From an uncultured delta proteobacterium (lineage in GTDB: Bacteria; Myxococcota; Myxococcia; Myxococcales; Anaeromyxobacteraceae), in assembly GCA_963828255.1 (NCBI GenBank), contig CAWHDZ010000003.1:96001-160000 (forward strand): a DNA stretch of 64,000 bases, in the 5' to 3' direction. Within the stretch, counting starts at the first letter, position 1. Each line of letters opens with the position of its first letter. The notes below the pieces were generated by a model. It was not told where the DNA came from. It searched no databases and saw only the letters and a program-made list of their open reading frames with translations. The translations under genes and the position numbers were made by a program. Shown here piece by piece: positions 1-64,000 of this stretch.

Positions 1-10
1 TCCCCGACCA
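1..10 (+). tRNA. 3' end of tRNA-Pro (intact gene cut by the window edge, or another att copy)
   Basis: TCCCCGACCA is identical to 29803-29812, the CCA end of the tRNA-Pro half, and is followed by homologous downstream sequence. Confidence 0.6.
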
Positions 11-14
11 TCTA

Positions 15-63
15 ACGCCTCGGAGTTCCTAGCGAAAGCGGGAGTTCCGGGGCGTCTTTATTT
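15..63 (+). terminator. Intrinsic terminator-like hairpin after tRNA 3' end
   Basis: ACGCCTCGGAGTTCC / GGAGTTCCGGGGCGT stem (with G-U pairs) followed by CTTTATTT. Confidence 0.65.
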
Positions 64-80
64 CGCGGACAACAGGCACT

Positions 81-102
81 CCGCACCACTAATGCACCAA
101 AC
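81..102 (+). repeat. Putative integrase arm-type repeat, copy A
   Basis: CCGCACCACTAATGCACCAAAC (GCACCA twice, 11-bp period); identical at 29621-29642, one mismatch at 29872-29893. Confidence 0.75.
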
Positions 103-195
103 TATCGCGGGACCGCGTGCCGTCGCCGCGCCGGGCCCATGCTAGAACCCGCTTAAACATTGGGTTCCGTGATCTGATCCGGCCCGCGCGACCCG

Positions 196-224
196 TGACC
201 ACTTGGGCCGGAGCCAAGGGGTCA
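196..224. repeat. Palindromic recombinase core-like site, copy A
   Basis: TGACCACTTGG-gccggag-CCAAGGGGTCA: 11-bp inverted arms, one mismatch, 7-nt spacer; right arm matches the tRNA-Pro sequence CCAAGGGGTC. Confidence 0.65.
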
Positions 225-491
225 GGGGTCCTCGGAAGCTTAATAACTGCGATAATTTAGCCGCCGTCACCTTCCCCGAGGCAAAGCGATGCACGGATTG
301 CCCCTGTCGCCGTCCGCCACGGTAGCGACACGAACCCAGCGCTGGGAGTCGGCACTCTGTCCCCGATGACGGAGCCACGGGGTGTGAGCATCCGAGCCCA
401 AAAGGGTATGGGTGGTCGAAGGCTGGACAGAGCGGCTCAACAGTCGTGACATCCCGGGTGGGTGGCCAAGTTGGGCCCACCGGGACGGCCG

Positions 492-3146
492 ATGCTCGTC
501 GCGCAACTCGACTACATCTACTTCTTCTTCGGGCTGGTCCTCTTCCTGCTCGGGTCGGTCTGCGTTTCGATGTCGCGGTCGGCACCGGTCCGAACTCCTT
601 GGTGGCTGCTCGGAACCTTCGCCTTCGTCCACGGCGCGGGCGAGTGGCTTCAGTTACTCGCGCTGACCGGCGTCGACTCCGACCCATTCCGTCTTGCCCG
701 GACCCTCGTCATCGGAACGAGCTTCGTCGTCCTGATGGAATTCGCCCGGAGGACGACCGGCGCTCTCGGCGGGACGACGCCGGGATCCTGGGTCTATCTC
801 CCGACGGTCGCACCGGTCATCGGCATCGCGTTGACCGTGGGGCCGGAAAGCCTGGATTCCGCCGTTCGCCTGTTCATTGGGGCGCCAGCCAGTTTCTGGA
901 CGGCGTGGCTATTCTTCGTGGCCGCCTCGCGCACCGAGGACCTCGGAGGAGGAGAGGCGTCGTGGCGCGCGCGCATCGCTGGCGGCATGTTCTTCGTCGC
1001 GTTCGGTGTGGCGGCGGGGCTCGTCGTCCCGCCGGCTCCCTACCTCACGGAACACTGGCCGAACCCGGCCGCCTTCCTGGCGTGGACGGGGATCCCCGTG
1101 CAGCTCGTCCGGGCCCTTCTCGTGGGCGGGATGGCGCTTTCCGTCTGGGCGCTGGCGGTGTCCTTCGATCCGAAGGGGCGTGTCCTTCGGAAGAAGCGGG
1201 TCCTCTTCTGGGCTATGGCATCCGCCATCGTGGCGCTCCTCGCCGCGGGATGGATCTTCACGGACAGGCTGGGGCGCCTCCACGAGCAGGACGTGATCCA
1301 CGACGCCGAGTCGTTCGCGTCCCAGACCTACGACCACCTGGTCATGGAGATGCAGGGGGCGGAGCGGGAGGCGCGAACCCTCGCCGAGCTGCTCGGCAGG
1401 TATCACGTCTCCTCGGCGGGACTCGACGTGTCCCGGCTCGACGGCGTGGTGGACTCGTTCGCGCTCGGCTCTGCCGACCGTGTCGTGTACGTGCTCGATG
1501 CCACGGGCCGGACCATCGCGACGTCCAACCGGGGTGAGGCGGATAGCTTCCTGGGGAAGAGCTTCGCCAGGCGCCCGTACTTCGAGGCATCGCGAGACGG
1601 TCGTCCCGGCCGCTTCACCGGGGTCGGGCTTGTGAGCCACGTACCGGGGTACTACGCGAGCGAGCCGGTGCGGGATGGGGCGGGGCGCGTGGTGGCGGTG
1701 GCGGTCGTGAAGCAGAACCTCGCCATGGGGCAACTCGGGCCCCCGGGAACCGACGAGTCGAGCATCGTCGCGTCCGACGGGCGGGTCGTGGTCGCCAGCC
1801 GGCCCGGCGCGTCGGGGCGGCGTCTCTGGCCCCCTCCGGTGCGAACGTCGAGAGACGCGGCCAGCGGCGAGGGCGAGCCCCCACCCGTCCTCGATCGCGA
1901 GGTCACGGGGACGGAATGGGTGTCCTTGGATGGCCAAAAGCACGTGGCCGTTCGCCGCCCGATCCCGAACTCCGACTGGTCGCTCGTCTCCTTCAAGAGG
2001 GAGCGGACCCAGGTCGCGAATCGTCTCCTCGGAATCGTCATCACGCTCCTTCTCTGCGCCGTCGTGCTCACCTACTTCGTGGCGATGCAGCGCCAGCTGA
2101 GCGCGGAGTCGTACATCACGGGCAAGCGGCGCGAGGCGGAGGGGCGTGCCAGGGAGATGGCGAAGCGTGCCGACACGGACGCGCTGACGGGCGTCCTCAA
2201 CCGTATGGGATTCAACGACGCGATGTCACGGGAGCTCAGCCGGGCGCGGCGATACGGCCAGACCCTGTCCGTCGCCATCGTCGACATCGACCACTTCAAG
2301 AGGGTGAACGACGAGTTTGGCCATCCCGTGGGCGACCAGGTCCTCGCCCGCACGGCGAAGCTACTCTCCTCCTGCGTGAGGGAGTCGGACACCGTGGCGC
2401 GCTGGGGAGGGGAGGAGTTCGCTCTGATCGCGCCGATGACCACCGAGGAGGGAGCGGCCAGCTTGGCGGAGAAGCTCCGCTCCATCATGGCGGCCACCCA
2501 CCTTGGGCCGAGGGAGCCGATCACGGCGAGCTTCGGCGTAGCCGAGATGAGCCCGGACGACACGGTCGAGACCCTTCTGCAGCGCGCCGACGAGGCCCTT
2601 TACCGGGCGAAGCAGGCGGGCCGGAACCGGGTGAGTCGAGCTGCAGCGGTGCAAGGGTCCTCCGCTCAGGCCCCGGCCATCCCCGAGGGCGAGGAGCCCG
2701 TCCGGGAACGGACGTACGCGAACACTGGTTTCGGGCCCATCGATGACGAGCACGAGGCTCTCGATCACGCGCTCGACGCATTCGTCAAGACCGTGAACTC
2801 CGGGAAGGTCGCCGAGGTTCGTGTCGCCTTGGACGAGTTGATCCTCGGAATCGAAAGCCACTTCGCTCACGAAGAGAGGCTGATGTCGAAGCATGCCTAC
2901 CCCAACCAGAAGCAACACGGGGATGGGCACACGTCCTTCGTCGTCGACATGCGAAAGGCTGGAAGGGAACTGGAGAGGGACGAAGTGTCCCCGGATTTCC
3001 GGCGTTGGGCGGTGACCCGGCTTCCGGACTGGTTCCGCTTCCACATCCTGACGCACGACATCGGATTGGGTCAGTTCCTCCTCAGGGTGGGAGCGTCCCA
3101 GAAGGAGCCGGCGGCGAACGTCCTCGAGGACGGAATGTCCCGATAG
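492..3146 (+). CDS. Membrane sensor diguanylate cyclase: multi-TM + Cache + GGDEF + C-terminal hemerythrin
   Basis: DALTGVLNR, DIDHFKRVND, RWGGEEF, ADEALYRAK; hemerythrin motifs IDDEH, HFAHEE, H..H, HILTHD; start ATG 492 (or 462). Confidence 0.88.
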   Translation: MLVAQLDYIYFFFGLVLFLLGSVCVSMSRSAPVRTPWWLLGTFAFVHGAGEWLQLLALTGVDSDPFRLARTLVIGTSFVVLMEFARRTTGALGGTTPGSWVYLPTVAPVIGIALTVGPESLDSAVRLFIGAPASFWTAWLFFVAASRTEDLGGGEASWRARIAGGMFFVAFGVAAGLVVPPAPYLTEHWPNPAAFLAWTGIPVQLVRALLVGGMALSVWALAVSFDPKGRVLRKKRVLFWAMASAIVALLAAGWIFTDRLGRLHEQDVIHDAESFASQTYDHLVMEMQGAEREARTLAELLGRYHVSSAGLDVSRLDGVVDSFALGSADRVVYVLDATGRTIATSNRGEADSFLGKSFARRPYFEASRDGRPGRFTGVGLVSHVPGYYASEPVRDGAGRVVAVAVVKQNLAMGQLGPPGTDESSIVASDGRVVVASRPGASGRRLWPPPVRTSRDAASGEGEPPPVLDREVTGTEWVSLDGQKHVAVRRPIPNSDWSLVSFKRERTQVANRLLGIVITLLLCAVVLTYFVAMQRQLSAESYITGKRREAEGRAREMAKRADTDALTGVLNRMGFNDAMSRELSRARRYGQTLSVAIVDIDHFKRVNDEFGHPVGDQVLARTAKLLSSCVRESDTVARWGGEEFALIAPMTTEEGAASLAEKLRSIMAATHLGPREPITASFGVAEMSPDDTVETLLQRADEALYRAKQAGRNRVSRAAAVQGSSAQAPAIPEGEEPVRERTYANTGFGPIDDEHEALDHALDAFVKTVNSGKVAEVRVALDELILGIESHFAHEERLMSKHAYPNQKQHGDGHTSFVVDMRKAGRELERDEVSPDFRRWAVTRLPDWFRFHILTHDIGLGQFLLRVGASQKEPAANVLEDGMSR

Positions 3147-3173
3147 GAAGCCGCGACCGGGTCCTCGGGCGCG

Positions 3174-4016
3174 TCATTGCGGACGTGACGCGAGGAGGGG
3201 GTCGTCCTTCGCGACGTAAACCACGCCCTCCTCGTCCGACTCCTCGTCGAGCCCGGCGAGCGCGGCGAACTCCTCGCGTCGCTCCTCGTCCAGGCCGAAG
3301 AGCTCGACTCCCACGCCCGCCCGCTCAGGGGGATGCGCAACACGGCGTCTAACGACCGTATCCACCGCGAAGGTCTGACCCGTGAGCGGGTGCGTGACGA
3401 GCAGCCGGAGTTCCGACCCGATCGGAACGTCGAGTGCGGTACGCAGGAACATGCCGCCACGCGACACGTCTTCCGTCACCACCGCCTGTAGGTCCTTGAC
3501 GGACTGAGCTCTAACCGATAGCGCCCTGTGAACGCGTGGGAACTGCCGGTTCACGGCGTCGAGGGCGGTCGCGACGGGCGTCACCGGCGCTTCGAGGCTT
3601 TCCGGGTAGGTCTTCGCCACCCACCGGACGAAGCGTTCCCACCGCTGTCGAGCCTCGCCGTTCACGGCGTAGAGCTGGAGTCCGACGCCCGGCGCGCGAC
3701 CCAGGGCGCCCGCCGGAACCACGAACACGGCCATCGCGTGCACGGTGAGCGCTTCGTCCTCGGGCGGGAGCTTCAGCTTCACCTGGAGCAACTGGCGGAG
3801 CGTGGGAGGGTCGTCGGTGCGGAGGAAGAGACCCCTGTAACCGACGTCGCCCGTGAGCAGCGTCGCTTCTCGCGTTCCGCGCACGAGGACCGCGGGCATC
3901 TGGTAGCGGTACCGCCTGTCCCGCCGCTTCTCGACCCCGCTCAAGGTAGGCCTCCGGCGAGCAGGGTAGCCGATCAGAGCGACTCCGTTCGGCGCGTCTT
4001 GCGGGAGTCGCTCCAC
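3174..4016 (-). CDS. Tandem PilZ-domain protein (myxobacterial type)
   Basis: RRDRR...DVGYRGLFL and RQFPR...DVSRGGMFL PilZ motifs; start uncertain. Confidence 0.8.
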
Positions 4017-4036
4017 GTCCTCCCCGCGTCTGCGCC

Positions 4037-4458
4037 ATGGGATGGCTCCCCGGCACCGTGGCAGAGCGAGCCCAGGTTCGTGTCGAGGCGGCTGAAGTCC
4101 CGGACGCGATGGCCTCGGAAGTTCAGATCGAGCAGGTGCTGGTGAACCTCGTCGTCAACGCCGCCCTCGCGATTCCCGACGGAAGACGGGGCGAGATCGT
4201 GATCCGCGTCAATCCAGGTGCGCTCGGGATGGTAAGACTGGAAGTTTCAGACAACGGGAAGGGGATGCCCCCCAACCTCATGGAGCGGATCTTCGAGCCG
4301 TTCTTCACCACCCGCTCGCAGGGGAAGGGAACTGGCCTCGGGCTATCCTTTGGCACGCCATCGTGGCGGCCCACGGGGGGACGCTCACCGTCGAGAGCGA
4401 AGTAGGAATGGGGTCGACGTTCCGCGTAGAATTGCCTGTCGCGCCGACCACGACGTGA
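4037..4458 (+). pseudogene. Histidine kinase HATPase C-terminal fragment, frameshifted
   Basis: [32 protein letters not shown]; frameshift near 4350 continues [28 protein letters not shown]; no HisKA domain. Confidence 0.85.
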
Positions 4459-4792
4459 CCGAGAGCTAAGGAGGAAGCGGCCCTCCCCTCCCGCAGTGAC
4501 CAACGCAAACCAACATCGAGAGGATACACTCGTAGGAGTCGGGGCACGCCGCGCTGTCCACAGCACATCCTGCGACCCGGGGTCTGGTACATCCGGGCCG
4601 GAGGGGAGTAAGAATGCGGCGATTTGCCCCCAATTGATCATCTGATTCTGAGGACAGCTTCACGGTGACCTAATCAAAACTGCCGGTGCGATGCGACCTA
4701 CCCTTGGCGTCCTGAAGGCGAATGGGCTCCGCTCCAAAGTCCTGGACCTTGTCGAGCAGGCCGTCATGGGCCTGCCCACCAGGAGAACCCAC

Positions 4793-6166
4793 ATGATGAG
4801 ACTATGCCCGGTCGCCTTCTCGACGTTGCTCGCTACTCTCATCCTGCTCGCACTGCCTGGCGAGGCCATGGCCCAGGCAAGCGGCGTGCTTTTTCCGCCG
4901 AGCATCGCCATCACGAATTACGACCGGGTACTCGTCGGCCAGGAGGAGGCGCTGGAGGCAGGTGCCTTCGTGGCGCGGGTGGGTGACACCACCTCGGGCT
5001 GGTACAACCCGGCGGGCATGGCCAGCGTGACCCGGAGCGCGATCGGTGCTAGCGCCAGCGGCTTCGAGACCGACGTCCTAGGCTTGCAAGGCGTGGGCAA
5101 ACAGCGCGGAGGCGGGATGACCATCTACCAGCTTCCCTCCTTCTTCGGTGCGGTGCTGGGCCGGGACGTAATTGACTCGGAGTACTGGCGGATCGGTCTT
5201 ACCATCACGAAGCCGACCTCCTGGAACCAGGAAATCGTCGGCGGGCTCGCTGGGACCAGGACCGTCCTCTATTCCTCCCACGTCAACCTCTCGACCCTCG
5301 TCCCGACCTTCTCGGCGAGCTACTCGCCCTTCCCGGCGTTGCGTTTCGGCGCCGGGATCGGCGTGGCAATCACCTCGCTCTCGGAGGTCCAGTCCTTCAC
5401 GGAGCAGGTGGCACAGCCCGCCTCCGCAATTGGGTTCCTCCGGACGCTTGACGGAAGCGGGTCGATCTGGAATCTGACCGGAACGCTCGGCGTGCAGTGG
5501 GACGTGATGGATCACGTCGTCCTGGGAGCCATGGTCCGCCTCCCGGGCCTGAAGATCGTCCAGAGCGGGAGACTCTCCTACTCCAATTTCGACGCTCGGA
5601 GCACGCCCTGGAACCAGACCACGTTCAACGACCAGGACGCCACCTTCGACTACCGCCTGCCGTTCGACGGGAACGTCGGCCTGGCGTGGCGCTCCAGGAA
5701 CTTCGAGATCGAGGCCGACCTGCGGTTCCACAGCGCAATCTCCCCGTATACCCTGCTCGCTAGCAACCAGCCAATCTCGGTTACCTCGACCGACCTCGCG
5801 GGGAACCCGGTGTTCTCGACTCAGACTTTCCCCGGCGTGACCAACGGTGCCCGCGCCGTCTGGAACGTAGCGGTCGGGGGGCGCTACAACCTGAACGAGA
5901 CGTGGAGCTTCCATGGGGGCTTCTTCACCGACGGCTCCCCCACCGATCAAGCCGGGGAGAATCTCTTCCGGAGCGTCGACATGTACGGGGTCACCTTGGG
6001 CGCGAAGATCCGCAGCGATCACCTGTCGGGCTCGCTCGGTTTCGGCTACGCCTGGGGCAGTTCGCCGGAGTTCTCCTTCAACGACACCGCGAGCGGCACG
6101 CCGATCACGACCCGGCTCACCATCACGAGCCTGAGCCTCCTGTACGCCGTCGCGTACAAGTTCTGA
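4793..6166 (+). CDS. Outer-membrane beta-barrel, FadL/OmpP1-like
   Basis: Signal peptide, GAFVARVGD..SGWYNPAG, C-terminal AYKF; RBS AGGAGA at 4781. Confidence 0.7.
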   Translation: MMRLCPVAFSTLLATLILLALPGEAMAQASGVLFPPSIAITNYDRVLVGQEEALEAGAFVARVGDTTSGWYNPAGMASVTRSAIGASASGFETDVLGLQGVGKQRGGGMTIYQLPSFFGAVLGRDVIDSEYWRIGLTITKPTSWNQEIVGGLAGTRTVLYSSHVNLSTLVPTFSASYSPFPALRFGAGIGVAITSLSEVQSFTEQVAQPASAIGFLRTLDGSGSIWNLTGTLGVQWDVMDHVVLGAMVRLPGLKIVQSGRLSYSNFDARSTPWNQTTFNDQDATFDYRLPFDGNVGLAWRSRNFEIEADLRFHSAISPYTLLASNQPISVTSTDLAGNPVFSTQTFPGVTNGARAVWNVAVGGRYNLNETWSFHGGFFTDGSPTDQAGENLFRSVDMYGVTLGAKIRSDHLSGSLGFGYAWGSSPEFSFNDTASGTPITTRLTITSLSLLYAVAYKF

Positions 6167-6273
6167 GCGGCGCGATGCAGCGGGCCAAACGATGGGGAGG
6201 TTACGCTCACACGCCCGCAAGGCACGAATCGGCGCGGGGCGTCGGTCGGGCGGACGCCGAATGAACTGGCTTC

Positions 6274-6528
6274 TAGGAGTCGACCATCGACTACGTGCCA
6301 GATCGGGCCCCAGTCGGAGGACACGGTTGGCCGGTTCCGCGTGGGTGGCGACATTTACATCGGCACGAACTCGGATCTAGGCGGCGCATTCCGCATCGGC
6401 GGTGGCGCCTCGTTCCTGAATTCCAACCCGTTTGTCATTGGCCTCGACATAGTCCTCGAGGATGGCGGCTACAGCGCTACTGGATTAGCGGACTCCAACT
6501 CGTCGCCTCCCCCGAGCTCCACTCCTAG
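6274..6528 (+). pseudogene. Degraded paralog of the 3' part of the 18681-19328 outer-membrane protein gene
   Basis: Aligns to 19071-19328 (DTVGRFRVG, FRIGGGASFLN, SPE.H.*) with TGG->TAG and indels. Confidence 0.85.
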
Positions 6529-6816
6529 TCGTACCGCCCTCACTCAGATCGGAGATTCACATGAGAAAGTTGCTCGGGGCCTTCCCAAGCTCATCGAGTT
6601 TCAAGCCAACGTCGATCCCGATCGTCTCCTCGCCCTGGGCAAGCAGGCCGGGCTCGTCAAGAGTGCCGGCACTGCGAGCGAGGCCGGAGCGTGGGCTTGC
6701 TTGGTCTATGTGAATTGGAAGTGAGGCCCGGTGTGTGCGGTCACTGCAGCAGAGGCGAACGCTTCCCCCTCCGTCAGGTTCGGCGCAGGTACAGGAGTCG
6801 AGCCGAAGGAGCCACC

Positions 6817-8778
6817 ATGAAATCTCGACTTGCCTGCCGTGAATTGGCGACAGCCGCCCTAGTCTTCGCTGCGGCGACGCTGGTCCCGGCATCAGCCGCG
6901 GCCTGGATCTGGCCGGAGCACCGGGACATCGCGGCCACCGCCGTGAACGACCTCCCCGCCGCCCAGCGCAAGACCCTGGACGCGATGTGGGCCGAGGCGC
7001 GGACGCTGGGGGGGAAGCAGGTCTGCGCGAAGATGGTCGACCCCGGAGCGCAGCCGGACGACGTGAAGCTCGGCGAATGGGAGAAGGTTTGCGTCGACTT
7101 CGCGTCGTTCCCGGCCCTGGCAGCGGACCACTCCTGCTCGGGCGACGAGCTCTGGGCTGCCGTCTCGAAGGAGCCCTGGTCGGTGAAGGTGGTCTGGGTC
7201 GCGGCGAAGACCAAGGAGCGGCTCGCGAACTCCACTAGCCCAGCCCAGCACGAGGACGTCTGGAGCCTCTCCCACCTCGCCATGCAGTACGTCGACCCGC
7301 GCTACCTGACCCGCGCCGAGGGCAACAGCGCCCACTTCCTCGTCCCCCGCGCGTCCGTGCAATCGAAGGAGGACCTGGACGGGTACCTGGACCGGGTGCT
7401 CCTGCCGGCCACCGAGATCAACGCCACCGGGCTCTACGCCGAGTACCACATGCTGGCGCTCCGTCTCGCCGCCCTCTACCACGCCGCGCCGCCGGCCGAG
7501 AAGCCAGAGCTGGCCCGCCGCGCGCTCGTGGCGGAGGGCGTCGCGCTGCACTTCCTCGAGGACTCCTTCTCCGCGGGTCACTACGCCGCGATCTGGGGCG
7601 GCGCGGCCTGGGCCAAGGGCACCCACGACTACTACTCCACCGTGGGTCTCACCACGATGACCTGGAAGGGCGACCTCTTCGCGAGCCACGGCGACGCCAA
7701 CATGACCGAGCAGGACATGAATGTCGCCGCAGTGACCGTCAAGCAGAGCCTGGCCCAGATCGCCAGCGCCGCCGAGGGTCGGATGCCGCTCCCGGAGCGG
7801 GCCCTCTCCCCGTCCGAGAAGGCGATCGAGTCGCTCGACTTCTGCAAGGCGGAGCACCTCCCGCCGCCGCCCGACGAGGCGATGGCCCGCAGCGCGACGG
7901 CCATGGTCCTCCAGAACACCCCGGTCCCGGCCGGCGGCAAGGACGAGATCCATCCGCCCAGGGCCCGCGCCGACATGGGCCTGTTCGTCGGCGCCATCTC
8001 CGGCTACAGCCTGGGCGTGGCCCTCGGCGGCTACGACAGCTGGGCCAACAGCCGCTTGCGGTCGGAGTTCGAGATCGGCGCCCGCGTTGGCTTCGGGCTG
8101 GAGGGGCTCCTCACGAGGAGCATGGACGGGCAGATCTGGCTCCAGGGCGAGCTGGTCTCCGACCCGGCCCAGCTCGACCTCGGGTGCACGACCTGCACGC
8201 CCTACCCGGTGGTCGCCTCGGGCAAGCGGTCCGACGTGGCGGTCCCCCGGGTGGGTGGACGTTCCGCGCTGAAGCTTTCCATCCGGATGCCCTTCTACGT
8301 GGTGCCGTTCGACCTCCTCGTCCTCGGCCCCGTGCTCTACCTGGCCTCTCCCCACGATCTCACCAGCGTGGTCTTCGCCTCGGCGGCGGGAGGGCTCCTG
8401 CCTGTGCAGCGCAAGTTCGAGACCGACATCGGGACCTTTCAGTTCATGCTCGGCCGGGAGGTCGGGTTCACGCTCTGGGGCTTCACTGGCCAGACGAACC
8501 AGTTCATCTTCACGCCCACCGCCAGCGCCGCCGACGCGAAGATCATCAACTACAAGTCGCTCGAGCTCGACTTCCCGGTGATGGAGTACGTCACGCCCAG
8601 GGTCTTCGCGACGACGCTCTCCCTCGCCGCCCTCTTCCAGCTGGGCTTCAACGTCGAGTTCCCGATGGGGGCCGCGTACAACGTCGACGGAGCCCCGTTC
8701 AGCCTGGGGCCGAGCTGGAACGTCTACCTCCGCTTCCGCCTCGACGCCCGAAAGTACTTCGGTGGCACGCCGGACTAG
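6817..8778 (+). CDS. Secreted protein; N-terminal Zn-dependent phospholipase C/P1-nuclease-like domain, C-terminal beta-rich domain
   Basis: Signal peptide ending AAA-W, WIWPEH, HFLEDSFSAGH, THDYY; RBS GAAGGAG. Confidence 0.6.
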   Translation: MKSRLACRELATAALVFAAATLVPASAAAWIWPEHRDIAATAVNDLPAAQRKTLDAMWAEARTLGGKQVCAKMVDPGAQPDDVKLGEWEKVCVDFASFPALAADHSCSGDELWAAVSKEPWSVKVVWVAAKTKERLANSTSPAQHEDVWSLSHLAMQYVDPRYLTRAEGNSAHFLVPRASVQSKEDLDGYLDRVLLPATEINATGLYAEYHMLALRLAALYHAAPPAEKPELARRALVAEGVALHFLEDSFSAGHYAAIWGGAAWAKGTHDYYSTVGLTTMTWKGDLFASHGDANMTEQDMNVAAVTVKQSLAQIASAAEGRMPLPERALSPSEKAIESLDFCKAEHLPPPPDEAMARSATAMVLQNTPVPAGGKDEIHPPRARADMGLFVGAISGYSLGVALGGYDSWANSRLRSEFEIGARVGFGLEGLLTRSMDGQIWLQGELVSDPAQLDLGCTTCTPYPVVASGKRSDVAVPRVGGRSALKLSIRMPFYVVPFDLLVLGPVLYLASPHDLTSVVFASAAGGLLPVQRKFETDIGTFQFMLGREVGFTLWGFTGQTNQFIFTPTASAADAKIINYKSLELDFPVMEYVTPRVFATTLSLAALFQLGFNVEFPMGAAYNVDGAPFSLGPSWNVYLRFRLDARKYFGGTPD

Positions 8779-9101
8779 CGGGCGCGAGCCTCGCCCCGTC
8801 GCCACACCAAGCCCAGGGAGGAAACATAGTCCGCATCCCGTCGAAAGTTGCACCGTGGCTCGTGGGTGCCAGACCCAGGTCGCAGGAGGCGCAATGGCTT
8901 TACGCGGCGAGATCCCCAGTCGTCGGGGGGCAGCCTGAGCCTCGGCGCCGAGCGAGGTCGCTACCGGCCCCTTAGATCTGCGAGTAGTCCTCGACGGGCG
9001 AGATTTCCCTGGAGGTCCCGATCGCCTTTCCGGCGGGAGGGGATCCCCAGCCGCCGATGCTTCTGGCGCGTGTCCCAAATGGACCTTGGGCCGGAAGCGG
9101 C

Positions 9102-9253
9102 CTACGCCGCCTGCCGCCGGGCGTAGCGGTGATTCAGGCGGCCGACCCGGGGAAGGGTGACGACGTTGGCTCTTTAGCCGGGCCTTTGCTCGACCGGGCG
9201 ATTGCACGGCGAGTCCTTGCCTCCCCGATGTGTGTCCTGTCCCCGTTGTAGTG
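9102..9253 (-). pseudogene. C-terminal remnant of an integrase-core (rve-type) IS transposase
   Basis: HYNGDRTHIG / KDSPCNRPVEQRPG*RANVVTLPRVGRLNHRYARRQAA*, with a frameshift and an internal stop. Confidence 0.7.
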
Positions 9254-9505
9254 TGGTGACGAACGACTCGCTCAGCGACGCACGACCTTGTCCGGCTCCA
9301 CGATGGCGAGGGCCAGGTTCTCATGCACGAGGTAAGGAGAATTGAAGCCCTGGGAGATATCGTCGTTAGTTCCTGTCCCGATAACTTGTGGCGAGCGACA
9401 GGGCCGAAGTAGGTGGCTCCTAGCAGCCGGGGCAACCCTAGATCCAACTGGCGCGGGCCCATGGCGGCGCACTAGAATTCGAGCCCCAAAGGGGGAGGAA
9501 CGCAC

Positions 9506-9883
9506 ATGTCCAATTTCTGGGATCTGGTCTGGCTAATCGTCTCGTCGTTCATCTTCATCTCGTACCTCATCATCCTCTTCCAGATCGTCGTCGATCTCTT
9601 CCGCGATCCGGATCTCGGTGGGGGATCGAGGGCCATCTGGATCATCGGGCTCATCTTCCTGCCCGTCTTCACGGCCATCCTCTACGTGCTGAGCCGCGGG
9701 AGGAGCATGTCGGAGCGGCAGCGCGCCAGCGTGCAGAAGGCCCGGTCCGAGACCGATAACTACATCCGGGAGGTGGCCGGAAAGTCGCCTGCGGACCAGA
9801 TCGCCACGGCCAAGTCGCTGCTCGACGCCGGGTCCATCACCCAGGAGGAGTATGCGAAGCTGAAGGCCAAGGCGCTCGCCTAG
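9506..9883 (+). CDS. PLDc_N + SHOCT domain membrane protein
   Basis: DLFRDPDLGG..AIW..LIFLP; C-terminal AKSLLDAGSITQEEYAKLKAKAL; strong RBS. Confidence 0.85.
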   Translation: MSNFWDLVWLIVSSFIFISYLIILFQIVVDLFRDPDLGGGSRAIWIIGLIFLPVFTAILYVLSRGRSMSERQRASVQKARSETDNYIREVAGKSPADQIATAKSLLDAGSITQEEYAKLKAKALA

Positions 9884-9896
9884 AGAGGATTCCTGG

Positions 9897-11372
9897 ATGA
9901 CGGCCGGGCTGATTCGGTGGCTGAAGCGCGCGGGGATCCTGGCGGTCGTCGTCGTCGTAACCCTGTTTGTGGGGCGCATCGTCGAGACCCAGCGCGGGCC
10001 GCCGCTCCGCGTGTGGCACACCTACGTGCCGCAGGAACTGACCGTCGACGAGATGGAGCGGACCGACTGGGCCGGGTACGTCAAGGCAGAGGCGGCGCTC
10101 TTCGAAAGCCTCGGCGCAGAGTTGAAGGGTGGCCTCGAGCCCGAGGATCGGATTCCGGGTAACCGCTACTTCGACGGCAGCCCGATCTATCCGGCCAAGT
10201 TCAAGCAGGACTGGAACCGGTCGTACGTTCTCGCGCCCGACGGCCCGCCCCTCGGCGCGGTCGTATTCCTGCACGGGCTCACCGACTCCCCCTACAGCCT
10301 GCGTCACATCGCCCGGCTCTACCGCGCGGCAGGGTGGATCTCGGTTGCTCCCCGGCTCCCGGCGCACGGGACGGTCCCCGCCGCGCTGTCCACGGTGGAG
10401 TGGGAGGAGTGGCTCGCGGCGACACGGCTCGCCGTCCGGGAGGCCCGGAGGCTGGCGGGACCCTCGACCCCGCTCCACATCGTGGGTTTCTCGAACGGTG
10501 GCGCGCTCGCGATGATGTACGCGCTCGACGCGCTCGGCGACAAGGCCCTGCCGCGGCCGGATCGCCTGATCCTCATTTCCCCCATGATCGGTGTGACCAG
10601 TTTCGCCCGGTTCGCCGGCCTGGCCGGGCTCCCCGCAATGCTGCCCCGCTTCGCGAAGGCGGCCTGGCTCTCCAACATGCCGGAGTTCAACCCCTTCAAG
10701 TACAACTCGTTCCCGGTGAACGGCGCCACCCAGTCCCACCGGCTGACGCAGGTTCTCCAGGGCCGGATCGCTCGCTACGAGCGCGAAGGGCGGCTCGGGG
10801 AGATCGCCCCGATCCTCACCTTCCAGTCGGTCCTCGACTACACCGTCCACACGAAGGCCATCATCGACGCCCTGTACGCCCACCTGCCCAGGAACGGGAG
10901 CGAGCTCGTCCTCTTCGACCTCAACCGGGCGGCGCTGTTCAGCCCGTTGCTCCGGAGCTCGATGGAGACCCTCGTGGAGCGCATGCTCCCGGACCCGCCG
11001 CGGAACTACCGGACCACCATCATCACGAACGGCGGCCCGGAAGAACGGGAGGAGGTCGCGCGCGTCATCGAGGCCGGCCAGACCACGGCGACCGTTCGGT
11101 CCCTCGGGCTCTACTACCCGCAGGACGTCTTCTCGCTCTCGCACGTGGCCCTGCCGTTCCCGCCCGGCGACGCGCTCTACGGGCTCCAGCCGGACGGAAC
11201 GGAAGACTACGGGATCGCGCTCGGCGCCATGGCAGGCCGCGGGGAACGCGGGGCCCTCGTCGTGAGCCTCGACGCCCTGCTGCGGGTGTCGTCGAATCCA
11301 TTCTTCGCCTACGTCATCGAGCGCGTCGACGAGGCAATCGTCCCGCGGCGCCCGGTTCCCGCGGCGCAGTGA
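9897..11372 (+). CDS. Alpha/beta hydrolase (membrane-anchored)
   Basis: HGLTDSPY, GFSNGG nucleophile elbow. Confidence 0.85.
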   Translation: MTAGLIRWLKRAGILAVVVVVTLFVGRIVETQRGPPLRVWHTYVPQELTVDEMERTDWAGYVKAEAALFESLGAELKGGLEPEDRIPGNRYFDGSPIYPAKFKQDWNRSYVLAPDGPPLGAVVFLHGLTDSPYSLRHIARLYRAAGWISVAPRLPAHGTVPAALSTVEWEEWLAATRLAVREARRLAGPSTPLHIVGFSNGGALAMMYALDALGDKALPRPDRLILISPMIGVTSFARFAGLAGLPAMLPRFAKAAWLSNMPEFNPFKYNSFPVNGATQSHRLTQVLQGRIARYEREGRLGEIAPILTFQSVLDYTVHTKAIIDALYAHLPRNGSELVLFDLNRAALFSPLLRSSMETLVERMLPDPPRNYRTTIITNGGPEEREEVARVIEAGQTTATVRSLGLYYPQDVFSLSHVALPFPPGDALYGLQPDGTEDYGIALGAMAGRGERGALVVSLDALLRVSSNPFFAYVIERVDEAIVPRRPVPAAQ

Positions 11373-11402
11373 TCGGGTGCGGGCGCCGGCAGGATTCGGC
11401 GC

Positions 11403-13118
11403 TCAGCGGGTCTCGCTAGACGGGGTCTGCCCGAGCCAGGCGTGCGCCACCGCGACGGCCTGATTCACCGATGCGCCGAGCTGCTCAGTGGCGAGGAAGA
11501 CGTTGTCCTCGCCTAGGATCTGGAGCGTCCCCGTCCGGGCCAGCTGTTTCCGGGCGGCGGGGTCGACCCCGGCCAGCATGAGCATGCCCCCGCGCCCTTG
11601 CAGCGTCCGGGCGTAGCGCTGCAGGACGGCGATGAAGGTGCTCCCCAGGTCTGTCTTCCCGCGAAGGGCCAGGATCACCACGGCGCGCGAGGAGCCCTCC
11701 ACCGTGGGCAGCATGTCCCCGACGTTCTTCGCGGCGGCGAAGAAGAGGCTGCCATTCACGATCAGCACGGTCAGCTGGTTGCTGGGAGCTTCCCGCGGAG
11801 CGGGCCGGAGCTCGGGCATCCCTCCGGGAACGAGCACGATCTCGCTCACCTCGGTCCGTTTCGACTCGCGGGTGACGTGCAGCAGCATGGTGAATGCCAC
11901 CCCGAGGAGCACGGCGAAGTGTAGGGGCAGGAAGAGCGTGGCGAGGAAGGTGAGCATCATCGCCGCCGCGGTCGCCCGTCCCGTTCTCCACGCCGTCAAG
12001 GCCGCTTCGATGCGCAGCCCCTGGAACCCGGCCACGATAAGCAGCGCCGCCAGGGCGGGCATGGGAACCATCTCGGCCAGCGGAGCGGCCAGGAGCACGA
12101 TGACGGCCACGGCGGCGCCGCCGAAGATGTTGGTCCAGCGCGACCGGGCGCCCGCGCCGATGATGAGGGCGGTGCCGGAGATCGACCCCCCCGCGGGGAG
12201 GCCGCCGACGAGACCGGTGGCGATGTTGGCGGCTCCCTGGCCGAGGAAGTCGCGGGAGACGTCCGGGAACCGTCCGTCCGGGTTGGTGTAGGCCTGGCTG
12301 ACCCCGGCGCCCTGGACGAGCCCGATGATGGCGACCGACAGGGCCGGGAGCAGCATGGTGAGGAGCATCGCGGGCTGGGGCAGGGAGAGTCCTGGGAGGC
12401 TGCGCGGGATGCTCGACACGTCGCGCACGATCCGGACCGCCTGCCAGCCCTGCGCGGGGTCGAGGGCCGGGAGCGAAAGTAACGCGAGGAGCGCGGTGGC
12501 GAGCCCGATGGCGAGGACGAACGCGAACTTGCTCAGGCGGGAGCGGAGCAGGAGGACGATCGCGCCCAGGGCCAGCCCGCCGATGACGGTGGTCCGCAAG
12601 TCGATCCGGTGAAGGCGCAGGAGAAGGTCGAGGGCGCGGGCCACGGCGTTCGAGAACGCGCTCCGGTACCCGGTCAGCTCTCCGAGCTGACCCAGGATGA
12701 TGAGCACCGCCACGCCGTTCAGGAAGCCGGTCATGACCGGGTCGGAGACGAAGCGCAGGATTGAGCCGGTGCGGAGCACGCCGGCGAGCAGCTGGATCAC
12801 GCCGACCAGGAGGACGAGCGCCGCCAGCGCCGCGAGGCGATCACCGGGGGCGATGTCCGCAAGTTCCGCTCCCGCCGCCACCGCCGTCGCCGCGGTGGTG
12901 GACACGTTCATGAACACGGAGCCGGTGGTCACCGCCGCGACCGGGACCGCCACCATCAGGGTGAAGATGCCCATCACTGGATTCACCGCGGCGAGGAGCG
13001 CATGCCCCATGGCCTGCGGGACCGCGACGACCGCGAAGGTGAGGCCCGCCACCAGGTCCGCCTTCAGATCCGCGCGGGCGGGGGCGAGCGAGCGGGCCTT
13101 CTGGAGCAAAGTGGGCAT
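11403..13118 (-). CDS. SulP family anion transporter with STAS domain
   Basis: ADLVAGLTFAVVAVPQAMGHA, V..GF.NG, GSLFFAAA; start overlaps the anSME stop (TGATG). Confidence 0.88.
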   Translation of the reverse strand: MPTLLQKARSLAPARADLKADLVAGLTFAVVAVPQAMGHALLAAVNPVMGIFTLMVAVPVAAVTTGSVFMNVSTTAATAVAAGAELADIAPGDRLAALAALVLLVGVIQLLAGVLRTGSILRFVSDPVMTGFLNGVAVLIILGQLGELTGYRSAFSNAVARALDLLLRLHRIDLRTTVIGGLALGAIVLLLRSRLSKFAFVLAIGLATALLALLSLPALDPAQGWQAVRIVRDVSSIPRSLPGLSLPQPAMLLTMLLPALSVAIIGLVQGAGVSQAYTNPDGRFPDVSRDFLGQGAANIATGLVGGLPAGGSISGTALIIGAGARSRWTNIFGGAAVAVIVLLAAPLAEMVPMPALAALLIVAGFQGLRIEAALTAWRTGRATAAAMMLTFLATLFLPLHFAVLLGVAFTMLLHVTRESKRTEVSEIVLVPGGMPELRPAPREAPSNQLTVLIVNGSLFFAAAKNVGDMLPTVEGSSRAVVILALRGKTDLGSTFIAVLQRYARTLQGRGGMLMLAGVDPAARKQLARTGTLQILGEDNVFLATEQLGASVNQAVAVAHAWLGQTPSSETR

Positions 13119-14479
13119 CAGGCTCTCCTGTCGCCGTGGCAGAACTTGAACTTGCTCCCGCCGCCACAGGGGCAGCGCTGGTAGGGGTCGCGCCGGGCGT
13201 CCTCGGCGGCCACCCACGCCATCACCTCGGCCGGCGCCTTCCCGCTCCGGAACAGGTTCGCCATCACCTGCATCGCGGGGCGGGTGTGCTGGAAGAACGC
13301 TTCCAGCCCGGCGCACATGTAGTTGTGGCCCGGCTCGCCGTCCGCCGAGACCGCGAAGCGGTCCTTGGGGCATCCGCCGTTGCAGAGGAAGCGAACCTCG
13401 CAGCGCTGGCACTGCGCGGTGAGCCGGTCGCGCTTGTCGTCGCCGAAGCGGCGGAGCTTGGCGGAGGCGACGAGCTGGACGAGCGGGGTCTCGTGGATGT
13501 TCCCGAGCTCCTGGCCGGGCTCCACGAAGTGGTCGCAGGTGTAGAGATCTCCGTTGTGCTCTAGCGCCGGGCCGTAGCCGCAGGTGGGGGCGTGGATGCA
13601 CAATAGATATCGTCCGAAGTGGGCCTCGAGGGTGACGTCGAAGAGCTGCACGTAGACGCTCCCCACGTCGCGACGGACCCACTCCTCGAAGACGTCGACG
13701 AGGAAGCGGCCATACTGGACGCCGCCCACGGAACGCTCGGTGACGAGCGCCCCGGTCTGCGTGTACAGCGGGCGCGGGCCGCGGCCGGGGCGGTCGCTCC
13801 ATCCCTGGTTGGCGACCGCGAGGGTCTCCTCGGTGGCGCGCTCGACGATGGGGATGAACTGGATCCACTGGGCCGAGAGCTCGTCGCGAAAGAAGCGGTA
13901 GACGTCACGGCCTCGCCCCTGGTTCGCGGCGTTGACCGTGCAGAGGACGTTGAAGGGCACGTCGTGGGCGCGCAGGTGGCGCCAGCCCTCCATGACCCGG
14001 TCGAAGGTGCCCTGGCCGCGACGATCGAGCCGGTACGCGTCGTGCAACTCGCGCGGCCCGTCCACGCTCAAGCCCACGAGGAAGTCGTGCTTCTTGAAGA
14101 AGGCACACCAGGCGTCGTCGAGGAGGATCCCGTTGGTCTGGAAGGTCTGCCGGACGATCTGTCCCGGTCGGCGATGCTTCTCGACCAGCTCGACCGCGCG
14201 GGCGAAGAAGGGGAGCCCCATGAGCGACGGCTCTCCCCCCTGCCACGCCACCGTCACCTCGGGTGTCCGGTGGGCCTCCAGCAACTGGCGGATGTAGGCC
14301 TCGAGGGTGGCCTCGGACATCCGCTGCTTGTCGCCGGGGTACAGCGCGTCCTTCGAAAGGAAGAAGCAGTAGGTGCAGTCGATGTTGCAAGTGGACCCGC
14401 TCGGCTTTGCCAGGAGGTGGAACGCCGGCGGCGAGAGCGCCGACGGGATCTGGACCGGTGCGGAGGGCTCGACGGACAT
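13118..14479 (-). CDS. Anaerobic sulfatase maturase (radical SAM/SPASM) with SEC-C tail
   Basis: CNIDCTYC, WQGGEP, YTCDHFV, CNGGCPKDR, CPCGGGSKFKFCHG. Confidence 0.95.
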   Translation of the reverse strand: MSVEPSAPVQIPSALSPPAFHLLAKPSGSTCNIDCTYCFFLSKDALYPGDKQRMSEATLEAYIRQLLEAHRTPEVTVAWQGGEPSLMGLPFFARAVELVEKHRRPGQIVRQTFQTNGILLDDAWCAFFKKHDFLVGLSVDGPRELHDAYRLDRRGQGTFDRVMEGWRHLRAHDVPFNVLCTVNAANQGRGRDVYRFFRDELSAQWIQFIPIVERATEETLAVANQGWSDRPGRGPRPLYTQTGALVTERSVGGVQYGRFLVDVFEEWVRRDVGSVYVQLFDVTLEAHFGRYLLCIHAPTCGYGPALEHNGDLYTCDHFVEPGQELGNIHETPLVQLVASAKLRRFGDDKRDRLTAQCQRCEVRFLCNGGCPKDRFAVSADGEPGHNYMCAGLEAFFQHTRPAMQVMANLFRSGKAPAEVMAWVAAEDARRDPYQRCPCGGGSKFKFCHGDRRA

Positions 14480-14562
14480 GCGTTGGGCCTCGAGGGAACG
14501 GCGCGACGACCGGACCGGAGTCCGGCCGCCGCGCCCATGCTTTCACGGACAGCGAAGGCGGT

Positions 14563-16056
14563 TCAGTGGCTCGCGCCGCCGCCCGCGTCCTGCAGCTTGG
14601 CCATCAGCGAGTCCAGGTTGAACGACGCCGGCTTCTGGCGCGGCGGGAACTTCTTGAAGTTCTCCACCTGCTGGGCCACGACCGCCTGCATCGCGTAGAT
14701 CAGGTAGGCGCGGGAGATCATCCAGTCGTAGTAGGTGTTCGAGTTCTCGTCGGCCCTCTCGAACGGGTCTCGGCGGAGGTTGAACATCTTCGGGATCCGC
14801 AGCGGGACGAAGGGCTCCATCCAGCACTGGAGCCCCTTGGCCCGCTGCTCCAGGAACACTCCCTTCCAGTCGCCCCACCGGATCGCCATGATGTCCCCGT
14901 CGTCGCTGATGTAGAAGAACGACTCCCTGGGGCTCTCCTTCGCCTGACCGGTGATGTACGGCAGCATGTTGAAGCCGTCGAGGTGGACCTTGAAGGTCCT
15001 GTCGCCGATCTTGTGCCCCTCGAGCAGCTTCTCCTTGATGTTCGGCTCCCCGGCGGCGGCCAGGAAGGTAGGCAGCCAGTCCTGGTGGCTGACGATGCCG
15101 TTCACCACCGAACCCGGCTTGATCTTGCCCGGCCAGCGAACGAAGCACGGGACCCGCCATCCACCTTCCCAGTTGGTGTTCTTCTCGGATCGGAAGGGCG
15201 TGATGCCGGCGTCTGGCCAGGTGTTGTAGTGGACCCCGTTGTCGGTGGAGTACATCACGATGGTGTTGTCGGCGATCCCGAGCTCATCGAGCTTGTTCAG
15301 CATCCTGCCGATGTTCTCGTCGTGCGCGACCATCACGTCGTTGTAGTCCCCCTGGCCGCTCTTGCCCTTGTGCTTCTCGGCGCAGTGGGTGCGGAAGTGC
15401 ATCGCCGTGGTGTTGTACCAGAGGAAGAAGGGCTTCTCGGCCTTGTGCTGCTGGTCGATGAACCGCAGAGCGTGCTCGGTCACCTCCTCGTCGACCGTCT
15501 CCATCCGCTTCTTCGTCAGCGGGCCGGTGTCCTCGATCTTCTGGCCACCCTTGCCGTCCGCCCAGCAGTGGAGGACGCCCCGCGGCCCGAACTTCTTCTT
15601 GAACTCGGGATTCTTCGGGTAGTCGGGGTCCTCGGGCTCCTCCTCGGCGTTCAGGTGGTAGAGGTTGCCGAAGAACTCGTCGAATCCGTGCATCGTCGGC
15701 AGGAACTCGTCCTTGTCGCCGAGATGGTTCTTGCCGAACTGGCCGGTCGCGTAGCCGAGCGGCTTCAGGAGTTCGGCGATGGTCGGGTCCTCCTTCTGGA
15801 GCCCCGAGTCGGCGCCGGGCATTCCCACCTTGGTCAGCCCGGTGCGGAGGGGGTTCTGGCCCGTGATGAAGGCGGAGCGTCCCGCGGTGCAGCTCTGCTG
15901 GGCGTAGTAGTCGGTGAAGGCCACTCCCTCGTTGCCCACGCGATCGATGTTGGGCGTCCGGTAGCCCATCTGCCCCCGGTTGTTGTAGCTGATGTTCCAC
16001 CAGCCCACGTCGTCGCCCCACAGTACGAGGATGTTCGGCTTGCCTGTCTTGGCCAT
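14563..16056 (-). CDS. Arylsulfatase (Cys-type, CTAGR)
   Basis: KPNILVLWGDD, SCTAGRSAFITG, GKNHLG, STDNG; no signal peptide. Confidence 0.93.
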   Translation of the reverse strand: MAKTGKPNILVLWGDDVGWWNISYNNRGQMGYRTPNIDRVGNEGVAFTDYYAQQSCTAGRSAFITGQNPLRTGLTKVGMPGADSGLQKEDPTIAELLKPLGYATGQFGKNHLGDKDEFLPTMHGFDEFFGNLYHLNAEEEPEDPDYPKNPEFKKKFGPRGVLHCWADGKGGQKIEDTGPLTKKRMETVDEEVTEHALRFIDQQHKAEKPFFLWYNTTAMHFRTHCAEKHKGKSGQGDYNDVMVAHDENIGRMLNKLDELGIADNTIVMYSTDNGVHYNTWPDAGITPFRSEKNTNWEGGWRVPCFVRWPGKIKPGSVVNGIVSHQDWLPTFLAAAGEPNIKEKLLEGHKIGDRTFKVHLDGFNMLPYITGQAKESPRESFFYISDDGDIMAIRWGDWKGVFLEQRAKGLQCWMEPFVPLRIPKMFNLRRDPFERADENSNTYYDWMISRAYLIYAMQAVVAQQVENFKKFPPRQKPASFNLDSLMAKLQDAGGGASH

Positions 16057-16112
16057 CGATCGGTTCCTTTCCGTCTTCGTTGGTCTCGGCGCTGCGTCGC
16101 TGCTGCCTGCTT

Positions 16113-16937
16113 CTAGAAGAACATGCTCCTCGGGAGGAGGAGGGTGGCCGTCAGCCGGATCGACCAGGTCGGCCCGAAGTCGGGCCGGATCGCGTGCCAG
16201 TAGGCCTGGGCGGTGAGGTTGAAGGGCAGGGGACCGATCCAGACGATCCGTCCGGCTCCTCCGCCGAACGGAACGTCCCACTTCTGCCCGGACGGCGCCT
16301 CCCAGTTCGCCGTGATGATGGGAGCGGTCACGACGTACCAGCCGCTCGGGAAGTTGTAGTTCGCGAAGTACTGGAGCAGGAACGTGTTCGCCTTCGCGCC
16401 CGCGACCGACCAGACGTTGTTCGCGAGCGCGCCGACCACCCACGAGCCGGGCATGGCCAGGACCACGGCCGACGGGCCGAGCCCCCAGGTGGACTGGGAG
16501 CCCAGCAGGGGCGACGTTGCCGTCGGAAAGGTGGCCACCGGACCGGCGCCCCAGACGACCGCTCCGGGGCGGGCGGGGGACAGGAAGGCGGTGGCGACCA
16601 GGTTGCCGAGTCCCGTCGTGCTTCCACCGCCCGTGAAGTTGGGCATGGTCACGATGGGCAGGATCGTCCGGGAGATGAGGTTCAGGTCCGGGGTGAGGTG
16701 AAACGGGACCACCGGCTGGATGTTGAGGACGTTCGCGACCTCTCTCTGCGGGCCGACGCCGAAGCCGATGATGTCCTGGAAGGGAACGCTGATCAGGTCC
16801 GAGACCGGGTTCTGGGCCGCCGTGGCCAGCTGCTCGTCGGTCGGGTTCGGCGGCACGATCGGGTCCCCGGCCCGAGCGGTCGCCGCAGCGAGCACTGCGG
16901 CGAGCCCGACTCCGATCCATCGTCCCGTCCTGCGCAT
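16113..16937 (-). CDS. Outer-membrane porin-like protein ('neuromedin U'-annotated family)
   Basis: Signal peptide, AQNPVSDLISVPFQ, LNIQPVVPF, WDVPFGGG. Confidence 0.75.
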   Translation of the reverse strand: MRRTGRWIGVGLAAVLAAATARAGDPIVPPNPTDEQLATAAQNPVSDLISVPFQDIIGFGVGPQREVANVLNIQPVVPFHLTPDLNLISRTILPIVTMPNFTGGGSTTGLGNLVATAFLSPARPGAVVWGAGPVATFPTATSPLLGSQSTWGLGPSAVVLAMPGSWVVGALANNVWSVAGAKANTFLLQYFANYNFPSGWYVVTAPIITANWEAPSGQKWDVPFGGGAGRIVWIGPLPFNLTAQAYWHAIRPDFGPTWSIRLTATLLLPRSMFF

Positions 16938-17118
16938 CAGTTCTCCCCCCCCGACCAAGAGGCTCCTCGAATGCAGCCGAAGGACCCTTGCGAGGCTACC
17001 CGAGCGCGTCCGGGGAATCGAGGGAGATTCACGCCGGGTTGCGGCTCGACCGGGGCAGCCCCGGCCGGGTGTACTCGACCGCCGGACGGGCATCGCTTAA
17101 GAAGGCGACGTGCCCATC

Positions 17119-17889
17119 ATGCGAAAGAGAACCTGGTTGATCGTGGGGCTGGCCGTCGTGGCGATCGCGGCGGCCTTCCTGCTTCCGGCGATGCCCCAGC
17201 CGCCCGCCTACCACGACTTCGCCGACTCCCGGTCCATGCTCGGGCTGGCCAACTTCCTCGACGTGACCTCCAACGCGGCATTCCTGCTGGTGGGGGTGGC
17301 GGGGCTCGTGGTCGCGTTCCGCCCGCGCACCCGGCTCGTCACCGGCGCCGAGCGCGTGCTCTACGCCGTCTTCTTTGTCGGGATGGTGCTGACCGCGGGA
17401 GGATCGGCCTACTACCACCTGGCCCCGGACAACGAGACGCTGTTCTGGGATCGCCTGCCGATGACGATCTCCTTCATGGCGCTGGTGGCGGCGCAGGTCG
17501 CCGAACGCATCAGCCTGCGGGCCGGGGTGATCCTGCTCACTCCCATGTTGCTCATCGGGGTGGGCTCCGTCGTCTACTGGCGCGAGACGGAGAGGGTGGG
17601 CGCGGGAAACGTGACGCCGTACGGCATCCTCCAGGCGTTCTCCGTCCTCGTCATGCTCGTCATCGCGATGCTTCCGTCGCGATACACCCGCGGGAACGAC
17701 GTCTACAAGATCTTCGCCGCCTACGTGGCGGCGAAGATCCTGGAGGCGCTGGACTGGCCCATCCTCGAGATGGCCGGCGTCAGCGGGCACACCCTGAAGC
17801 ACCTCGCGGCGGCCCTGGCCGGCTACTACGTGCTCCGGATGATCGCGCTGCGGAGCCCGGTGGAGTCCGGTCCTACATCGCTCCGATGA
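17119..17889 (+). CDS. Alkaline phytoceramidase-like membrane hydrolase
   Basis: YHDFAD.R, SN..F, GSAYYHL.P, WDRLPM, SGHTLKHL. Confidence 0.85.
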   Translation: MRKRTWLIVGLAVVAIAAAFLLPAMPQPPAYHDFADSRSMLGLANFLDVTSNAAFLLVGVAGLVVAFRPRTRLVTGAERVLYAVFFVGMVLTAGGSAYYHLAPDNETLFWDRLPMTISFMALVAAQVAERISLRAGVILLTPMLLIGVGSVVYWRETERVGAGNVTPYGILQAFSVLVMLVIAMLPSRYTRGNDVYKIFAAYVAAKILEALDWPILEMAGVSGHTLKHLAAALAGYYVLRMIALRSPVESGPTSLR

Positions 17890-18475
17890 CGGCGAAGACC
17901 CACTGCGGCATCGGTGCGGCCAGGGGGTCGGCGGCCGTACCGGTGAAGCGGAAGTTGGTTGCCCCGCCCGCCATGTTTGCCTGACGCCAGTTGCCGTCCG
18001 CGTCGCGGGTGGCGTTGAAGGTGCGCGTGCCGACCTGGGCGTCGATGGAGGTCTTGGTGGCGATGATCCGGACGCGGCCGCCGGCGCCGGTCCCCTGAAC
18101 GGAGAGGCGGTCGGCCTCGCGGGCGACGGTCAGGGTGACTCCGCCGCCCGTGATCCGGGTGGGGGTGACCTGGAGCCGGACGCTCTGGCCGGCCAGGGTC
18201 CCGCCCCAGCGGCCGTCCGAGCGGACGCTCAGGCTGGTGTTGGGGCCACGCACCCGCGTCGCATCGAAGGACGCGGAGAGGCGGATCCGGACCTCGCCGG
18301 TGGGCGCGAACGCCTCGGCGGCGGCAGGAGCAGCCGGAGCCGCGGCAGCCTTCGGCGCCGGGGCAGCGGCAGCGGCCGGAGCCGGAGCAGCGGGAGCGGC
18401 CGCGGGCGCCTGGGCGATCGCGGGCAGCGCCGAGGCTGCGAGTGCGAGGGCGAGGATCGAACGGGTCGGATTCAT
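17873..18475 (-). CDS. Secreted hypothetical protein with Ala/Pro linker
   Basis: Signal peptide, RBS AAGGAGAG, strong GC3 bias. Confidence 0.7.
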   Translation of the reverse strand: MNPTRSILALALAASALPAIAQAPAAAPAAPAPAAAAAPAPKAAAAPAAPAAAEAFAPTGEVRIRLSASFDATRVRGPNTSLSVRSDGRWGGTLAGQSVRLQVTPTRITGGGVTLTVAREADRLSVQGTGAGGRVRIIATKTSIDAQVGTRTFNATRDADGNWRQANMAGGATNFRFTGTAADPLAAPMPQWVFAVIGAM

Positions 18476-18680
18476 CTAACTCTCCTTGATCATCACGTTG
18501 AGTGTGTGTGCTTCGTGCGGAGCGCTACACATCGAAAAGGGGCTGCAACCGGCCCATCCGCCCCCCCCTGTGGCGGAGAGATGCGTGGCTTGAGGGTGTG
18601 TCGTCCGGCATTAATGCGGGTCGCCAAGCCCGGAGCATTGTAGTCTGCGCTCCAGATTCTACCGTCACCGGAGGGAGAAA

Positions 18681-19328
18681 ATGATCCGCTTCGCTCGCAT
18701 CGCCGTCCTCGCCTGCGCGCTCACCGCCGCCGCCCCGGCCAGCGCCCAGTACACCTTCACGCAGCCCGGTCAGCAGCCTCAGCCCGTCCAGCAACTCCAA
18801 GTCTGGGACAACGTGGCCCGTTTCAACCTCGGCGTCGGCTTCTACAACGCCGGCTGGTACAGCTGCTACTACAGCTGGACGTGGGGTTGGACGTCTTGCT
18901 CGTCGTCCTCCTACACGAGCTACATCCCGTTCCTGTTCGGCCCGCAGGTCGACATTAACGTGGGGGGCATGAACAACATCAGCGTCGGCTTCAACGTCGC
19001 CATCGGCACCGTCAACTCCACCTGGTGGAACGGGTCCCAGACCCTGAGCCACTCGGACAACGTGACGATGTGGGAGCCCACCCTCGATTACGTCGCCAAG
19101 TTCGGCCCGTCGACCCAGGACACCGTTGGCCGCTTCCGGGTCGGAGCGGGCCTGTACATCGGGCCCGACGCGCACGTCGGCGGCACCTTCCGCATCGGCG
19201 GCGGCGCATCCTTCCTGAACGCGAACCGGATCGGAGCCGGCGTCGACCTGGTCCTCGAGGGCGGAAGCTTCAACGGCTACTGGATCGGCGGCCTGCAGCT
19301 CCAGGTCTCGCCCGAATTCCACTTCTAG
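18681..19328 (+). CDS. Hypothetical outer-membrane beta-barrel protein
   Basis: Signal peptide, aromatic-rich strands, C-terminal EFHF; RBS GGAGGGAG. Confidence 0.75.
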   Translation: MIRFARIAVLACALTAAAPASAQYTFTQPGQQPQPVQQLQVWDNVARFNLGVGFYNAGWYSCYYSWTWGWTSCSSSSYTSYIPFLFGPQVDINVGGMNNISVGFNVAIGTVNSTWWNGSQTLSHSDNVTMWEPTLDYVAKFGPSTQDTVGRFRVGAGLYIGPDAHVGGTFRIGGGASFLNANRIGAGVDLVLEGGSFNGYWIGGLQLQVSPEFHF

Positions 19329-19348
19329 TCGCGGGAGGACCGTTCATG

Positions 19349-19379
19349 GGCCGGCTCCGGGATCGGGGCCGGCCTTTCT
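19349..19379. terminator. Hairpin between convergent genes
   Basis: GGCCGGCTCC...GGGGCCGGCC followed by TTTCT. Confidence 0.5.
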
Positions 19380-19401
19380 CGTTCCGGGCCGCGGCATGGC
19401 T

Positions 19402-21795
19402 TCAGCGCCGGCCGCCGCCCGCCGGAGCGGCTCGCGCCGGCTGGGGTGCGGCTCGCTGGGGGGTGGGTCGCGCCTGCTGGGGTGCGGCTCGCTGCGGCGC
19501 GCTTCGCTGGCGCGCGGCCGCATCCTGGCCGAGACCGGCCGGAGCGCCCCCGCCTCGGGCTGGAGGTGTCGCCTGGCGGGTCGGCTGTCGGTTCGGCTGC
19601 CCGGTCGGTTGTCCAGGGGCTGGACGGGCCGTCTGGCCCTGGTTCTGCGGAGGGGGCCGCTGACCGGTTCCAGGGGCGGGCGTCGGCCGGTTGGCGTTCC
19701 CCGGCTGGGGCTGCGCGGGGCGCTGCGGCTCCCAGCCCTGCCTCGTGTTCCGGTCCCAGCTGCCCCGGTCGTTCTGGCGGTACACGTTTCCGTTCCGGTC
19801 ACCGAAGACGTTGTTGGGCCGGTCCACCGGCTGTGGCGTCGGCCGGGGGGCCTGTGCCACGGGACGCTCGGCGTTTCGCGGGCGGTTCTGCGCCTGGTTG
19901 TAGATGTTGCTTCCAGGGCGCTGGCCGGGCGGGGTGCCGGGACGGGCGCCGGCTGCCGGCGGCCGGGCGGGGGGGGGCCGGGCAGCTGGGGGCCGGGCGC
20001 CGGGCGGAAGGGGACGAACCCCCGGGGGGGGAGGGCGGAAGCCCGGCGGCGGCCGATGCCAGCCGTGACGCGTCGGCGGGACGATGAACACCGGACGGTA
20101 CACGACCGGGCCCCACCAGCCCGGCGGGCGGCGGCGGGGGCCGAACGCAGGGTGGAAGTGGATGCCGACCGTCATGAAGGGCGTCGCCGGACTGACCACG
20201 AACCCAAATCCCGTCCAGGGGTTGAAGACCACGCGGACGCCGAAGGTGGTGGGGCGCGCGAAGAAGACGGTGGGGCCGATCCAGGGGCGGTAGACGAACC
20301 CGGTGCCGAAGACGACCACGCCGCGATGGCGGTACACGCCGACGAAACCGGGAGTGTGCCCGACGAAGACGACCTGGGGCGTCGACCGGTACACGTAGAC
20401 GTACCGCGTGTGGTAGATGTGCACCGTGGGTGGAACCTGGTCGATGTGCGGTGGCCGCTGGTCGGCCACCGTGAAGGGGCCTTCCGCGGCGGGAGCCGTG
20501 TACCAGACCCCCTGATCGCACGCATAGTAACGGCCGGCGTCGAGCACCACCGCGTCGGGTGTGTTGATGGCGTAGGACAGCTCCGTTCCCTCGATCTTCT
20601 GGAACTGCGGAGGTCCGTCGTACGCGGCCTGGAACTGCTGGTCCCGCCTCACCTCGGCGGTCTGCGGGATGAAGGAGTCGGCGACCGCATCCGCGGCCTC
20701 CTCCGTGCCGGCCACGAACGTGCGGACGTCGCCGATGTCGGAGTCGGCCGGGATGTCCCGGAAGGGGCCCGGCAGCTCATCGGGCTGGACGTTCACCCAG
20801 GGTCCGTCGAGGGACGGGGCCCTGAACCAGCGCCCGGAGGCGAGCACGTACGTCTCGCCGGTCTGCACGTCCACGAGCACGTGGCTCTCGGTGTTCGCGA
20901 CGTAGAGCAGGTAGGCCTCGTCGCCCACCGGCCGGTACTGCGGGGCGCCCTCGAACACGAAGAGCTCGGTGGGCTCGGTGGCCACCACGATCCGGGGCGG
21001 CGAGGCGGGCTCGAGGATGCTCTTCTCGGCGGCCTGCTCCTCCGCGTCACCCTCCAGCTCGATGGGCGGCGGTGGATTCCGGTCGAAGAAGGCGCGAACC
21101 GCCGGTGAGGGCGCGGCCACCGGGGCAAACGGCCCCGTGGCGGCGGGGGCGTCGTACCAGAACTTCCCGCCCGACAGGTAGTAACGGCGGGTCGCCGGAT
21201 CGAACAGCACCAGCATGGGCGTGTTGACCACCCGCCGAAGCTCGGTCCCCTCGACCGGTCGCTCGATCGGGGCGCCGTCGAAGACGAGCAGGACCGCTGG
21301 ATCCTGGGAGAAGACCATCCGCGGCGGAGTGAAATTGAGCGCATCCGACGCCTGCATCTCCTTCTCGTTGACGGCGATGCTGGCCTGCAACTCGAGGATG
21401 GAAAGGTGCAGGTCCCAGGTGGGGATCTCCCGCTCGAGGATGGCCCGCCCCTGCTGCTCCTGCTCCTTGGTCAAATTTGCGAACCGGACCCGGACGACCT
21501 TCACCTGCTCGAGCCCGACGTCGCCCGCGACCTTGTCGATGGAGGCCCAGGCCTCCACCCAGACGACCCCGAAGGCGGGGGGCCGACCCTTCGGAGTCCA
21601 GGCGACGGCCGCCCGCGCGGCCAGCTTGTCCCCCTGGAAGCTCTCGATCTGGGGCTGGAAGATCTCGACCGAGCCATTCTCGACGCCGATGACGCGCGGC
21701 CAGGAGTTGGAGGAAGGGGGCACCTGCGGGTCGGGGGCCTGGGCGAATGCGGCTCCGACGAAGAGGAGGGCCAGGGCGGTGGACAGGCGTGTCAT
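19402..21795 (-). CDS. Large secreted protein (family often annotated carbohydrate-binding V/XII) with Pro/Gln/Arg-rich tail
   Basis: Signal peptide, WPR, FQPQIE, SGRWFRA, YYACDQGVWY, NNVFGDRNGNVY. Confidence 0.75.
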   Translation of the reverse strand: MTRLSTALALLFVGAAFAQAPDPQVPPSSNSWPRVIGVENGSVEIFQPQIESFQGDKLAARAAVAWTPKGRPPAFGVVWVEAWASIDKVAGDVGLEQVKVVRVRFANLTKEQEQQGRAILEREIPTWDLHLSILELQASIAVNEKEMQASDALNFTPPRMVFSQDPAVLLVFDGAPIERPVEGTELRRVVNTPMLVLFDPATRRYYLSGGKFWYDAPAATGPFAPVAAPSPAVRAFFDRNPPPPIELEGDAEEQAAEKSILEPASPPRIVVATEPTELFVFEGAPQYRPVGDEAYLLYVANTESHVLVDVQTGETYVLASGRWFRAPSLDGPWVNVQPDELPGPFRDIPADSDIGDVRTFVAGTEEAADAVADSFIPQTAEVRRDQQFQAAYDGPPQFQKIEGTELSYAINTPDAVVLDAGRYYACDQGVWYTAPAAEGPFTVADQRPPHIDQVPPTVHIYHTRYVYVYRSTPQVVFVGHTPGFVGVYRHRGVVVFGTGFVYRPWIGPTVFFARPTTFGVRVVFNPWTGFGFVVSPATPFMTVGIHFHPAFGPRRRPPGWWGPVVYRPVFIVPPTRHGWHRPPPGFRPPPPGVRPLPPGARPPAARPPPARPPAAGARPGTPPGQRPGSNIYNQAQNRPRNAERPVAQAPRPTPQPVDRPNNVFGDRNGNVYRQNDRGSWDRNTRQGWEPQRPAQPQPGNANRPTPAPGTGQRPPPQNQGQTARPAPGQPTGQPNRQPTRQATPPARGGGAPAGLGQDAAARQRSAPQRAAPQQARPTPQRAAPQPARAAPAGGGRR

Positions 21796-21925
21796 GGGGT
21801 ACCCGATGGCTGAGAGGACGGGGAAGGCAGGACGGCATCGTAGTCTAATCGTCGCATCCGGAACACGACATCTGGGATCATCACGGGGCGTGCAACGAGG
21901 GCGGGAGAGGATAGAATCCCCCGGA

Positions 21926-22918
21926 ATGGCACCGTGCTTCGGGCGATTCGTCGGCCTCCTCCTGCTGGTGGCCGCACCCGGGCGGGTGCTCGCGCAGGGC
22001 GAACCGGTCCCGGAACCGGCGGCGACCACCGGAGGCCCGGTGAGCCACCGCGAACTCGCCGGGCACCTGTTCGTCCCCTCCCACCTCGTCCAGGATCCCT
22101 TCTCCTACACGGGTGTGGGGCTGTTCTGGGGCGTGGGCGGCGGCGATGCCACCGGGCCCACGCTGGACCTGGGGCCGCCGCCCCGGATCGACTTCGTGAA
22201 CACTCGGTCCTACAGCTTCAATGGGCTCGGGATCGGCATGGCGCTGGAGGCGAGGGTCCTCGAGTGGATCTCGATCCACGGATCGGTGGATGCCACGGCC
22301 TACCTGGGCACGGGCAACCGCGCCCTGCTGGTCGTCGGTACCAGCGCCCAGATCACCGGGCTGGTCGGCCTGAAGGGAAGCCAGCGGCTCGGGGAGCACG
22401 TGCGCCTGGCGGTCATCCTGGACGCCCAGTACGGCCCGGTGTTCACGGCGCTCATCGCGCAGGGGCTCATCGACGCCGTGAACAGCGGCCAGATATCCCT
22501 CGATCAGTTCTACCAGGAGAACAAGGCACTCACCTGGATCCCCGCCCTTTCCGGCGCATACGCGCCGTTTCCCTTCCTGGGCGTCACCATGAACGTCCGG
22601 CTGCTCTTCCCCGACGGGTCGGGGAACGCCCAGTTCGCCTCGAGCGGGATCGCCTTCGCCGGCATGATCGACCTGGACCTCCGCTCCCTCGTGCCGTTCG
22701 TGCCCATCGGGTTGAGCGGCGTCTATTCTCTCCTCACGCCCCTCGGAGGCGCGCTGGCGACGACGCAGAACTTCGGCCTCGGCGTCTACTACACGGGGGT
22801 TCCGGAACTCGCGGCCGGGATCGAGATCGACTGGCGGCTGGGGCGGATTGCCAGCCAGCACGTGTCGAATTTCACCTCCGCCTGGGTCAACCTCCGCTAC
22901 TACTGGAACGGCAAATGA
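21926..22918 (+). CDS. Hypothetical outer-membrane protein
   Basis: Signal peptide, H.F.PS..V.DPF, C-terminal LRYYW; TAGAAT just upstream. Confidence 0.7.
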   Translation: MAPCFGRFVGLLLLVAAPGRVLAQGEPVPEPAATTGGPVSHRELAGHLFVPSHLVQDPFSYTGVGLFWGVGGGDATGPTLDLGPPPRIDFVNTRSYSFNGLGIGMALEARVLEWISIHGSVDATAYLGTGNRALLVVGTSAQITGLVGLKGSQRLGEHVRLAVILDAQYGPVFTALIAQGLIDAVNSGQISLDQFYQENKALTWIPALSGAYAPFPFLGVTMNVRLLFPDGSGNAQFASSGIAFAGMIDLDLRSLVPFVPIGLSGVYSLLTPLGGALATTQNFGLGVYYTGVPELAAGIEIDWRLGRIASQHVSNFTSAWVNLRYYWNGK

Positions 22919-23367
22919 GCTACGAGGACCTGGGCCCCAACGAGAAGATGGCCTCGCTGCGAACGAGCCTCTCCGTACAGCGCACTCGCATGTCGGCCGA
23001 GCGGACCCTCATGGCCACCATGCGCACGTCCCTCTCGCTCATCGGCTTCGGCTTCACGATCTTCACCTTCTTCCAGAGGATCTCGGACGGGCCGGTGGGC
23101 TCGGGCATCATCCCGGCCCGGGCTCCGGCGCGCTTCGGCCTGGCCCTCGTCTTCATCGGCGTCCTCGTCCTCCTCGCCGGGACGCTCTTCCACTACCAGT
23201 ACTTGGTGCAGCTTCGCCGGCAGAGGAAGGAGTTGATCGAGCGGGGCTTCCTGCCGGGCACGAGCGCCTTCCCCGTTTCCATGTCGCTCGTCACCTCCTT
23301 CCTGCTCCTGCTGGTGGGGCTGGCGGCGGCCTTGAGCATCATGCTCCGGGTGGGACCGTTCAGCTGA
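22915..23367 (+). CDS. DUF202/YidH family membrane protein
   Basis: RTRMSAERTLMATMRTSLSLIGFGFTI; ATGA overlap with the upstream gene. Confidence 0.88.
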   Translation: MSYEDLGPNEKMASLRTSLSVQRTRMSAERTLMATMRTSLSLIGFGFTIFTFFQRISDGPVGSGIIPARAPARFGLALVFIGVLVLLAGTLFHYQYLVQLRRQRKELIERGFLPGTSAFPVSMSLVTSFLLLLVGLAAALSIMLRVGPFS

Positions 23368-23386
23368 CCCTTCCCGGAGATCGACC

Positions 23387-24262
23387 GTGGATCCTGCAAC
23401 CCTCCTGAAACTCGTGCTGGTCCTCGGCGTGGTGCTGCTCGTGCTGGCGATCGGGCTGCGGGCGCGGCCGGACGACACGTTGATGCTGGTGCGGCGGCCG
23501 GACCTCGCCGGCCGGGCACTGGTGGCGATGTTCGTCCTCCAGCCGGCCTTCGTGCTCCTCCTCGTTTGGGCCCTCGATCTCCACGAGGGCGTAGGCGCCG
23601 CGCTGCTGGGATTCGCGGTGGCCCCGGTACTGCCGCCGTGGGCCAAGAAGGGGTACGCGCTGGGCGCATCGTCCGACTACGTGCTCGGGCTCGAGGTCCT
23701 GGCGACGGTCGCCTCCATCTTCGTCGTGCCGGTCATGATCTGGATGGTGAACGGGGTGTTCGGGGTGCACACAGCCCGGGACCCGTGGTCGGTCGAGTTG
23801 ATGCTGCTCGTCACCATCGGCCTGCCTCTGGGTGTCGGCATGGGCCTGGCGCGGTTCCGGGCGAGTTCCGCGCCGCGCCGCGCCTTCCTCGCCGACCGGG
23901 CCGGCACCGCGCTCCTCGTGCTCGGCGGGGTGGTCCTGCTCGTGGCCCGGTGGAGGAACATCTGGGACGTCACCGGACGTGGAACCATCGTCATCAGCGT
24001 GCTGATCATATGCTTCGGGCTGCTGGTCGGTCACCTCCTCGGGGGGCCCGATCCACGCAAGCGCGGCGCGCTCGCGTCGGCGAATGTGTCGAGGCACCCC
24101 GGTGTCGCGCTCCTCCTCGCCTCGAGCGCGCTCCCGGAGCACGTGCCGGCGGTGACCGGCGCGGTCCTGCTCTACCTCATCGCCAGCATGGTCGTGCCGA
24201 TTCCCTACGAGCGCTGGCTCAAGCGGACGGCGGCCGGGGGCGACCCACAGGCCGCCCCATAG
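23387..24262 (+). CDS. Bile acid:sodium symporter (BASS)-like transporter
   Basis: Multi-TM; GHLLGGP...GALASA..SRHPGVAL. Confidence 0.8.
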   Translation: MDPATLLKLVLVLGVVLLVLAIGLRARPDDTLMLVRRPDLAGRALVAMFVLQPAFVLLLVWALDLHEGVGAALLGFAVAPVLPPWAKKGYALGASSDYVLGLEVLATVASIFVVPVMIWMVNGVFGVHTARDPWSVELMLLVTIGLPLGVGMGLARFRASSAPRRAFLADRAGTALLVLGGVVLLVARWRNIWDVTGRGTIVISVLIICFGLLVGHLLGGPDPRKRGALASANVSRHPGVALLLASSALPEHVPAVTGAVLLYLIASMVVPIPYERWLKRTAAGGDPQAAP

Positions 24263-24304
24263 CTCTCGCGCGCCAAGGGTCGGCGCGTCAACTTCACCGT
24301 CTGT

Positions 24305-24667
24305 TCAATCGGAGGAATGGGGAACCCCCGCCCCGGCCTCGCCCGCCATTTCCCGCGCCAGGAAGTAGTTGAGGCCCGTCCGGATGACGGCGATGGCGCC
24401 GAGCTTCCCGATCTGGTCCCAGGAGGGCGCGATTGCGGTGGAAAGGATGTCCGCCGCGAGCTGGAACTCGAGGGCGAGCGACAGGTAGCGGGCGAGCGTC
24501 AGACGCACCAAGCCGAAGGATTGCTCGCCGGGACCGGTGAGCCCTGAGGCAAGACCAACGATCCCCCGCACCCCGCCGATCGCGACGATGGCAGCCCCGA
24601 CCGCCTCGAGCCCCAGGCGGAGCCACTGCACCGCCGCGAATACACCTTGCTCCACGGTTCCGAACAC
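24305..24667 (-). CDS. DUF1622 membrane protein
   Basis: LALEFQLAADILSTAIAPSW..IG.L.AIA.IRT.LNYFL. Confidence 0.9.
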   Translation of the reverse strand: MFGTVEQGVFAAVQWLRLGLEAVGAAIVAIGGVRGIVGLASGLTGPGEQSFGLVRLTLARYLSLALEFQLAADILSTAIAPSWDQIGKLGAIAVIRTGLNYFLAREMAGEAGAGVPHSSD

Positions 24668-24785
24668 GGCGCGAAGCGTAGCATGCGCTGGGGCCGCCGC
24701 TGCGGGAAATGGAACTCGGGGCTAGACGTTGCGCCCTCGGCTGTAGCCCGGCCGACTCCAGCCCCAGGAACGTCCCACGCGACAC

Positions 24786-24947
24786 GCCCTCGTCCTGCTC
24801 CTTTCCGTGCTCCCCGCGGCGCAGTCCCGCGCAGGCACCGTAGTCGACAAGGCAGATCCCATGATCGACGTCGTCACTGGGCGCGGGGTGGAACGTCCGC
24901 AAATCACGATCACCGACGGCCGCATCTTCGCGATTGGCGCACAGGGT
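24786..24947 (+). pseudogene. N-terminal fragment of an amidohydrolase (Xaa-Pro dipeptidase-like)
   Basis: Signal-like stretch, then AD.MIDVVTGR.VERPQITITDGRI.AIG; the metal-binding HxH motif and the rest of the protein are missing. Confidence 0.55.
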
Positions 24948-25040
24948 GCCTGTGGTCAGTCATTCTTCCTCCGCCAGAGTGAGTGCCCGGTGGACAGATG
25001 GGCGGCCATTACGTCACCCTTCACCTGCGGGACGAGCAAT

Positions 25041-26231
25041 TTAGAAGTTCTGGCCGAGGCCGAAGTACATCAAGGCGCCGGACTTCCCCACGGCCACCGT
25101 CAGGCGCACCCGGATTTCCTGTTCCTCCATCACCTTGTAGGTGACGCTCCCCCACCCGCTCGGGAGCCAGGGCTGGGACCAGAACTCGCCGAAGGTGGGG
25201 AAGACCTTCCCGGCACCCAGGCCGCCCTCGAGGCCGAGTCGCCACCAGAAGAGCCACCGGACCTCGGCCTGGGCGCCCAGCATCATCTTGTCCATGAATT
25301 CGCCCGCCGGGTACCCGGGGATGGTTCCGCGCGAACCGTAGTTCGCGTAACTCGCGAGCGGCAGGGCGCCGAACCCGAACTGGCCTAGGACCATGTAGGC
25401 AAGGACCACGCGTCTCCCTTCACCGAGCGGGAAGTACTGGGCAAACGTCGGCACGACCACAAGGTACTGTTGGTCGCTCTTCAGGCTCCCGTTCATGCGA
25501 AAGCCGAAGTCGAGACCGGACGACGCGAAGTACTGGTCGTTCCGGGTGTCGTACTGCGCGGCGATACCCAGGTTCAGCTGGCCGCTCCACTCGTTTCCGG
25601 CGCCGAGCGAGTCTAGAACCGCCTGGCCGACGGGGTCGGTAGCCTTGGCGCGGAAGGCCGTGTAGCCCACGATGACGCCGGCGTACAGGTGGCGCACGCC
25701 GACCTCGCGCAGCACCTGGGCGAACGCAATGGCGCCCGCCTGGCGGAAGTCGAACAGGGCGTTCGCGGTTGGGTTGCCGCCGATGCCGTGGAACTCCCGG
25801 TACAGGTCGAAGTAGCCTGCGGCGAGCACGACGCGCCAACGGTCCTGGTCGAGGAAGAGGCGAGCCGCCACTCCAAGTCCCCAACTGTAGCGCGTGCTCG
25901 CCTCGCCGAGTGGCGGCAGGACCGAGTACATCCCGGCCAGCGTGGCGAGCGAGGGGGGCGAGACGGCGTCCGTGGCCGAGGCCCGGAACATGAGCATCGG
26001 GATGACCATCACCCCGAGTCCCTGGTTCGGGTTGAAGAAGGGACCCGGAACCACCGCGAAGTTGGGCCCGCTCGATCCTGCGGGCGACGCATCCCCTGCG
26101 GCCCCCTTGTCCACGTCCCCAGGCGGCAGCGCGACCACAGCTTCTGCAGCCTCTCCCTGCGCTTCAGCGCCGAAGGTGCCGACGGGCCCGAGCGACAACG
26201 CGGTCGCGACGGCCCAGAGCGTTTGCCTCAT
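25041..26231 (-). CDS. BamA/TamA (Omp85)-like outer-membrane barrel without POTRA domains
   Basis: Signal peptide, P.PFFNP..G.G, YDTRND..F..SG, QAEVRW, C-terminal GQNF. Confidence 0.75.
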   Translation of the reverse strand: MRQTLWAVATALSLGPVGTFGAEAQGEAAEAVVALPPGDVDKGAAGDASPAGSSGPNFAVVPGPFFNPNQGLGVMVIPMLMFRASATDAVSPPSLATLAGMYSVLPPLGEASTRYSWGLGVAARLFLDQDRWRVVLAAGYFDLYREFHGIGGNPTANALFDFRQAGAIAFAQVLREVGVRHLYAGVIVGYTAFRAKATDPVGQAVLDSLGAGNEWSGQLNLGIAAQYDTRNDQYFASSGLDFGFRMNGSLKSDQQYLVVVPTFAQYFPLGEGRRVVLAYMVLGQFGFGALPLASYANYGSRGTIPGYPAGEFMDKMMLGAQAEVRWLFWWRLGLEGGLGAGKVFPTFGEFWSQPWLPSGWGSVTYKVMEEQEIRVRLTVAVGKSGALMYFGLGQNF

Positions 26232-26734
26232 CCTTCCCCTTGAGCGTTGGCGCCACCAGCGAAGGAAATCGACGCCGACGTCAATGAATGATTACCATGG
26301 CTGCCCCACGCCATGGGTTGCGCAGCCCCTCGGGCGGCGGGGCGGTCGCGTACGGCTTCCGCTCGCTCACTGGGCAGTGCACGCCATCGCCAGGCCGAAA
26401 GTACGGTACCGGCATGAGGGAGCCCAGCGCAGGAGAGGGGAGTGGGCGCGCCGTAGGCCGGCGCGCGGGGGTGACGCAACCCCAACGTGGAGACGATCAC
26501 GACGAAGCGCGGGAAATCGGTCGCGCCGAGCGCGATCGATGGGATGGTCTCCCGAATTGACCTCCTCGACTGCCAGGCGCTTCTAGCTCGCGAGGAGCCG
26601 GAGGTGCTTCGGAGGTCCACGGACTCCCCGAACCCACTGGTAGCGGAGGCCGTCACACCGACAGGACGGGCGATCGGCGCTCTGTGTTAAAGCTACCCGC
26701 GTCCCTGCTCGGAACGGGGCGGCGGAGGCTCCCC

Positions 26735-28417
26735 ATGCGAACCATCGCGCCGATCGTCGACTGGCTCCCCGCGTACCGACGCGCGTGGCTCTCGCGCGAC
26801 CTGGTGGCGGGCGCCGCCGCCTGGGCCGTGCTGGTGCCGCTGGGGCTCGCCTACGCCGGGATCCTCGGCGTCGACCCGGTGATCGGCCTGTACTCGCTCC
26901 CGCTGCCGCTCGTCGCCTACGCCGTGTTCGGCGGCTCCCGCCTCTTCGTCGTGGGGCCCGACGCCGCCGTGGTCGTGCTTGCCTCGGCGACGCTGGCCGC
27001 CGTCGCTGGGGGGGGAGACCGCCTCTCCCTGATCTTCCCCCTGACGCTCCTCGTCGGCGCGCTGTACCTGGTGTTCTTCCTGCTCAAGGTCGGATGGATC
27101 GCGGACGTCGTACCGGATCCCGTCCTGAAGGGATTCGTGGAGGGCGCCATCTGGATCACCATCGTCAAGCAGATCCCGGCGCTGCTGGGGCTCCAGGTCG
27201 AGCTGCCGTCCGGCGGCTTCCTGGACAAGCTTGTCGCGATCGGGCGGGCCCTCCCGGAGACGCACGGAACGACCGCCGTCGTCGCACTGTCGAGCGTGGC
27301 GGCGCTCTGGCTGCTCCGGCGCTTCGTGCGCCGGCTACCCGGACCGCTCGTCGTGCTGGCGGTGTCGGTCGTGCTCGTTCGGCTTCTCGGCCTCGACCGC
27401 GCAGGAGTTGCCGTCGTCGGCGACGCAGGAGCGGAAGCACCACGCCTCGGGTTGCCCACGGCCCTGGACCTCGGCAAGCTCGTCGACCTCGTCCCGGGTG
27501 CCCTGGCGATCGTCGTCCTCGGGTATACGAAGAGCCTGGGGGCCCTCCGGAAGGCGCACGAGAAGGACCCGAAGGGCGGGCCGATGGACCCCGACCAGGA
27601 ACTGCTCGCCCTGGGCGCCGCCAACCTCGCCGCCAGCCTGGGTGGCGGCTACGTGGTCGCCGGCTCGCTCACCGCCACGGCCGTCCGCATCGACGCGGGT
27701 GGCCGGACGCAGGTCGCGAGCCTCTTCGCCGCCCTGCTCGCCGCTCTCACGGCACTCCTGCTGCTGCCCCTCCTTGCACTCCTCCCGTACGCCACGCTCG
27801 CCGCCATCGTGGTCGTGGCCTTGGCCGGACTGTCGGACCCGGGCTACCTGCGCCGCCTATGGAAGGTCCGCCGCTACGAGTTCGCGGTGTGCCTCGCCGC
27901 CTTCGGCGGCGTCCTCGTGTTCGACATCATGCCCGGCGTGGTGATCGGTCTCGTCCTCGCCCTCTTCAAGCTCGCCCACGACATCCACGATCCGGTCGTT
28001 GCCGTGGTCGGGCGCAATCCGTCGGGCGCGTTCGTCGATCTCGACCAGAGGGGGAAGGCGGCCGAGATCCCGGGGATGCTCATCCTCCGGTGCTACGCCC
28101 CGCTCGTGTTCCTCAACGCGCGAGTGCTGACGAACCGGATGAAGAGCCTTGCCCTGGCGCGCGAGGGCCTGCAGGTCGTGGCGATCGATGCGACGGCATC
28201 GTCGGGGATCGACAGCACCGCCGCCGACGCGTTCCAGATCGCGCGGAACGAGCTCGCGGCGGCGGGAATCGCGCTGTGGCTCGTGAACGTCCGTGAGGAA
28301 GGCTGGAGGCTGGTGGTGGCCGCCCTGGAGGCGGCGGAAGCCCCGGTCCCGCCGACGTTCGAGTCGCTCGACGAGGCGGTGGCCCTGTTCGAGAAGTCCG
28401 GCGTCTCGGGCAGTTGA
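26735..28417 (+). CDS. SulP family anion transporter with STAS domain (second copy)
   Basis: WL..YRRAWL.RDLVAG, GLAYA, VGPD, QEL.ALG.AN, APLVFLNA. Confidence 0.9.
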   Translation: MRTIAPIVDWLPAYRRAWLSRDLVAGAAAWAVLVPLGLAYAGILGVDPVIGLYSLPLPLVAYAVFGGSRLFVVGPDAAVVVLASATLAAVAGGGDRLSLIFPLTLLVGALYLVFFLLKVGWIADVVPDPVLKGFVEGAIWITIVKQIPALLGLQVELPSGGFLDKLVAIGRALPETHGTTAVVALSSVAALWLLRRFVRRLPGPLVVLAVSVVLVRLLGLDRAGVAVVGDAGAEAPRLGLPTALDLGKLVDLVPGALAIVVLGYTKSLGALRKAHEKDPKGGPMDPDQELLALGAANLAASLGGGYVVAGSLTATAVRIDAGGRTQVASLFAALLAALTALLLLPLLALLPYATLAAIVVVALAGLSDPGYLRRLWKVRRYEFAVCLAAFGGVLVFDIMPGVVIGLVLALFKLAHDIHDPVVAVVGRNPSGAFVDLDQRGKAAEIPGMLILRCYAPLVFLNARVLTNRMKSLALAREGLQVVAIDATASSGIDSTAADAFQIARNELAAAGIALWLVNVREEGWRLVVAALEAAEAPVPPTFESLDEAVALFEKSGVSGS

Positions 28418-28892
28418 CCACGTGGCGGGGGAGCCTGCGAAGCGGATCGCCGCCGGTGGTTCTCCACGCGCAGCCTGCGTCGGTTGGGTTCTCGGCGCGC
28501 GGTCGCGCGCGCATCGCCCGCGGCGACTCTCGCGGCGGCCATCGATCCGCGACCTAATGGGGCTCCCCTCCCTCTTCGAGGCCATCGGCCTGGAGGCCGA
28601 GCCGGTCGCGAGGTGGATGGCGGAAGCTCGCGCCGCGCTCGGGCCTCCCGCCGTGCCCGAGTACGACGCAACGAGCGGCGGTGGGGGCGGCGGAGGAGAG
28701 CCGCGCGACCAGTGATGCCGCCTGCCATGGACGGCCCAGCCCTCGGCGATCCGTTCCTGCGCAGATGACAACGTTACGTTTACATTGGCGCCGCTCCGGC
28801 CAAACGGAGCCATCGAAAGGTTCTCGGGGGACCCCGACGTCACCATCGACTGTAGCGCCAGAGTCTCCCCGGCCAACGAGGGGCGCAAATGG

Positions 28893-28929
28893 TTGCGCGC
28901 CCCAGGGCGACCGAGATACATTGTCTCTC
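28893..28929 (+). promoter_or_regulatory. Putative promoter and operator of dinJ-yafQ
   Basis: TTGCGC-18 nt-TACATT; imperfect palindrome GAGATACA-T-TGTCTCTC (28913-28929) abutting the ATG. Confidence 0.6.
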
Positions 28930-29196
28930 ATGGCCGCCACCACCACCATGGTTCATGTCCGGTTGAACGAGAAGGTCAAGGCGCGTGCCGAGAAGGCCCT
29001 CGGCGCCATGGGCCTCACCGTCTCCGATGCCGTCCGGGTCCTCCTCACTCGCGTCGCCGCGGAACAGGCGCTCCCTTTCGAAGTCAAGGTGCCCAACGCC
29101 AAGACCCGGGCGGCCATGGCGGAGGCGCGTCGAGGCGGGCTCAAGCGGTTCGCCTCCGTTGGCGACCTCATGGCCGACCTCAATGCGGACGATTGA
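28930..29196 (+). CDS. dinJ: RelB/DinJ family antitoxin
   Basis: VHVRL...K..A..AL.AMGLTVSDAVR..LTRVA.E.ALPF...VPNA.T..AM.EAR. Confidence 0.92.
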   Translation: MAATTTMVHVRLNEKVKARAEKALGAMGLTVSDAVRVLLTRVAAEQALPFEVKVPNAKTRAAMAEARRGGLKRFASVGDLMADLNADD

Positions 29197-29464
29197 GCGG
29201 ACCAAGGCGTTCCACCGAGACTGGAAGAAGGTCGGCTCCGGAGTCCACGGCAAGCGGGCGAGCGGCCTGCTTCAGGCCGTAGTTGCGCTGCTGGTGGAGG
29301 ACCGCCCTCTCCCCACCTCCAAACATGACCACCAACTCACCGGCGAGTGGGCCGACCACCGAGAATGCCACCTACGGCCAGACCTCCTGCTCATCTACCG
29401 GAAGCCGAACCCGGCGACCCTCCAGCTCGTCCGCCTCGGCTCGCATAGCGAGCTGTTCGGGTAG
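29183..29464 (+). CDS. yafQ: YafQ family mRNA interferase toxin
   Basis: DH.LTGEWADHRECHLRPDLLLIY...L.LVRLGSHSELF. Confidence 0.93.
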   Translation: MRTIERTKAFHRDWKKVGSGVHGKRASGLLQAVVALLVEDRPLPTSKHDHQLTGEWADHRECHLRPDLLLIYRKPNPATLQLVRLGSHSELFG

Positions 29465-29629
29465 CGCTCCCCGCGCCAGGGCCGTCGCCGGAATCCGGAT
29501 GGAGTTCGAGACCCTCAAAGTGGGCAACGCCCCGGCCTGGACCAGGCGGTACACCGTGGCCCGCGACACCCGGAGCCGGGCCGCAACTTCACGGACGGTC
29601 AGCAGCGGCCCCGCGGTGTCCCGCACCAC
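29372..29629 (-). CDS. Excisionase-like HTH (HTH_17/MerR-like) protein or domain
   Basis: LLTVREVAARLRVSRATVYRLVQAGALPTLRVSNSIRIP; start uncertain, tail runs antisense into yafQ. Confidence 0.75.
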   Translation of the reverse strand: MVRDTAGPLLTVREVAARLRVSRATVYRLVQAGALPTLRVSNSIRIPATALARGALPEQLAMRAEADELEGRRVRLPVDEQEVWP

Positions 29630-29642
29630 TAATGCACCAAAC
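29621..29642 (+). repeat. Putative integrase arm-type repeat, copy C
   Basis: 22/22 identical to 81-102. Confidence 0.75.
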
Positions 29643-29767
29643 GGCGTCGCAACCGGTGGAAGCGGTGCCACCGTATGCGAACCCGCGCCACCTGCGACCC
29701 CAGTGTTGTCCACGGGATACGAAGCCAGGTGACCCGGTACCATGCCGTGCGGATCGGCATTCGGCCC

Positions 29768-29812
29768 TTCGGGACCAAGGGGTCGCAGGTTCAAATCCTG
29801 TCTCCCCGACCA
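29768..29812 (+). mobile_element. att site: 3' half of tRNA-Pro(CGG), anticodon loop to CCA
   Basis: TTCGGGACCAAGGGGTCGCAGGTTCAAATCCTGTCTCCCCGACCA; T-arm and CCA present, D-arm and 5' acceptor strand absent. Confidence 0.9.
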
Positions 29813-29818
29813 TGTACA

Positions 29819-29856
29819 GCGCCGTGATTCCTCAGGAATCACGGCGCATCTTTTTT
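29819..29856 (+). terminator. Intrinsic terminator after att
   Basis: GCGCCGTGATTCCT-C-AGGAATCACGGCGC perfect 14-bp inverted repeat, then ATCTTTTTT. Confidence 0.8.
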
Positions 29857-29871
29857 GGCGGACACCCTGTC

Positions 29872-29893
29872 CCGCACCACGAATGCACCAAAC
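29872..29893 (+). repeat. Putative integrase arm-type repeat, copy B
   Basis: CCGCACCACGAATGCACCAAAC. Confidence 0.75.
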
Positions 29894-29986
29894 CAGCGCG
29901 GGATCGCCCGCCGTCGCCGCGCCAAGCCCGCGCGAAAACCCGCTTGAACATTGAGTTTCGCGGGCTGCTTCCGGCCGCGGTACCCC

Positions 29987-30015
29987 CGACCACTTGTGCC
30001 AAAGCCAAGGGGTCG
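29987..30015. repeat. Palindromic recombinase core-like site, copy B
   Basis: CGACCACTTGT-gccaaag-CCAAGGGGTCG. Confidence 0.65.
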
Positions 30016-30252
30016 CGGATCCTCGAAACTGAAGTGACTTCAAGGCGCTGGTCCCTGTTCGGGGAGGCGTAGGTGTTGGGGCTGCGGGCCCCAAATCGTG
30101 ATCGCCGAGTCGATCCGGCCGCACGTCACCTCCGCCCCACCTGCCGCAAGTTCTTCCCTCCGGCGGCACGCTGGCAGATGACTGGAATCCATCTGGCGCG
30201 GTGATGGAGGCGGGTGCCCTCGTCCTTGCCTCCGGTGCGGTCGACGCGTTCT

Positions 30253-31143
30253 TCAGGATCGCGAGAGGAGCACCACCGCCGCAACGGCGAGGGCGACGGC
30301 CAGGAGTTTCCTGCGTGTGGGCTTCTCCATTCCAGACCCCAGCGAGATCAGGAGCGCCACGACGAAGCTCATGTTCGCGATGGGGATCACCACGCTGGCC
30401 TCCCCTCGATCCACCGCGAGCATCAGGCTGCTCACGATCAAGAACACGAACGCTCCCGAGACCACCGAGTAGAGCACCTTCTCTCGCGTCACACGGAGGC
30501 GCCGCTCCTTGGCGAGGGCGTAGGCGCCGCCCCCGAAGATCCAGCTTGCCGAGACGCACAGGAGGAGCGGTGCAGGCGCGACGTGCAGCAGCATCGCCTT
30601 GCGCGTCACCACTCCGTAGGCGGCTCGCAGCAGGGCTGCGGCGACCACGGCGCCGAGAAGGAGACCGCTGCGCTGCCCACGTGCACCCCCGCCGGACGGG
30701 CGGGTCAGCAGCAGGACCGCCAGGACGCCGACGGCAATTCCCGTACCCTTCAGCGCCGTGATCCGCTCGCCGAGGAACAGGTAGGCGAACACCACCACGG
30801 CGAGCGTGTTGAGTCGGTATACGGTCGAGCCGAGGCTCAGATCGACGTGCCCGAAGCTCTCGAGCAGGAGAATGTTCGAGAGGACGAGAAGCCCCCCGGC
30901 GACGATCCCGAAAGCCAGCACCGTTGAATCGAGAGCGATCGTGCTTCCGCGCCACCAAAGCACCAGGAGTTGGAGCGTGGTCCAGACGATTCCCACGCCG
31001 AGCATGAGCATCCCGCGCGAGCGATCCCGGATGGCGTAGCGCTTGAACGCCACATCGTTGAGGCCAGCGAAGACAAGGCTCAGCAGCGCGAAGCCGACGC
31101 CGGGTCCGGCCAGTTGCGACAAGATTTGAAGGTCGTCGGCCAT
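30253..31143 (-). CDS. EamA/DMT family transporter
   Basis: Two 5-TM repeats, FLGERIT. Confidence 0.85.
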   Translation of the reverse strand: MADDLQILSQLAGPGVGFALLSLVFAGLNDVAFKRYAIRDRSRGMLMLGVGIVWTTLQLLVLWWRGSTIALDSTVLAFGIVAGGLLVLSNILLLESFGHVDLSLGSTVYRLNTLAVVVFAYLFLGERITALKGTGIAVGVLAVLLLTRPSGGGARGQRSGLLLGAVVAAALLRAAYGVVTRKAMLLHVAPAPLLLCVSASWIFGGGAYALAKERRLRVTREKVLYSVVSGAFVFLIVSSLMLAVDRGEASVVIPIANMSFVVALLISLGSGMEKPTRRKLLAVALAVAAVVLLSRS

Positions 31144-31286
31144 CGCGGTGGGCGCGGATCATACGATCGACCCGAAGCCCGCGAGAAGGCGGGAGTCGCT
31201 CGAGGTGATGGTTGAGATCTTCAGCCCGGAGTTCCTGCCGGGCAAGAGCCCCTAGCCCCGGCCAATCCTCGGGTGAACCGACGTGG

Positions 31287-32084
31287 CTAATGCGCTTCCT
31301 TTCGGAGTTGCCGGGAACGGAGGTCGTCCTTGGTCCACTCGAATGGAAGCGCCTCCAGCGTTCCAGCCCGCCCGTTTCGCTCGGATCCGGCGAGCATATC
31401 GCCGAGGACGGCGGGGTGGGTGGCGTCGTCCTGGACGTCACCCATGGTGAGGCCGAAGGGATGCTCGATGAGGAGCGCCCGGGAGGGCTTGATACGCCGG
31501 GTGATGCTGGAGGAGAGGGTGAGGGACATCGTGCTCAATCCTTCCTCGTCGAGGATGCGCTGGACCGGTCCGACCGACTGGTTGCAGACAGGTCAAGCGC
31601 GGACGAGAAGCGCGAGGTCGACGTGGTTAGCCCGAAGGCGCCCGGCCACCTCCCTGGCGTTTTCCCGCAGCACGGTGGTCTCCGTGGCGTAGCCCACGAA
31701 GCGGTAGTTGTGGGGTGCGACGCCTCCTACCCGTCCCAGCGTCTCCAGGGAGCGAAGCGACCTGAGCGGGAAGACGACATCGATGTCCTCCATGGCGCGG
31801 CGCGTGTCCTAGCCCACGTGCGAGAGGGCGATCCGGGCCAGGTCGATGTCGCCAGGGAATTCCCGGTAGCTCGGGTCGCCCTCCTTCCGGCGCCGGAAGG
31901 GCTGCTGCTCGCCCGCGATGTACGCGCCAGCGGTGACGATGAGGGCCACGGTGGCCTTCGCGATCGTCGCCGGGAGCGGATTGACGTGGGACGGATCGTC
32001 GAACGATTCGAAGTCGAAGTCGGGAATGATCCGGGACCGGATGTAGTCCCGCTCGATGTCGGCGAAGGGCTTCACGAGTGGCAC
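31287..32084 (-). pseudogene. GrdB/PrdB-like reductase selenoprotein (UxxC), additionally interrupted by TAG
   Basis: One frame: VAL..TAG..., GDPSYRE.P, SHVG*DTRRAMEDIDVVFPL, LLVRA-TGA-PVCNQSVG, P.RAL....PFG...G; TAG at 31809-31811, TGA at 31593-31595. Confidence 0.8.
31564..31582 (-). promoter_or_regulatory. SECIS-like hairpin of the GrdB-like gene
   Basis: ACCAGTC-GGTCG-GACCGGT beginning 11 nt after UGA, one mismatch. Confidence 0.6.
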
Positions 32085-32304
32085 ATCCGACTCGACACTC
32101 GACGAAAGCCCTGCATCTCTAGGCGATTGGGCTCGTACTAGCAAACCAAGCCCGCCGCGCGGAATCGCGACCCTTGGCGCTTGGCCAGAGGGGTCAAGGT
32201 GCAATGCGTTGCTGCAGCGGTCGCGGAGTGAGAAGGGAACGCGCGGTGCGACTCCCAGGCCAGATCTGGAATACAGGCAAGCACTGGCTCCTCGAGGCGC
32301 TCGG

Positions 32305-32333
32305 TTGACCCGTAGCCCTGTTGTAGCTACATT
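32305..32333 (+). promoter_or_regulatory. Sigma70-type promoter with operator palindrome
   Basis: TTGACC-17 nt-TACATT; TGTAGCTACA perfect palindrome 32322-32331; ATG at 32340. Confidence 0.7.
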
Positions 32334-32339
32334 GGAACC

Positions 32340-32588
32340 ATGCGCAAGGACGCCGTCTACCGGATGCGGGTTCCCAAGAGGACGCTGGCCGCCATCAAGC
32401 GGGTGGCCGCCGCCAGGGGCGAGGACGCTTCCGAGTGGGGGCGCAGCATCATCGAGATCGAGGTGCGCCGCGACCTCGCCGCCATACAACTCCGCGAACA
32501 GCTCCAGGCGGCGAAGCCGGGCAGCCTGACCGAGGACGAGGCCATGAGCCTCGTCAACCAGGCGAAGCGGGCCACGAGGGCAGGGTGA
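32340..32588 (+). CDS. Putative antitoxin (RHH-like N-terminus)
   Basis: 82 aa, GTGA overlap with the PIN gene, LTEDEAMSLV..A. Confidence 0.7.
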   Translation: MRKDAVYRMRVPKRTLAAIKRVAAARGEDASEWGRSIIEIEVRRDLAAIQLREQLQAAKPGSLTEDEAMSLVNQAKRATRAG

Positions 32589-33013
32589 TCCGAGCGGTCC
32601 TCGACTGCAACGTGGTGATCACCGCAGCGCTCTCTGCCGGGAAATGCTCCCAGTTGCTATCCCGAGCCCGGCAGCGCGACGGGTTCGAGCTGGTCTGGTC
32701 ACCGCCCATTGTTGCCGAGTGTCTCCGGGTCATCGAGTACCCCAAGTTCACCGGGAAGTTCCGGACCGATCCTCGGGTCCTCGTCGAGCGGGCCATGGCG
32801 AGCGCCCACATGGTGGCGACGGACCTACTCCCGGCGATCGACGTCGTGAAAGCCGACCCGTCCGACAACGTCTACCTTGCGACGGCCCTGGCCGGCGGCG
32901 CCCGCTGGGTGGTCACCGGGAACACCAGGCACCTGGCCAGGCAGGACGGCTATGCGGGGCTCCGGGTCGTCGAGCCGGCCGCCTTCCTAGCGCAGTTGGA
33001 CGCGCAGGGCTGA
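32585..33013 (+). CDS. PIN-family putative toxin (PIN_3-like)
   Basis: RAVLDCNVVITA...DPSDNVYLATALAGGA..VVTGN.RHL. Confidence 0.88.
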   Translation: MIRAVLDCNVVITAALSAGKCSQLLSRARQRDGFELVWSPPIVAECLRVIEYPKFTGKFRTDPRVLVERAMASAHMVATDLLPAIDVVKADPSDNVYLATALAGGARWVVTGNTRHLARQDGYAGLRVVEPAAFLAQLDAQG

Positions 33014-33064
33014 GGTCCTGGCTCGAACCGACGCGCCATCGGATCCGTGGACTCGTCACGGAGT

Positions 33065-33135
33065 GAGCGCGCCTGCCGGGATCCGGATGGAGTTCGAGAT
33101 CCTCAAGACGGGAACGGCCCCGGCCTGGACCAAGT
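33065..33135 (-). pseudogene. Second excisionase-like HTH remnant (C-terminal part only)
   Basis: LVQAGAVPVLRISNSIRIPAGAL; 33075-33132 matches 29487-29544 at about 50/58 nt by manual alignment. Confidence 0.8.
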
Positions 33136-33173
33136 AACGTCCAGTTGAGTGGTGTACGGAGCTGGCCCCGAAG

Positions 33174-33734
33174 TTGAGAAGGGCGCCCACCGCGCCGGGA
33201 CGGCCGGCGGCGGTGTCGGTCTCGTCGTCCCAGCTCTTCGTGGGCTGGGACCCATCCACGGACGACGTGGGCGTCGTCGGGTACGAGGTGCTTCGCGACG
33301 GCGTGCCGGTCGCCAAGGTGGCGACGACGCGGATGCGCGACCTCGGGCTCCCCGCCACCCGCGAGTTCTGCTACACGGTGCGCGCCATCGACGCCGCCGG
33401 CAATCGCTCCGAGGCCGGCGGGCTGGCCTGCGCCGTCACCGCCGACCCCTCCCAGCTCGCCTCGCCGTCCGATCTCCGGGTGGTGCGGGTGTCCGCCACG
33501 GAGGTCCTCCTCCAGTGGGAACCCTCGGAGGTGGAAGGGGTGACGTACGTCATCTACGCCGACGGGACGAAGCGCATCGGGCTCACCCGCTGGAACACCT
33601 ACAACGCCTCCGGGCGGCTCGGCGCGCAGGCGAACTGCTACCGGGTGGCCGCGCAGGACGACAAGGGGCGCGAGTCGTCGAAGTCGAACGAGGTCTGCGC
33701 CCGGCTCTCCCCTGGCCAGGTCACGCATCGCTGA
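33174..33734 (+). pseudogene. Tandem fibronectin type III domains, probably 5'-truncated
   Basis: APTAP...W..STDDVGVVGYEV.RDG...YTVRAIDAAGNRS; no signal peptide or RBS. Confidence 0.7.
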
Positions 33735-33771
33735 GCTGGACCGGGAGGTAGCGAAATGCTACCCTTGGGCC

Positions 33772-34146
33772 ATGGGCCAACCCGTCAAGCTCTCCGATGC
33801 CCTCGTCCTCGACGCCCGCGTCGTCGCCAAGGCGGCCGAACGATCCATCGCCGGCCAGATCGAGTTCTGGGCGCGCGTCGGAAAGGCCGTGGAGGGAGTC
33901 CTCCGGGGCGATCAAGTGATGCGGCTCAAGCAGCGCGGCGAGGCCGCTCCGCTCTCCGAGGCGCTGCGGTCGGTCGACTCGAAGGCGGGGCGCGAGAGGG
34001 TGAAGGCGCAGCAGGCTGCACGCCCCTTCCCGCACTTCGAGCAGGCGCCCGGCAAGTCCGGCTTCCTCGTGAAGATAGACGCCGACGGGAAGCGCACCGT
34101 CGGCCGGTTCGTGAACCGCGAGTTCCGACCCGCCAGCCGCAAGTGA
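33772..34146 (+). CDS. ParD-like antitoxin with C-terminal extension
   Basis: PVKLSD.LV.DAR.......RSIAGQIEFWARVG; upstream palindrome GGTAGC-GAAAT-GCTACC. Confidence 0.8.
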   Translation: MGQPVKLSDALVLDARVVAKAAERSIAGQIEFWARVGKAVEGVLRGDQVMRLKQRGEAAPLSEALRSVDSKAGRERVKAQQAARPFPHFEQAPGKSGFLVKIDADGKRTVGRFVNREFRPASRK

Positions 34147-34718
34147 CCTCGCCCTTCGACGCGCGCCCCATCGTCGTCGCCATCGCCGGGCCGAACGGCG
34201 CGGGCAAGACCACCTTCCACGAGGCGCACCTCCAGCCGGCCGGTCTGCGGTTCGTCAACGCCGACGACCTGGCCCGGGAACTGGATGTGGGCGCCTACGA
34301 GGCGGCCGAGGTCGCGAGCAGCCTGCGAGAGACGCTGCTGGAGCAGGGCGAGAGCTTCGTCTTCGAGACGGTCTTCTCCGACCCCGTGGGCGAGAAGGTG
34401 GCCTTCCTCGGGCGGGCTGGGGCGAAGGGCTACACCGTGGTCCTGTGCTTCATCGGCATCGATGGCCCGGAGGTGAGCGAGGAGCGCGTGGCGATGCGCG
34501 TCATCCAGGGCGGACACGACGTGCCCTCGAGGAAGCTCGAGGAGCGCTTCCCCCGGACGCTCAAGAACCTGGCGAGGGCGGTCCGCGACCTGCCGCACGT
34601 GCTGGTGTTCGACAACAATGACCTGGCGCGGCCGTTCCGCATGGTCGCCGGCTTCGAGAGGGGAGCCATGGTCGAGAAGCATCCGCCCATGCCCCGGTGG
34701 GTCCCGCGCGGACGGTGA
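34143..34718 (+). CDS. Zeta-toxin-like P-loop ATPase
   Basis: IAGPNGAGKTTF, FVNAD, SFVFETVFS, RV..RV.QGGHDVP, FDN. Confidence 0.88.
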   Translation: MTSPFDARPIVVAIAGPNGAGKTTFHEAHLQPAGLRFVNADDLARELDVGAYEAAEVASSLRETLLEQGESFVFETVFSDPVGEKVAFLGRAGAKGYTVVLCFIGIDGPEVSEERVAMRVIQGGHDVPSRKLEERFPRTLKNLARAVRDLPHVLVFDNNDLARPFRMVAGFERGAMVEKHPPMPRWVPRGR

Positions 34719-34787
34719 ACCCGTCGGTCGAGGAGCCGGGCCGCCTTGAGGCCGGCGTCGAAGCCGGGTGGCGGCAGCGGCGCTCCT

Positions 34788-35072
34788 CTACCCGCCGTGT
34801 CCCGATGCCCTCCCGAGCGCCACGACCTGGAACTCGAGCCGCCGCCGTCGATCGGTGTCGACGGGGAGCAACCCGATTCGCTCGAGTAGCTTTTCGTCCG
34901 CCAGATTGGGATGGCGGAGCGGATAGATATCCGCCTCCATCGTCTGTGCCAGGTCGGCGGGTGGGCTGGGCACGGAGCCGAGGAGCGCGGCGGCGCCGAT
35001 GACGACGATCTCCGAGTCGCCCGAGATGGCGGCTGCGGCCCGGATGACGTGCTCGAGATCCTCACGCCGCAT
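34788..35072 (-). pseudogene. DUF6036-like nucleotidyltransferase toxin, apparently internally deleted
   Basis: MRR.DLEH.IRAAA.I.....IVVIG...LLG...EAD, then jumps to a C-terminal-like LLERI..LP; only 94 aa. Confidence 0.55.
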
Positions 35073-35388
35073 GGGTGGCGGTCCAGGCCTTCAGGAAGGC
35101 GAACCGCTCCGTCGGCGAGAGGATGCCGGCGAAGGGCGAGCACTGCCGAAGCGCCGCGGCACGCTCCGACTCCTCGACGGCGGCGGCGAGCACCTGCTCG
35201 AGCCCCTGCGCCATGAGCCGCTCCCACTCCGCGAGGTACGGCTCGGCGCGGCTCGGGTTGCCTGGGTCGCGCCACCGCTGGAGCGTCAGGCGCACCCGAT
35301 CGAGGAGCGCCGGCTCCCGGCGAACCTTGGCGGCGATCAGCCGGTGCAATTCCAGGCTGCGCGCGTCGATCTCCTGATGGCTCCTCAT
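35062..35388 (-). CDS. Putative antitoxin partner of the DUF6036-like gene
   Basis: RSL.LHR.IA....Y..EW..L....E.A..LRQ.SPFAG.L...ER. Confidence 0.7.
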   Translation of the reverse strand: MRSHQEIDARSLELHRLIAAKVRREPALLDRVRLTLQRWRDPGNPSRAEPYLAEWERLMAQGLEQVLAAAVEESERAAALRQCSPFAGILSPTERFAFLKAWTATHAA

Positions 35389-35462
35389 GGCGGTGCCTTG
35401 ATGCTCATGAGTCCAATCCTAGCGGAGGTTGCCGGGCGCCGCGATAGACTGCCGCTGACCCC

Positions 35463-36479
35463 ATGCCGCGCCTCGACGCCAACCACCCGGTTGCCGCCGT
35501 CCTCAGCGGCCTGCTCGACCGCCTCCGCGTCCGGCGCGAGATCCCCCCGCTCTCCCCCGACGATCGGCTGGACGGCAAGCTCGCGCTCGTCACCGGGGGC
35601 GCCTCGGGTCTGGGCTTCGCCACCTCGGTGGACCTGGCCCGCCGGGGCGCCCGGGTGCTGCTCGCCGATCGCCGCGAACCGGAGCGCGCCCGGGACCGGG
35701 CCGTCGCCCTGGGCGTTCCCCCGGACCGGATCGTGCCGGTGCAGGTGGACCTCTCCGACCTCGACGCCGTCGATCGGCTGGCCGGGGACCTGGCCCGGCA
35801 GGGAACGCGCCTCGATCGGCTCGTCCTCAACGCCGCCATCGTTCCCACCGCCGCGCGCACCACGCCCCAGGGGCTCGACGAGATGTTCGTGGTGAACTAC
35901 CTGTCCTCCTTCGCGCTGGTGACGCTGCTGCTGGAGAACGGCGTCCTGCCTCGCGACCGGCGCCCCGGCGACGTGCCGCGGGTCGTCGTCGTCTCCTCGG
36001 AGGCGCACCGCTGGAGCCAGGGCCTCCCGCCCGGCCGGCTCGACGCCCCGCGCGATGGCTCACCCCGGCGGGTGCTCGCCTGGTACGGAACCTACAAGCT
36101 CATGCTCACCACCTTCGCCTGGGAACTCGCCCGGCGGATGCAGGCCGACGGTGGCCCCCGGGTGGCGGTCCTGGCGCTCTGTCCAGGAGCGATGCGCACC
36201 GGGATCGCGCGCGAGCTTCCCGCGCCGCTCCGCGTCCCGCTCGACGGACTGATGCGCCTCCTCTTCCAGGACCCGTTCGTCGCCGACGAACCGGTGCTCC
36301 ACCTCGCCTGCAGCCGGGCGCTCGAGGGGCGGACCGCGGTCTACCTGCACCGGATGGCGGTGAAGCAGGTGGACCCCCGCGCAGCGGACGAGGGCGCGGG
36401 GCGCGAACTCTGGGCGAGGAGCGAGGAGGTGCTGGCAGCCCCTACGACCGCTGCCGCGTCCCGCTCGCACTGCTCGTGA
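35463..36479 (+). CDS. SDR family oxidoreductase (retinol dehydrogenase-like)
   Basis: TGGASGLG, LNAA, VNYL, VSSEAH, YGTYK. Confidence 0.88.
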   Translation: MPRLDANHPVAAVLSGLLDRLRVRREIPPLSPDDRLDGKLALVTGGASGLGFATSVDLARRGARVLLADRREPERARDRAVALGVPPDRIVPVQVDLSDLDAVDRLAGDLARQGTRLDRLVLNAAIVPTAARTTPQGLDEMFVVNYLSSFALVTLLLENGVLPRDRRPGDVPRVVVVSSEAHRWSQGLPPGRLDAPRDGSPRRVLAWYGTYKLMLTTFAWELARRMQADGGPRVAVLALCPGAMRTGIARELPAPLRVPLDGLMRLLFQDPFVADEPVLHLACSRALEGRTAVYLHRMAVKQVDPRAADEGAGRELWARSEEVLAAPTTAAASRSHCS

Positions 36480-36924
36480 CGGTCCCCCGGATCGGCGCGG
36501 CGGGGGTCCACCCCTCCGGGACGACGATCTCGGTTCCCAGCACCGAGAAGGCCGTCCGGGAGAAGCGGGTCGCGATCCTGCCGCTCACGTCGAACTGCAG
36601 ATCCAGGGTGAGCCGGCCGTCCCGCACCGTGCCGCGCCCCGCGCGGAGCCTGGCATCGACGTGCCCGCGGGCGTCCGGGTGGCGAACGTCCACCGGGCAG
36701 GCGGCCGGCGTGGAGAACTCCAGGGCGCCGCTTCCGGAGCGGGTGGCGTCGAGGACGCAGGCGTACCCGCGCGACTCGATGCGCACCGAGACGTGCCCCT
36801 TCGTCCGGGCCGGTTCCAGCGTGACCCGCATCTCGCCGGGGTGATCCCCTGCCGGGAACGGCGCGACCTGGACGCGCGTGTTGCCGGAGAGGAGGAACAC
36901 GGCGGCCAGGGCGACGGGGTTCAC
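36442..36924 (-). CDS. Hypothetical protein
   Basis: GTG start with hydrophobic N-terminus; beta-rich, two Cys. Confidence 0.55.
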   Translation of the reverse strand: MNPVALAAVFLLSGNTRVQVAPFPAGDHPGEMRVTLEPARTKGHVSVRIESRGYACVLDATRSGSGALEFSTPAACPVDVRHPDARGHVDARLRAGRGTVRDGRLTLDLQFDVSGRIATRFSRTAFSVLGTEIVVPEGWTPAAPIRGTVTSSASGTRQRS

Positions 36925-37054
36925 CCGGCCATTGTGCGCGTGCGCCCCGGCGGGGTCACGATTCCGGACGACGGTTGTCCGCTCCCCCCGCCCACCCGTC
37001 GCCGTTTCCCGACAACCCTCACTCGTAAACCCTTGAAATTCCCTGCCGTGCGGC

Positions 37055-37071
37055 TTGGCAGGCCAGATGCA
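37055..37071 (+). promoter_or_regulatory. Sigma54 promoter candidate
   Basis: TTGGCAGGCCAGATGCA with GG and GC 12 nt apart; AT-rich stretch upstream. Confidence 0.6.
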
Positions 37072-37118
37072 GAACCTCCTCCCGTCTATCAACCTCGACG
37101 CAACCCAAGGAGAACACC

Positions 37119-37421
37119 ATGAACCGCAAGACCCCCAGCATCATCGGCGCCGCAGTCGGTCTGGCTCTCTTCCTCGCCATCGCGCTTCTCCCCGCCCTCC
37201 TCTACGGCGGCTACGCGGGCGTGATGCTGGCCGGCGGGATCTTCGGGACGCCCGTTCAGCCCACCTTCCTCGTCCGCGCCCTGATCGTCTTCGGGATGGT
37301 GATGGGCGTCACGGGAGTCGGCGCGCTGTTCGCGGTCGGCGGAGCGGTCGCCGGCGCCGCGGTGGGCGTCCTCGCCGAGACCCCTGCCAAGAAGGCTGCT
37401 GCCCAGGCCAACAAGGCGTAA
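37119..37421 (+). CDS. Small Gly/Ala-rich membrane protein
   Basis: RBS AAGGAG; LLPALLYGGYAG; strong codon bias. Confidence 0.8.
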   Translation: MNRKTPSIIGAAVGLALFLAIALLPALLYGGYAGVMLAGGIFGTPVQPTFLVRALIVFGMVMGVTGVGALFAVGGAVAGAAVGVLAETPAKKAAAQANKA

Positions 37422-37454
37422 GCGAGAAGCCCCCCCCGGGCCAGGGGCCCGACG

Positions 37455-37493
37455 ACACGAGAGGCTGGTCCGCGAGGGCCGGCCTCTTCGTGT
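37455..37493 (+). terminator. Stem-loop downstream of the small membrane protein gene
   Basis: ACACGAGAGGCTGGTCC-GCGA-GGGCCGGCCTCTTCGTGT. Confidence 0.55.
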
Positions 37494-37505
37494 ATTCTCG
37501 CCTCC

Positions 37506-39929
37506 ATGGAACGCACGAGAATCCAGCGCGCAGGCGTGGTCCTGTTTGCCTTGCTGAGCGTCGCCGCGACACCGGCGCCTTCCGCGACGCCCGACCGCAC
37601 GGTGCTGCCCATCCCGGAGCCCACCTATCCGCCCATCACCATCCTCGACGCGCGCAATGCGACCCCGCCTCCGCGGTTCGAGGTGAAGGCGCCCGCCGGG
37701 GCGCCCAACGTCCTCATCATCCTCATCGACGACATGGGCTTCGGGATGCCGGGCGCATTCGGCGGGCCCATCCACACGCCGACCGCCGACACCCTGGCCA
37801 GCGGGGGGCTCCGCTACAACCAGTTTCACACCACGGCGCTCTGCTCGCCCACCCGCACCGCGCTCCTCTCCGGCCGGAATCACCACACCAACAACATGGG
37901 CTCCATCACCGAGACCGCCACCGCCTTCCCGGGGAACACGGGCGTGCGGCCGGACAGCGTGGCCCCGCTCGCCGAGATGCTGCGCCTGAACGGCTACAGC
38001 ACGAGCTTCTTCGGGAAGAACCACGAGACGGCGACCTGGGAGATCAGCCCCTCCGGCCCGACCACCCGCTGGCCGAACCGCTCCGGCTTCGACGAGTTCT
38101 ACGGGTTCATGGGGGGCGAGACCAACCAGTGGGCGCCGCTCGTCTACCACAACCTGGCGCCGGTCGAGGTCCCCCGGGACGGCAACTACCACTTCATGAC
38201 GGACATGACCGACAAGGCCGTCGCCTGGATCGAGTTCCAGAAGTCGCTCACGCCCGACCGTCCCTTCTTCATGTACTTCGCGCCCGGCGCCACGCACGCG
38301 CCGCACCACGTCCCCAGGGAGTGGATCGCGAAGTACAAGGGCAAGTTCGACAAGGGATGGGACGTGATGCGGGAGGAGGTGCTGGCCCGCCAGATCAAGC
38401 TCGGCGTGGTCCCCCCCGGCACGAAGCTCGCCCCCAAGCCGGAGGCCATCAAGGACTGGGACAAGCTCACGGCGGAGGAGAGGAAGCTCTTCACCCGCCA
38501 GATGGAGGTCTACGCCGGGTTCGCCGAGATGGCCGACACCGAGATCGGCCGCCTCATCGACGCGCTCCAGTCGACGGGACAGCTCGACAACACGCTCGTC
38601 TTCTACATCCTGGGCGACAACGGCACGAGCGCCGAGGGCGGGATGAACGGCATGTTCAGCGAGATGTCGTACTTCAACGGCGTCGTGGAGACGGTGCCCG
38701 AGATCATGAAGCACTACGACGAGCTGGGCGGGCCCATGTCGTACCCTCACATGGCGGCGGGCTGGGCGGTGGCGGGCGACACGCCCTTCACCTGGACGAA
38801 GCAGGTGGCCTCCAACTTCGGCGGCACCCGCAACGGCATGGTCGTCCACTGGCCGAAGGGCATCAAGGCCAGGGGCGAGGTGCGCTCCCAGTTCCACCAC
38901 GTCATCGACGTGGCGCCGACCATCCTCGAGGCCGCCGGCCTCCCCGAGCCAAAGAGTGTCAACGGAACCGTGCAGAAGCCCATCGAGGGCGTGAGCATGA
39001 CCTACACCTTCGCCGACCCGAAGGCCGAGGGCCGGCACAAGGTCCAGTACTTCGAGATGTTCGGGAACCGGGCCATCTACGCGGACGGGTGGTTCGCGGG
39101 GACCATCCACAGGGCCCCCTGGGAGACGAAGCCGCGGGCCGCGCTCCAGGACGACCGGTGGGAGCTCTACGACACGCGCGACGACTTCAGCCTGACGAAC
39201 GACCTGGCGGCGAGGAACCCGGCCAAGCTGAAGGAGCTCCAGGATCTCTTCATGAAGGAGGCCCCCCGTTACAACGTCCTTCCCATCGACGATCGGACCG
39301 TCGAACGGCTCGATGCCAAGCTGGTCGGACGGCCCGACCTGATGGGCGACCGCATGTCGCTCACCCTGCACGCGGGGATGACCGGGATGTCGGAGAACGC
39401 CTTCATCAACGTGAAGAACCGTTCCGTGACCATCACCGCGGATCTGGACGTCCCGAAGGGCGGCGCCAACGGCGTCATCCTGGCGCAGGGCGGACGGTTC
39501 GGCGGGTGGAGCCTGTACATGAAGGGCGGCAAGCCGCACTACACCTACAACTTCCTCGGAATGAAGCGGACCACCGTCGCCGCGGCGAAGCCGGTCCCGG
39601 CCGGCAAGGCCACCGTGAAGATGGACTTCGCCTACGACGGCGGCGGAGCCGGCAAGGGAGGGGTGGTGAGCCTCTTCGTGAACGGCAAGAAGGTGGGCGA
39701 GGGTAGGGTGGAGCGAACCCAGCCCGGGATCTTCTCCGTGGACGACGCCGCCGACGTGGGGCTGGACGAGGGGACGCCGGTGGTCGAGGACTACCAGCCG
39801 AGGAGCACGAAGTTCACGGGCGCCATCCGCAAGGTGGTGGTGGACGTGAAGGAGATGGGCGTGGGGGAGAAGGCCGCCGTGAAGAAGGCCGGCGCCGAGA
39901 CCGCAAGGAAGGTCGAGGAGGCCAGGTGA
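37506..39929 (+). CDS. Exported arylsulfatase (CSPTR) with C-terminal LamG-like domain
   Basis: Signal peptide, PNVLIILIDD, LCSPTRTALLSGRNHH, GKNH, GDNG. Confidence 0.95.
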   Translation: MERTRIQRAGVVLFALLSVAATPAPSATPDRTVLPIPEPTYPPITILDARNATPPPRFEVKAPAGAPNVLIILIDDMGFGMPGAFGGPIHTPTADTLASGGLRYNQFHTTALCSPTRTALLSGRNHHTNNMGSITETATAFPGNTGVRPDSVAPLAEMLRLNGYSTSFFGKNHETATWEISPSGPTTRWPNRSGFDEFYGFMGGETNQWAPLVYHNLAPVEVPRDGNYHFMTDMTDKAVAWIEFQKSLTPDRPFFMYFAPGATHAPHHVPREWIAKYKGKFDKGWDVMREEVLARQIKLGVVPPGTKLAPKPEAIKDWDKLTAEERKLFTRQMEVYAGFAEMADTEIGRLIDALQSTGQLDNTLVFYILGDNGTSAEGGMNGMFSEMSYFNGVVETVPEIMKHYDELGGPMSYPHMAAGWAVAGDTPFTWTKQVASNFGGTRNGMVVHWPKGIKARGEVRSQFHHVIDVAPTILEAAGLPEPKSVNGTVQKPIEGVSMTYTFADPKAEGRHKVQYFEMFGNRAIYADGWFAGTIHRAPWETKPRAALQDDRWELYDTRDDFSLTNDLAARNPAKLKELQDLFMKEAPRYNVLPIDDRTVERLDAKLVGRPDLMGDRMSLTLHAGMTGMSENAFINVKNRSVTITADLDVPKGGANGVILAQGGRFGGWSLYMKGGKPHYTYNFLGMKRTTVAAAKPVPAGKATVKMDFAYDGGGAGKGGVVSLFVNGKKVGEGRVERTQPGIFSVDDAADVGLDEGTPVVEDYQPRSTKFTGAIRKVVVDVKEMGVGEKAAVKKAGAETARKVEEAR

Positions 39930-41172
39930 TGGCTTGCGTCCCGGATCGTCTCCGAAGTCCGCATCGCCCGGCGCGCGCCTTCCTGGCGATCTTCTGCGCC
40001 GCGTTGCTCGTCCCCTGGGAGGGCGCGCCCCTGGCCCAGCAGCCTGCCCCGGCCGACGCCGCCGATGCGCCCGCGCCGAAGCTCCCCCCGACCAGCTCGA
40101 CTCCCTGGTCGCGCCCATCGCCCTCTACCCCGATCCCCTGCTTGCCCAGACGCTGGTGGCCTCGACCTACCCGCTCGAGATCATCCAACTCCAGCAGTGG
40201 CTCGCCAAGAACAAGGACCTGAAGGACAAGGCCCTGGAGGAGGCGGTCGCCAAGCAGCCCTGGGACCCGAGCATCCAGTCGATGGCGTCGATTCCCGAGG
40301 TCGTGAAGCGGCTCGGGGACGACATCCAGTGGACCACGGCGCTGGGGAACGCATTCCTCGACCAGCAGTCGGACGTCATGGACGCCGTCCAGCGCATGAG
40401 GGCGAAGGCGGAGGGAACCGGCGCGCTGAAGAGCTCCGAGCAGCAGACGGTGGAGACGAAGGTCATCGAGCAGAAGACCGTCATCATCGTGGAGCCCACC
40501 GACCCCCAGGTGATCTACGTCCCGACCTACAACCCGGTGTACGTCTACCCGCCGCCGATCTACCCGTATCCGCCGGTCTACTACCCGCCTCCCCCTGTCT
40601 ATGGCGCCGCGCTGGTGGGCTTCACGGCCGGCGTCATGATCGGCGCGGCGGTGGGCGGTTCCTGCTGCGGCTGCCGCTGGGGGAGCAACAACGTCAACAT
40701 CAACGTGAACAACAACTTCAACCGCAACGCCAACATCAACACCGGCGGGAACAACAACTGGAACCACAACTCCCAGCACCGCGGCGGCGCGCCCTACTCG
40801 AACAAGGCGACGGCCAGCAAGTACGGCGGCTCGACGCAGGGTGGTTCGCGGTCCGCCAGCGGCGGCGCCTCGGCGAGCACCCGCGCCGGCGGGGGAACGG
40901 GCGGGGGCGCGGGGGGGCCCAGCGCCAGCAGTCGGGCCAGCCCCGGTGGTGGGGGCGGGGGCGGTGGAGGATACGGAGGATCCAGCGCCAGCAGCCGCGC
41001 CAGCCCCAGTCCCAGCGGTGGATCCGGGAACTCCGGCGGTTTCGGGGGCGGGTCCGGGGGCTACAGCGGAAGCAGCGCCAAGGCGAGCAGCTCGAGGGGC
41101 GCATCCAGCATGTCGTACGGCGGCTCCAGGGGTGGTGGCGGCGGCCGAGGCGGCGGAGGGGGGCGGCGATGA
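39926..41172 (+). pseudogene. DUF3300 protein, frameshifted in a C6 run
   Basis: Signal-peptide frame ends KLPP at 40084-40089; next frame continues DQLDSLVAPIALYPDPLL; one extra C joins them. Confidence 0.8.
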
Positions 41173-42113
41173 GGACCATGAACGCGATCCTGGTGGCCTG
41201 CGCGGTGCTTCTCCCGCCGGCACTCGCCGTGTCCGCAGAGCCGGCCGCCAAGGCAGCGACCCCGGCCGGGCAGCGCACCTTCGACACCCCGAGGGCTGCG
41301 GCCGACGCGATCATCGCCGCCGCCGCGGACTACGACGTGCCGGCGCTGAAGGCGATCCTCGGCCCATCCGGCGTGGACCTCGTCGTCACCGAGGACGCCG
41401 TCCAGGACCGGAACCAGGGAGCGGCCTTCGCCGCGCGGGCCCGGGAGAAGAGCGAGATCGTCATCGACCCGAAGAAGCCGGACCGGGCCACCCTGGTCGT
41501 CGGGAACGAGGACTGGCCGTCGCCCATTCCCATCGTCCGCAAGGACGGCCGGTGGTCCTTCGACGCCAGGGCCGGGCGGACGGAGATCCTCAACCGGCGC
41601 ATCGGCGGGAACGAGCTCGACGCCATCGGGATCTGCCGCGGCTTCGTGGACGCGCAGCGCGAGTACGCGTTCCAGAAGCGCGACGGGTCCGCCGTGAACC
41701 AGTACGCCCAGCGCATCGTCAGCACCCCCGGGAAGCAGGACGGCCTGGTGTGGCGCAACGCCGACGGGACGTGGGGAGGGCCGCTGGGCGAGGAGATCGC
41801 CGGAGTGATCGCCGAGGGGTACTCCGACCGCGCCCGGCCCTATCACGGCTATTACTTCAAGGTCCTGAAGGGGCAGGGGCCAGCCGCTCCACTCGGGCAG
41901 ATGGACTTCGTGGTGAACGGCGCGATGATCGGCGGCTTCGCGCTGGTGGCGGCGCCGGCCGACTACCGGGTGACCGGCGTGAAGACCTTCATGGTCAGCC
42001 ACGCCGGTGTGGTCTACGAGCAGGACCTCGGCCCGAAGTCCGTCGAGCGATTCCAGGCCATGGAGCGCTTCAATCCCGACAAGGCGTGGACCCCCGTGGT
42101 CGACCCGGACTGA
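41169..42113 (+). CDS. DUF2950 protein
   Basis: F.TP..AA.A, WP.PIP, RRIG.NEL, YAQR..STPGKQDGL.W, PYHGYYF. Confidence 0.9.
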   Translation: MRTMNAILVACAVLLPPALAVSAEPAAKAATPAGQRTFDTPRAAADAIIAAAADYDVPALKAILGPSGVDLVVTEDAVQDRNQGAAFAARAREKSEIVIDPKKPDRATLVVGNEDWPSPIPIVRKDGRWSFDARAGRTEILNRRIGGNELDAIGICRGFVDAQREYAFQKRDGSAVNQYAQRIVSTPGKQDGLVWRNADGTWGGPLGEEIAGVIAEGYSDRARPYHGYYFKVLKGQGPAAPLGQMDFVVNGAMIGGFALVAAPADYRVTGVKTFMVSHAGVVYEQDLGPKSVERFQAMERFNPDKAWTPVVDPD

Positions 42114-42117
42114 AGCC

Positions 42118-43173
42118 TCAGGCGCCCACGAAGTAGGCCAGCACCGCGATCAAGGAGTACACGACGACGAGCTGCACGCCCTTGAACCAGTTCGACTTGC
42201 CGTCCCCGATCACCACCGCCGTGACGATCACGGAGATGAAGGTGATCACGACCAGCAGGCGCGGGAAGAGCAGCAGGAGCGGCCGGGGCGCGACCGCGTA
42301 GCTGAGGAGCACGAGGAGCGGCGCCACGAAGAGCGCGATCTGGATGCAGCTCCCGACCGCGATGCTCACGGCCAGGTCCATCCGGTTCGCGCGCCCCATC
42401 GCGATGGCCGAGCCGCTCTCCGCCGCCCCTCCGACGATGGCGAGGAAGACGAGCCCGACGAAAGCCTTGGAGAGGCCCAGCGACTCCCCGGTTCCCTCGG
42501 CGGCGCCGACCAGCACCTCGCTCATCCAGGCCGCCAGGACCGACGCGGCGGCCAGGGTGCCGAGCGCACGGGTCACGCTCCAGCGCGGGCCCTCCTCGCC
42601 GTGCCCCTCGTGACCGCCCTCGGCCGCGAAGAGGTGCTTGTGGGTCTTCAGCATGAAGAGCACGTAGAGTCCGTAGGTGGCGAGGAGGATGGTGGTCACC
42701 GCCAGGTTCAGCCGCCCCTCGGCCACGGGGGCCGACCCCTCCGAGACCGCGTGCAGGGCCGAGGGCACCGCCATGCTCGTGACCGCGAGCAGCATCATCG
42801 AGACGTAGGCGCGCGTGGCCTCGGGGCGGAACGACTGGTCGCGGTGCCGGAGCCCGCCCAGGAAGAAGGCCACGCCGAGGGCGAGCAGCAGGTTCGCGAG
42901 GATCGCGCCGACCAGCGACGCGATCACCATGTCGAAGAGGCCGGCCTTCAGGGCCACCACCCCGATGATGACCTCCGGCGCGTTTCCGAAGGTGCTGTTG
43001 AGCAGGCCCCCGACGGCCTCGCCCGTGTAGGTCGCGAGTTGCTCCGTGGCCCGCACGATCCAGTTCGCGATGGGGACGATGGCGAGCGCCGCCGCGAAGA
43101 AGACCAGGGGCGGGGTCGCGCCCGTGCGGTCGAGCACGACGGCCACGGGGACGAAGATCAGGAGCCAGTTCAT
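42118..43173 (-). CDS. cax: Calcium/proton exchanger (Cax/ChaA)
   Basis: GGLLNSTFGNAPE, G.AAE, GS.IQIALFVAP, DGKSNWFKG. Confidence 0.92.
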   Translation of the reverse strand: MNWLLIFVPVAVVLDRTGATPPLVFFAAALAIVPIANWIVRATEQLATYTGEAVGGLLNSTFGNAPEVIIGVVALKAGLFDMVIASLVGAILANLLLALGVAFFLGGLRHRDQSFRPEATRAYVSMMLLAVTSMAVPSALHAVSEGSAPVAEGRLNLAVTTILLATYGLYVLFMLKTHKHLFAAEGGHEGHGEEGPRWSVTRALGTLAAASVLAAWMSEVLVGAAEGTGESLGLSKAFVGLVFLAIVGGAAESGSAIAMGRANRMDLAVSIAVGSCIQIALFVAPLLVLLSYAVAPRPLLLLFPRLLVVITFISVIVTAVVIGDGKSNWFKGVQLVVVYSLIAVLAYFVGA

Positions 43174-43201
43174 CGAGACCTCCGAGGAATCGGGCCGAGG
43201 G

Positions 43202-43909
43202 TCATCCACCCAGGGCGATGGTGAGTCCGACCAGGCCTGCTCCCAGGACGACCATGGCGAGGCCGAGGAGCCAGGGCCGGGCCCCGGTCCACCTGGCCAG
43301 CCAGTAACCCGCCAGGAAGAGGCTCACCACCGCCACCCCGTTCGAGATCCGGAGGGCGCGCGGCGCCTCCTCGACGAGCAGGAAGGGGATGGTGGGCGGG
43401 AAGGTGGCCAGGACCACGAGGGCGCAGCTTCCCAGCGCGCCGCGCAGATCGGTCGCCGTGATGCCCGGACGGCCAGCCGGCTCGGGGAGGGTGCGGATCC
43501 GGGAGATCATCCGGTCCACGTCGGCCTCATCGGTGACCACCGACACCGCTTCCGGCAGGGCGGCCGAGAGGATGGCCCGGGCTGCCGCGGGCTCGGCGGC
43601 GCGGATCCCCCGGAGGACGAGCGCCCTCCTCGAACGCTCGGCCATCGAGGTGAAGACGTACATCACCCCGTCCACCAGCCCCCAGGCCACGTTGCAGGCG
43701 AGCGCGGCGACGAGCATCTGCCGCACCTCCTGCTGCCCGCCCTCGGCCACGCTCATGGCGCAGGTGAAGGTGAGCACCATGATGAGGCCGAAGATGATCT
43801 CGGAGAACCGATCCACCGGGTCGAGGGGGCTCTTCTGGTACTCGACGGCGACCCGGAGCGCCTGGGTCGCGTGCCCGCCGGGCGACGACGCAGTGGAGGA
43901 GGGGCTCAT
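43202..43909 (-). CDS. VIT1/CCC1 family membrane protein
   Basis: LDPVDR.SEI.FGLIMVLTFT, CN.AWG.VDG, IALGG. Confidence 0.8.
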   Translation of the reverse strand: MSPSSTASSPGGHATQALRVAVEYQKSPLDPVDRFSEIIFGLIMVLTFTCAMSVAEGGQQEVRQMLVAALACNVAWGLVDGVMYVFTSMAERSRRALVLRGIRAAEPAAARAILSAALPEAVSVVTDEADVDRMISRIRTLPEPAGRPGITATDLRGALGSCALVVLATFPPTIPFLLVEEAPRALRISNGVAVVSLFLAGYWLARWTGARPWLLGLAMVVLGAGLVGLTIALGG

Positions 43910-43949
43910 GGTGCGAGGAGTGTAGCCGCTGCCCGCGCGCCGTGACAGC

Positions 43950-44633
43950 ATGTCGGCCATGATTCCGAAGACGACGACCCGCCATGCCGTCCTGGCTGCC
44001 GCGATCGCCGCCGCGATCGCCGCCGCGATCGCCGCCCCCCTCGCGGGCAGGGCCGGGGAGGGTGACGCGAACGGCGCGGCGAAGGAGGCGCTGACCTGGG
44101 AGTGGGGCCCGTCGATCCTGCTCTACCTCGTCCCCGGGGAGTCGGCGTTCCTCCAGCCGACACTCACAGTCGACCGCGGGCACCTCCACCTCGAGGCCCG
44201 TTACAACTACGAGGCCAGGGACGCCGGTTCGGCCTGGGTGGGCTGGAACCTCTCCTTCGGCGAGGAGTTGACGCTTGGTCTCACCCCCATGGTGGGCGGG
44301 GTCTTCGGCTCGATGAGGGGAATCGCCCCGGGGCTCACGCTCACGCTCGAATGGGGGCCGCTCGCCCTCTGGTCCCAGAGCGAGTACGTCTTCGACCTCG
44401 GCGACTCGACGCAGAGCTTCTTCTACGCCTGGACCGAGCTCAGCGTCACCGGCCCCGACTGGCTCCGGGTGGGGGTGGTGCTGCAGCGGACCCGCGCCTT
44501 CCGGACGACGACCGAGTTCCAGGGCGGCCCGCTCGTCGGGCTGTCCCTCTGGAAGCTCTCGGCAACCGCCTACCTCTTCGCGCCCGGCCAGGACGACCAG
44601 TTCGTGGTGGTGGCGCTGGCCGGGAGCTTCTAG
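43950..44633 (+). CDS. Hypothetical outer-membrane protein
   Basis: Signal peptide, LHLEARYNYE, C-terminal F. Confidence 0.75.
   Translation: MSAMIPKTTTRHAVLAAAIAAAIAAAIAAPLAGRAGEGDANGAAKEALTWEWGPSILLYLVPGESAFLQPTLTVDRGHLHLEARYNYEARDAGSAWVGWNLSFGEELTLGLTPMVGGVFGSMRGIAPGLTLTLEWGPLALWSQSEYVFDLGDSTQSFFYAWTELSVTGPDWLRVGVVLQRTRAFRTTTEFQGGPLVGLSLWKLSATAYLFAPGQDDQFVVVALAGSF
43998..44036 (+). repeat. 12-bp tandem repeat (GCCGCGATCGCC x3) in the signal peptide
   Basis: Read directly; encodes AAIA x3. Confidence 0.8.
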
Positions 44634-44646
44634 GAGCCGCCCCCCG

Positions 44647-45270
44647 CTACTTCGTCGCCTTCTCCAGCGTGATGGCCACCGCCTCGACGTAGGTCGCGAG
44701 GAGCTTGTCGCCGACCTTGAGCTTATCGAGTTTCACCTTGGATCCGGCCTTCACCTTGTAGACGTTGCCTCCCGGACCCTCGATCGTCACCAGGCGCTTG
44801 GCGGAGTTGATCGCGGTCACGGTCACCGTGCCGCGCATCCCCTGGCCGGCCGTGCCCGCCGAGATCTGGCCCCGGTCGTCGCGGGTGGCGACCTCCACGT
44901 CCGTGGGAGGGACGAACTCCGTCCCGGCCGGCTGGAACTCCAGCGCGAGTCCCTGCTCGAAGTCGATCACGACGGTGTCGCCGACGGCGAACTTGTCGAG
45001 ATTCTTCACCGCAGGTCCGACCTTCATCGTCTCCTTCCCGCCCATGTCGTGCTGCAGGGTCACGATGCGGGTGGGGACGTCGATCGCGTGGACGGTGGCG
45101 GTGATCTTCAACGTCCGCGTGGCCACTGCCTTCCCGGGCGTGCCGCTCTGCTTCATCTCGACCGGACGCCGGGTGGAGAGGGGCGGGGCCGCGGCCGGCT
45201 CAGGCGCCTGGGCGTGGGAGGAGACGGCGATCAGGATCGATGCGAGCGGGACCACGAGCTTCGAGTTCAC
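44647..45270 (-). CDS. Periplasmic protein with duplicated OB-fold-like repeats
   Basis: Signal peptide; ATV.AID...R.VTL...V...VKN...VGD repeated twice. Confidence 0.75.
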   Translation of the reverse strand: MNSKLVVPLASILIAVSSHAQAPEPAAAPPLSTRRPVEMKQSGTPGKAVATRTLKITATVHAIDVPTRIVTLQHDMGGKETMKVGPAVKNLDKFAVGDTVVIDFEQGLALEFQPAGTEFVPPTDVEVATRDDRGQISAGTAGQGMRGTVTVTAINSAKRLVTIEGPGGNVYKVKAGSKVKLDKLKVGDKLLATYVEAVAITLEKATK

Positions 45271-46373
45271 TTGGAGTCTCCTTCGGGGATCGGGGGTGAC
45301 GGGGGAGCGTCCTCCGGAGCGCGGTCGAGGTCGCCGACCCAGGCCACGAGCAGCGTCCAGGTGACGGCCAGCAGCACCGGACCGACGAAGAGCCCGACCA
45401 CGCCGAAGGCCAGCACCCCGCCGATGACGCCGGACATGATGAGGAGCAGCGGGAGGTCGGCGCCCTTCCTGATGAGCACCGGGCGGACGAGGTTGTCGAG
45501 CGTCACGGCCAGGAGGGAGAAGATGAGCAGCACCGTTCCGCGCCAGGTCGCACCCGTCGAGTAGAGCCAGATGGTCGCCGGCGCAACCACCAGGAGCGGG
45601 CCGACCTGCGCGATGCAGAGGACGAGGACCACGGCGGTGAGCAGACCCGCGTGCGGCACCCCGGAGAGCGCGAGCCCCAGCCCGGCGAACAGGGTCTGGG
45701 CCAGGGCGGTGACCACGATCCCCAGCGCCACGGCCCGCACCGCCTTGGCAGCCAGCCGTCCCGAGCTCTCGCCCCGCTCCCCGGCCAGGCGGCGGAGGAA
45801 GCGGAGCACGCCCCGCCCCGCGGTCTCCCCGGAGGCGTAGAGGATGCCCGCCACGATCACCGTGAGCACGAGCTGGACGAGCGTGGTGCCGATTCCCCCC
45901 GCCCTGGCCGCGATCCAGGTCGCGGCCCCCTTCATGTAGGGCTGGAAACGGGCGAGGAGCGACTCGGGGCTCCCGGCCATTCCCTGCCACGCTGCAGCGA
46001 CACGCTCGCCCACCAGCGGAATGCCGCCGAGCCAGGCCGGGGGTGGGGGAAGCCCGTCGGTGGCGAGGGAGTACGCGAGCTTGCCGACCCTCTCGGAGTT
46101 GTCGGCGATGGTGGAGATGCCGAGCCAGGTCGGGACCACGAGCACGGCGAGCAGGGCGAGGACCATCACGGCCACCGCCGGCCCCCGGCGCCCCCCGAGC
46201 CTCGCCTGGACCGCGACCAGGACGGGCCAGGTGGCGACGACGATCATGGTGGCCCAGACCACGGCCGCGGCGAAGGGCAGCATCACCCAGATGCAGGCGC
46301 CGATCATTGCTGCCAGAGCCAGGACACCCAGGGTGATGCGGGGGAGGTCGTACGAAGGCGGCGAGACGTTCAC
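45267..46373 (-). CDS. ydiK: AI-2E family transporter, YdiK-like
   Basis: DLPRITL, WATMIVVATWP, DN.VRP.LIR.GADLP, GLFVGPV. Confidence 0.88.
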   Translation of the reverse strand: MNVSPPSYDLPRITLGVLALAAMIGACIWVMLPFAAAVVWATMIVVATWPVLVAVQARLGGRRGPAVAVMVLALLAVLVVPTWLGISTIADNSERVGKLAYSLATDGLPPPPAWLGGIPLVGERVAAAWQGMAGSPESLLARFQPYMKGAATWIAARAGGIGTTLVQLVLTVIVAGILYASGETAGRGVLRFLRRLAGERGESSGRLAAKAVRAVALGIVVTALAQTLFAGLGLALSGVPHAGLLTAVVLVLCIAQVGPLLVVAPATIWLYSTGATWRGTVLLIFSLLAVTLDNLVRPVLIRKGADLPLLLIMSGVIGGVLAFGVVGLFVGPVLLAVTWTLLVAWVGDLDRAPEDAPPSPPIPEGDSK

Positions 46374-46394
46374 GGGATGTCCTTGGAGGGTCGG

Positions 46395-48521
46395 TCAGCG
46401 CGACCTGGACCAGCCCACCCAGGCCTCGTCGTGGACGCGGACATCGGGGAAGCCGAGGTAGCGGAGGATGAAGAAGGCATCGGTGGCGGCGAGGCCGGTG
46501 TCACAGGTGGTGATGACGGTCCTGTCCGGGGTGATCCCGCGTGTCCGGAGCATCCACAGGAGCTCCCTGGGCGGCTTCAGCTTGCCATTGTCCATGATGA
46601 GCGCGCCGAGCGGTAGGCTGATCGAGCCCGGGATGGCGCCGGCCCGGGAGGCCTTCTCGTGCTTCGTCTCGCCCAGGACCCGGTGGATGGCGCGGGCGTC
46701 CACGACCACCACCTTCGGCCTGCCGAGGAGAGCGGCCAGCTCGGCCCCGCTCACCACGAAGTCCGGCCGGGCGGCCCCCCGGAAGATGCGCGGCTTCGGG
46801 GCGAGGGGAGCCGTGCCCGCATGGAAGCCTGCCGCGTGCCAGCCCTCGATGCCGCCGTCGAGGTAGGAGACGTTCGAGGCGCCGGCCCACTGCAGCACCG
46901 CGAGGAGAGCGGTCGCCGTCAGCCCGGACTGGTCGTAGACGACCACGTGATCCTCGGCGGCGATTCCGGCGCGGCCGAGGATGGCCGCCACCTTCTCGTG
47001 CTCCACCAGCGTGAAGGGCCGCTCCGCGTCGGCGCCGGTGCGCAGGCCGCTCGTCAGGGGGTCGAGCCAGACGGCCCCCTCGACGTGCCCCTTGTCGTAG
47101 GCGTCCTTGCCGCGGGCGTCCACGACCACGACCCCCTTCTTCCCCAGGTTCTCGTGCAGCCACCGGGCGTCCACCACCATCCCGGTCCGGACCTTGCTCG
47201 TGTCCACCGAGAGCGGCTGGGTCCGCTCGAGGCGCTTCGGCACCTTGCCGTCGGGGACGACCACCTTCCGGTTGGCCTGCTTCTCGAAGTCCTGGACGTC
47301 GGCGCCCGCCAGGAAGAGCGCCCGGTTCCCGTGGCAGTTGTTGCAGCTTGCCGACTGCCAGGTGCGCCGCTGGACGTTGTGCGGCGAGGCCCGCTTCCAG
47401 GTGGGGACGTTCCCGAAGCCGGTGAAGAGGTCCTTGCCGTAGAAGTCGAACATCTCGGGGTAGGCCGGGACGTGGCGGACCAGCTCGTAGCGGACCCCGG
47501 ATCCGCCTGCGTTCGTCCCCGCTGCGAGCCCGATCTTGAAGGACTCCACCTCGAGCCGGTTCTGGAAGTAGGCCGTCCCCTCGGCATCCTTGCCCACGTG
47601 GCAGCCCCAGCAGTTGACGTAGGTCTGGGAGTGGCACACCTGGCACTGCACCTTCCCCAGGTGGATGGCGTGATCCCGGACCGACCCGTACTGCAGGTCC
47701 TCGTGACAGCCGGTGCAGCGCGCGGCCTCGGCGAGCTGGTACCGGCCAGGGAGCCCCGGGGGGGCCGCCGCGTGCATCTCCCTGGCCCCGTGGCAGGAGG
47801 TGCAGTCCATCGCCCTGGCCGCGTGGACGTCCCCCAGGCCGCGCTCGCCGAAGAACTCGCTGCCCACGCGGCTCCCGTGGCAGGCGGTGCACTGCTCGAT
47901 GGGGTCCGGACGCTTCCGGAAGGTGTGCCCCTCGACGAATCCCCTCCCGGCGAACCCGGGGCGGCTCACGTGACAGCCGCCGCAACTGGTGTGGCAGGCC
48001 GAGCAGTGGTTCCGGCGCGCCTCGTCCGCGTGCCGCCACTTCCCCTGGCTCGCCCGCTTCCCGAGCACCCGGGGGAAGGTGGAGAGCGTGGCGTGCAGCG
48101 AGTCCTTTGCCGTGGCCACGATCTCGCCGTGGCAGTCGCCGCAGGCCTTCCCGGGGCTGGTCACGGAAGGGACGGGGACGAAGCCTGCGTGTGCGGCGCC
48201 CTTGTCGAGGCTGGCCGGATCGCCGCCGTGGCAGCCCTCGCAGGCCAGCGCACCGTGGGTGGTGGCCAGAAACTCCTTCGAGACCAGGACCTTCGCCTGT
48301 GGCTCCAACGGAGCCACCGAGCCGCCTCAACCGGCGCCCGACTGCAGCGCCGATTTCCTTGCGGTGGACACGGCGAGGTTCCGGGCGAGCATGGCCTCGT
48401 CCAGGTGGCAGGTGACGCATCCGGACGGCTCGGCGGCCCGCGAATCCATCGGGACGCCGGCGGCGAGCAGGCCGGAAAACGCGCTCGCCACTGCCGCGAC
48501 GGCCCTGAATCCCTGCGACAT
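46395..48521 (-). CDS. Putative selenoprotein: 11-heme cytochrome c fused to tandem rhodanese domains (708 aa, Sec65)
   Basis: RBS + signal peptide + CVTCH, QSGAG-TGA-GGSVAPLE in frame, 10 more CxxCH, VVVDAR/YLDGG rhodanese pair with TTCDTG. Confidence 0.85.
48299..48317 (-). promoter_or_regulatory. Bacterial SECIS-like hairpin
   Basis: GTGGCTCC-GTT-GGAGCCAC, perfect 8-bp stem beginning 10 nt after UGA, G in the loop. Confidence 0.8.
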
Positions 48522-48666
48522 GTCCCCCTCCTGGTGATGATCCCGACGACAGGAAGACACGCTGCGTCAATCCGAGTCTTGACCCCCGACAGGCCGACCC
48601 ATGTGGGATAGGATGCGCCCCAGCATCGGAATCCACTTCCCTGGGTGCTCCTGGAACTGATCGGCA

Positions 48667-49893
48667 GTGGCGCGCGACCCCACCATCCAGAGGATGCTCC
48701 TCCGGCGGGTGGGGGTCGCCACGCTGCTGGTCTCGGCCGTCGCGGCCGCGCTGGTCGGCGCCCGCGAGGCGGGGCGCACCGAGCAGCTCGTGCTGGAGCG
48801 CGCGGTGCAGGGCGCGGCGATGATGAACCTCGCCCTGATGCCCCAGCTCGACGCGGGGCTCTCCGACGGACCCGCCGTCCAGCGCATCCTCGATCGGCTG
48901 TCCGCGTCGCGGGCCGGAGCGGCCAGCGGGCGCTTCGTCACCGTGGCCATCCGGGACCCCTCCGGACTGGAGGTGGCGCGCATCACGACGGCGGACCGGC
49001 CGGCGGGAGGGCAGGGGCTCCTCCCGGTCGAGGTCCCGCTCCACGACTCCACCGGTCGCGTGGCCGGGAAGGTGGCCGCATGGTTCGAGGTCTCGGAGGA
49101 GGCGCGCGCCGAGGCGCGGCGCCGCCTGGCGGGAGCCATCGCGCTGGCGGTGGCGATCGTCCTCGCCACCGCGGCCATCCTCCACCCCATCGTGGCCCGC
49201 CTGCTGCGCAGGCTCGAGACCCTCTCCCTGAGCCTGCTCGACGCCAACCTCGAGACCCTCGGCGTCCTGGGAAGCGCCATCGCCAAGCGCGACAGCGACA
49301 CCGACGCCCACAACTTCCGGGTCACGGCCTACGCCGCCCGCCTCGGCGAGGCGGCGGGCCTGCGCGGGGACGGCATGCGGGCGCTCCTCAAGGGCGCCTT
49401 CCTCCACGACGTGGGAAAGCTGGGCATCCGCGACGCGGTCCTGCTCAAGCCGGGGAAGCTCGACGCCGCCGAGTTCGGCGAGATGAAGCGGCACGTCGCC
49501 CACGGGCTCGACATCATCGACCGCTCGGGCTGGCTGCGCGACGCCAGGCCGGTGGTGGGGCACCACCACGAGAAGTGGGACGGATCGGGCTACGGGGGCG
49601 GCCTCGGCGGCGACGCGATCCCCCTCCCGGCCCGCGTCTTCGCGGTGGCCGACGTCTTCGACGCGCTCACCTCGCGACGCCCCTACAAGGAGCCGATGTC
49701 GGTCGAGGAGGCCATGGCCATCGTCGAGAAGGGGCGCGGCAGCCACTTCGACCCGCAGGTTCTCGACCTCTTCGCCGGGATGGCGAAGGAGCTTTATCTG
49801 AGGTTCGCCTGCGACGAGGGGGAGGCGGCGCACGCCGAGGTGAAGGCGCTCCAGGAACGGCACTTCCGCGGGGAACTGGGCGCGCTCCTCTGA
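48667..49893 (+). CDS. Membrane HD-GYP phosphodiesterase
   Basis: RDSDT.AH..RV, LHDVGK, HHEKWDGSGY, ADVFDALTSRRPYK. Confidence 0.9.
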   Translation: MARDPTIQRMLLRRVGVATLLVSAVAAALVGAREAGRTEQLVLERAVQGAAMMNLALMPQLDAGLSDGPAVQRILDRLSASRAGAASGRFVTVAIRDPSGLEVARITTADRPAGGQGLLPVEVPLHDSTGRVAGKVAAWFEVSEEARAEARRRLAGAIALAVAIVLATAAILHPIVARLLRRLETLSLSLLDANLETLGVLGSAIAKRDSDTDAHNFRVTAYAARLGEAAGLRGDGMRALLKGAFLHDVGKLGIRDAVLLKPGKLDAAEFGEMKRHVAHGLDIIDRSGWLRDARPVVGHHHEKWDGSGYGGGLGGDAIPLPARVFAVADVFDALTSRRPYKEPMSVEEAMAIVEKGRGSHFDPQVLDLFAGMAKELYLRFACDEGEAAHAEVKALQERHFRGELGALL

Positions 49894-49897
49894 CGCG

Positions 49898-50512
49898 TCA
49901 CCCTCCGATGAGCCGCGAGGCCTCGTCGATCCGGGCGGCCAGCGACTGGTAGTCGCGCACCACCGGATACTGGGGGAAGGCGTCCACGACGTTCTGGGGC
50001 GGCCGGAAGAGGATGCCGGCGTGGGCCTCCGCGAGCATGGCGGTGTCGTTGTACGAGTCCCCCGCCGCGATGACCCGGAAGTTCAGGTCCTTGAAGGCCT
50101 TCACGGCGGCCCGCTTCTGGTCGGGCAGGCGCAGGTGGTAGGCCGACACGAAGCCCGCCGCGTCGGTCTCCAGCCGGTGGCAGAAGAGCGTCGGCATGCC
50201 CAGCTGCTCCATGAGCGGCATGGCGAACTCGTAGAAGGTGTCGGAGAGGATGACGACCTGGTAGCGCCGGCGCAGGTCGTCGAGGAACTGCCGGGCTCCC
50301 GCCTCCGGGCCCATCCCGGCGATGACCTTCTGGATGTCCGGGAGCCCGAGCCGGTGCAGCCGGAGCAGCTGGAGCCGCCCGCGCATGAGCTTGTCGTAGT
50401 CGGGCTCGTCGCGGGTGGTGCGGCGCAGCTCCGCGATGCCGGTGCGGTCGGAGAACGCGATCCAGATCTCCGGGACGAGGACCCCTTCGAGGTCGAGGCA
50501 GACGATCTGCAC
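49898..50512 (-). CDS. thrH: Phosphoserine phosphatase/homoserine phosphotransferase
   Basis: CLDLEGVLVPEIW, TTRD.PDYD.LM, LSDTF, GDSYND. Confidence 0.95.
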   Translation of the reverse strand: MQIVCLDLEGVLVPEIWIAFSDRTGIAELRRTTRDEPDYDKLMRGRLQLLRLHRLGLPDIQKVIAGMGPEAGARQFLDDLRRRYQVVILSDTFYEFAMPLMEQLGMPTLFCHRLETDAAGFVSAYHLRLPDQKRAAVKAFKDLNFRVIAAGDSYNDTAMLAEAHAGILFRPPQNVVDAFPQYPVVRDYQSLAARIDEASRLIGG

Positions 50513-50528
50513 GTGGCGATCTCCCTGG

Positions 50529-51116
50529 TCAGGGCTCGATGCGCGAACCCAGGAGGAGGAGGAACTGGCGCATCCACTCGGGGTGGGCCGGCCAGGCCGG
50601 GGCCGTGACCAGGTGGCCGTCGGTCAGGGCGTTGGAGGCCGTCTCGTTCACCGCGCCGAAGCGGGCCCCGGCCGCGGTGCACTCCGGACCGCAGGCGGGG
50701 TAGGCGATGGCGTTCCGGCCCTTCAGGACGCCGGCGGCGGCGAGGATCTGCGGTCCGTGGCAGATGGCGGCGATGGGCTTCCTGGCCCCGTCGAACTCCT
50801 GGACGAGCTCGATCACCCTGGGGTTCAGGCGGAGGTACTCGGGTGCGCGACCGCCGGGGATGACCAGCGCGTCGAAGTCGGCGGCGCGCGCCGTCTCGAA
50901 GGAGGCGTTGATGCCGAACCGGTGCCCGGTCAGCTCGACGTAGGTCTGATCGCCGACGAAGTCGTGGACGGCCGTCTTCACGGTGTCGCCCGGCTTCTTT
51001 CCCGGACAGACGGTATGGACGGAGTGGCCCACCATGGTGAGGATCTGGAACGGGACCATGGCCTCGTAGTCCTCGACGAAGTCGCCGACCAGCATCAAAA
51101 TCTTCTTCGCGGCCAT
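50529..51116 (-). CDS. DJ-1/PfpI family protein
   Basis: GDFVEDYE, PGGRAPEY, ICHGPQ, TAPAWPAHP. Confidence 0.93.
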   Translation of the reverse strand: MAAKKILMLVGDFVEDYEAMVPFQILTMVGHSVHTVCPGKKPGDTVKTAVHDFVGDQTYVELTGHRFGINASFETARAADFDALVIPGGRAPEYLRLNPRVIELVQEFDGARKPIAAICHGPQILAAAGVLKGRNAIAYPACGPECTAAGARFGAVNETASNALTDGHLVTAPAWPAHPEWMRQFLLLLGSRIEP

Positions 51117-51256
51117 TGCCTGCTCCTCGGGCGTTTTGCAGCCCGTGCGTCGAGAGATGTCACGATCTTCCTTGCCCCTCGTCTTATACACCGGGCGTCG
51201 GTGTGCGCGGATGTTCCCCGTTGACGAGGACCCCGTCCGGATCGTCTTCTCCTCCC

Positions 51257-52327
51257 ATGGCGAACGTCCTCATCGTCGACGACGACGCGCTGATCCTGGA
51301 ACTGCTGTCCCAGACGCTGAAGCGGGCCGGGTTCACCACCACCTGCCACTCGAGCCCCCTGGAGGCCCTCTCCGCGGTCGAGCTCGAGCGGCCCGACGTC
51401 ATCATCGCCGACTTCGTCATGCCCGAGATGAACGGCATCGCCTTCCTGGAGATGTCGATCGCCCGAAGCCCCGGGTCGGCCCGCATCCTCTGCACCGGCC
51501 ATGCGGACTCCGACGTCGTCATGCATGCGGTCAACGCGGGGCAGGTGAACCGCATCATCGAGAAGCCACCCAGCGAGGTGGAACTGGTCTCGGCGGTGAC
51601 CCAGGCGGCCGACACCGTGGCGCTCCGGCGGAGGAACGAGGAGCTCGCGGAGCAGCTCCGGCGCCAGAACCTCCACCTGGAGGAGATCGTCCGGGAGCGC
51701 ACCGAGGCCCTGCTGCAGGGCTTCGTGGGGTCGCTGGACGCCCGGGACTCCGGCACGCGGACGCACTCCCAGCGGGTGGCGCGCTACGCGCGGCGCCTGG
51801 CCCTCCAGATGGGCATCGCCGAGCCCGATCTCGGAGTCATCGAGCGCGGCTCGCTGCTTCACGACATCGGGAAGATCGCCGTCCCCGACCGGATCCTGCT
51901 CAAGGACGGGCCCCTCTCCGGCGAGGAATGGGTTCAGATGCGCGAGCACCCCCGGCGCGGGTGGGCGCTGCTCCAGGGGGTGGACTACCTGCGCGAGGCC
52001 TCCAGGGTCGTGCTCCAGCACCACGAGCGCTGGGACGGGGCGGGGTACCCCTCGGGCGTCTCCGGGGACGCCATCGACATCGGCGCCCGCGTGTTCCAGG
52101 TGGTGGACGCCTACGACGCCATCACCACCGACCGCCCCTATCACCGGGCCAGGCCCCACGAGGAGGCCTGCGGGGAGATCGCGAGGGCCAGCCGGACGCA
52201 GTTCGACCCGGCGGTGGTGGCGGCCTTCCTGCTGGTGCGCCTGGAGGACTGGAGGCAGATCCGCGCCCGGGTCGAGGCGGCGGCCGCGCGGGATCAGGGC
52301 GATCCGCTCCCGAGCACCTCGGGGTAG
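51257..52327 (+). CDS. Response regulator with HD-GYP output
   Basis: VLIVDDD, D..MP.MNG, LHDIGK, HHERWDGAGYP. Confidence 0.92.
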   Translation: MANVLIVDDDALILELLSQTLKRAGFTTTCHSSPLEALSAVELERPDVIIADFVMPEMNGIAFLEMSIARSPGSARILCTGHADSDVVMHAVNAGQVNRIIEKPPSEVELVSAVTQAADTVALRRRNEELAEQLRRQNLHLEEIVRERTEALLQGFVGSLDARDSGTRTHSQRVARYARRLALQMGIAEPDLGVIERGSLLHDIGKIAVPDRILLKDGPLSGEEWVQMREHPRRGWALLQGVDYLREASRVVLQHHERWDGAGYPSGVSGDAIDIGARVFQVVDAYDAITTDRPYHRARPHEEACGEIARASRTQFDPAVVAAFLLVRLEDWRQIRARVEAAAARDQGDPLPSTSG

Positions 52328-52490
52328 AGCTTCCGCCAGAATGCGCAGTGGTGCGCCGCTCCGGCATCAGGGGCGCTTGCCAGATCGACAATTCACCCGG
52401 AGCGGAACGATGGGTCCATGGTCGTATGAGGGGCCCTGCGCACCTTCGCGGCGTTAGGATCACCTTCCCCTCGATCTGGAGAAAGCGCTC

Positions 52491-55400
52491 TTGGCGGCGA
52501 TCCTCGACACCCTTCCGTTCCGGGACGAGCTGCTCAGCATCGAGCGGCTGGAGGAGCGCGCCCGCGCGCTCGCCGCCCGGTTCACGGTGGATCCCCACCG
52601 GCGCAAGGCCCGGAGCGTCTTCCCTCGCTTCGACGACAACGCCCAGGTCCTGCGGCAGGCCTACCGTGCCCTCGCCGCCGACGTGCACCAGGGGAAGTTC
52701 ATCACCCCGGCGGGAGAGTGGCTCCTCGACAACTACCACCTGGTGGACTCGGAGATCCGCGTGGTCCGGCAGAACCTCCCGCGCGGCTACTACCGGGAGC
52801 TGCCCAAGCTCGCGGCCCGCGACCTGGCGGGCAACGCCCGGGTCTACGCCCTCGCCGTCGAGCTGATCCGCCACAGCGACAGCCGCCTCGATCGGCAGCA
52901 GCTGGCCCGTTTCCTCGACGGCTTCCAGACCGTCGCCCCGCTGACCATCGGCGAGCTCTGGGCCTGGCCCAGCATGCTGAAGCTCGCACTCATCGAGAAC
53001 CTGAGGCGGCTCGCCGACCAGACGATGGACGCCCGTGCGGCGCGGCGGGCCGCCGACGGCTACGTGGCCCGGATCGACGCGGCGGGGAAGGGGGCCGTGC
53101 CACCGCTTCCCCGCTCGCTCCACGCCGCACACGTGGTGCAGCTGATGCACCGCGTCCGGGAGTATGGTCCGCGCCTCTCTGCCCTCCGCCGCGAGCTGGA
53201 TGCGCACGTGGCCCAGGGGGGCCACACGGCCGAGGAGGCCATCCGCAGCGAGCACCAGCGCGAGGCCGCCACCCAGGTGTCGGTGGCGAACGCCATCACC
53301 AGCCTCCGGCTCTGCGCCGAGATCGACTGGCCGCAGTTCGTGGAATCGGTGAGCCTGGTGGAGCGCGTCCTGCAGCGGGACCCCGCCGGGGTGCATGGCC
53401 GGATGGAGTTCCTGAGCCGGGATCGCTATCGCCAGGCCGTCGAGGAGCTCGCCGAGCCCTCCGGGGAGGCCCAGGTGCGCGTGGCCCTTCGCGCCGTGGA
53501 GAGCGCGCGCGAGGTGGCCGAGGTGGAGGGGCCCGGCGCACGCGCCGCCCACGTCGGCCACCACCTCATCGGGAAGGGGCGGCGGGGACTCGAGTCCGAC
53601 GTGGCCTGGCGCCCGGGCTTCGCAAAGGGACTTCGCCGCCTCGCCTTCTCGCACGCCCCGTTCCTCTACCTGGCGGCGATCACCATCGCCACCGCCGGGC
53701 TGGTCGCCGCAGGGGTCGCCTACGCCCGAATGGAGCACGGCACCCTCCGGGGCCAGGTCGCCGTGGCGCTCCTGCTGCTCCTGCCGGCGAGCGAGCTCGC
53801 CATCGCCTTCGTCCAGCGCCTGGCCGCCCACCTGGCCCCTCCGCGGCGCCTTCCACGCCTCGACTTCGAGGCAGGGATTCCCGACGAGGCGCGGACCCTG
53901 GTGGTCGTGCCCACGCTCCTCTCCAGCGTGGCGGGGGTCGACGAGCTGCTCGGGCACGTCGAGGTACTGGCCCTCGGAAACCTCGACCCGCGCATCCACT
54001 TCGCCATCCTGGGAGACTTCACCGACGCCGAGGCGCGGGAGATGCCCGGCGACGAGTCCATCCTCGACACTGCGCGCCTGGGCGTCGAGGCGCTGAACGC
54101 CCGGCTCTCGGAGGGGCGAGGGGACCGGTTCTTCCTGCTCCACCGCACGCGGCAGTGGAACCCGGGTGAGGGTGTGTGGATGGGGTGGGAGCGGAAGCGC
54201 GGAAAGCTCGAGGAGCTGAACCGGCTCCTGCGCGGCGCCACCGACACGAGCTTCGCGGTGCAGGTCGGCGCGACGGCCATCCTCCCGGCGGTGCGCTACT
54301 GCATCACGCTCGACACCGACACCCGTCTGCCGCGGGACGCCGCACGGAAGCTCATCGGGATCATCGCCCACCCGCTCAACAGGCCCCGCTTCGACGCGGC
54401 CAGCGGCAGGGTGACCGAGGGGTACGGGATCCTGCAACCCAGGGTCAGCGTGGCCACGTCGAGCGCGGCGGGCTCACGCTTCGCCCGGATCTTCGCTGGC
54501 CAGACCACGGTGGATCCCTACACGACCGCGGTCTCGGACACCTACCAGGACCTCTTCGGCGAGGGGACCTTCACCGGCAAGGGGCTGTACGACGTGGACG
54601 CCTTCGCCGCCGCGCTGACCGGCCGGGTTCCCGACAACGCGCTCCTCTCGCACGATCTCTTCGAGGGGCTGCACGCGCGAGCGGCCCTGGTCACCGACGT
54701 GGAGGTGGTGGACGACTACCCCTCGAGCGTCCTCACCCATGCGCGCCGGCAGCACCGGTGGGCCCGCGGCGACTGGCAGATCCTGGCCTGGCTCTTCCCC
54801 TTCGTTCCCACCCGCAGGGGGCTGCAACGCAACCACCTCCCCATCCTCTCGCGGTGGAAGATCCTCGACAACCTGCGGCGCAGCCTGCTCGCGCCGGCGA
54901 CCGTGGCCCTCCTGCTCGCCGCGTGGACGATCCTGCCTGGGAGCCCTGCGGTCTGGACGGTGCTGGTCGTCCTGGCCACCGCCTTCCCGCTCCTGCCGCT
55001 GGCGTTCGAGGCCATCGCCGGTCCAACGCCGCAGCAGCCGTGGCGGGCCTTCGTTCGCGGGCTCCGGGAGGACGCCGGGGGCGGGCTGGCGCGCGTCCTG
55101 CTCCAGCTCGCCTTCCTCGCCAACCAGGCCCACGAGATGCTGCACGCCATCCAGATCACCCTGGTCCGGCTCGTGTTCACGCGGCGGAGGCTGCTCGAGT
55201 GGGAGACGGCGGCGGCGAGCGCGGCCCGCGGGGCGGCGGGCCCGGGAGGCGCCGGAGCGCGCCCGTTCTGGGTCGAGATGGCGGCCAGCCCGGTCATCGC
55301 CGGCGCCGGACTCCTCGGGGTCATGGCCTTCCGACCGTCCGCGCTCTGGGCCGCGGCGCCGGTCCTCGGGCTCTGGGCCGTCGCGCCGTTCATCGCCCAT

Positions 55401-58400
55401 GGCCTGAGCCGTGTCGCTCCCCGGCGCGCCCTGGGCGCCGAGGACCGCGCCTTCCTCCTCGCCGTTGCGCGCAAGACCTGGGGATGGTTCGACGCCTTCA
55501 TGGGCGTGGAGGACCACGGCCTGCCTCCCGACAACTTCCAGGAGGTCCCCGATCCGAAGGTTGCGCACCGGACCTCGCCGACCAACATCGGCATGGGCCT
55601 GCTCTCCATCCTGTCCGCCCACGACCTCGGCTTCATCGAGACGGCGGAGCTCGTCGAGCGGGTCGACGCGGCGCTCACCACGGTGGAGGGGCTGGAGCGG
55701 CTCGAGGGGCATCTCTACAACTGGTACGACACGGTGAGCCTGGCGCCGCTCGAGCCCCGCTACGTCTCCACGGTCGACAGCGGCAACCTGGCGGGAGCGC
55801 TCGTCGCGCTCGCCGAGGGGCTCCGTGAGCTGCCTCCGTCGGATGGGCTGGCGGCGCTCGCGACGCGTTCCTCCGCCCTCGCCTACGGGATGGACTTCCG
55901 GTTCCTCTACGACCTGCGGCGCAGGCTCCTGTCGATCGGGTACCGCGCCGCGGACGCCGACGGGCCGGGGGAGCTCGACGCCTCCCACTACGACCTGCTC
56001 GCCTCGGAGGCCCGGCTGGCCAGCTTCTTCGCCATCGCCAAGGGCGACCTGCCGGAGCTGCACTGGTTCCGGCTCGGTCGCACGGTCACCGGCGTCCACG
56101 GCGTGCCCACGCTGCTCTCCTGGAGCGGGACGATGTTCGAGTACCTGATGCCGCTCCTGCTCATGCGGAGCTACCCGGGCACGCTGCTGGAGGAGAGCTG
56201 CCGGGCGGCGGTCCGGCGCCAGAGGGACTACGCCGTGGAGCGGGGAGTCCCGTGGGGGATCTCCGAGTCGGCCTACGACCTCGTCGACCGCCACGAGAAC
56301 TACCAGTACAAGGCCTTCGGCGTGCCCGGGCTGGGACTCAAGCGCGGACTGGGGGACGAGCTGGTGGTCGCCCCCTATGCGGCCGCGCTGGCCACCCTCG
56401 TCGACCCGGAGGCCGCCGTGCGGAACCTGCGCCGGCTCACGGCCGAGGGGCTCGAGGGCGCCCACGGCTACTTCGACGCCGTGGACTTCACGCGGCGTCG
56501 CAGCGACGACCCCGGGGCTCCGGTTCCCGAGAAGGGCCCGGTCGAGGGAGCGATCGTCCGCACCTACCTGGCCCACCACCAGGGGATGACCCTGACGGCG
56601 ATCGCCAATGCACTGCAGGGAAACCGGATGGTGGAGCGCTTCCACGCCGACCCGCGGGTCCGGGCCACCGAGCTGCTCCTCCAGGAGAAGGCTCCCCGGC
56701 ACGCCCCGTTCGCCCGGCCCCGTCCGGACGAGGCCACGACCCGGGCGCCGCCGGTGCCCCCCGTGGAGGTCCGCCGCTTCCGCTCGGCCCACACTCCCTA
56801 CCCGCACGCCCAGTTCCTCTCCAACGGAAACTACACCGCGGTGGTGACCAACGCGGGCGGAGGCTCGAGCTTCTGCCGGGGACGGGCCGTGACCCGATCG
56901 CGCCTGGACGCCACCTGCGACCCGGGAAGCCAGTTCCTCTACCTGCGTGACGTGCGCAGCGGCCGGGTGTGGTCGGCCACCCAGCACCCCACCCCGGGAG
57001 AGGCCGAGGACTACCTCGTGACCTTTGCGGTGGAGCGGGCCACCTTCCACAGGCGAGAGGACGAGATCGGAACACGGCTCGACATCGCCGTTTCCCCGGA
57101 GGACGACGTGGAGGTCCGGCGCCTGGTGGTGACGAACCACAGCGACCGCGTCCGCGAGATCGAGGTGACGAGCTACGCCGAGATCGTGCTGGGACCGGCA
57201 GCCGACGACCTGGCCCATCCCTCCTTCGGAAAGCTCTTCGTGGAGTCGGAGTACGTCGCCGGGAGCGCCGCGCTCCTCTGCCATCGCCGGCCGCGCGCGC
57301 CCGACGACGCACCCGCCTGGGGGCTGCACGTCATCAGCCAGGAGGGCAGGACGCAGGGGCCCGTGGAGTGGGAGACCGATCGGGCCCGGTTCCTCGGACG
57401 GGGACGCAGTCCCCGGGACCCGCAGGCGCTCGACGGACGGTCGTTGACCGGCACCACCGGCGTCCTGCTCGACCCGATCGTCAGCCTGCGGCAGCGCATC
57501 CGGCTCGCCCCGGGCGGCGTGGCCAGGATGTCCTTCGCCACCGGGATGACCGGGAGCCGGGAGACGGCGCTCGCGCTGGCCCAGCGCTACAGGGATCCCA
57601 GCGCCACGGCCCGGACCTTCGCGCTCGCCTCGGCGCACGCGCGGAGCACGCTCCGCCACCTCGGGATCTCGGCCGACGAGGCCCTGGTGTTCGAGCGCCT
57701 GGCCTCGCGCGTGCTGCGGAGCGATGCCTCGCTGCGCGCGCCCTCCGAGCTCCTGGCCCGCACCACCCTCGGGCAGGCCGGGCTCTGGCCGCACGGCATC
57801 TCCGGCGACCTGCCCATCCTGCTCGCACGGGTGGTGACGGCGGACGGGCTCTCGCTGGTGCGGCAGGTCCTGCAGGCACAGGAGTACTGGCGGCTGAAGG
57901 GGCTCCAGGCCGACGTGGTGATCCTGAACGAGCACCCCACGAGCTACCTCGACGAGGCCCACGGCGCGCTGACCGCGCTGCTCGACGACGGCCCGTGGAG
58001 GGCCTGGAAGGACCGTCCGGGCGGGGTGTACCTCCTCCGGCGCGACCGCATGCCCGACGCCGAGCACCTGCTGCTGACCACTGTGGCGCGGGCCATCGTC
58101 AGCGACGACCGGGGCGAGCTGGCACGGCAGCTCGACCGGCCCACCCCGCCCTGGACCGAGCCGCCCGCCCAGGTCATCGCCCCGGCGCCGGCCGCGCAGC
58201 TCGCGCCCGCGCCGGTTCCGCCGCTCGCCCTGGCCAACGGGCTCGGCGGGTTCGCCGATCAGGGGCGCGCGTACGTCGTGGTCCTGGAGGGCGCGGAGGA
58301 GACCCCGTCACCGTGGGTGAACGTCATCGCCAATCCGGGCTTCGGGACCATCGTCTCGGCCTCGGGATCGGCCTTCACCTGGTCCATGAACAGCCGCGAG

Positions 58401-60638
58401 AACCGGCTCACCCCCTTCGCCAACGACCCGGTGACCGACCCGACCGGCGAGGCCATCTTCCTCCGGGACGAGGACACGGGCACGGCCTGGACGCCCACGC
58501 CGGGGCCGCTTCCGCGCACCGGGACCAGCGGGCGCCACGTGGTCCGCCACGCCGCCGGGGTCACGCGGTTCGCCCGGGCGGCGAACGGCATCCGGAGCGA
58601 GCTGGCCGTCTTCGTGCATGACGCCGACCCGGTGAAGTTCTCGGTCCTCACCGTGACGAACGAGGGCCCGGCTCCGCGGCGGCTCGGTGTCTTCGGCTAC
58701 GCCGAGTGGGTCCTGGGGCCGCCGCAGGAGGGCCAGCACCTGCACGTGGTCACGCGACTCGACGAGGAGACCGGGACCATCCTGGCAACGAACTCATGGA
58801 ACAACGAGCTCGCCGGGCGCGTGGCGTTCGCCCACGCGAGCGAGCCGCTCCTCTCCTCCACCGGGGACCGGACCACGTTCCTGGGGCGGAACGGCTCGAT
58901 CGAGGCCCCGGCGGCTCTCCTCCACGCCTCGCTCCACGGCCGGTTCGGGGCCGGGCTGGATCCCTGCGCGGGCCTCCACGTCGCCGTCTCGCTCGATCCG
59001 GGACAGACCCGGCAGGTCGTCTTCCTGCTCGGCCAGGGCAGGGACGGGGCGCACGCGCAGGATCTCGTTGCCCGCCACGGTTCCGTCCCCGCGGCGGAAG
59101 CCGCGCTGGAACGGGTGACGCGCGGCTGGGACGAGACGCTGGGCGCGGTGCAGGTGAGCACCCCCGACGACTCCTTCGACCTCCTCATGAACTGCTGGCT
59201 CCTGCAGCAGGACCTGGGCTGCAGGCTGTGGGCGCGGTCCGGCTACCACCAGCCGGGCGGGGCCTTCGGCTTCCGCGACCAGCTCCAGGACGTGATGGCG
59301 CTCGTGCTGGCCCGGCCCGACCTGGTGCGGGAGCACCTCCTGCGGGCCGCGTCCCGGCAGTTCCAGGAGGGCGACGTGCAGCACTGGTGGCACGAGCCCA
59401 GCGGCCGGGGCACGCGCACGCGCTGCTCGGACGACATGCTCTGGTTGCCCTTCGCGGTCGCGCACTACGTGCGAACGACGGGCGATGCCGCGGTGCTGGA
59501 CGAGAGCGTCCCGTTCCTCTCCGCGCCCGCGCTCCGGCCCGACGCCCAGGAGACCTACGCCCGGCCGGAGGTCGCGGCCGAGCGGGGGACGCTCTTCGAG
59601 CACTGCGCCCGCGCCCTCGATCGCGGGATCACCACCGGCGCCCACGGACTTCCCCTCATGGGAAGCGGGGACTGGAACGACGGGATGAACCGGGTCGGCC
59701 GGGCGGGCAGGGGAGAGAGCGTCTGGCTCGGCTTCTTCCTCCACGCGGTGCTGAACGACTTCGCGCCCCTGTGCGCGTCCCGGGGGGACGCCGCGCGGGC
59801 CGATCGCTATCGGGGCGAGGCCGAACGGCTGGTGGCGGTCCTGGCGCGGGCGTGGGACGGCGAGTGGTACCTGCGCGGCCACTACGACGACGGGGCGCCG
59901 CTGGGGTCGTCGCAGAACGACGAGTGCCGGATCGACTCGATCGCCCAGTCCTGGGCGGTCCTCTCCGGGGCCGCCCCGCCGCGCCTCGCCGACCGATCCA
60001 TGGACGCGGTCCGCACCCACCTCGTCCGCCGGGGCCCGGGCGTCATCCTGCTGCTCGCGCCCCCGTTCGACCACACGGCGCAGGATCCCGGCTACATCCG
60101 GGGCTACCCGCCCGGCGTCCGGGAGAACGGCGGGCAGTACACCCACGCGGCGGCATGGACCGTGATGGCCCTCGCGAAGCTCGGGAGCGGAGACGAGGCG
60201 GCGGAGCTCTTCCACATGCTGAACCCCATCAACCACACGCGCTCGCGCATCGACGTCGAGAAGTATCGAGGGGAGCCCTACGTCCTCGCCGGCGACGTGT
60301 GCGCCCATCCCGACCACGCCGGCCGCGCGGGGTGGACCTGGTACACCGGGTCGGCGGGCTGGATGTACCGGGCCGGGCTGGAGAGCATCCTGGGCCTCCG
60401 GCGACACGGAGCGACCTTCGAGGTGGACCCGTGCGTGCCCGCCTCATGGCCGGAGTACTCCATCACCTGGCGCGTCGGCCGGACCACCTACGAGATCGCC
60501 GTCGCGAACCCGGACCGGGCCTGCCGGGGAGTCGCCCGGGCGGAGCTGGACGGCGCACCGGTCGATCACCGCGCCGTTCCCATCGTCGACGACGGCCGGG
60601 TCCACCAGGTGCGGCTGGTGCTCGGGCCCACCGGCTAG
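52491..60638 (+). CDS. ndvB: Cyclic beta-1,2-glucan synthase (Cgs/NdvB; GT84 + GH94)
   Basis: 2715 aa; [63 protein letters not shown]. Confidence 0.95.
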
Positions 60639-60639
60639 A

Positions 60640-61248
60640 TCAGCCGTGCCCCAGTTGCAGCGAGGAGCTGGTCGACCGTCGGACCTGGGATCGGCGCCGC
60701 CATGCGTCGTCGGTCCGAACCCGTCCGAACGGCCCGGACCAGACGCGGGACATGAGCTCGAGGCGGCTCCCGCAGCCCGACTTGCCGAGCAGGGCGGTGA
60801 CGTGGATCTCCACCGTGGCCTCCGCGCAGCCCAGCTCGCTCCCGATGGCCTTGTTCGAGCGCCCGAGCGCCAGCAGCCCGAGGACCTGGGTCTGGCGGGG
60901 AGTGAAGCCAAACCTCGACGCCGCGTCCGCGAGGCGAGGACCCGGGTCCACGGCGCCACCGGCCTGGACGGCCAGGAAGTGGCGCGGGGCTCCGGGCGCG
61001 AGGATCCGGGTCACGCGGTAGGCCTCGCTCCGCCCCCCCAGGCTCTCGAGCAGGCCCGCGTCGATGGAGTCCGGCGCAAGCTCACGGGCGAAGTGTCCGA
61101 TCCGGTTGTCGCAGGCGATGCGGCCGTCGGCCCAGAGGACGAAGGCTGCGGAGGGGATCTCCTCGAGCACGGCGGCGAGCGCTGCGGCCTCCGTCGGTTC
61201 GAGCATGAATCCATCTCCACCTGCGACTTCGGTCTGGGCGGTCATCAT
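60640..61248 (-). CDS. LuxR-type HTH regulator
   Basis: FTPRQ.QVL.LLA.G.SNKAI..EL..AE.TVE.HV. Confidence 0.85.
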   Translation of the reverse strand: MMTAQTEVAGGDGFMLEPTEAAALAAVLEEIPSAAFVLWADGRIACDNRIGHFARELAPDSIDAGLLESLGGRSEAYRVTRILAPGAPRHFLAVQAGGAVDPGPRLADAASRFGFTPRQTQVLGLLALGRSNKAIGSELGCAEATVEIHVTALLGKSGCGSRLELMSRVWSGPFGRVRTDDAWRRRSQVRRSTSSSLQLGHG

Positions 61249-61474
61249 GACTCACGGAGCAGAGCAAGCTCCGGGCCAACGGGCTGCCGGCTGGCGTGTG
61301 GCGAAAATCCCACGCGGCTCCAGACCACGTGTCCCCTGACCAGGGGGCGCCGCCCGTTCGCGAACGTCCCGTGAACGGTCCCCGGTCGCCCGGGTTCCGG
61401 GATTCGTCCGGAACATGCTGACGCCCTCGCTGGCGCGATGCGTGCATCCCCTGGTCGACGAAAGGAAGTGCTCC

Positions 61475-61912
61475 ATGAAGATCGTCCCGAAGATTCTCGT
61501 CGCGGTCGTGCTGTTGTCCGGCAGCGCCGGCGCCCTGGCGGGCGAGGCCGCACGGCTGGCAGGTGAAGTGGGAAGGCTCGCAACCGGACAGGTGGTCATC
61601 ACCCTGGGCCTACCGGTCGTGCTCCCGACGCTCGTCGTCGTTCAGCCCGGTGTGAGCGTGATCCCGAACCAGCCCGTCGAGGTGTTCTACAGCGGCGGGT
61701 ACTACTGGACCCGCCGGGACAACGGCTGGTACCGGACGCACGATCACAATGGCGGCTGGGCGCGCATCGAAGAGCGCCAGGTGCCGGTCGTGATCGTCCA
61801 GTCACCCCCTGGCCAGTACAAGCACTACAAGGGGAACGGAAAGGGCAACGGCAAGGGCAAGTCCGACAAGGGGCACGACAAGTCGGACAAGCACGGTGGC
61901 GACGGCCACTAG
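61475..61912 (+). CDS. Small secreted hypothetical protein with G/K/H-rich tail
   Basis: Signal peptide, LVVVQPGV.V, EVFY..GYYW, PPGQYKH; RBS AAGGA. Confidence 0.75.
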   Translation: MKIVPKILVAVVLLSGSAGALAGEAARLAGEVGRLATGQVVITLGLPVVLPTLVVVQPGVSVIPNQPVEVFYSGGYYWTRRDNGWYRTHDHNGGWARIEERQVPVVIVQSPPGQYKHYKGNGKGNGKGKSDKGHDKSDKHGGDGH

Positions 61913-62058
61913 ACCACGCGGCGCCCCTGGATGACGCGGACGAGCACCACGATGATGGCGAGCACGAGCAGGATGTGGATGAAGCCGCCCATCGTGGTGG
62001 AGGTGACGAGGCCGAGCGCCCAGAGGACGAGAAGAACGACGGCGATGGTCCAGATCAT
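61909..62058 (-). CDS. lmo0937-family small membrane protein (49 aa; below the ORF-track cutoff)
   Basis: MIWTIAVVLLVLWALGLVTSTTMGGFIHILLVLAIIVVLVRVIQGRRVV; RBS AGGGAG. Confidence 0.88.
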   Translation of the reverse strand: MIWTIAVVLLVLWALGLVTSTTMGGFIHILLVLAIIVVLVRVIQGRRVV

Positions 62059-62319
62059 GATTGCTCCCTTCGGTGTGGTTCCGCGCCCTCATTCCAGGAG
62101 CAACGACCGTGCCCAACGGCTCGGAGCTCCAAGCGTCCGATTTCCCACGCTTTGTCCAGGCGACGGGATGTTTTCGCTGCGCGTGAAATCGTACACCGAA
62201 CGTTCGGGGACAACCGCCCGAGCGTTCGGCTGCCAGGAGGTGTATGATGAAGCCTCACTCGAACCACCGACCTGGGCCGCACCCCTGGACCCGAGCCTCC
62301 GTCCGAGAGGGTCCAAGGC

Positions 62320-64000
62320 ATGCGCACGCGTTCGAAACCAACGGTGAAAGTCCGCAGCACGGCACCCCCGACCGCCTTTCCGATCGTGGGGGTGGGTGCG
62401 TCGGCCGGGGGCCTGGAAGGGTTCCGGCAGCTGCTCGCCCATGTCCCGGACGGCTCGGGCCTGGCGCTCGTCCTGGTGCAGCACCTCGAGTCCTCCCGGG
62501 AAAGCCTCCTCAGCGACGCGCTGTCCACGGCGACCTCCATGAAGGTCGCGCAGGCGGTGGACGGAGTCCGCGTCCAGCCGGATCGGGTCTACGTCATCCC
62601 GCCGGGCGCCCAGATGGCGATCGAGCAGGGCGTGCTCAAGCTGTCCCCGCTCCAGGGAGATGAGCGCCGGCCCCACCTTCCCATCGACTTCTTCCTCCGT
62701 TCCCTGGCCGCCGACCGCGGAAGGCAGGCCATCGGCGTGGTCCTCTCCGGCAACGCCTCCGACGGAACGGCGGGGCTCACCGCCATCCGCGAGCACGGCG
62801 GGATCACCTTCGCGCAGGACCCCCGGACGGCGCGCTTCGGTGCGATGCCCCAGAGCGCGGTGGACGCAGGGGTGGTCGACTTCTGCATGCCGTTGCCGGC
62901 GCTCGGCGCGGAGCTGGTCCGGCTGGCCAGCCACCCGTACCTCGCGCGGAACGAACCCGTACCTCCCACGCCATCGGGTGACGCCTCCCTGGCCGAGGTC
63001 GTCGCGCTGATGCGACGGATCACCGGTGTCAACTTCGCCGAGCACAAGCAGGCGACGTTCAAGCGGCGGCTGGCCCGGCGCATGGCGGTCCGGAAGGCGG
63101 CCGACGTCGCCTCCTACCTGGCGCTCCTGACCACCGAACCGCAGGAGGTTCGCCTCCTGTACGGGGACCTCCTCATCAAGGTCACGTCGTTCTTCCGGGA
63201 CGAGGGGAGCTTCGCCGAGCTGAAGGCGGTGGCGTTCCCGGAGATCCTGAAACACAAGGCCCCGGGCGCCCCCGTTCGCGCGTGGGTGGTGGGATGCGCC
63301 ACGGGCGAGGAGGTCTACTCCCTCGCCATCGCGCTCATCGAGCATCTCGGCGAGGTCCCGGCCGCCCACCCGGTCCTGATCTTCGGCTCGGACCTCGACG
63401 AGAGGGCCATCGAGCACGCGCGAGCCGGCCTGTACCCGGAGTCCGCGGTCCAGGGGCTCGGAGAGGAGCGGCTGAAGCGCTTCTTCGTCCGGACCGATGG
63501 GGGCTTTCGCGTCACCCAGGCCGTGCGCGAGTCGTGCGTCTTCGTCCGCCACGACGTGGCCCGCGACCCCCCCTTCTCCCGGCTGGATCTGGTGACCTGC
63601 CGGAACGTCCTCATCTACTTCGGCCAGACCCTTCAGCGGCGGGTGATCGCGGCGGCCCACTACTGCCTCAACCAGCCCGGGTACCTGCTCCTCGGTCCTT
63701 CGGAGAGCACCTCGGGCGTCACGAAGTGGTTCACGTCCGCCAGCAACGGGCAGGGGCTCTTCGCCCGCAGGCCCGGGCGCAGCACCTTCCGCTTCGAGCC
63801 GCGCGGCGGCACGCTCCACTTCCCCAGGCCAGCGTCCGTCACGGGTCTCCTGGCGCCGCCCCGGGCCGATGGCTCCCTGGCCCGCCAGGCCGACGACGCG
63901 GTCCTGGAGCGGTACGGCCCTCCGGGCGTCGTCGTCAACGACCGGCTGGAGGTGGTCCAGTTTCGCGGACGGACCGGTCCCTACCTCGAGCCGCCCGACG
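62320..64000 (+). CDS. CheB/CheR fusion protein (runs off the window)
   Basis: IVGVGASAGGLE, VQHL, PIDFFLRSLA, LSG.ASDG, VTSFFRD, GCATGEE.YS, CRNVLIYF; PAS-like region begins. Confidence 0.92.
   Translation, partial: MRTRSKPTVKVRSTAPPTAFPIVGVGASAGGLEGFRQLLAHVPDGSGLALVLVQHLESSRESLLSDALSTATSMKVAQAVDGVRVQPDRVYVIPPGAQMAIEQGVLKLSPLQGDERRPHLPIDFFLRSLAADRGRQAIGVVLSGNASDGTAGLTAIREHGGITFAQDPRTARFGAMPQSAVDAGVVDFCMPLPALGAELVRLASHPYLARNEPVPPTPSGDASLAEVVALMRRITGVNFAEHKQATFKRRLARRMAVRKAADVASYLALLTTEPQEVRLLYGDLLIKVTSFFRDEGSFAELKAVAFPEILKHKAPGAPVRAWVVGCATGEEVYSLAIALIEHLGEVPAAHPVLIFGSDLDERAIEHARAGLYPESAVQGLGEERLKRFFVRTDGGFRVTQAVRESCVFVRHDVARDPPFSRLDLVTCRNVLIYFGQTLQRRVIAAAHYCLNQPGYLLLGPSESTSGVTKWFTSASNGQGLFARRPGRSTFRFEPRGGTLHFPRPASVTGLLAPPRADGSLARQADDAVLERYGPPGVVVNDRLEVVQFRGRTGPYLEPPD

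Follow-up and report, generated by a model that had tools for sequence, protein, structure and literature searches.

An in-frame UGA apparently unites two annotated frames in a mis-annotated selenoprotein, an eleven-heme cytochrome c with a tandem rhodanese

Codon 65 of a gene from an uncultured member of the Anaeromyxobacteraceae is a UGA that almost certainly encodes selenocysteine (Sec), and its decoding would join a signal peptide and a first heme to ten other hemes and a rhodanese in one exported selenoprotein (Table 1). The gene lies in a 64,000-nucleotide stretch of DNA, here called the window. The original prediction held that two listed open reading frames are one frame split by a single TGA, and this is what we find: the frame is continuous over 2127 nt from an ATG at 48521, and its only stops are codon 65 and codon 709. 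Reading the TGA as Sec gives a 708-residue product in which Sec65 lies in the context SGAG-U-GGS. As had also been predicted, this product combines 11 CxxCH motifs, one before the TGA (at C35) and ten after it, with a C-terminal tandem rhodanese. C673, in the motif TTCDTG, is its sole Cys besides those of the heme motifs.

Residues 5–25 are hydrophobic (the best 11-mer has a Kyte–Doolittle value of 1.8), and homologues carry plainer signal or lipoprotein peptides at the position equivalent to residues 1–30. The downstream reading frame was expected to have no export signal of its own, and its start region indeed contains no strong signal-like stretch, the best 11-mer there reaching 1.2 at most. 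An AlphaFold model of residues 31–708, with Sec represented by Cys, has a mean pLDDT of 94.3 and a pTM of 0.92. The original prediction placed Sec65 in a flexible linker, as a mobile arm, which the model does not bear out: there the linker is ordered, with a block pLDDT of 82–86.

Table 1 Features of the selenocytochrome–rhodanese gene (positions in the window)
Feature	Positions	Strand	Basis
Whole gene, 708 aa with TGA65 as Sec	46395..48521	-	Frame analysis; AlphaFold model
Shine–Dalgarno AGGAGG, 5 nt upstream of ATG	48527..48532	-	Sequence
Probable export signal peptide, residues 1–30, predicted cleavage site	48432..48521	-	Hydropathy; homologues
Heme motif 1, CVTCH, residues 35–39, upstream of TGA	48405..48419	-	Invariant in 43/43 covering aligned rows
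In-frame TGA, Sec65, G-U-GG motif	48327..48329	-	TGA 98/99, TGC 1/99 readable loci
Bacterial SECIS hairpin, 8 bp stem, GUU loop	48299..48317	-	Conservation, covariation
11-heme cytochrome c domain, residues 31–430	47232..48431	-	Motif count, OTR alignment, fold
Heme motif 4, CSACH, residues 173–177, counterpart of OTR second heme	47991..48005	-	Alignment
Rhodanese domain 1, non-catalytic (Asp530 instead of Cys)	46830..47168	-	Pfam PF00581, residues 452–564
Rhodanese domain 2, bounds approximate, Cys673 (codon 46505–46503), motif C-[DN]-T-G	46398..46750	-	

A search of 401 genomes of the phylum gave matches in 38 at E ≤ 0.001. Eight of these, this genome included, matched across the site, each with one TGA; the other matches are short, and the ten that were translated resemble octaheme tetrathionate reductase (OTR). 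We examined 102 loci, drawn from the eight phylum genomes, from 14 of 23 genome-contig matches (the other nine were left out as weak and partial) and from the best 80 of 502 metagenomic matches, and counting the window itself and three duplicates. In this sample, which through the choice of the best metagenomic matches is skewed towards near Sec-type relatives, the site is readable at 99 loci and reads TGA at 98, TGC at one (L044) and TAA or TAG at none, at identities as low as about 35%. At these readable loci codon 65 is TGA or a Cys codon, in line with the original prediction. Both flanks of the UGA are kept among them, heme 1 and the G-U-GG motif being conserved.

The best 120 database proteins contain no G-C-GG site and nearly all start directly after it, so the family is routinely truncated by gene callers; the database annotation carries the separate downstream reading frame and calls it a sulfurtransferase. 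A family profile search returned 1555, 698 and 201 representatives at E ≤ 1e-3, 1e-10 and 1e-30, respectively. Among the best 150, 55 start directly after the Sec site and 40 span the linker, which contains a Cys in 15 of the 40 and neither Cys nor Sec in 25 (P0218 was misplaced by the parser), so the scaffold is possible without a chalcogen residue. P0136 is fused to a rhodanese, yet has no Cys or Sec in its linker. It is one of four representatives (with P0149, P0155 and P0157) that have Tyr, Arg, Trp or His at the Sec/Cys position after G(E/G)G. Arg and Trp codons can be one base away from TGA, and Tyr codons are one base away from TGC or TGT; the residues in these four sequences suggest repeated loss of Sec or Cys. 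A single assembly (L034 and L035) holds an intact copy of the gene and another with a TAA and frameshifts (L034, one of the TGA loci, is frameshifted), the second copy being likely to be an assembly error or a decaying duplicate.

The genome encodes the Sec machinery that the original prediction calls for: selA, selB, selD and a tRNA-Sec (selC) all score above curated cut-offs, and selD itself contains an in-frame TGA. Of nine other TGA-bearing genomes tested, eight have selB above the cut-off (the exception is a 2.6-Mb assembly), as does the single Cys-type genome. ARAGORN reports a second tRNA-Sec in this genome (G000:C30:93412-93504) that Rfam RF01852 does not list and that is probably spurious.

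A hairpin, GTGGCTCC-GTT-GGAGCCAC, starts at the tenth base past the UGA and places its loop 17 nt from it; the first GTG of the hairpin is the false start chosen by gene callers. The fold is not above chance on this sequence alone (z -1.16; 24 of 200 shuffles are as good), and we consider the element real because it is conserved across homologues. Bacterial SECIS (bSECIS) elements are constrained to a loop of 3–9 nt, a stem of 4–16 bp and a G within the first two loop positions (PMC13188914), at 16–37 nt from the UGA and with an MFE ≤ -7.5 (PMC13188914, Fig. 2 legend). Scored with our own simplified script for this model, not with bSECISearch, the hairpin of this gene passes, as do 64 of 71 distinct TGA segments, whereas the Cys-type locus does not; among TGAs taken at random from this genome, 236 of 1500 pass. 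Two-sided changes occur in five of the eight stem pairs across 15 aligned segments, a count that kinship of the sequences can inflate, and each stem pair is retained in 76–82 of 84 distinct segments. The peptide encoded over the hairpin varies while the pairing is retained (VAPLEP 41, VVPLEP 14, VEPLAP 6, VTPLAP 2). TTG encodes the loop Leu in 78 of the 84 segments, although it is a rare codon, used for one of 54 Leu in this gene. The perfect stem noted in the original prediction is confirmed and is conserved with compensatory changes in homologues.

Were TGA65 a true stop, the region would contain two genes or a pseudogene, in keeping with the separate downstream frame carried by databases and the non-significant fold of the single sequence. 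We regard this as extremely improbable, because TGA occupies 98 of 99 loci with no TAA or TAG, Cys homologues exist, the SECIS element covaries, the genome has the Sec machinery and the downstream frame lacks a strong signal-like stretch. The homologue counts, the covariation and the machinery all support the readthrough that had been predicted.

The best profile match and the best structure match of the cytochrome domain are both to OTR of Shewanella oneidensis (PDB 1sp3; TIGR04315), with which it shares its fold; the HAO/IhOCC/OcwA/OmhA/MccA multiheme superfamily is also among the closest known systems. The eight hemes of OTR correspond collinearly to motifs 3–9 and 11, and motifs 1, 2 and 10 are three additional hemes that OTR lacks. 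The match has a caveat, in that a seven-heme neighbour of OTR also reached 97.3%; a NapC-like control reached 21.6%. Alignment and predicted structure together show an OTR-like heme core. The OTR HMM itself (TIGR04315, cut-off 375 bits) gives no match for this protein and about 30 bits for relatives. This genome has no TIGR04315 match at E ≤ 1e-30, and all seven other searched genomes of the genus do; G232 and G242 have both OTR and the selenocytochrome–rhodanese family.

In OTR, the catalytic heme is heme 2, which has a Lys ligand. Parts of bioRxiv 2022.02.24.481543 locate the catalytic heme in the N-terminal module. From the alignment of motif 4 with the second heme of OTR, we infer that heme 4 is a candidate catalytic heme here. 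Unlike OTR, the protein does not retain Lys56 or the NNFC cysteine Cys64: the region aligned to these positions (GKxN..NNFC) contains no conserved Lys or Cys, and R156 is near-invariant within it. Nine His residues outside the CxxCH motifs are near-invariant and one, H350 (50/66), is partly conserved. These are too few for 11 hemes, of which at least one is not bis-His. Possible substitute ligands are Met238 (48/66) and Met249 (35/66). R156, R349 and W375 are among the invariant non-ligand residues. Several relatives have additional heme modules, bringing their CxxCH count to 16–19.

Another OTR-like octaheme gene, L157 (G019:C1:526931-528142, minus strand), has an in-frame TGA and a downstream hairpin at the position of the conserved NNFC cysteine of OTR. 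It is a predicted second Sec site on the OTR scaffold, whereas Sec in the present family lies in the N-terminal linker.

The C-terminal part of the protein has a tandem rhodanese fold with an inactive N-domain and the catalytic Cys in the C-domain, and is predicted to act in sulfur transfer. Position 530 is Asp in 58 of 64 sequences, and all 64 fused members have Cys673. The tandem rhodaneses TST/MST/SseA and RhdA (1e0c) likewise pair an inactive first domain with a second that bears the catalytic Cys. From these the present protein differs in its fusion to a selenocytochrome and in its C-[DN]-T-G loop; it scores 100.6 bits with the SseA equivalog profile, under the cut-off of 250.

We counted rhodanese partners at 99 non-duplicate loci, using queries from seven of them; 18 loci are cut off and uninformative. 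At 80 of the 81 informative loci the gene is fused to a rhodanese or has one beside it in the same orientation, showing that the predicted selenocytochrome is nearly always accompanied by a rhodanese and strengthening the link to sulfur chemistry that had been proposed. The exception, L140 (near 6001-7248), has R-U-RG where G-U-GG is expected and, with its Sec motif thus degenerate, is possibly a decaying member. The single-chain fusion of the original prediction is present in this gene but is one of several forms. Fusion to a C-terminal tandem rhodanese is largely confined to one clade, L006–L008 have an N-terminal rhodanese fusion, and at 18 of 19 unfused loci the rhodanese is encoded separately by the following gene, apparently with an export signal. 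Its product is a single rhodanese domain at some loci and a tandem pair or a lipoprotein at others. Directly downstream of the rhodanese partner at L128 (8025-8972) is an open reading frame related to UshA-like (seleno)proteins (169 bits, below cut-off), and a similar one occurs in L131.

The gene is patchily distributed: of 14 genomes examined in the genus, 5 have it. Named family records include Myxococcota, Nitrospirota and desulfobacterial genomes. No conserved neighbours of the gene are found within the 64-kb window. The window also contains a 2715-aa open reading frame of high GC3 (52491-60638, plus strand), which from its appearance we take to be cyclic beta-1,2-glucan synthase-like. 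Elsewhere in the family, a gene for a NapC/NrfH-like membrane cytochrome adjoins nine loci and is fused in P0179, and formate dehydrogenase adjoins five loci; this genome has homologues of both away from the gene (the NapC/NrfH-like one at C40:171500-172891). The N-terminally fused L160 is surrounded by SQR-like, SorA-like and YedF genes and an OTR gene. In G081, a cluster of selD, a cysteine desulfurase/Sec lyase-like gene, yedF, selA and selB (L158:11155-17839, contig C27) lies about 2 kb from a lipoprotein family member and its rhodanese.

The best functional model is MccSep/ExtKL (GSU2937-2936) of Geobacter sulfurreducens. Like the protein described here, it is a periplasmic multiheme cytochrome c with one Sec specified by a UGA and a SECIS element, is split in annotation and has Cys homologues. 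The rhodanese gene extH is placed in the same cluster as ExtKL by a section of PMC5877670. MccSep has five hemes, one of them with His/Cys239 ligation, and its Sec325 lies in an Ig-like domain at the C terminus (PMC13510729), whereas the present protein has 11 hemes, Sec65 between hemes 1 and 2, a fused rhodanese and no spare Cys outside CxxCH before C673 for heme ligation of that kind. Polysulfide reduction by MccSep takes place with Sec at a heme. The enzyme also reduces selenite, with an approximately sevenfold preference for polysulfide, does not act on thiosulfate or tetrathionate, and was tied to sulfur respiration in 2026 (PMC13510729).

The original prediction pointed to ExtKL and ExtH of Geobacter for comparison. 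The cytochrome is not a homologue of MccSep/ExtKL: NF040886 gives no match at E ≤ 0.1 (the control, L096, scores 342 against a cut-off of 250), a BLAST comparison with the first 285 residues of an ExtKL homologue is at chance level (best E 0.026) and the core is OTR-like. ExtKL was not found in this genome, and MccSep is not among the fold-search rows listed, from libraries that may not include it. The family appears separate from MccSep. The two can occur side by side: the MccSep/ExtKL gene of L096 (6877-7767, minus strand; 342 bits, over the cut-off) is convergent with a family member and adjoins it.

With moderate confidence, we propose that the protein may be a periplasmic sulfane-sulfur (polysulfide or persulfide) reductase in which Cys673 would be the carrier, Sec65 the attacking residue and the hemes the source of electrons. 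Sulfane sulfur from polysulfide or thiosulfate would form a persulfide on Cys673, and attack of the Sec65 selenolate on the S–S bond would give an Se–S bond. Electrons from the quinol pool would reach the heme chain, probably through a NapC/NrfH-like membrane cytochrome, and a heme without a distal His (candidate heme 4) would reduce the Se–S bond and free sulfide. In its working the protein would parallel the pairs MccSep–ExtH and Psr–Sud, though the scaffold differs. Sud serves Psr, a molybdenum enzyme. This proposal follows from the MccSep precedent and from the pairing of sulfur transferases with sulfur reductases, which is described in passages of PMC6378623 and PMC12142623; the former also presents Sud of Wolinella succinogenes as a periplasmic polysulfide-sulfur transferase with high affinity for polysulfide.

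Several features of the family count against sulfane-sulfur reduction. The linker is ordered in the structural model, and in 25 of the 40 spanning relatives, rhodanese-fused P0136 among them, it lacks Cys and Sec. Met238 or Met249 could fill the missing heme ligand, and the protein neither keeps Lys56 and Cys64 of OTR nor has a Cys for MccSep-type His/Cys ligation. Rhodaneses also carry selenium and act in oxidative pathways. The Sec protein might run in the opposite direction or act on other sulfur oxyanions, oxidizing sulfide, polysulfide or thiosulfate or reducing tetrathionate. It would then resemble TsdA, SoxAX or OTR, Sec65 taking the place of the heme-bound Cys and the rhodanese accepting the sulfur. 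Such a role would suit the OTR-like scaffold and the setting of L160 among SQR-like, SorA-like, YedF and OTR genes, and the His/Cys heme of TsdA works in both directions according to a portion of PMC5146829. We nevertheless think it rather unlikely, as formate dehydrogenase (five loci) and the NapC/NrfH-like cytochrome (nine loci) suit a reductive electron supply, and the sole characterised Sec–heme enzyme is a polysulfide reductase that turns over neither thiosulfate nor tetrathionate (PMC13510729).

Selenium itself could be the substrate, with periplasmic reduction of selenite or of Se0/polyselenide, and the rhodanese carrying perselenide, for detoxification, respiration or SelD supply. The gene and rhodanese about 2 kb from the selD/selA/selB cluster in G081 point this way, as do the reduction of selenite by MccSep (PMC13510729) and the association of the ext cluster with selenite reduction in part of PMC5877670. 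However, the sel-cluster context is found at one locus, and there may be other causes for a selenoprotein gene lying near sel genes; the family includes members of the Cys type and members lacking Cys, and MccSep favours polysulfide about sevenfold, making selenium handling distinctly unlikely. We find it improbable, too, that the protein is only an electron conduit or store in which Sec is an axial ligand that tunes one heme and the rhodanese acts separately. The many relatives without Cys or Sec, the extra heme modules of several relatives (16–19 CxxCH) and the one distal heme ligand unaccounted for are consistent with a conduit, but a rhodanese that is almost always present, in one form or another, the compactness of the two-part model (pTM 0.92) and the invariant non-ligand residues R156, R349 and W375 are not what it would lead one to expect.

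A more far-reaching form of the sulfane-sulfur proposal, which we consider possible but rather unlikely, is that the family is a second, independently evolved and widespread Sec–heme enzyme of sulfur respiration on the OTR scaffold. Sec65 would ligate the heme that has no His partner, forming a natural His/Sec heme c, and would receive sulfur straight from the persulfide on the protein's rhodanese domain. Taken together with L157, this would mean that the OTR scaffold has recruited Sec at two positions, the Sec65 linker and the NNFC site.

Our literature searches found no paper on the selenocytochrome–rhodanese family. Word searches of PMC9312934 returned, from the portions searched, only passages on other families, and the main texts of deep-Sep (PMC12013277) and BSepDB (PMC13326102) do not mention cytochromes. 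We conclude that the gene encodes a real, mis-annotated selenoprotein of an apparently uncatalogued Sec–multiheme family; MccSep is the only multiheme selenoenzyme characterised in the literature found. Gene callers remove the signal peptide, the first heme and the Sec of family members, leaving the label sulfurtransferase. If sulfane-sulfur reduction is indeed their function, the family would be a missing marker of sulfur respiration in uncultured sediment bacteria. In fused members, a sulfur carrier, Sec and an electron wire would share one chain, so the feeding of sulfur-reducing enzymes by rhodaneses, a question left open in parts of PMC6378623 and PMC13510729, would become testable with a single protein.
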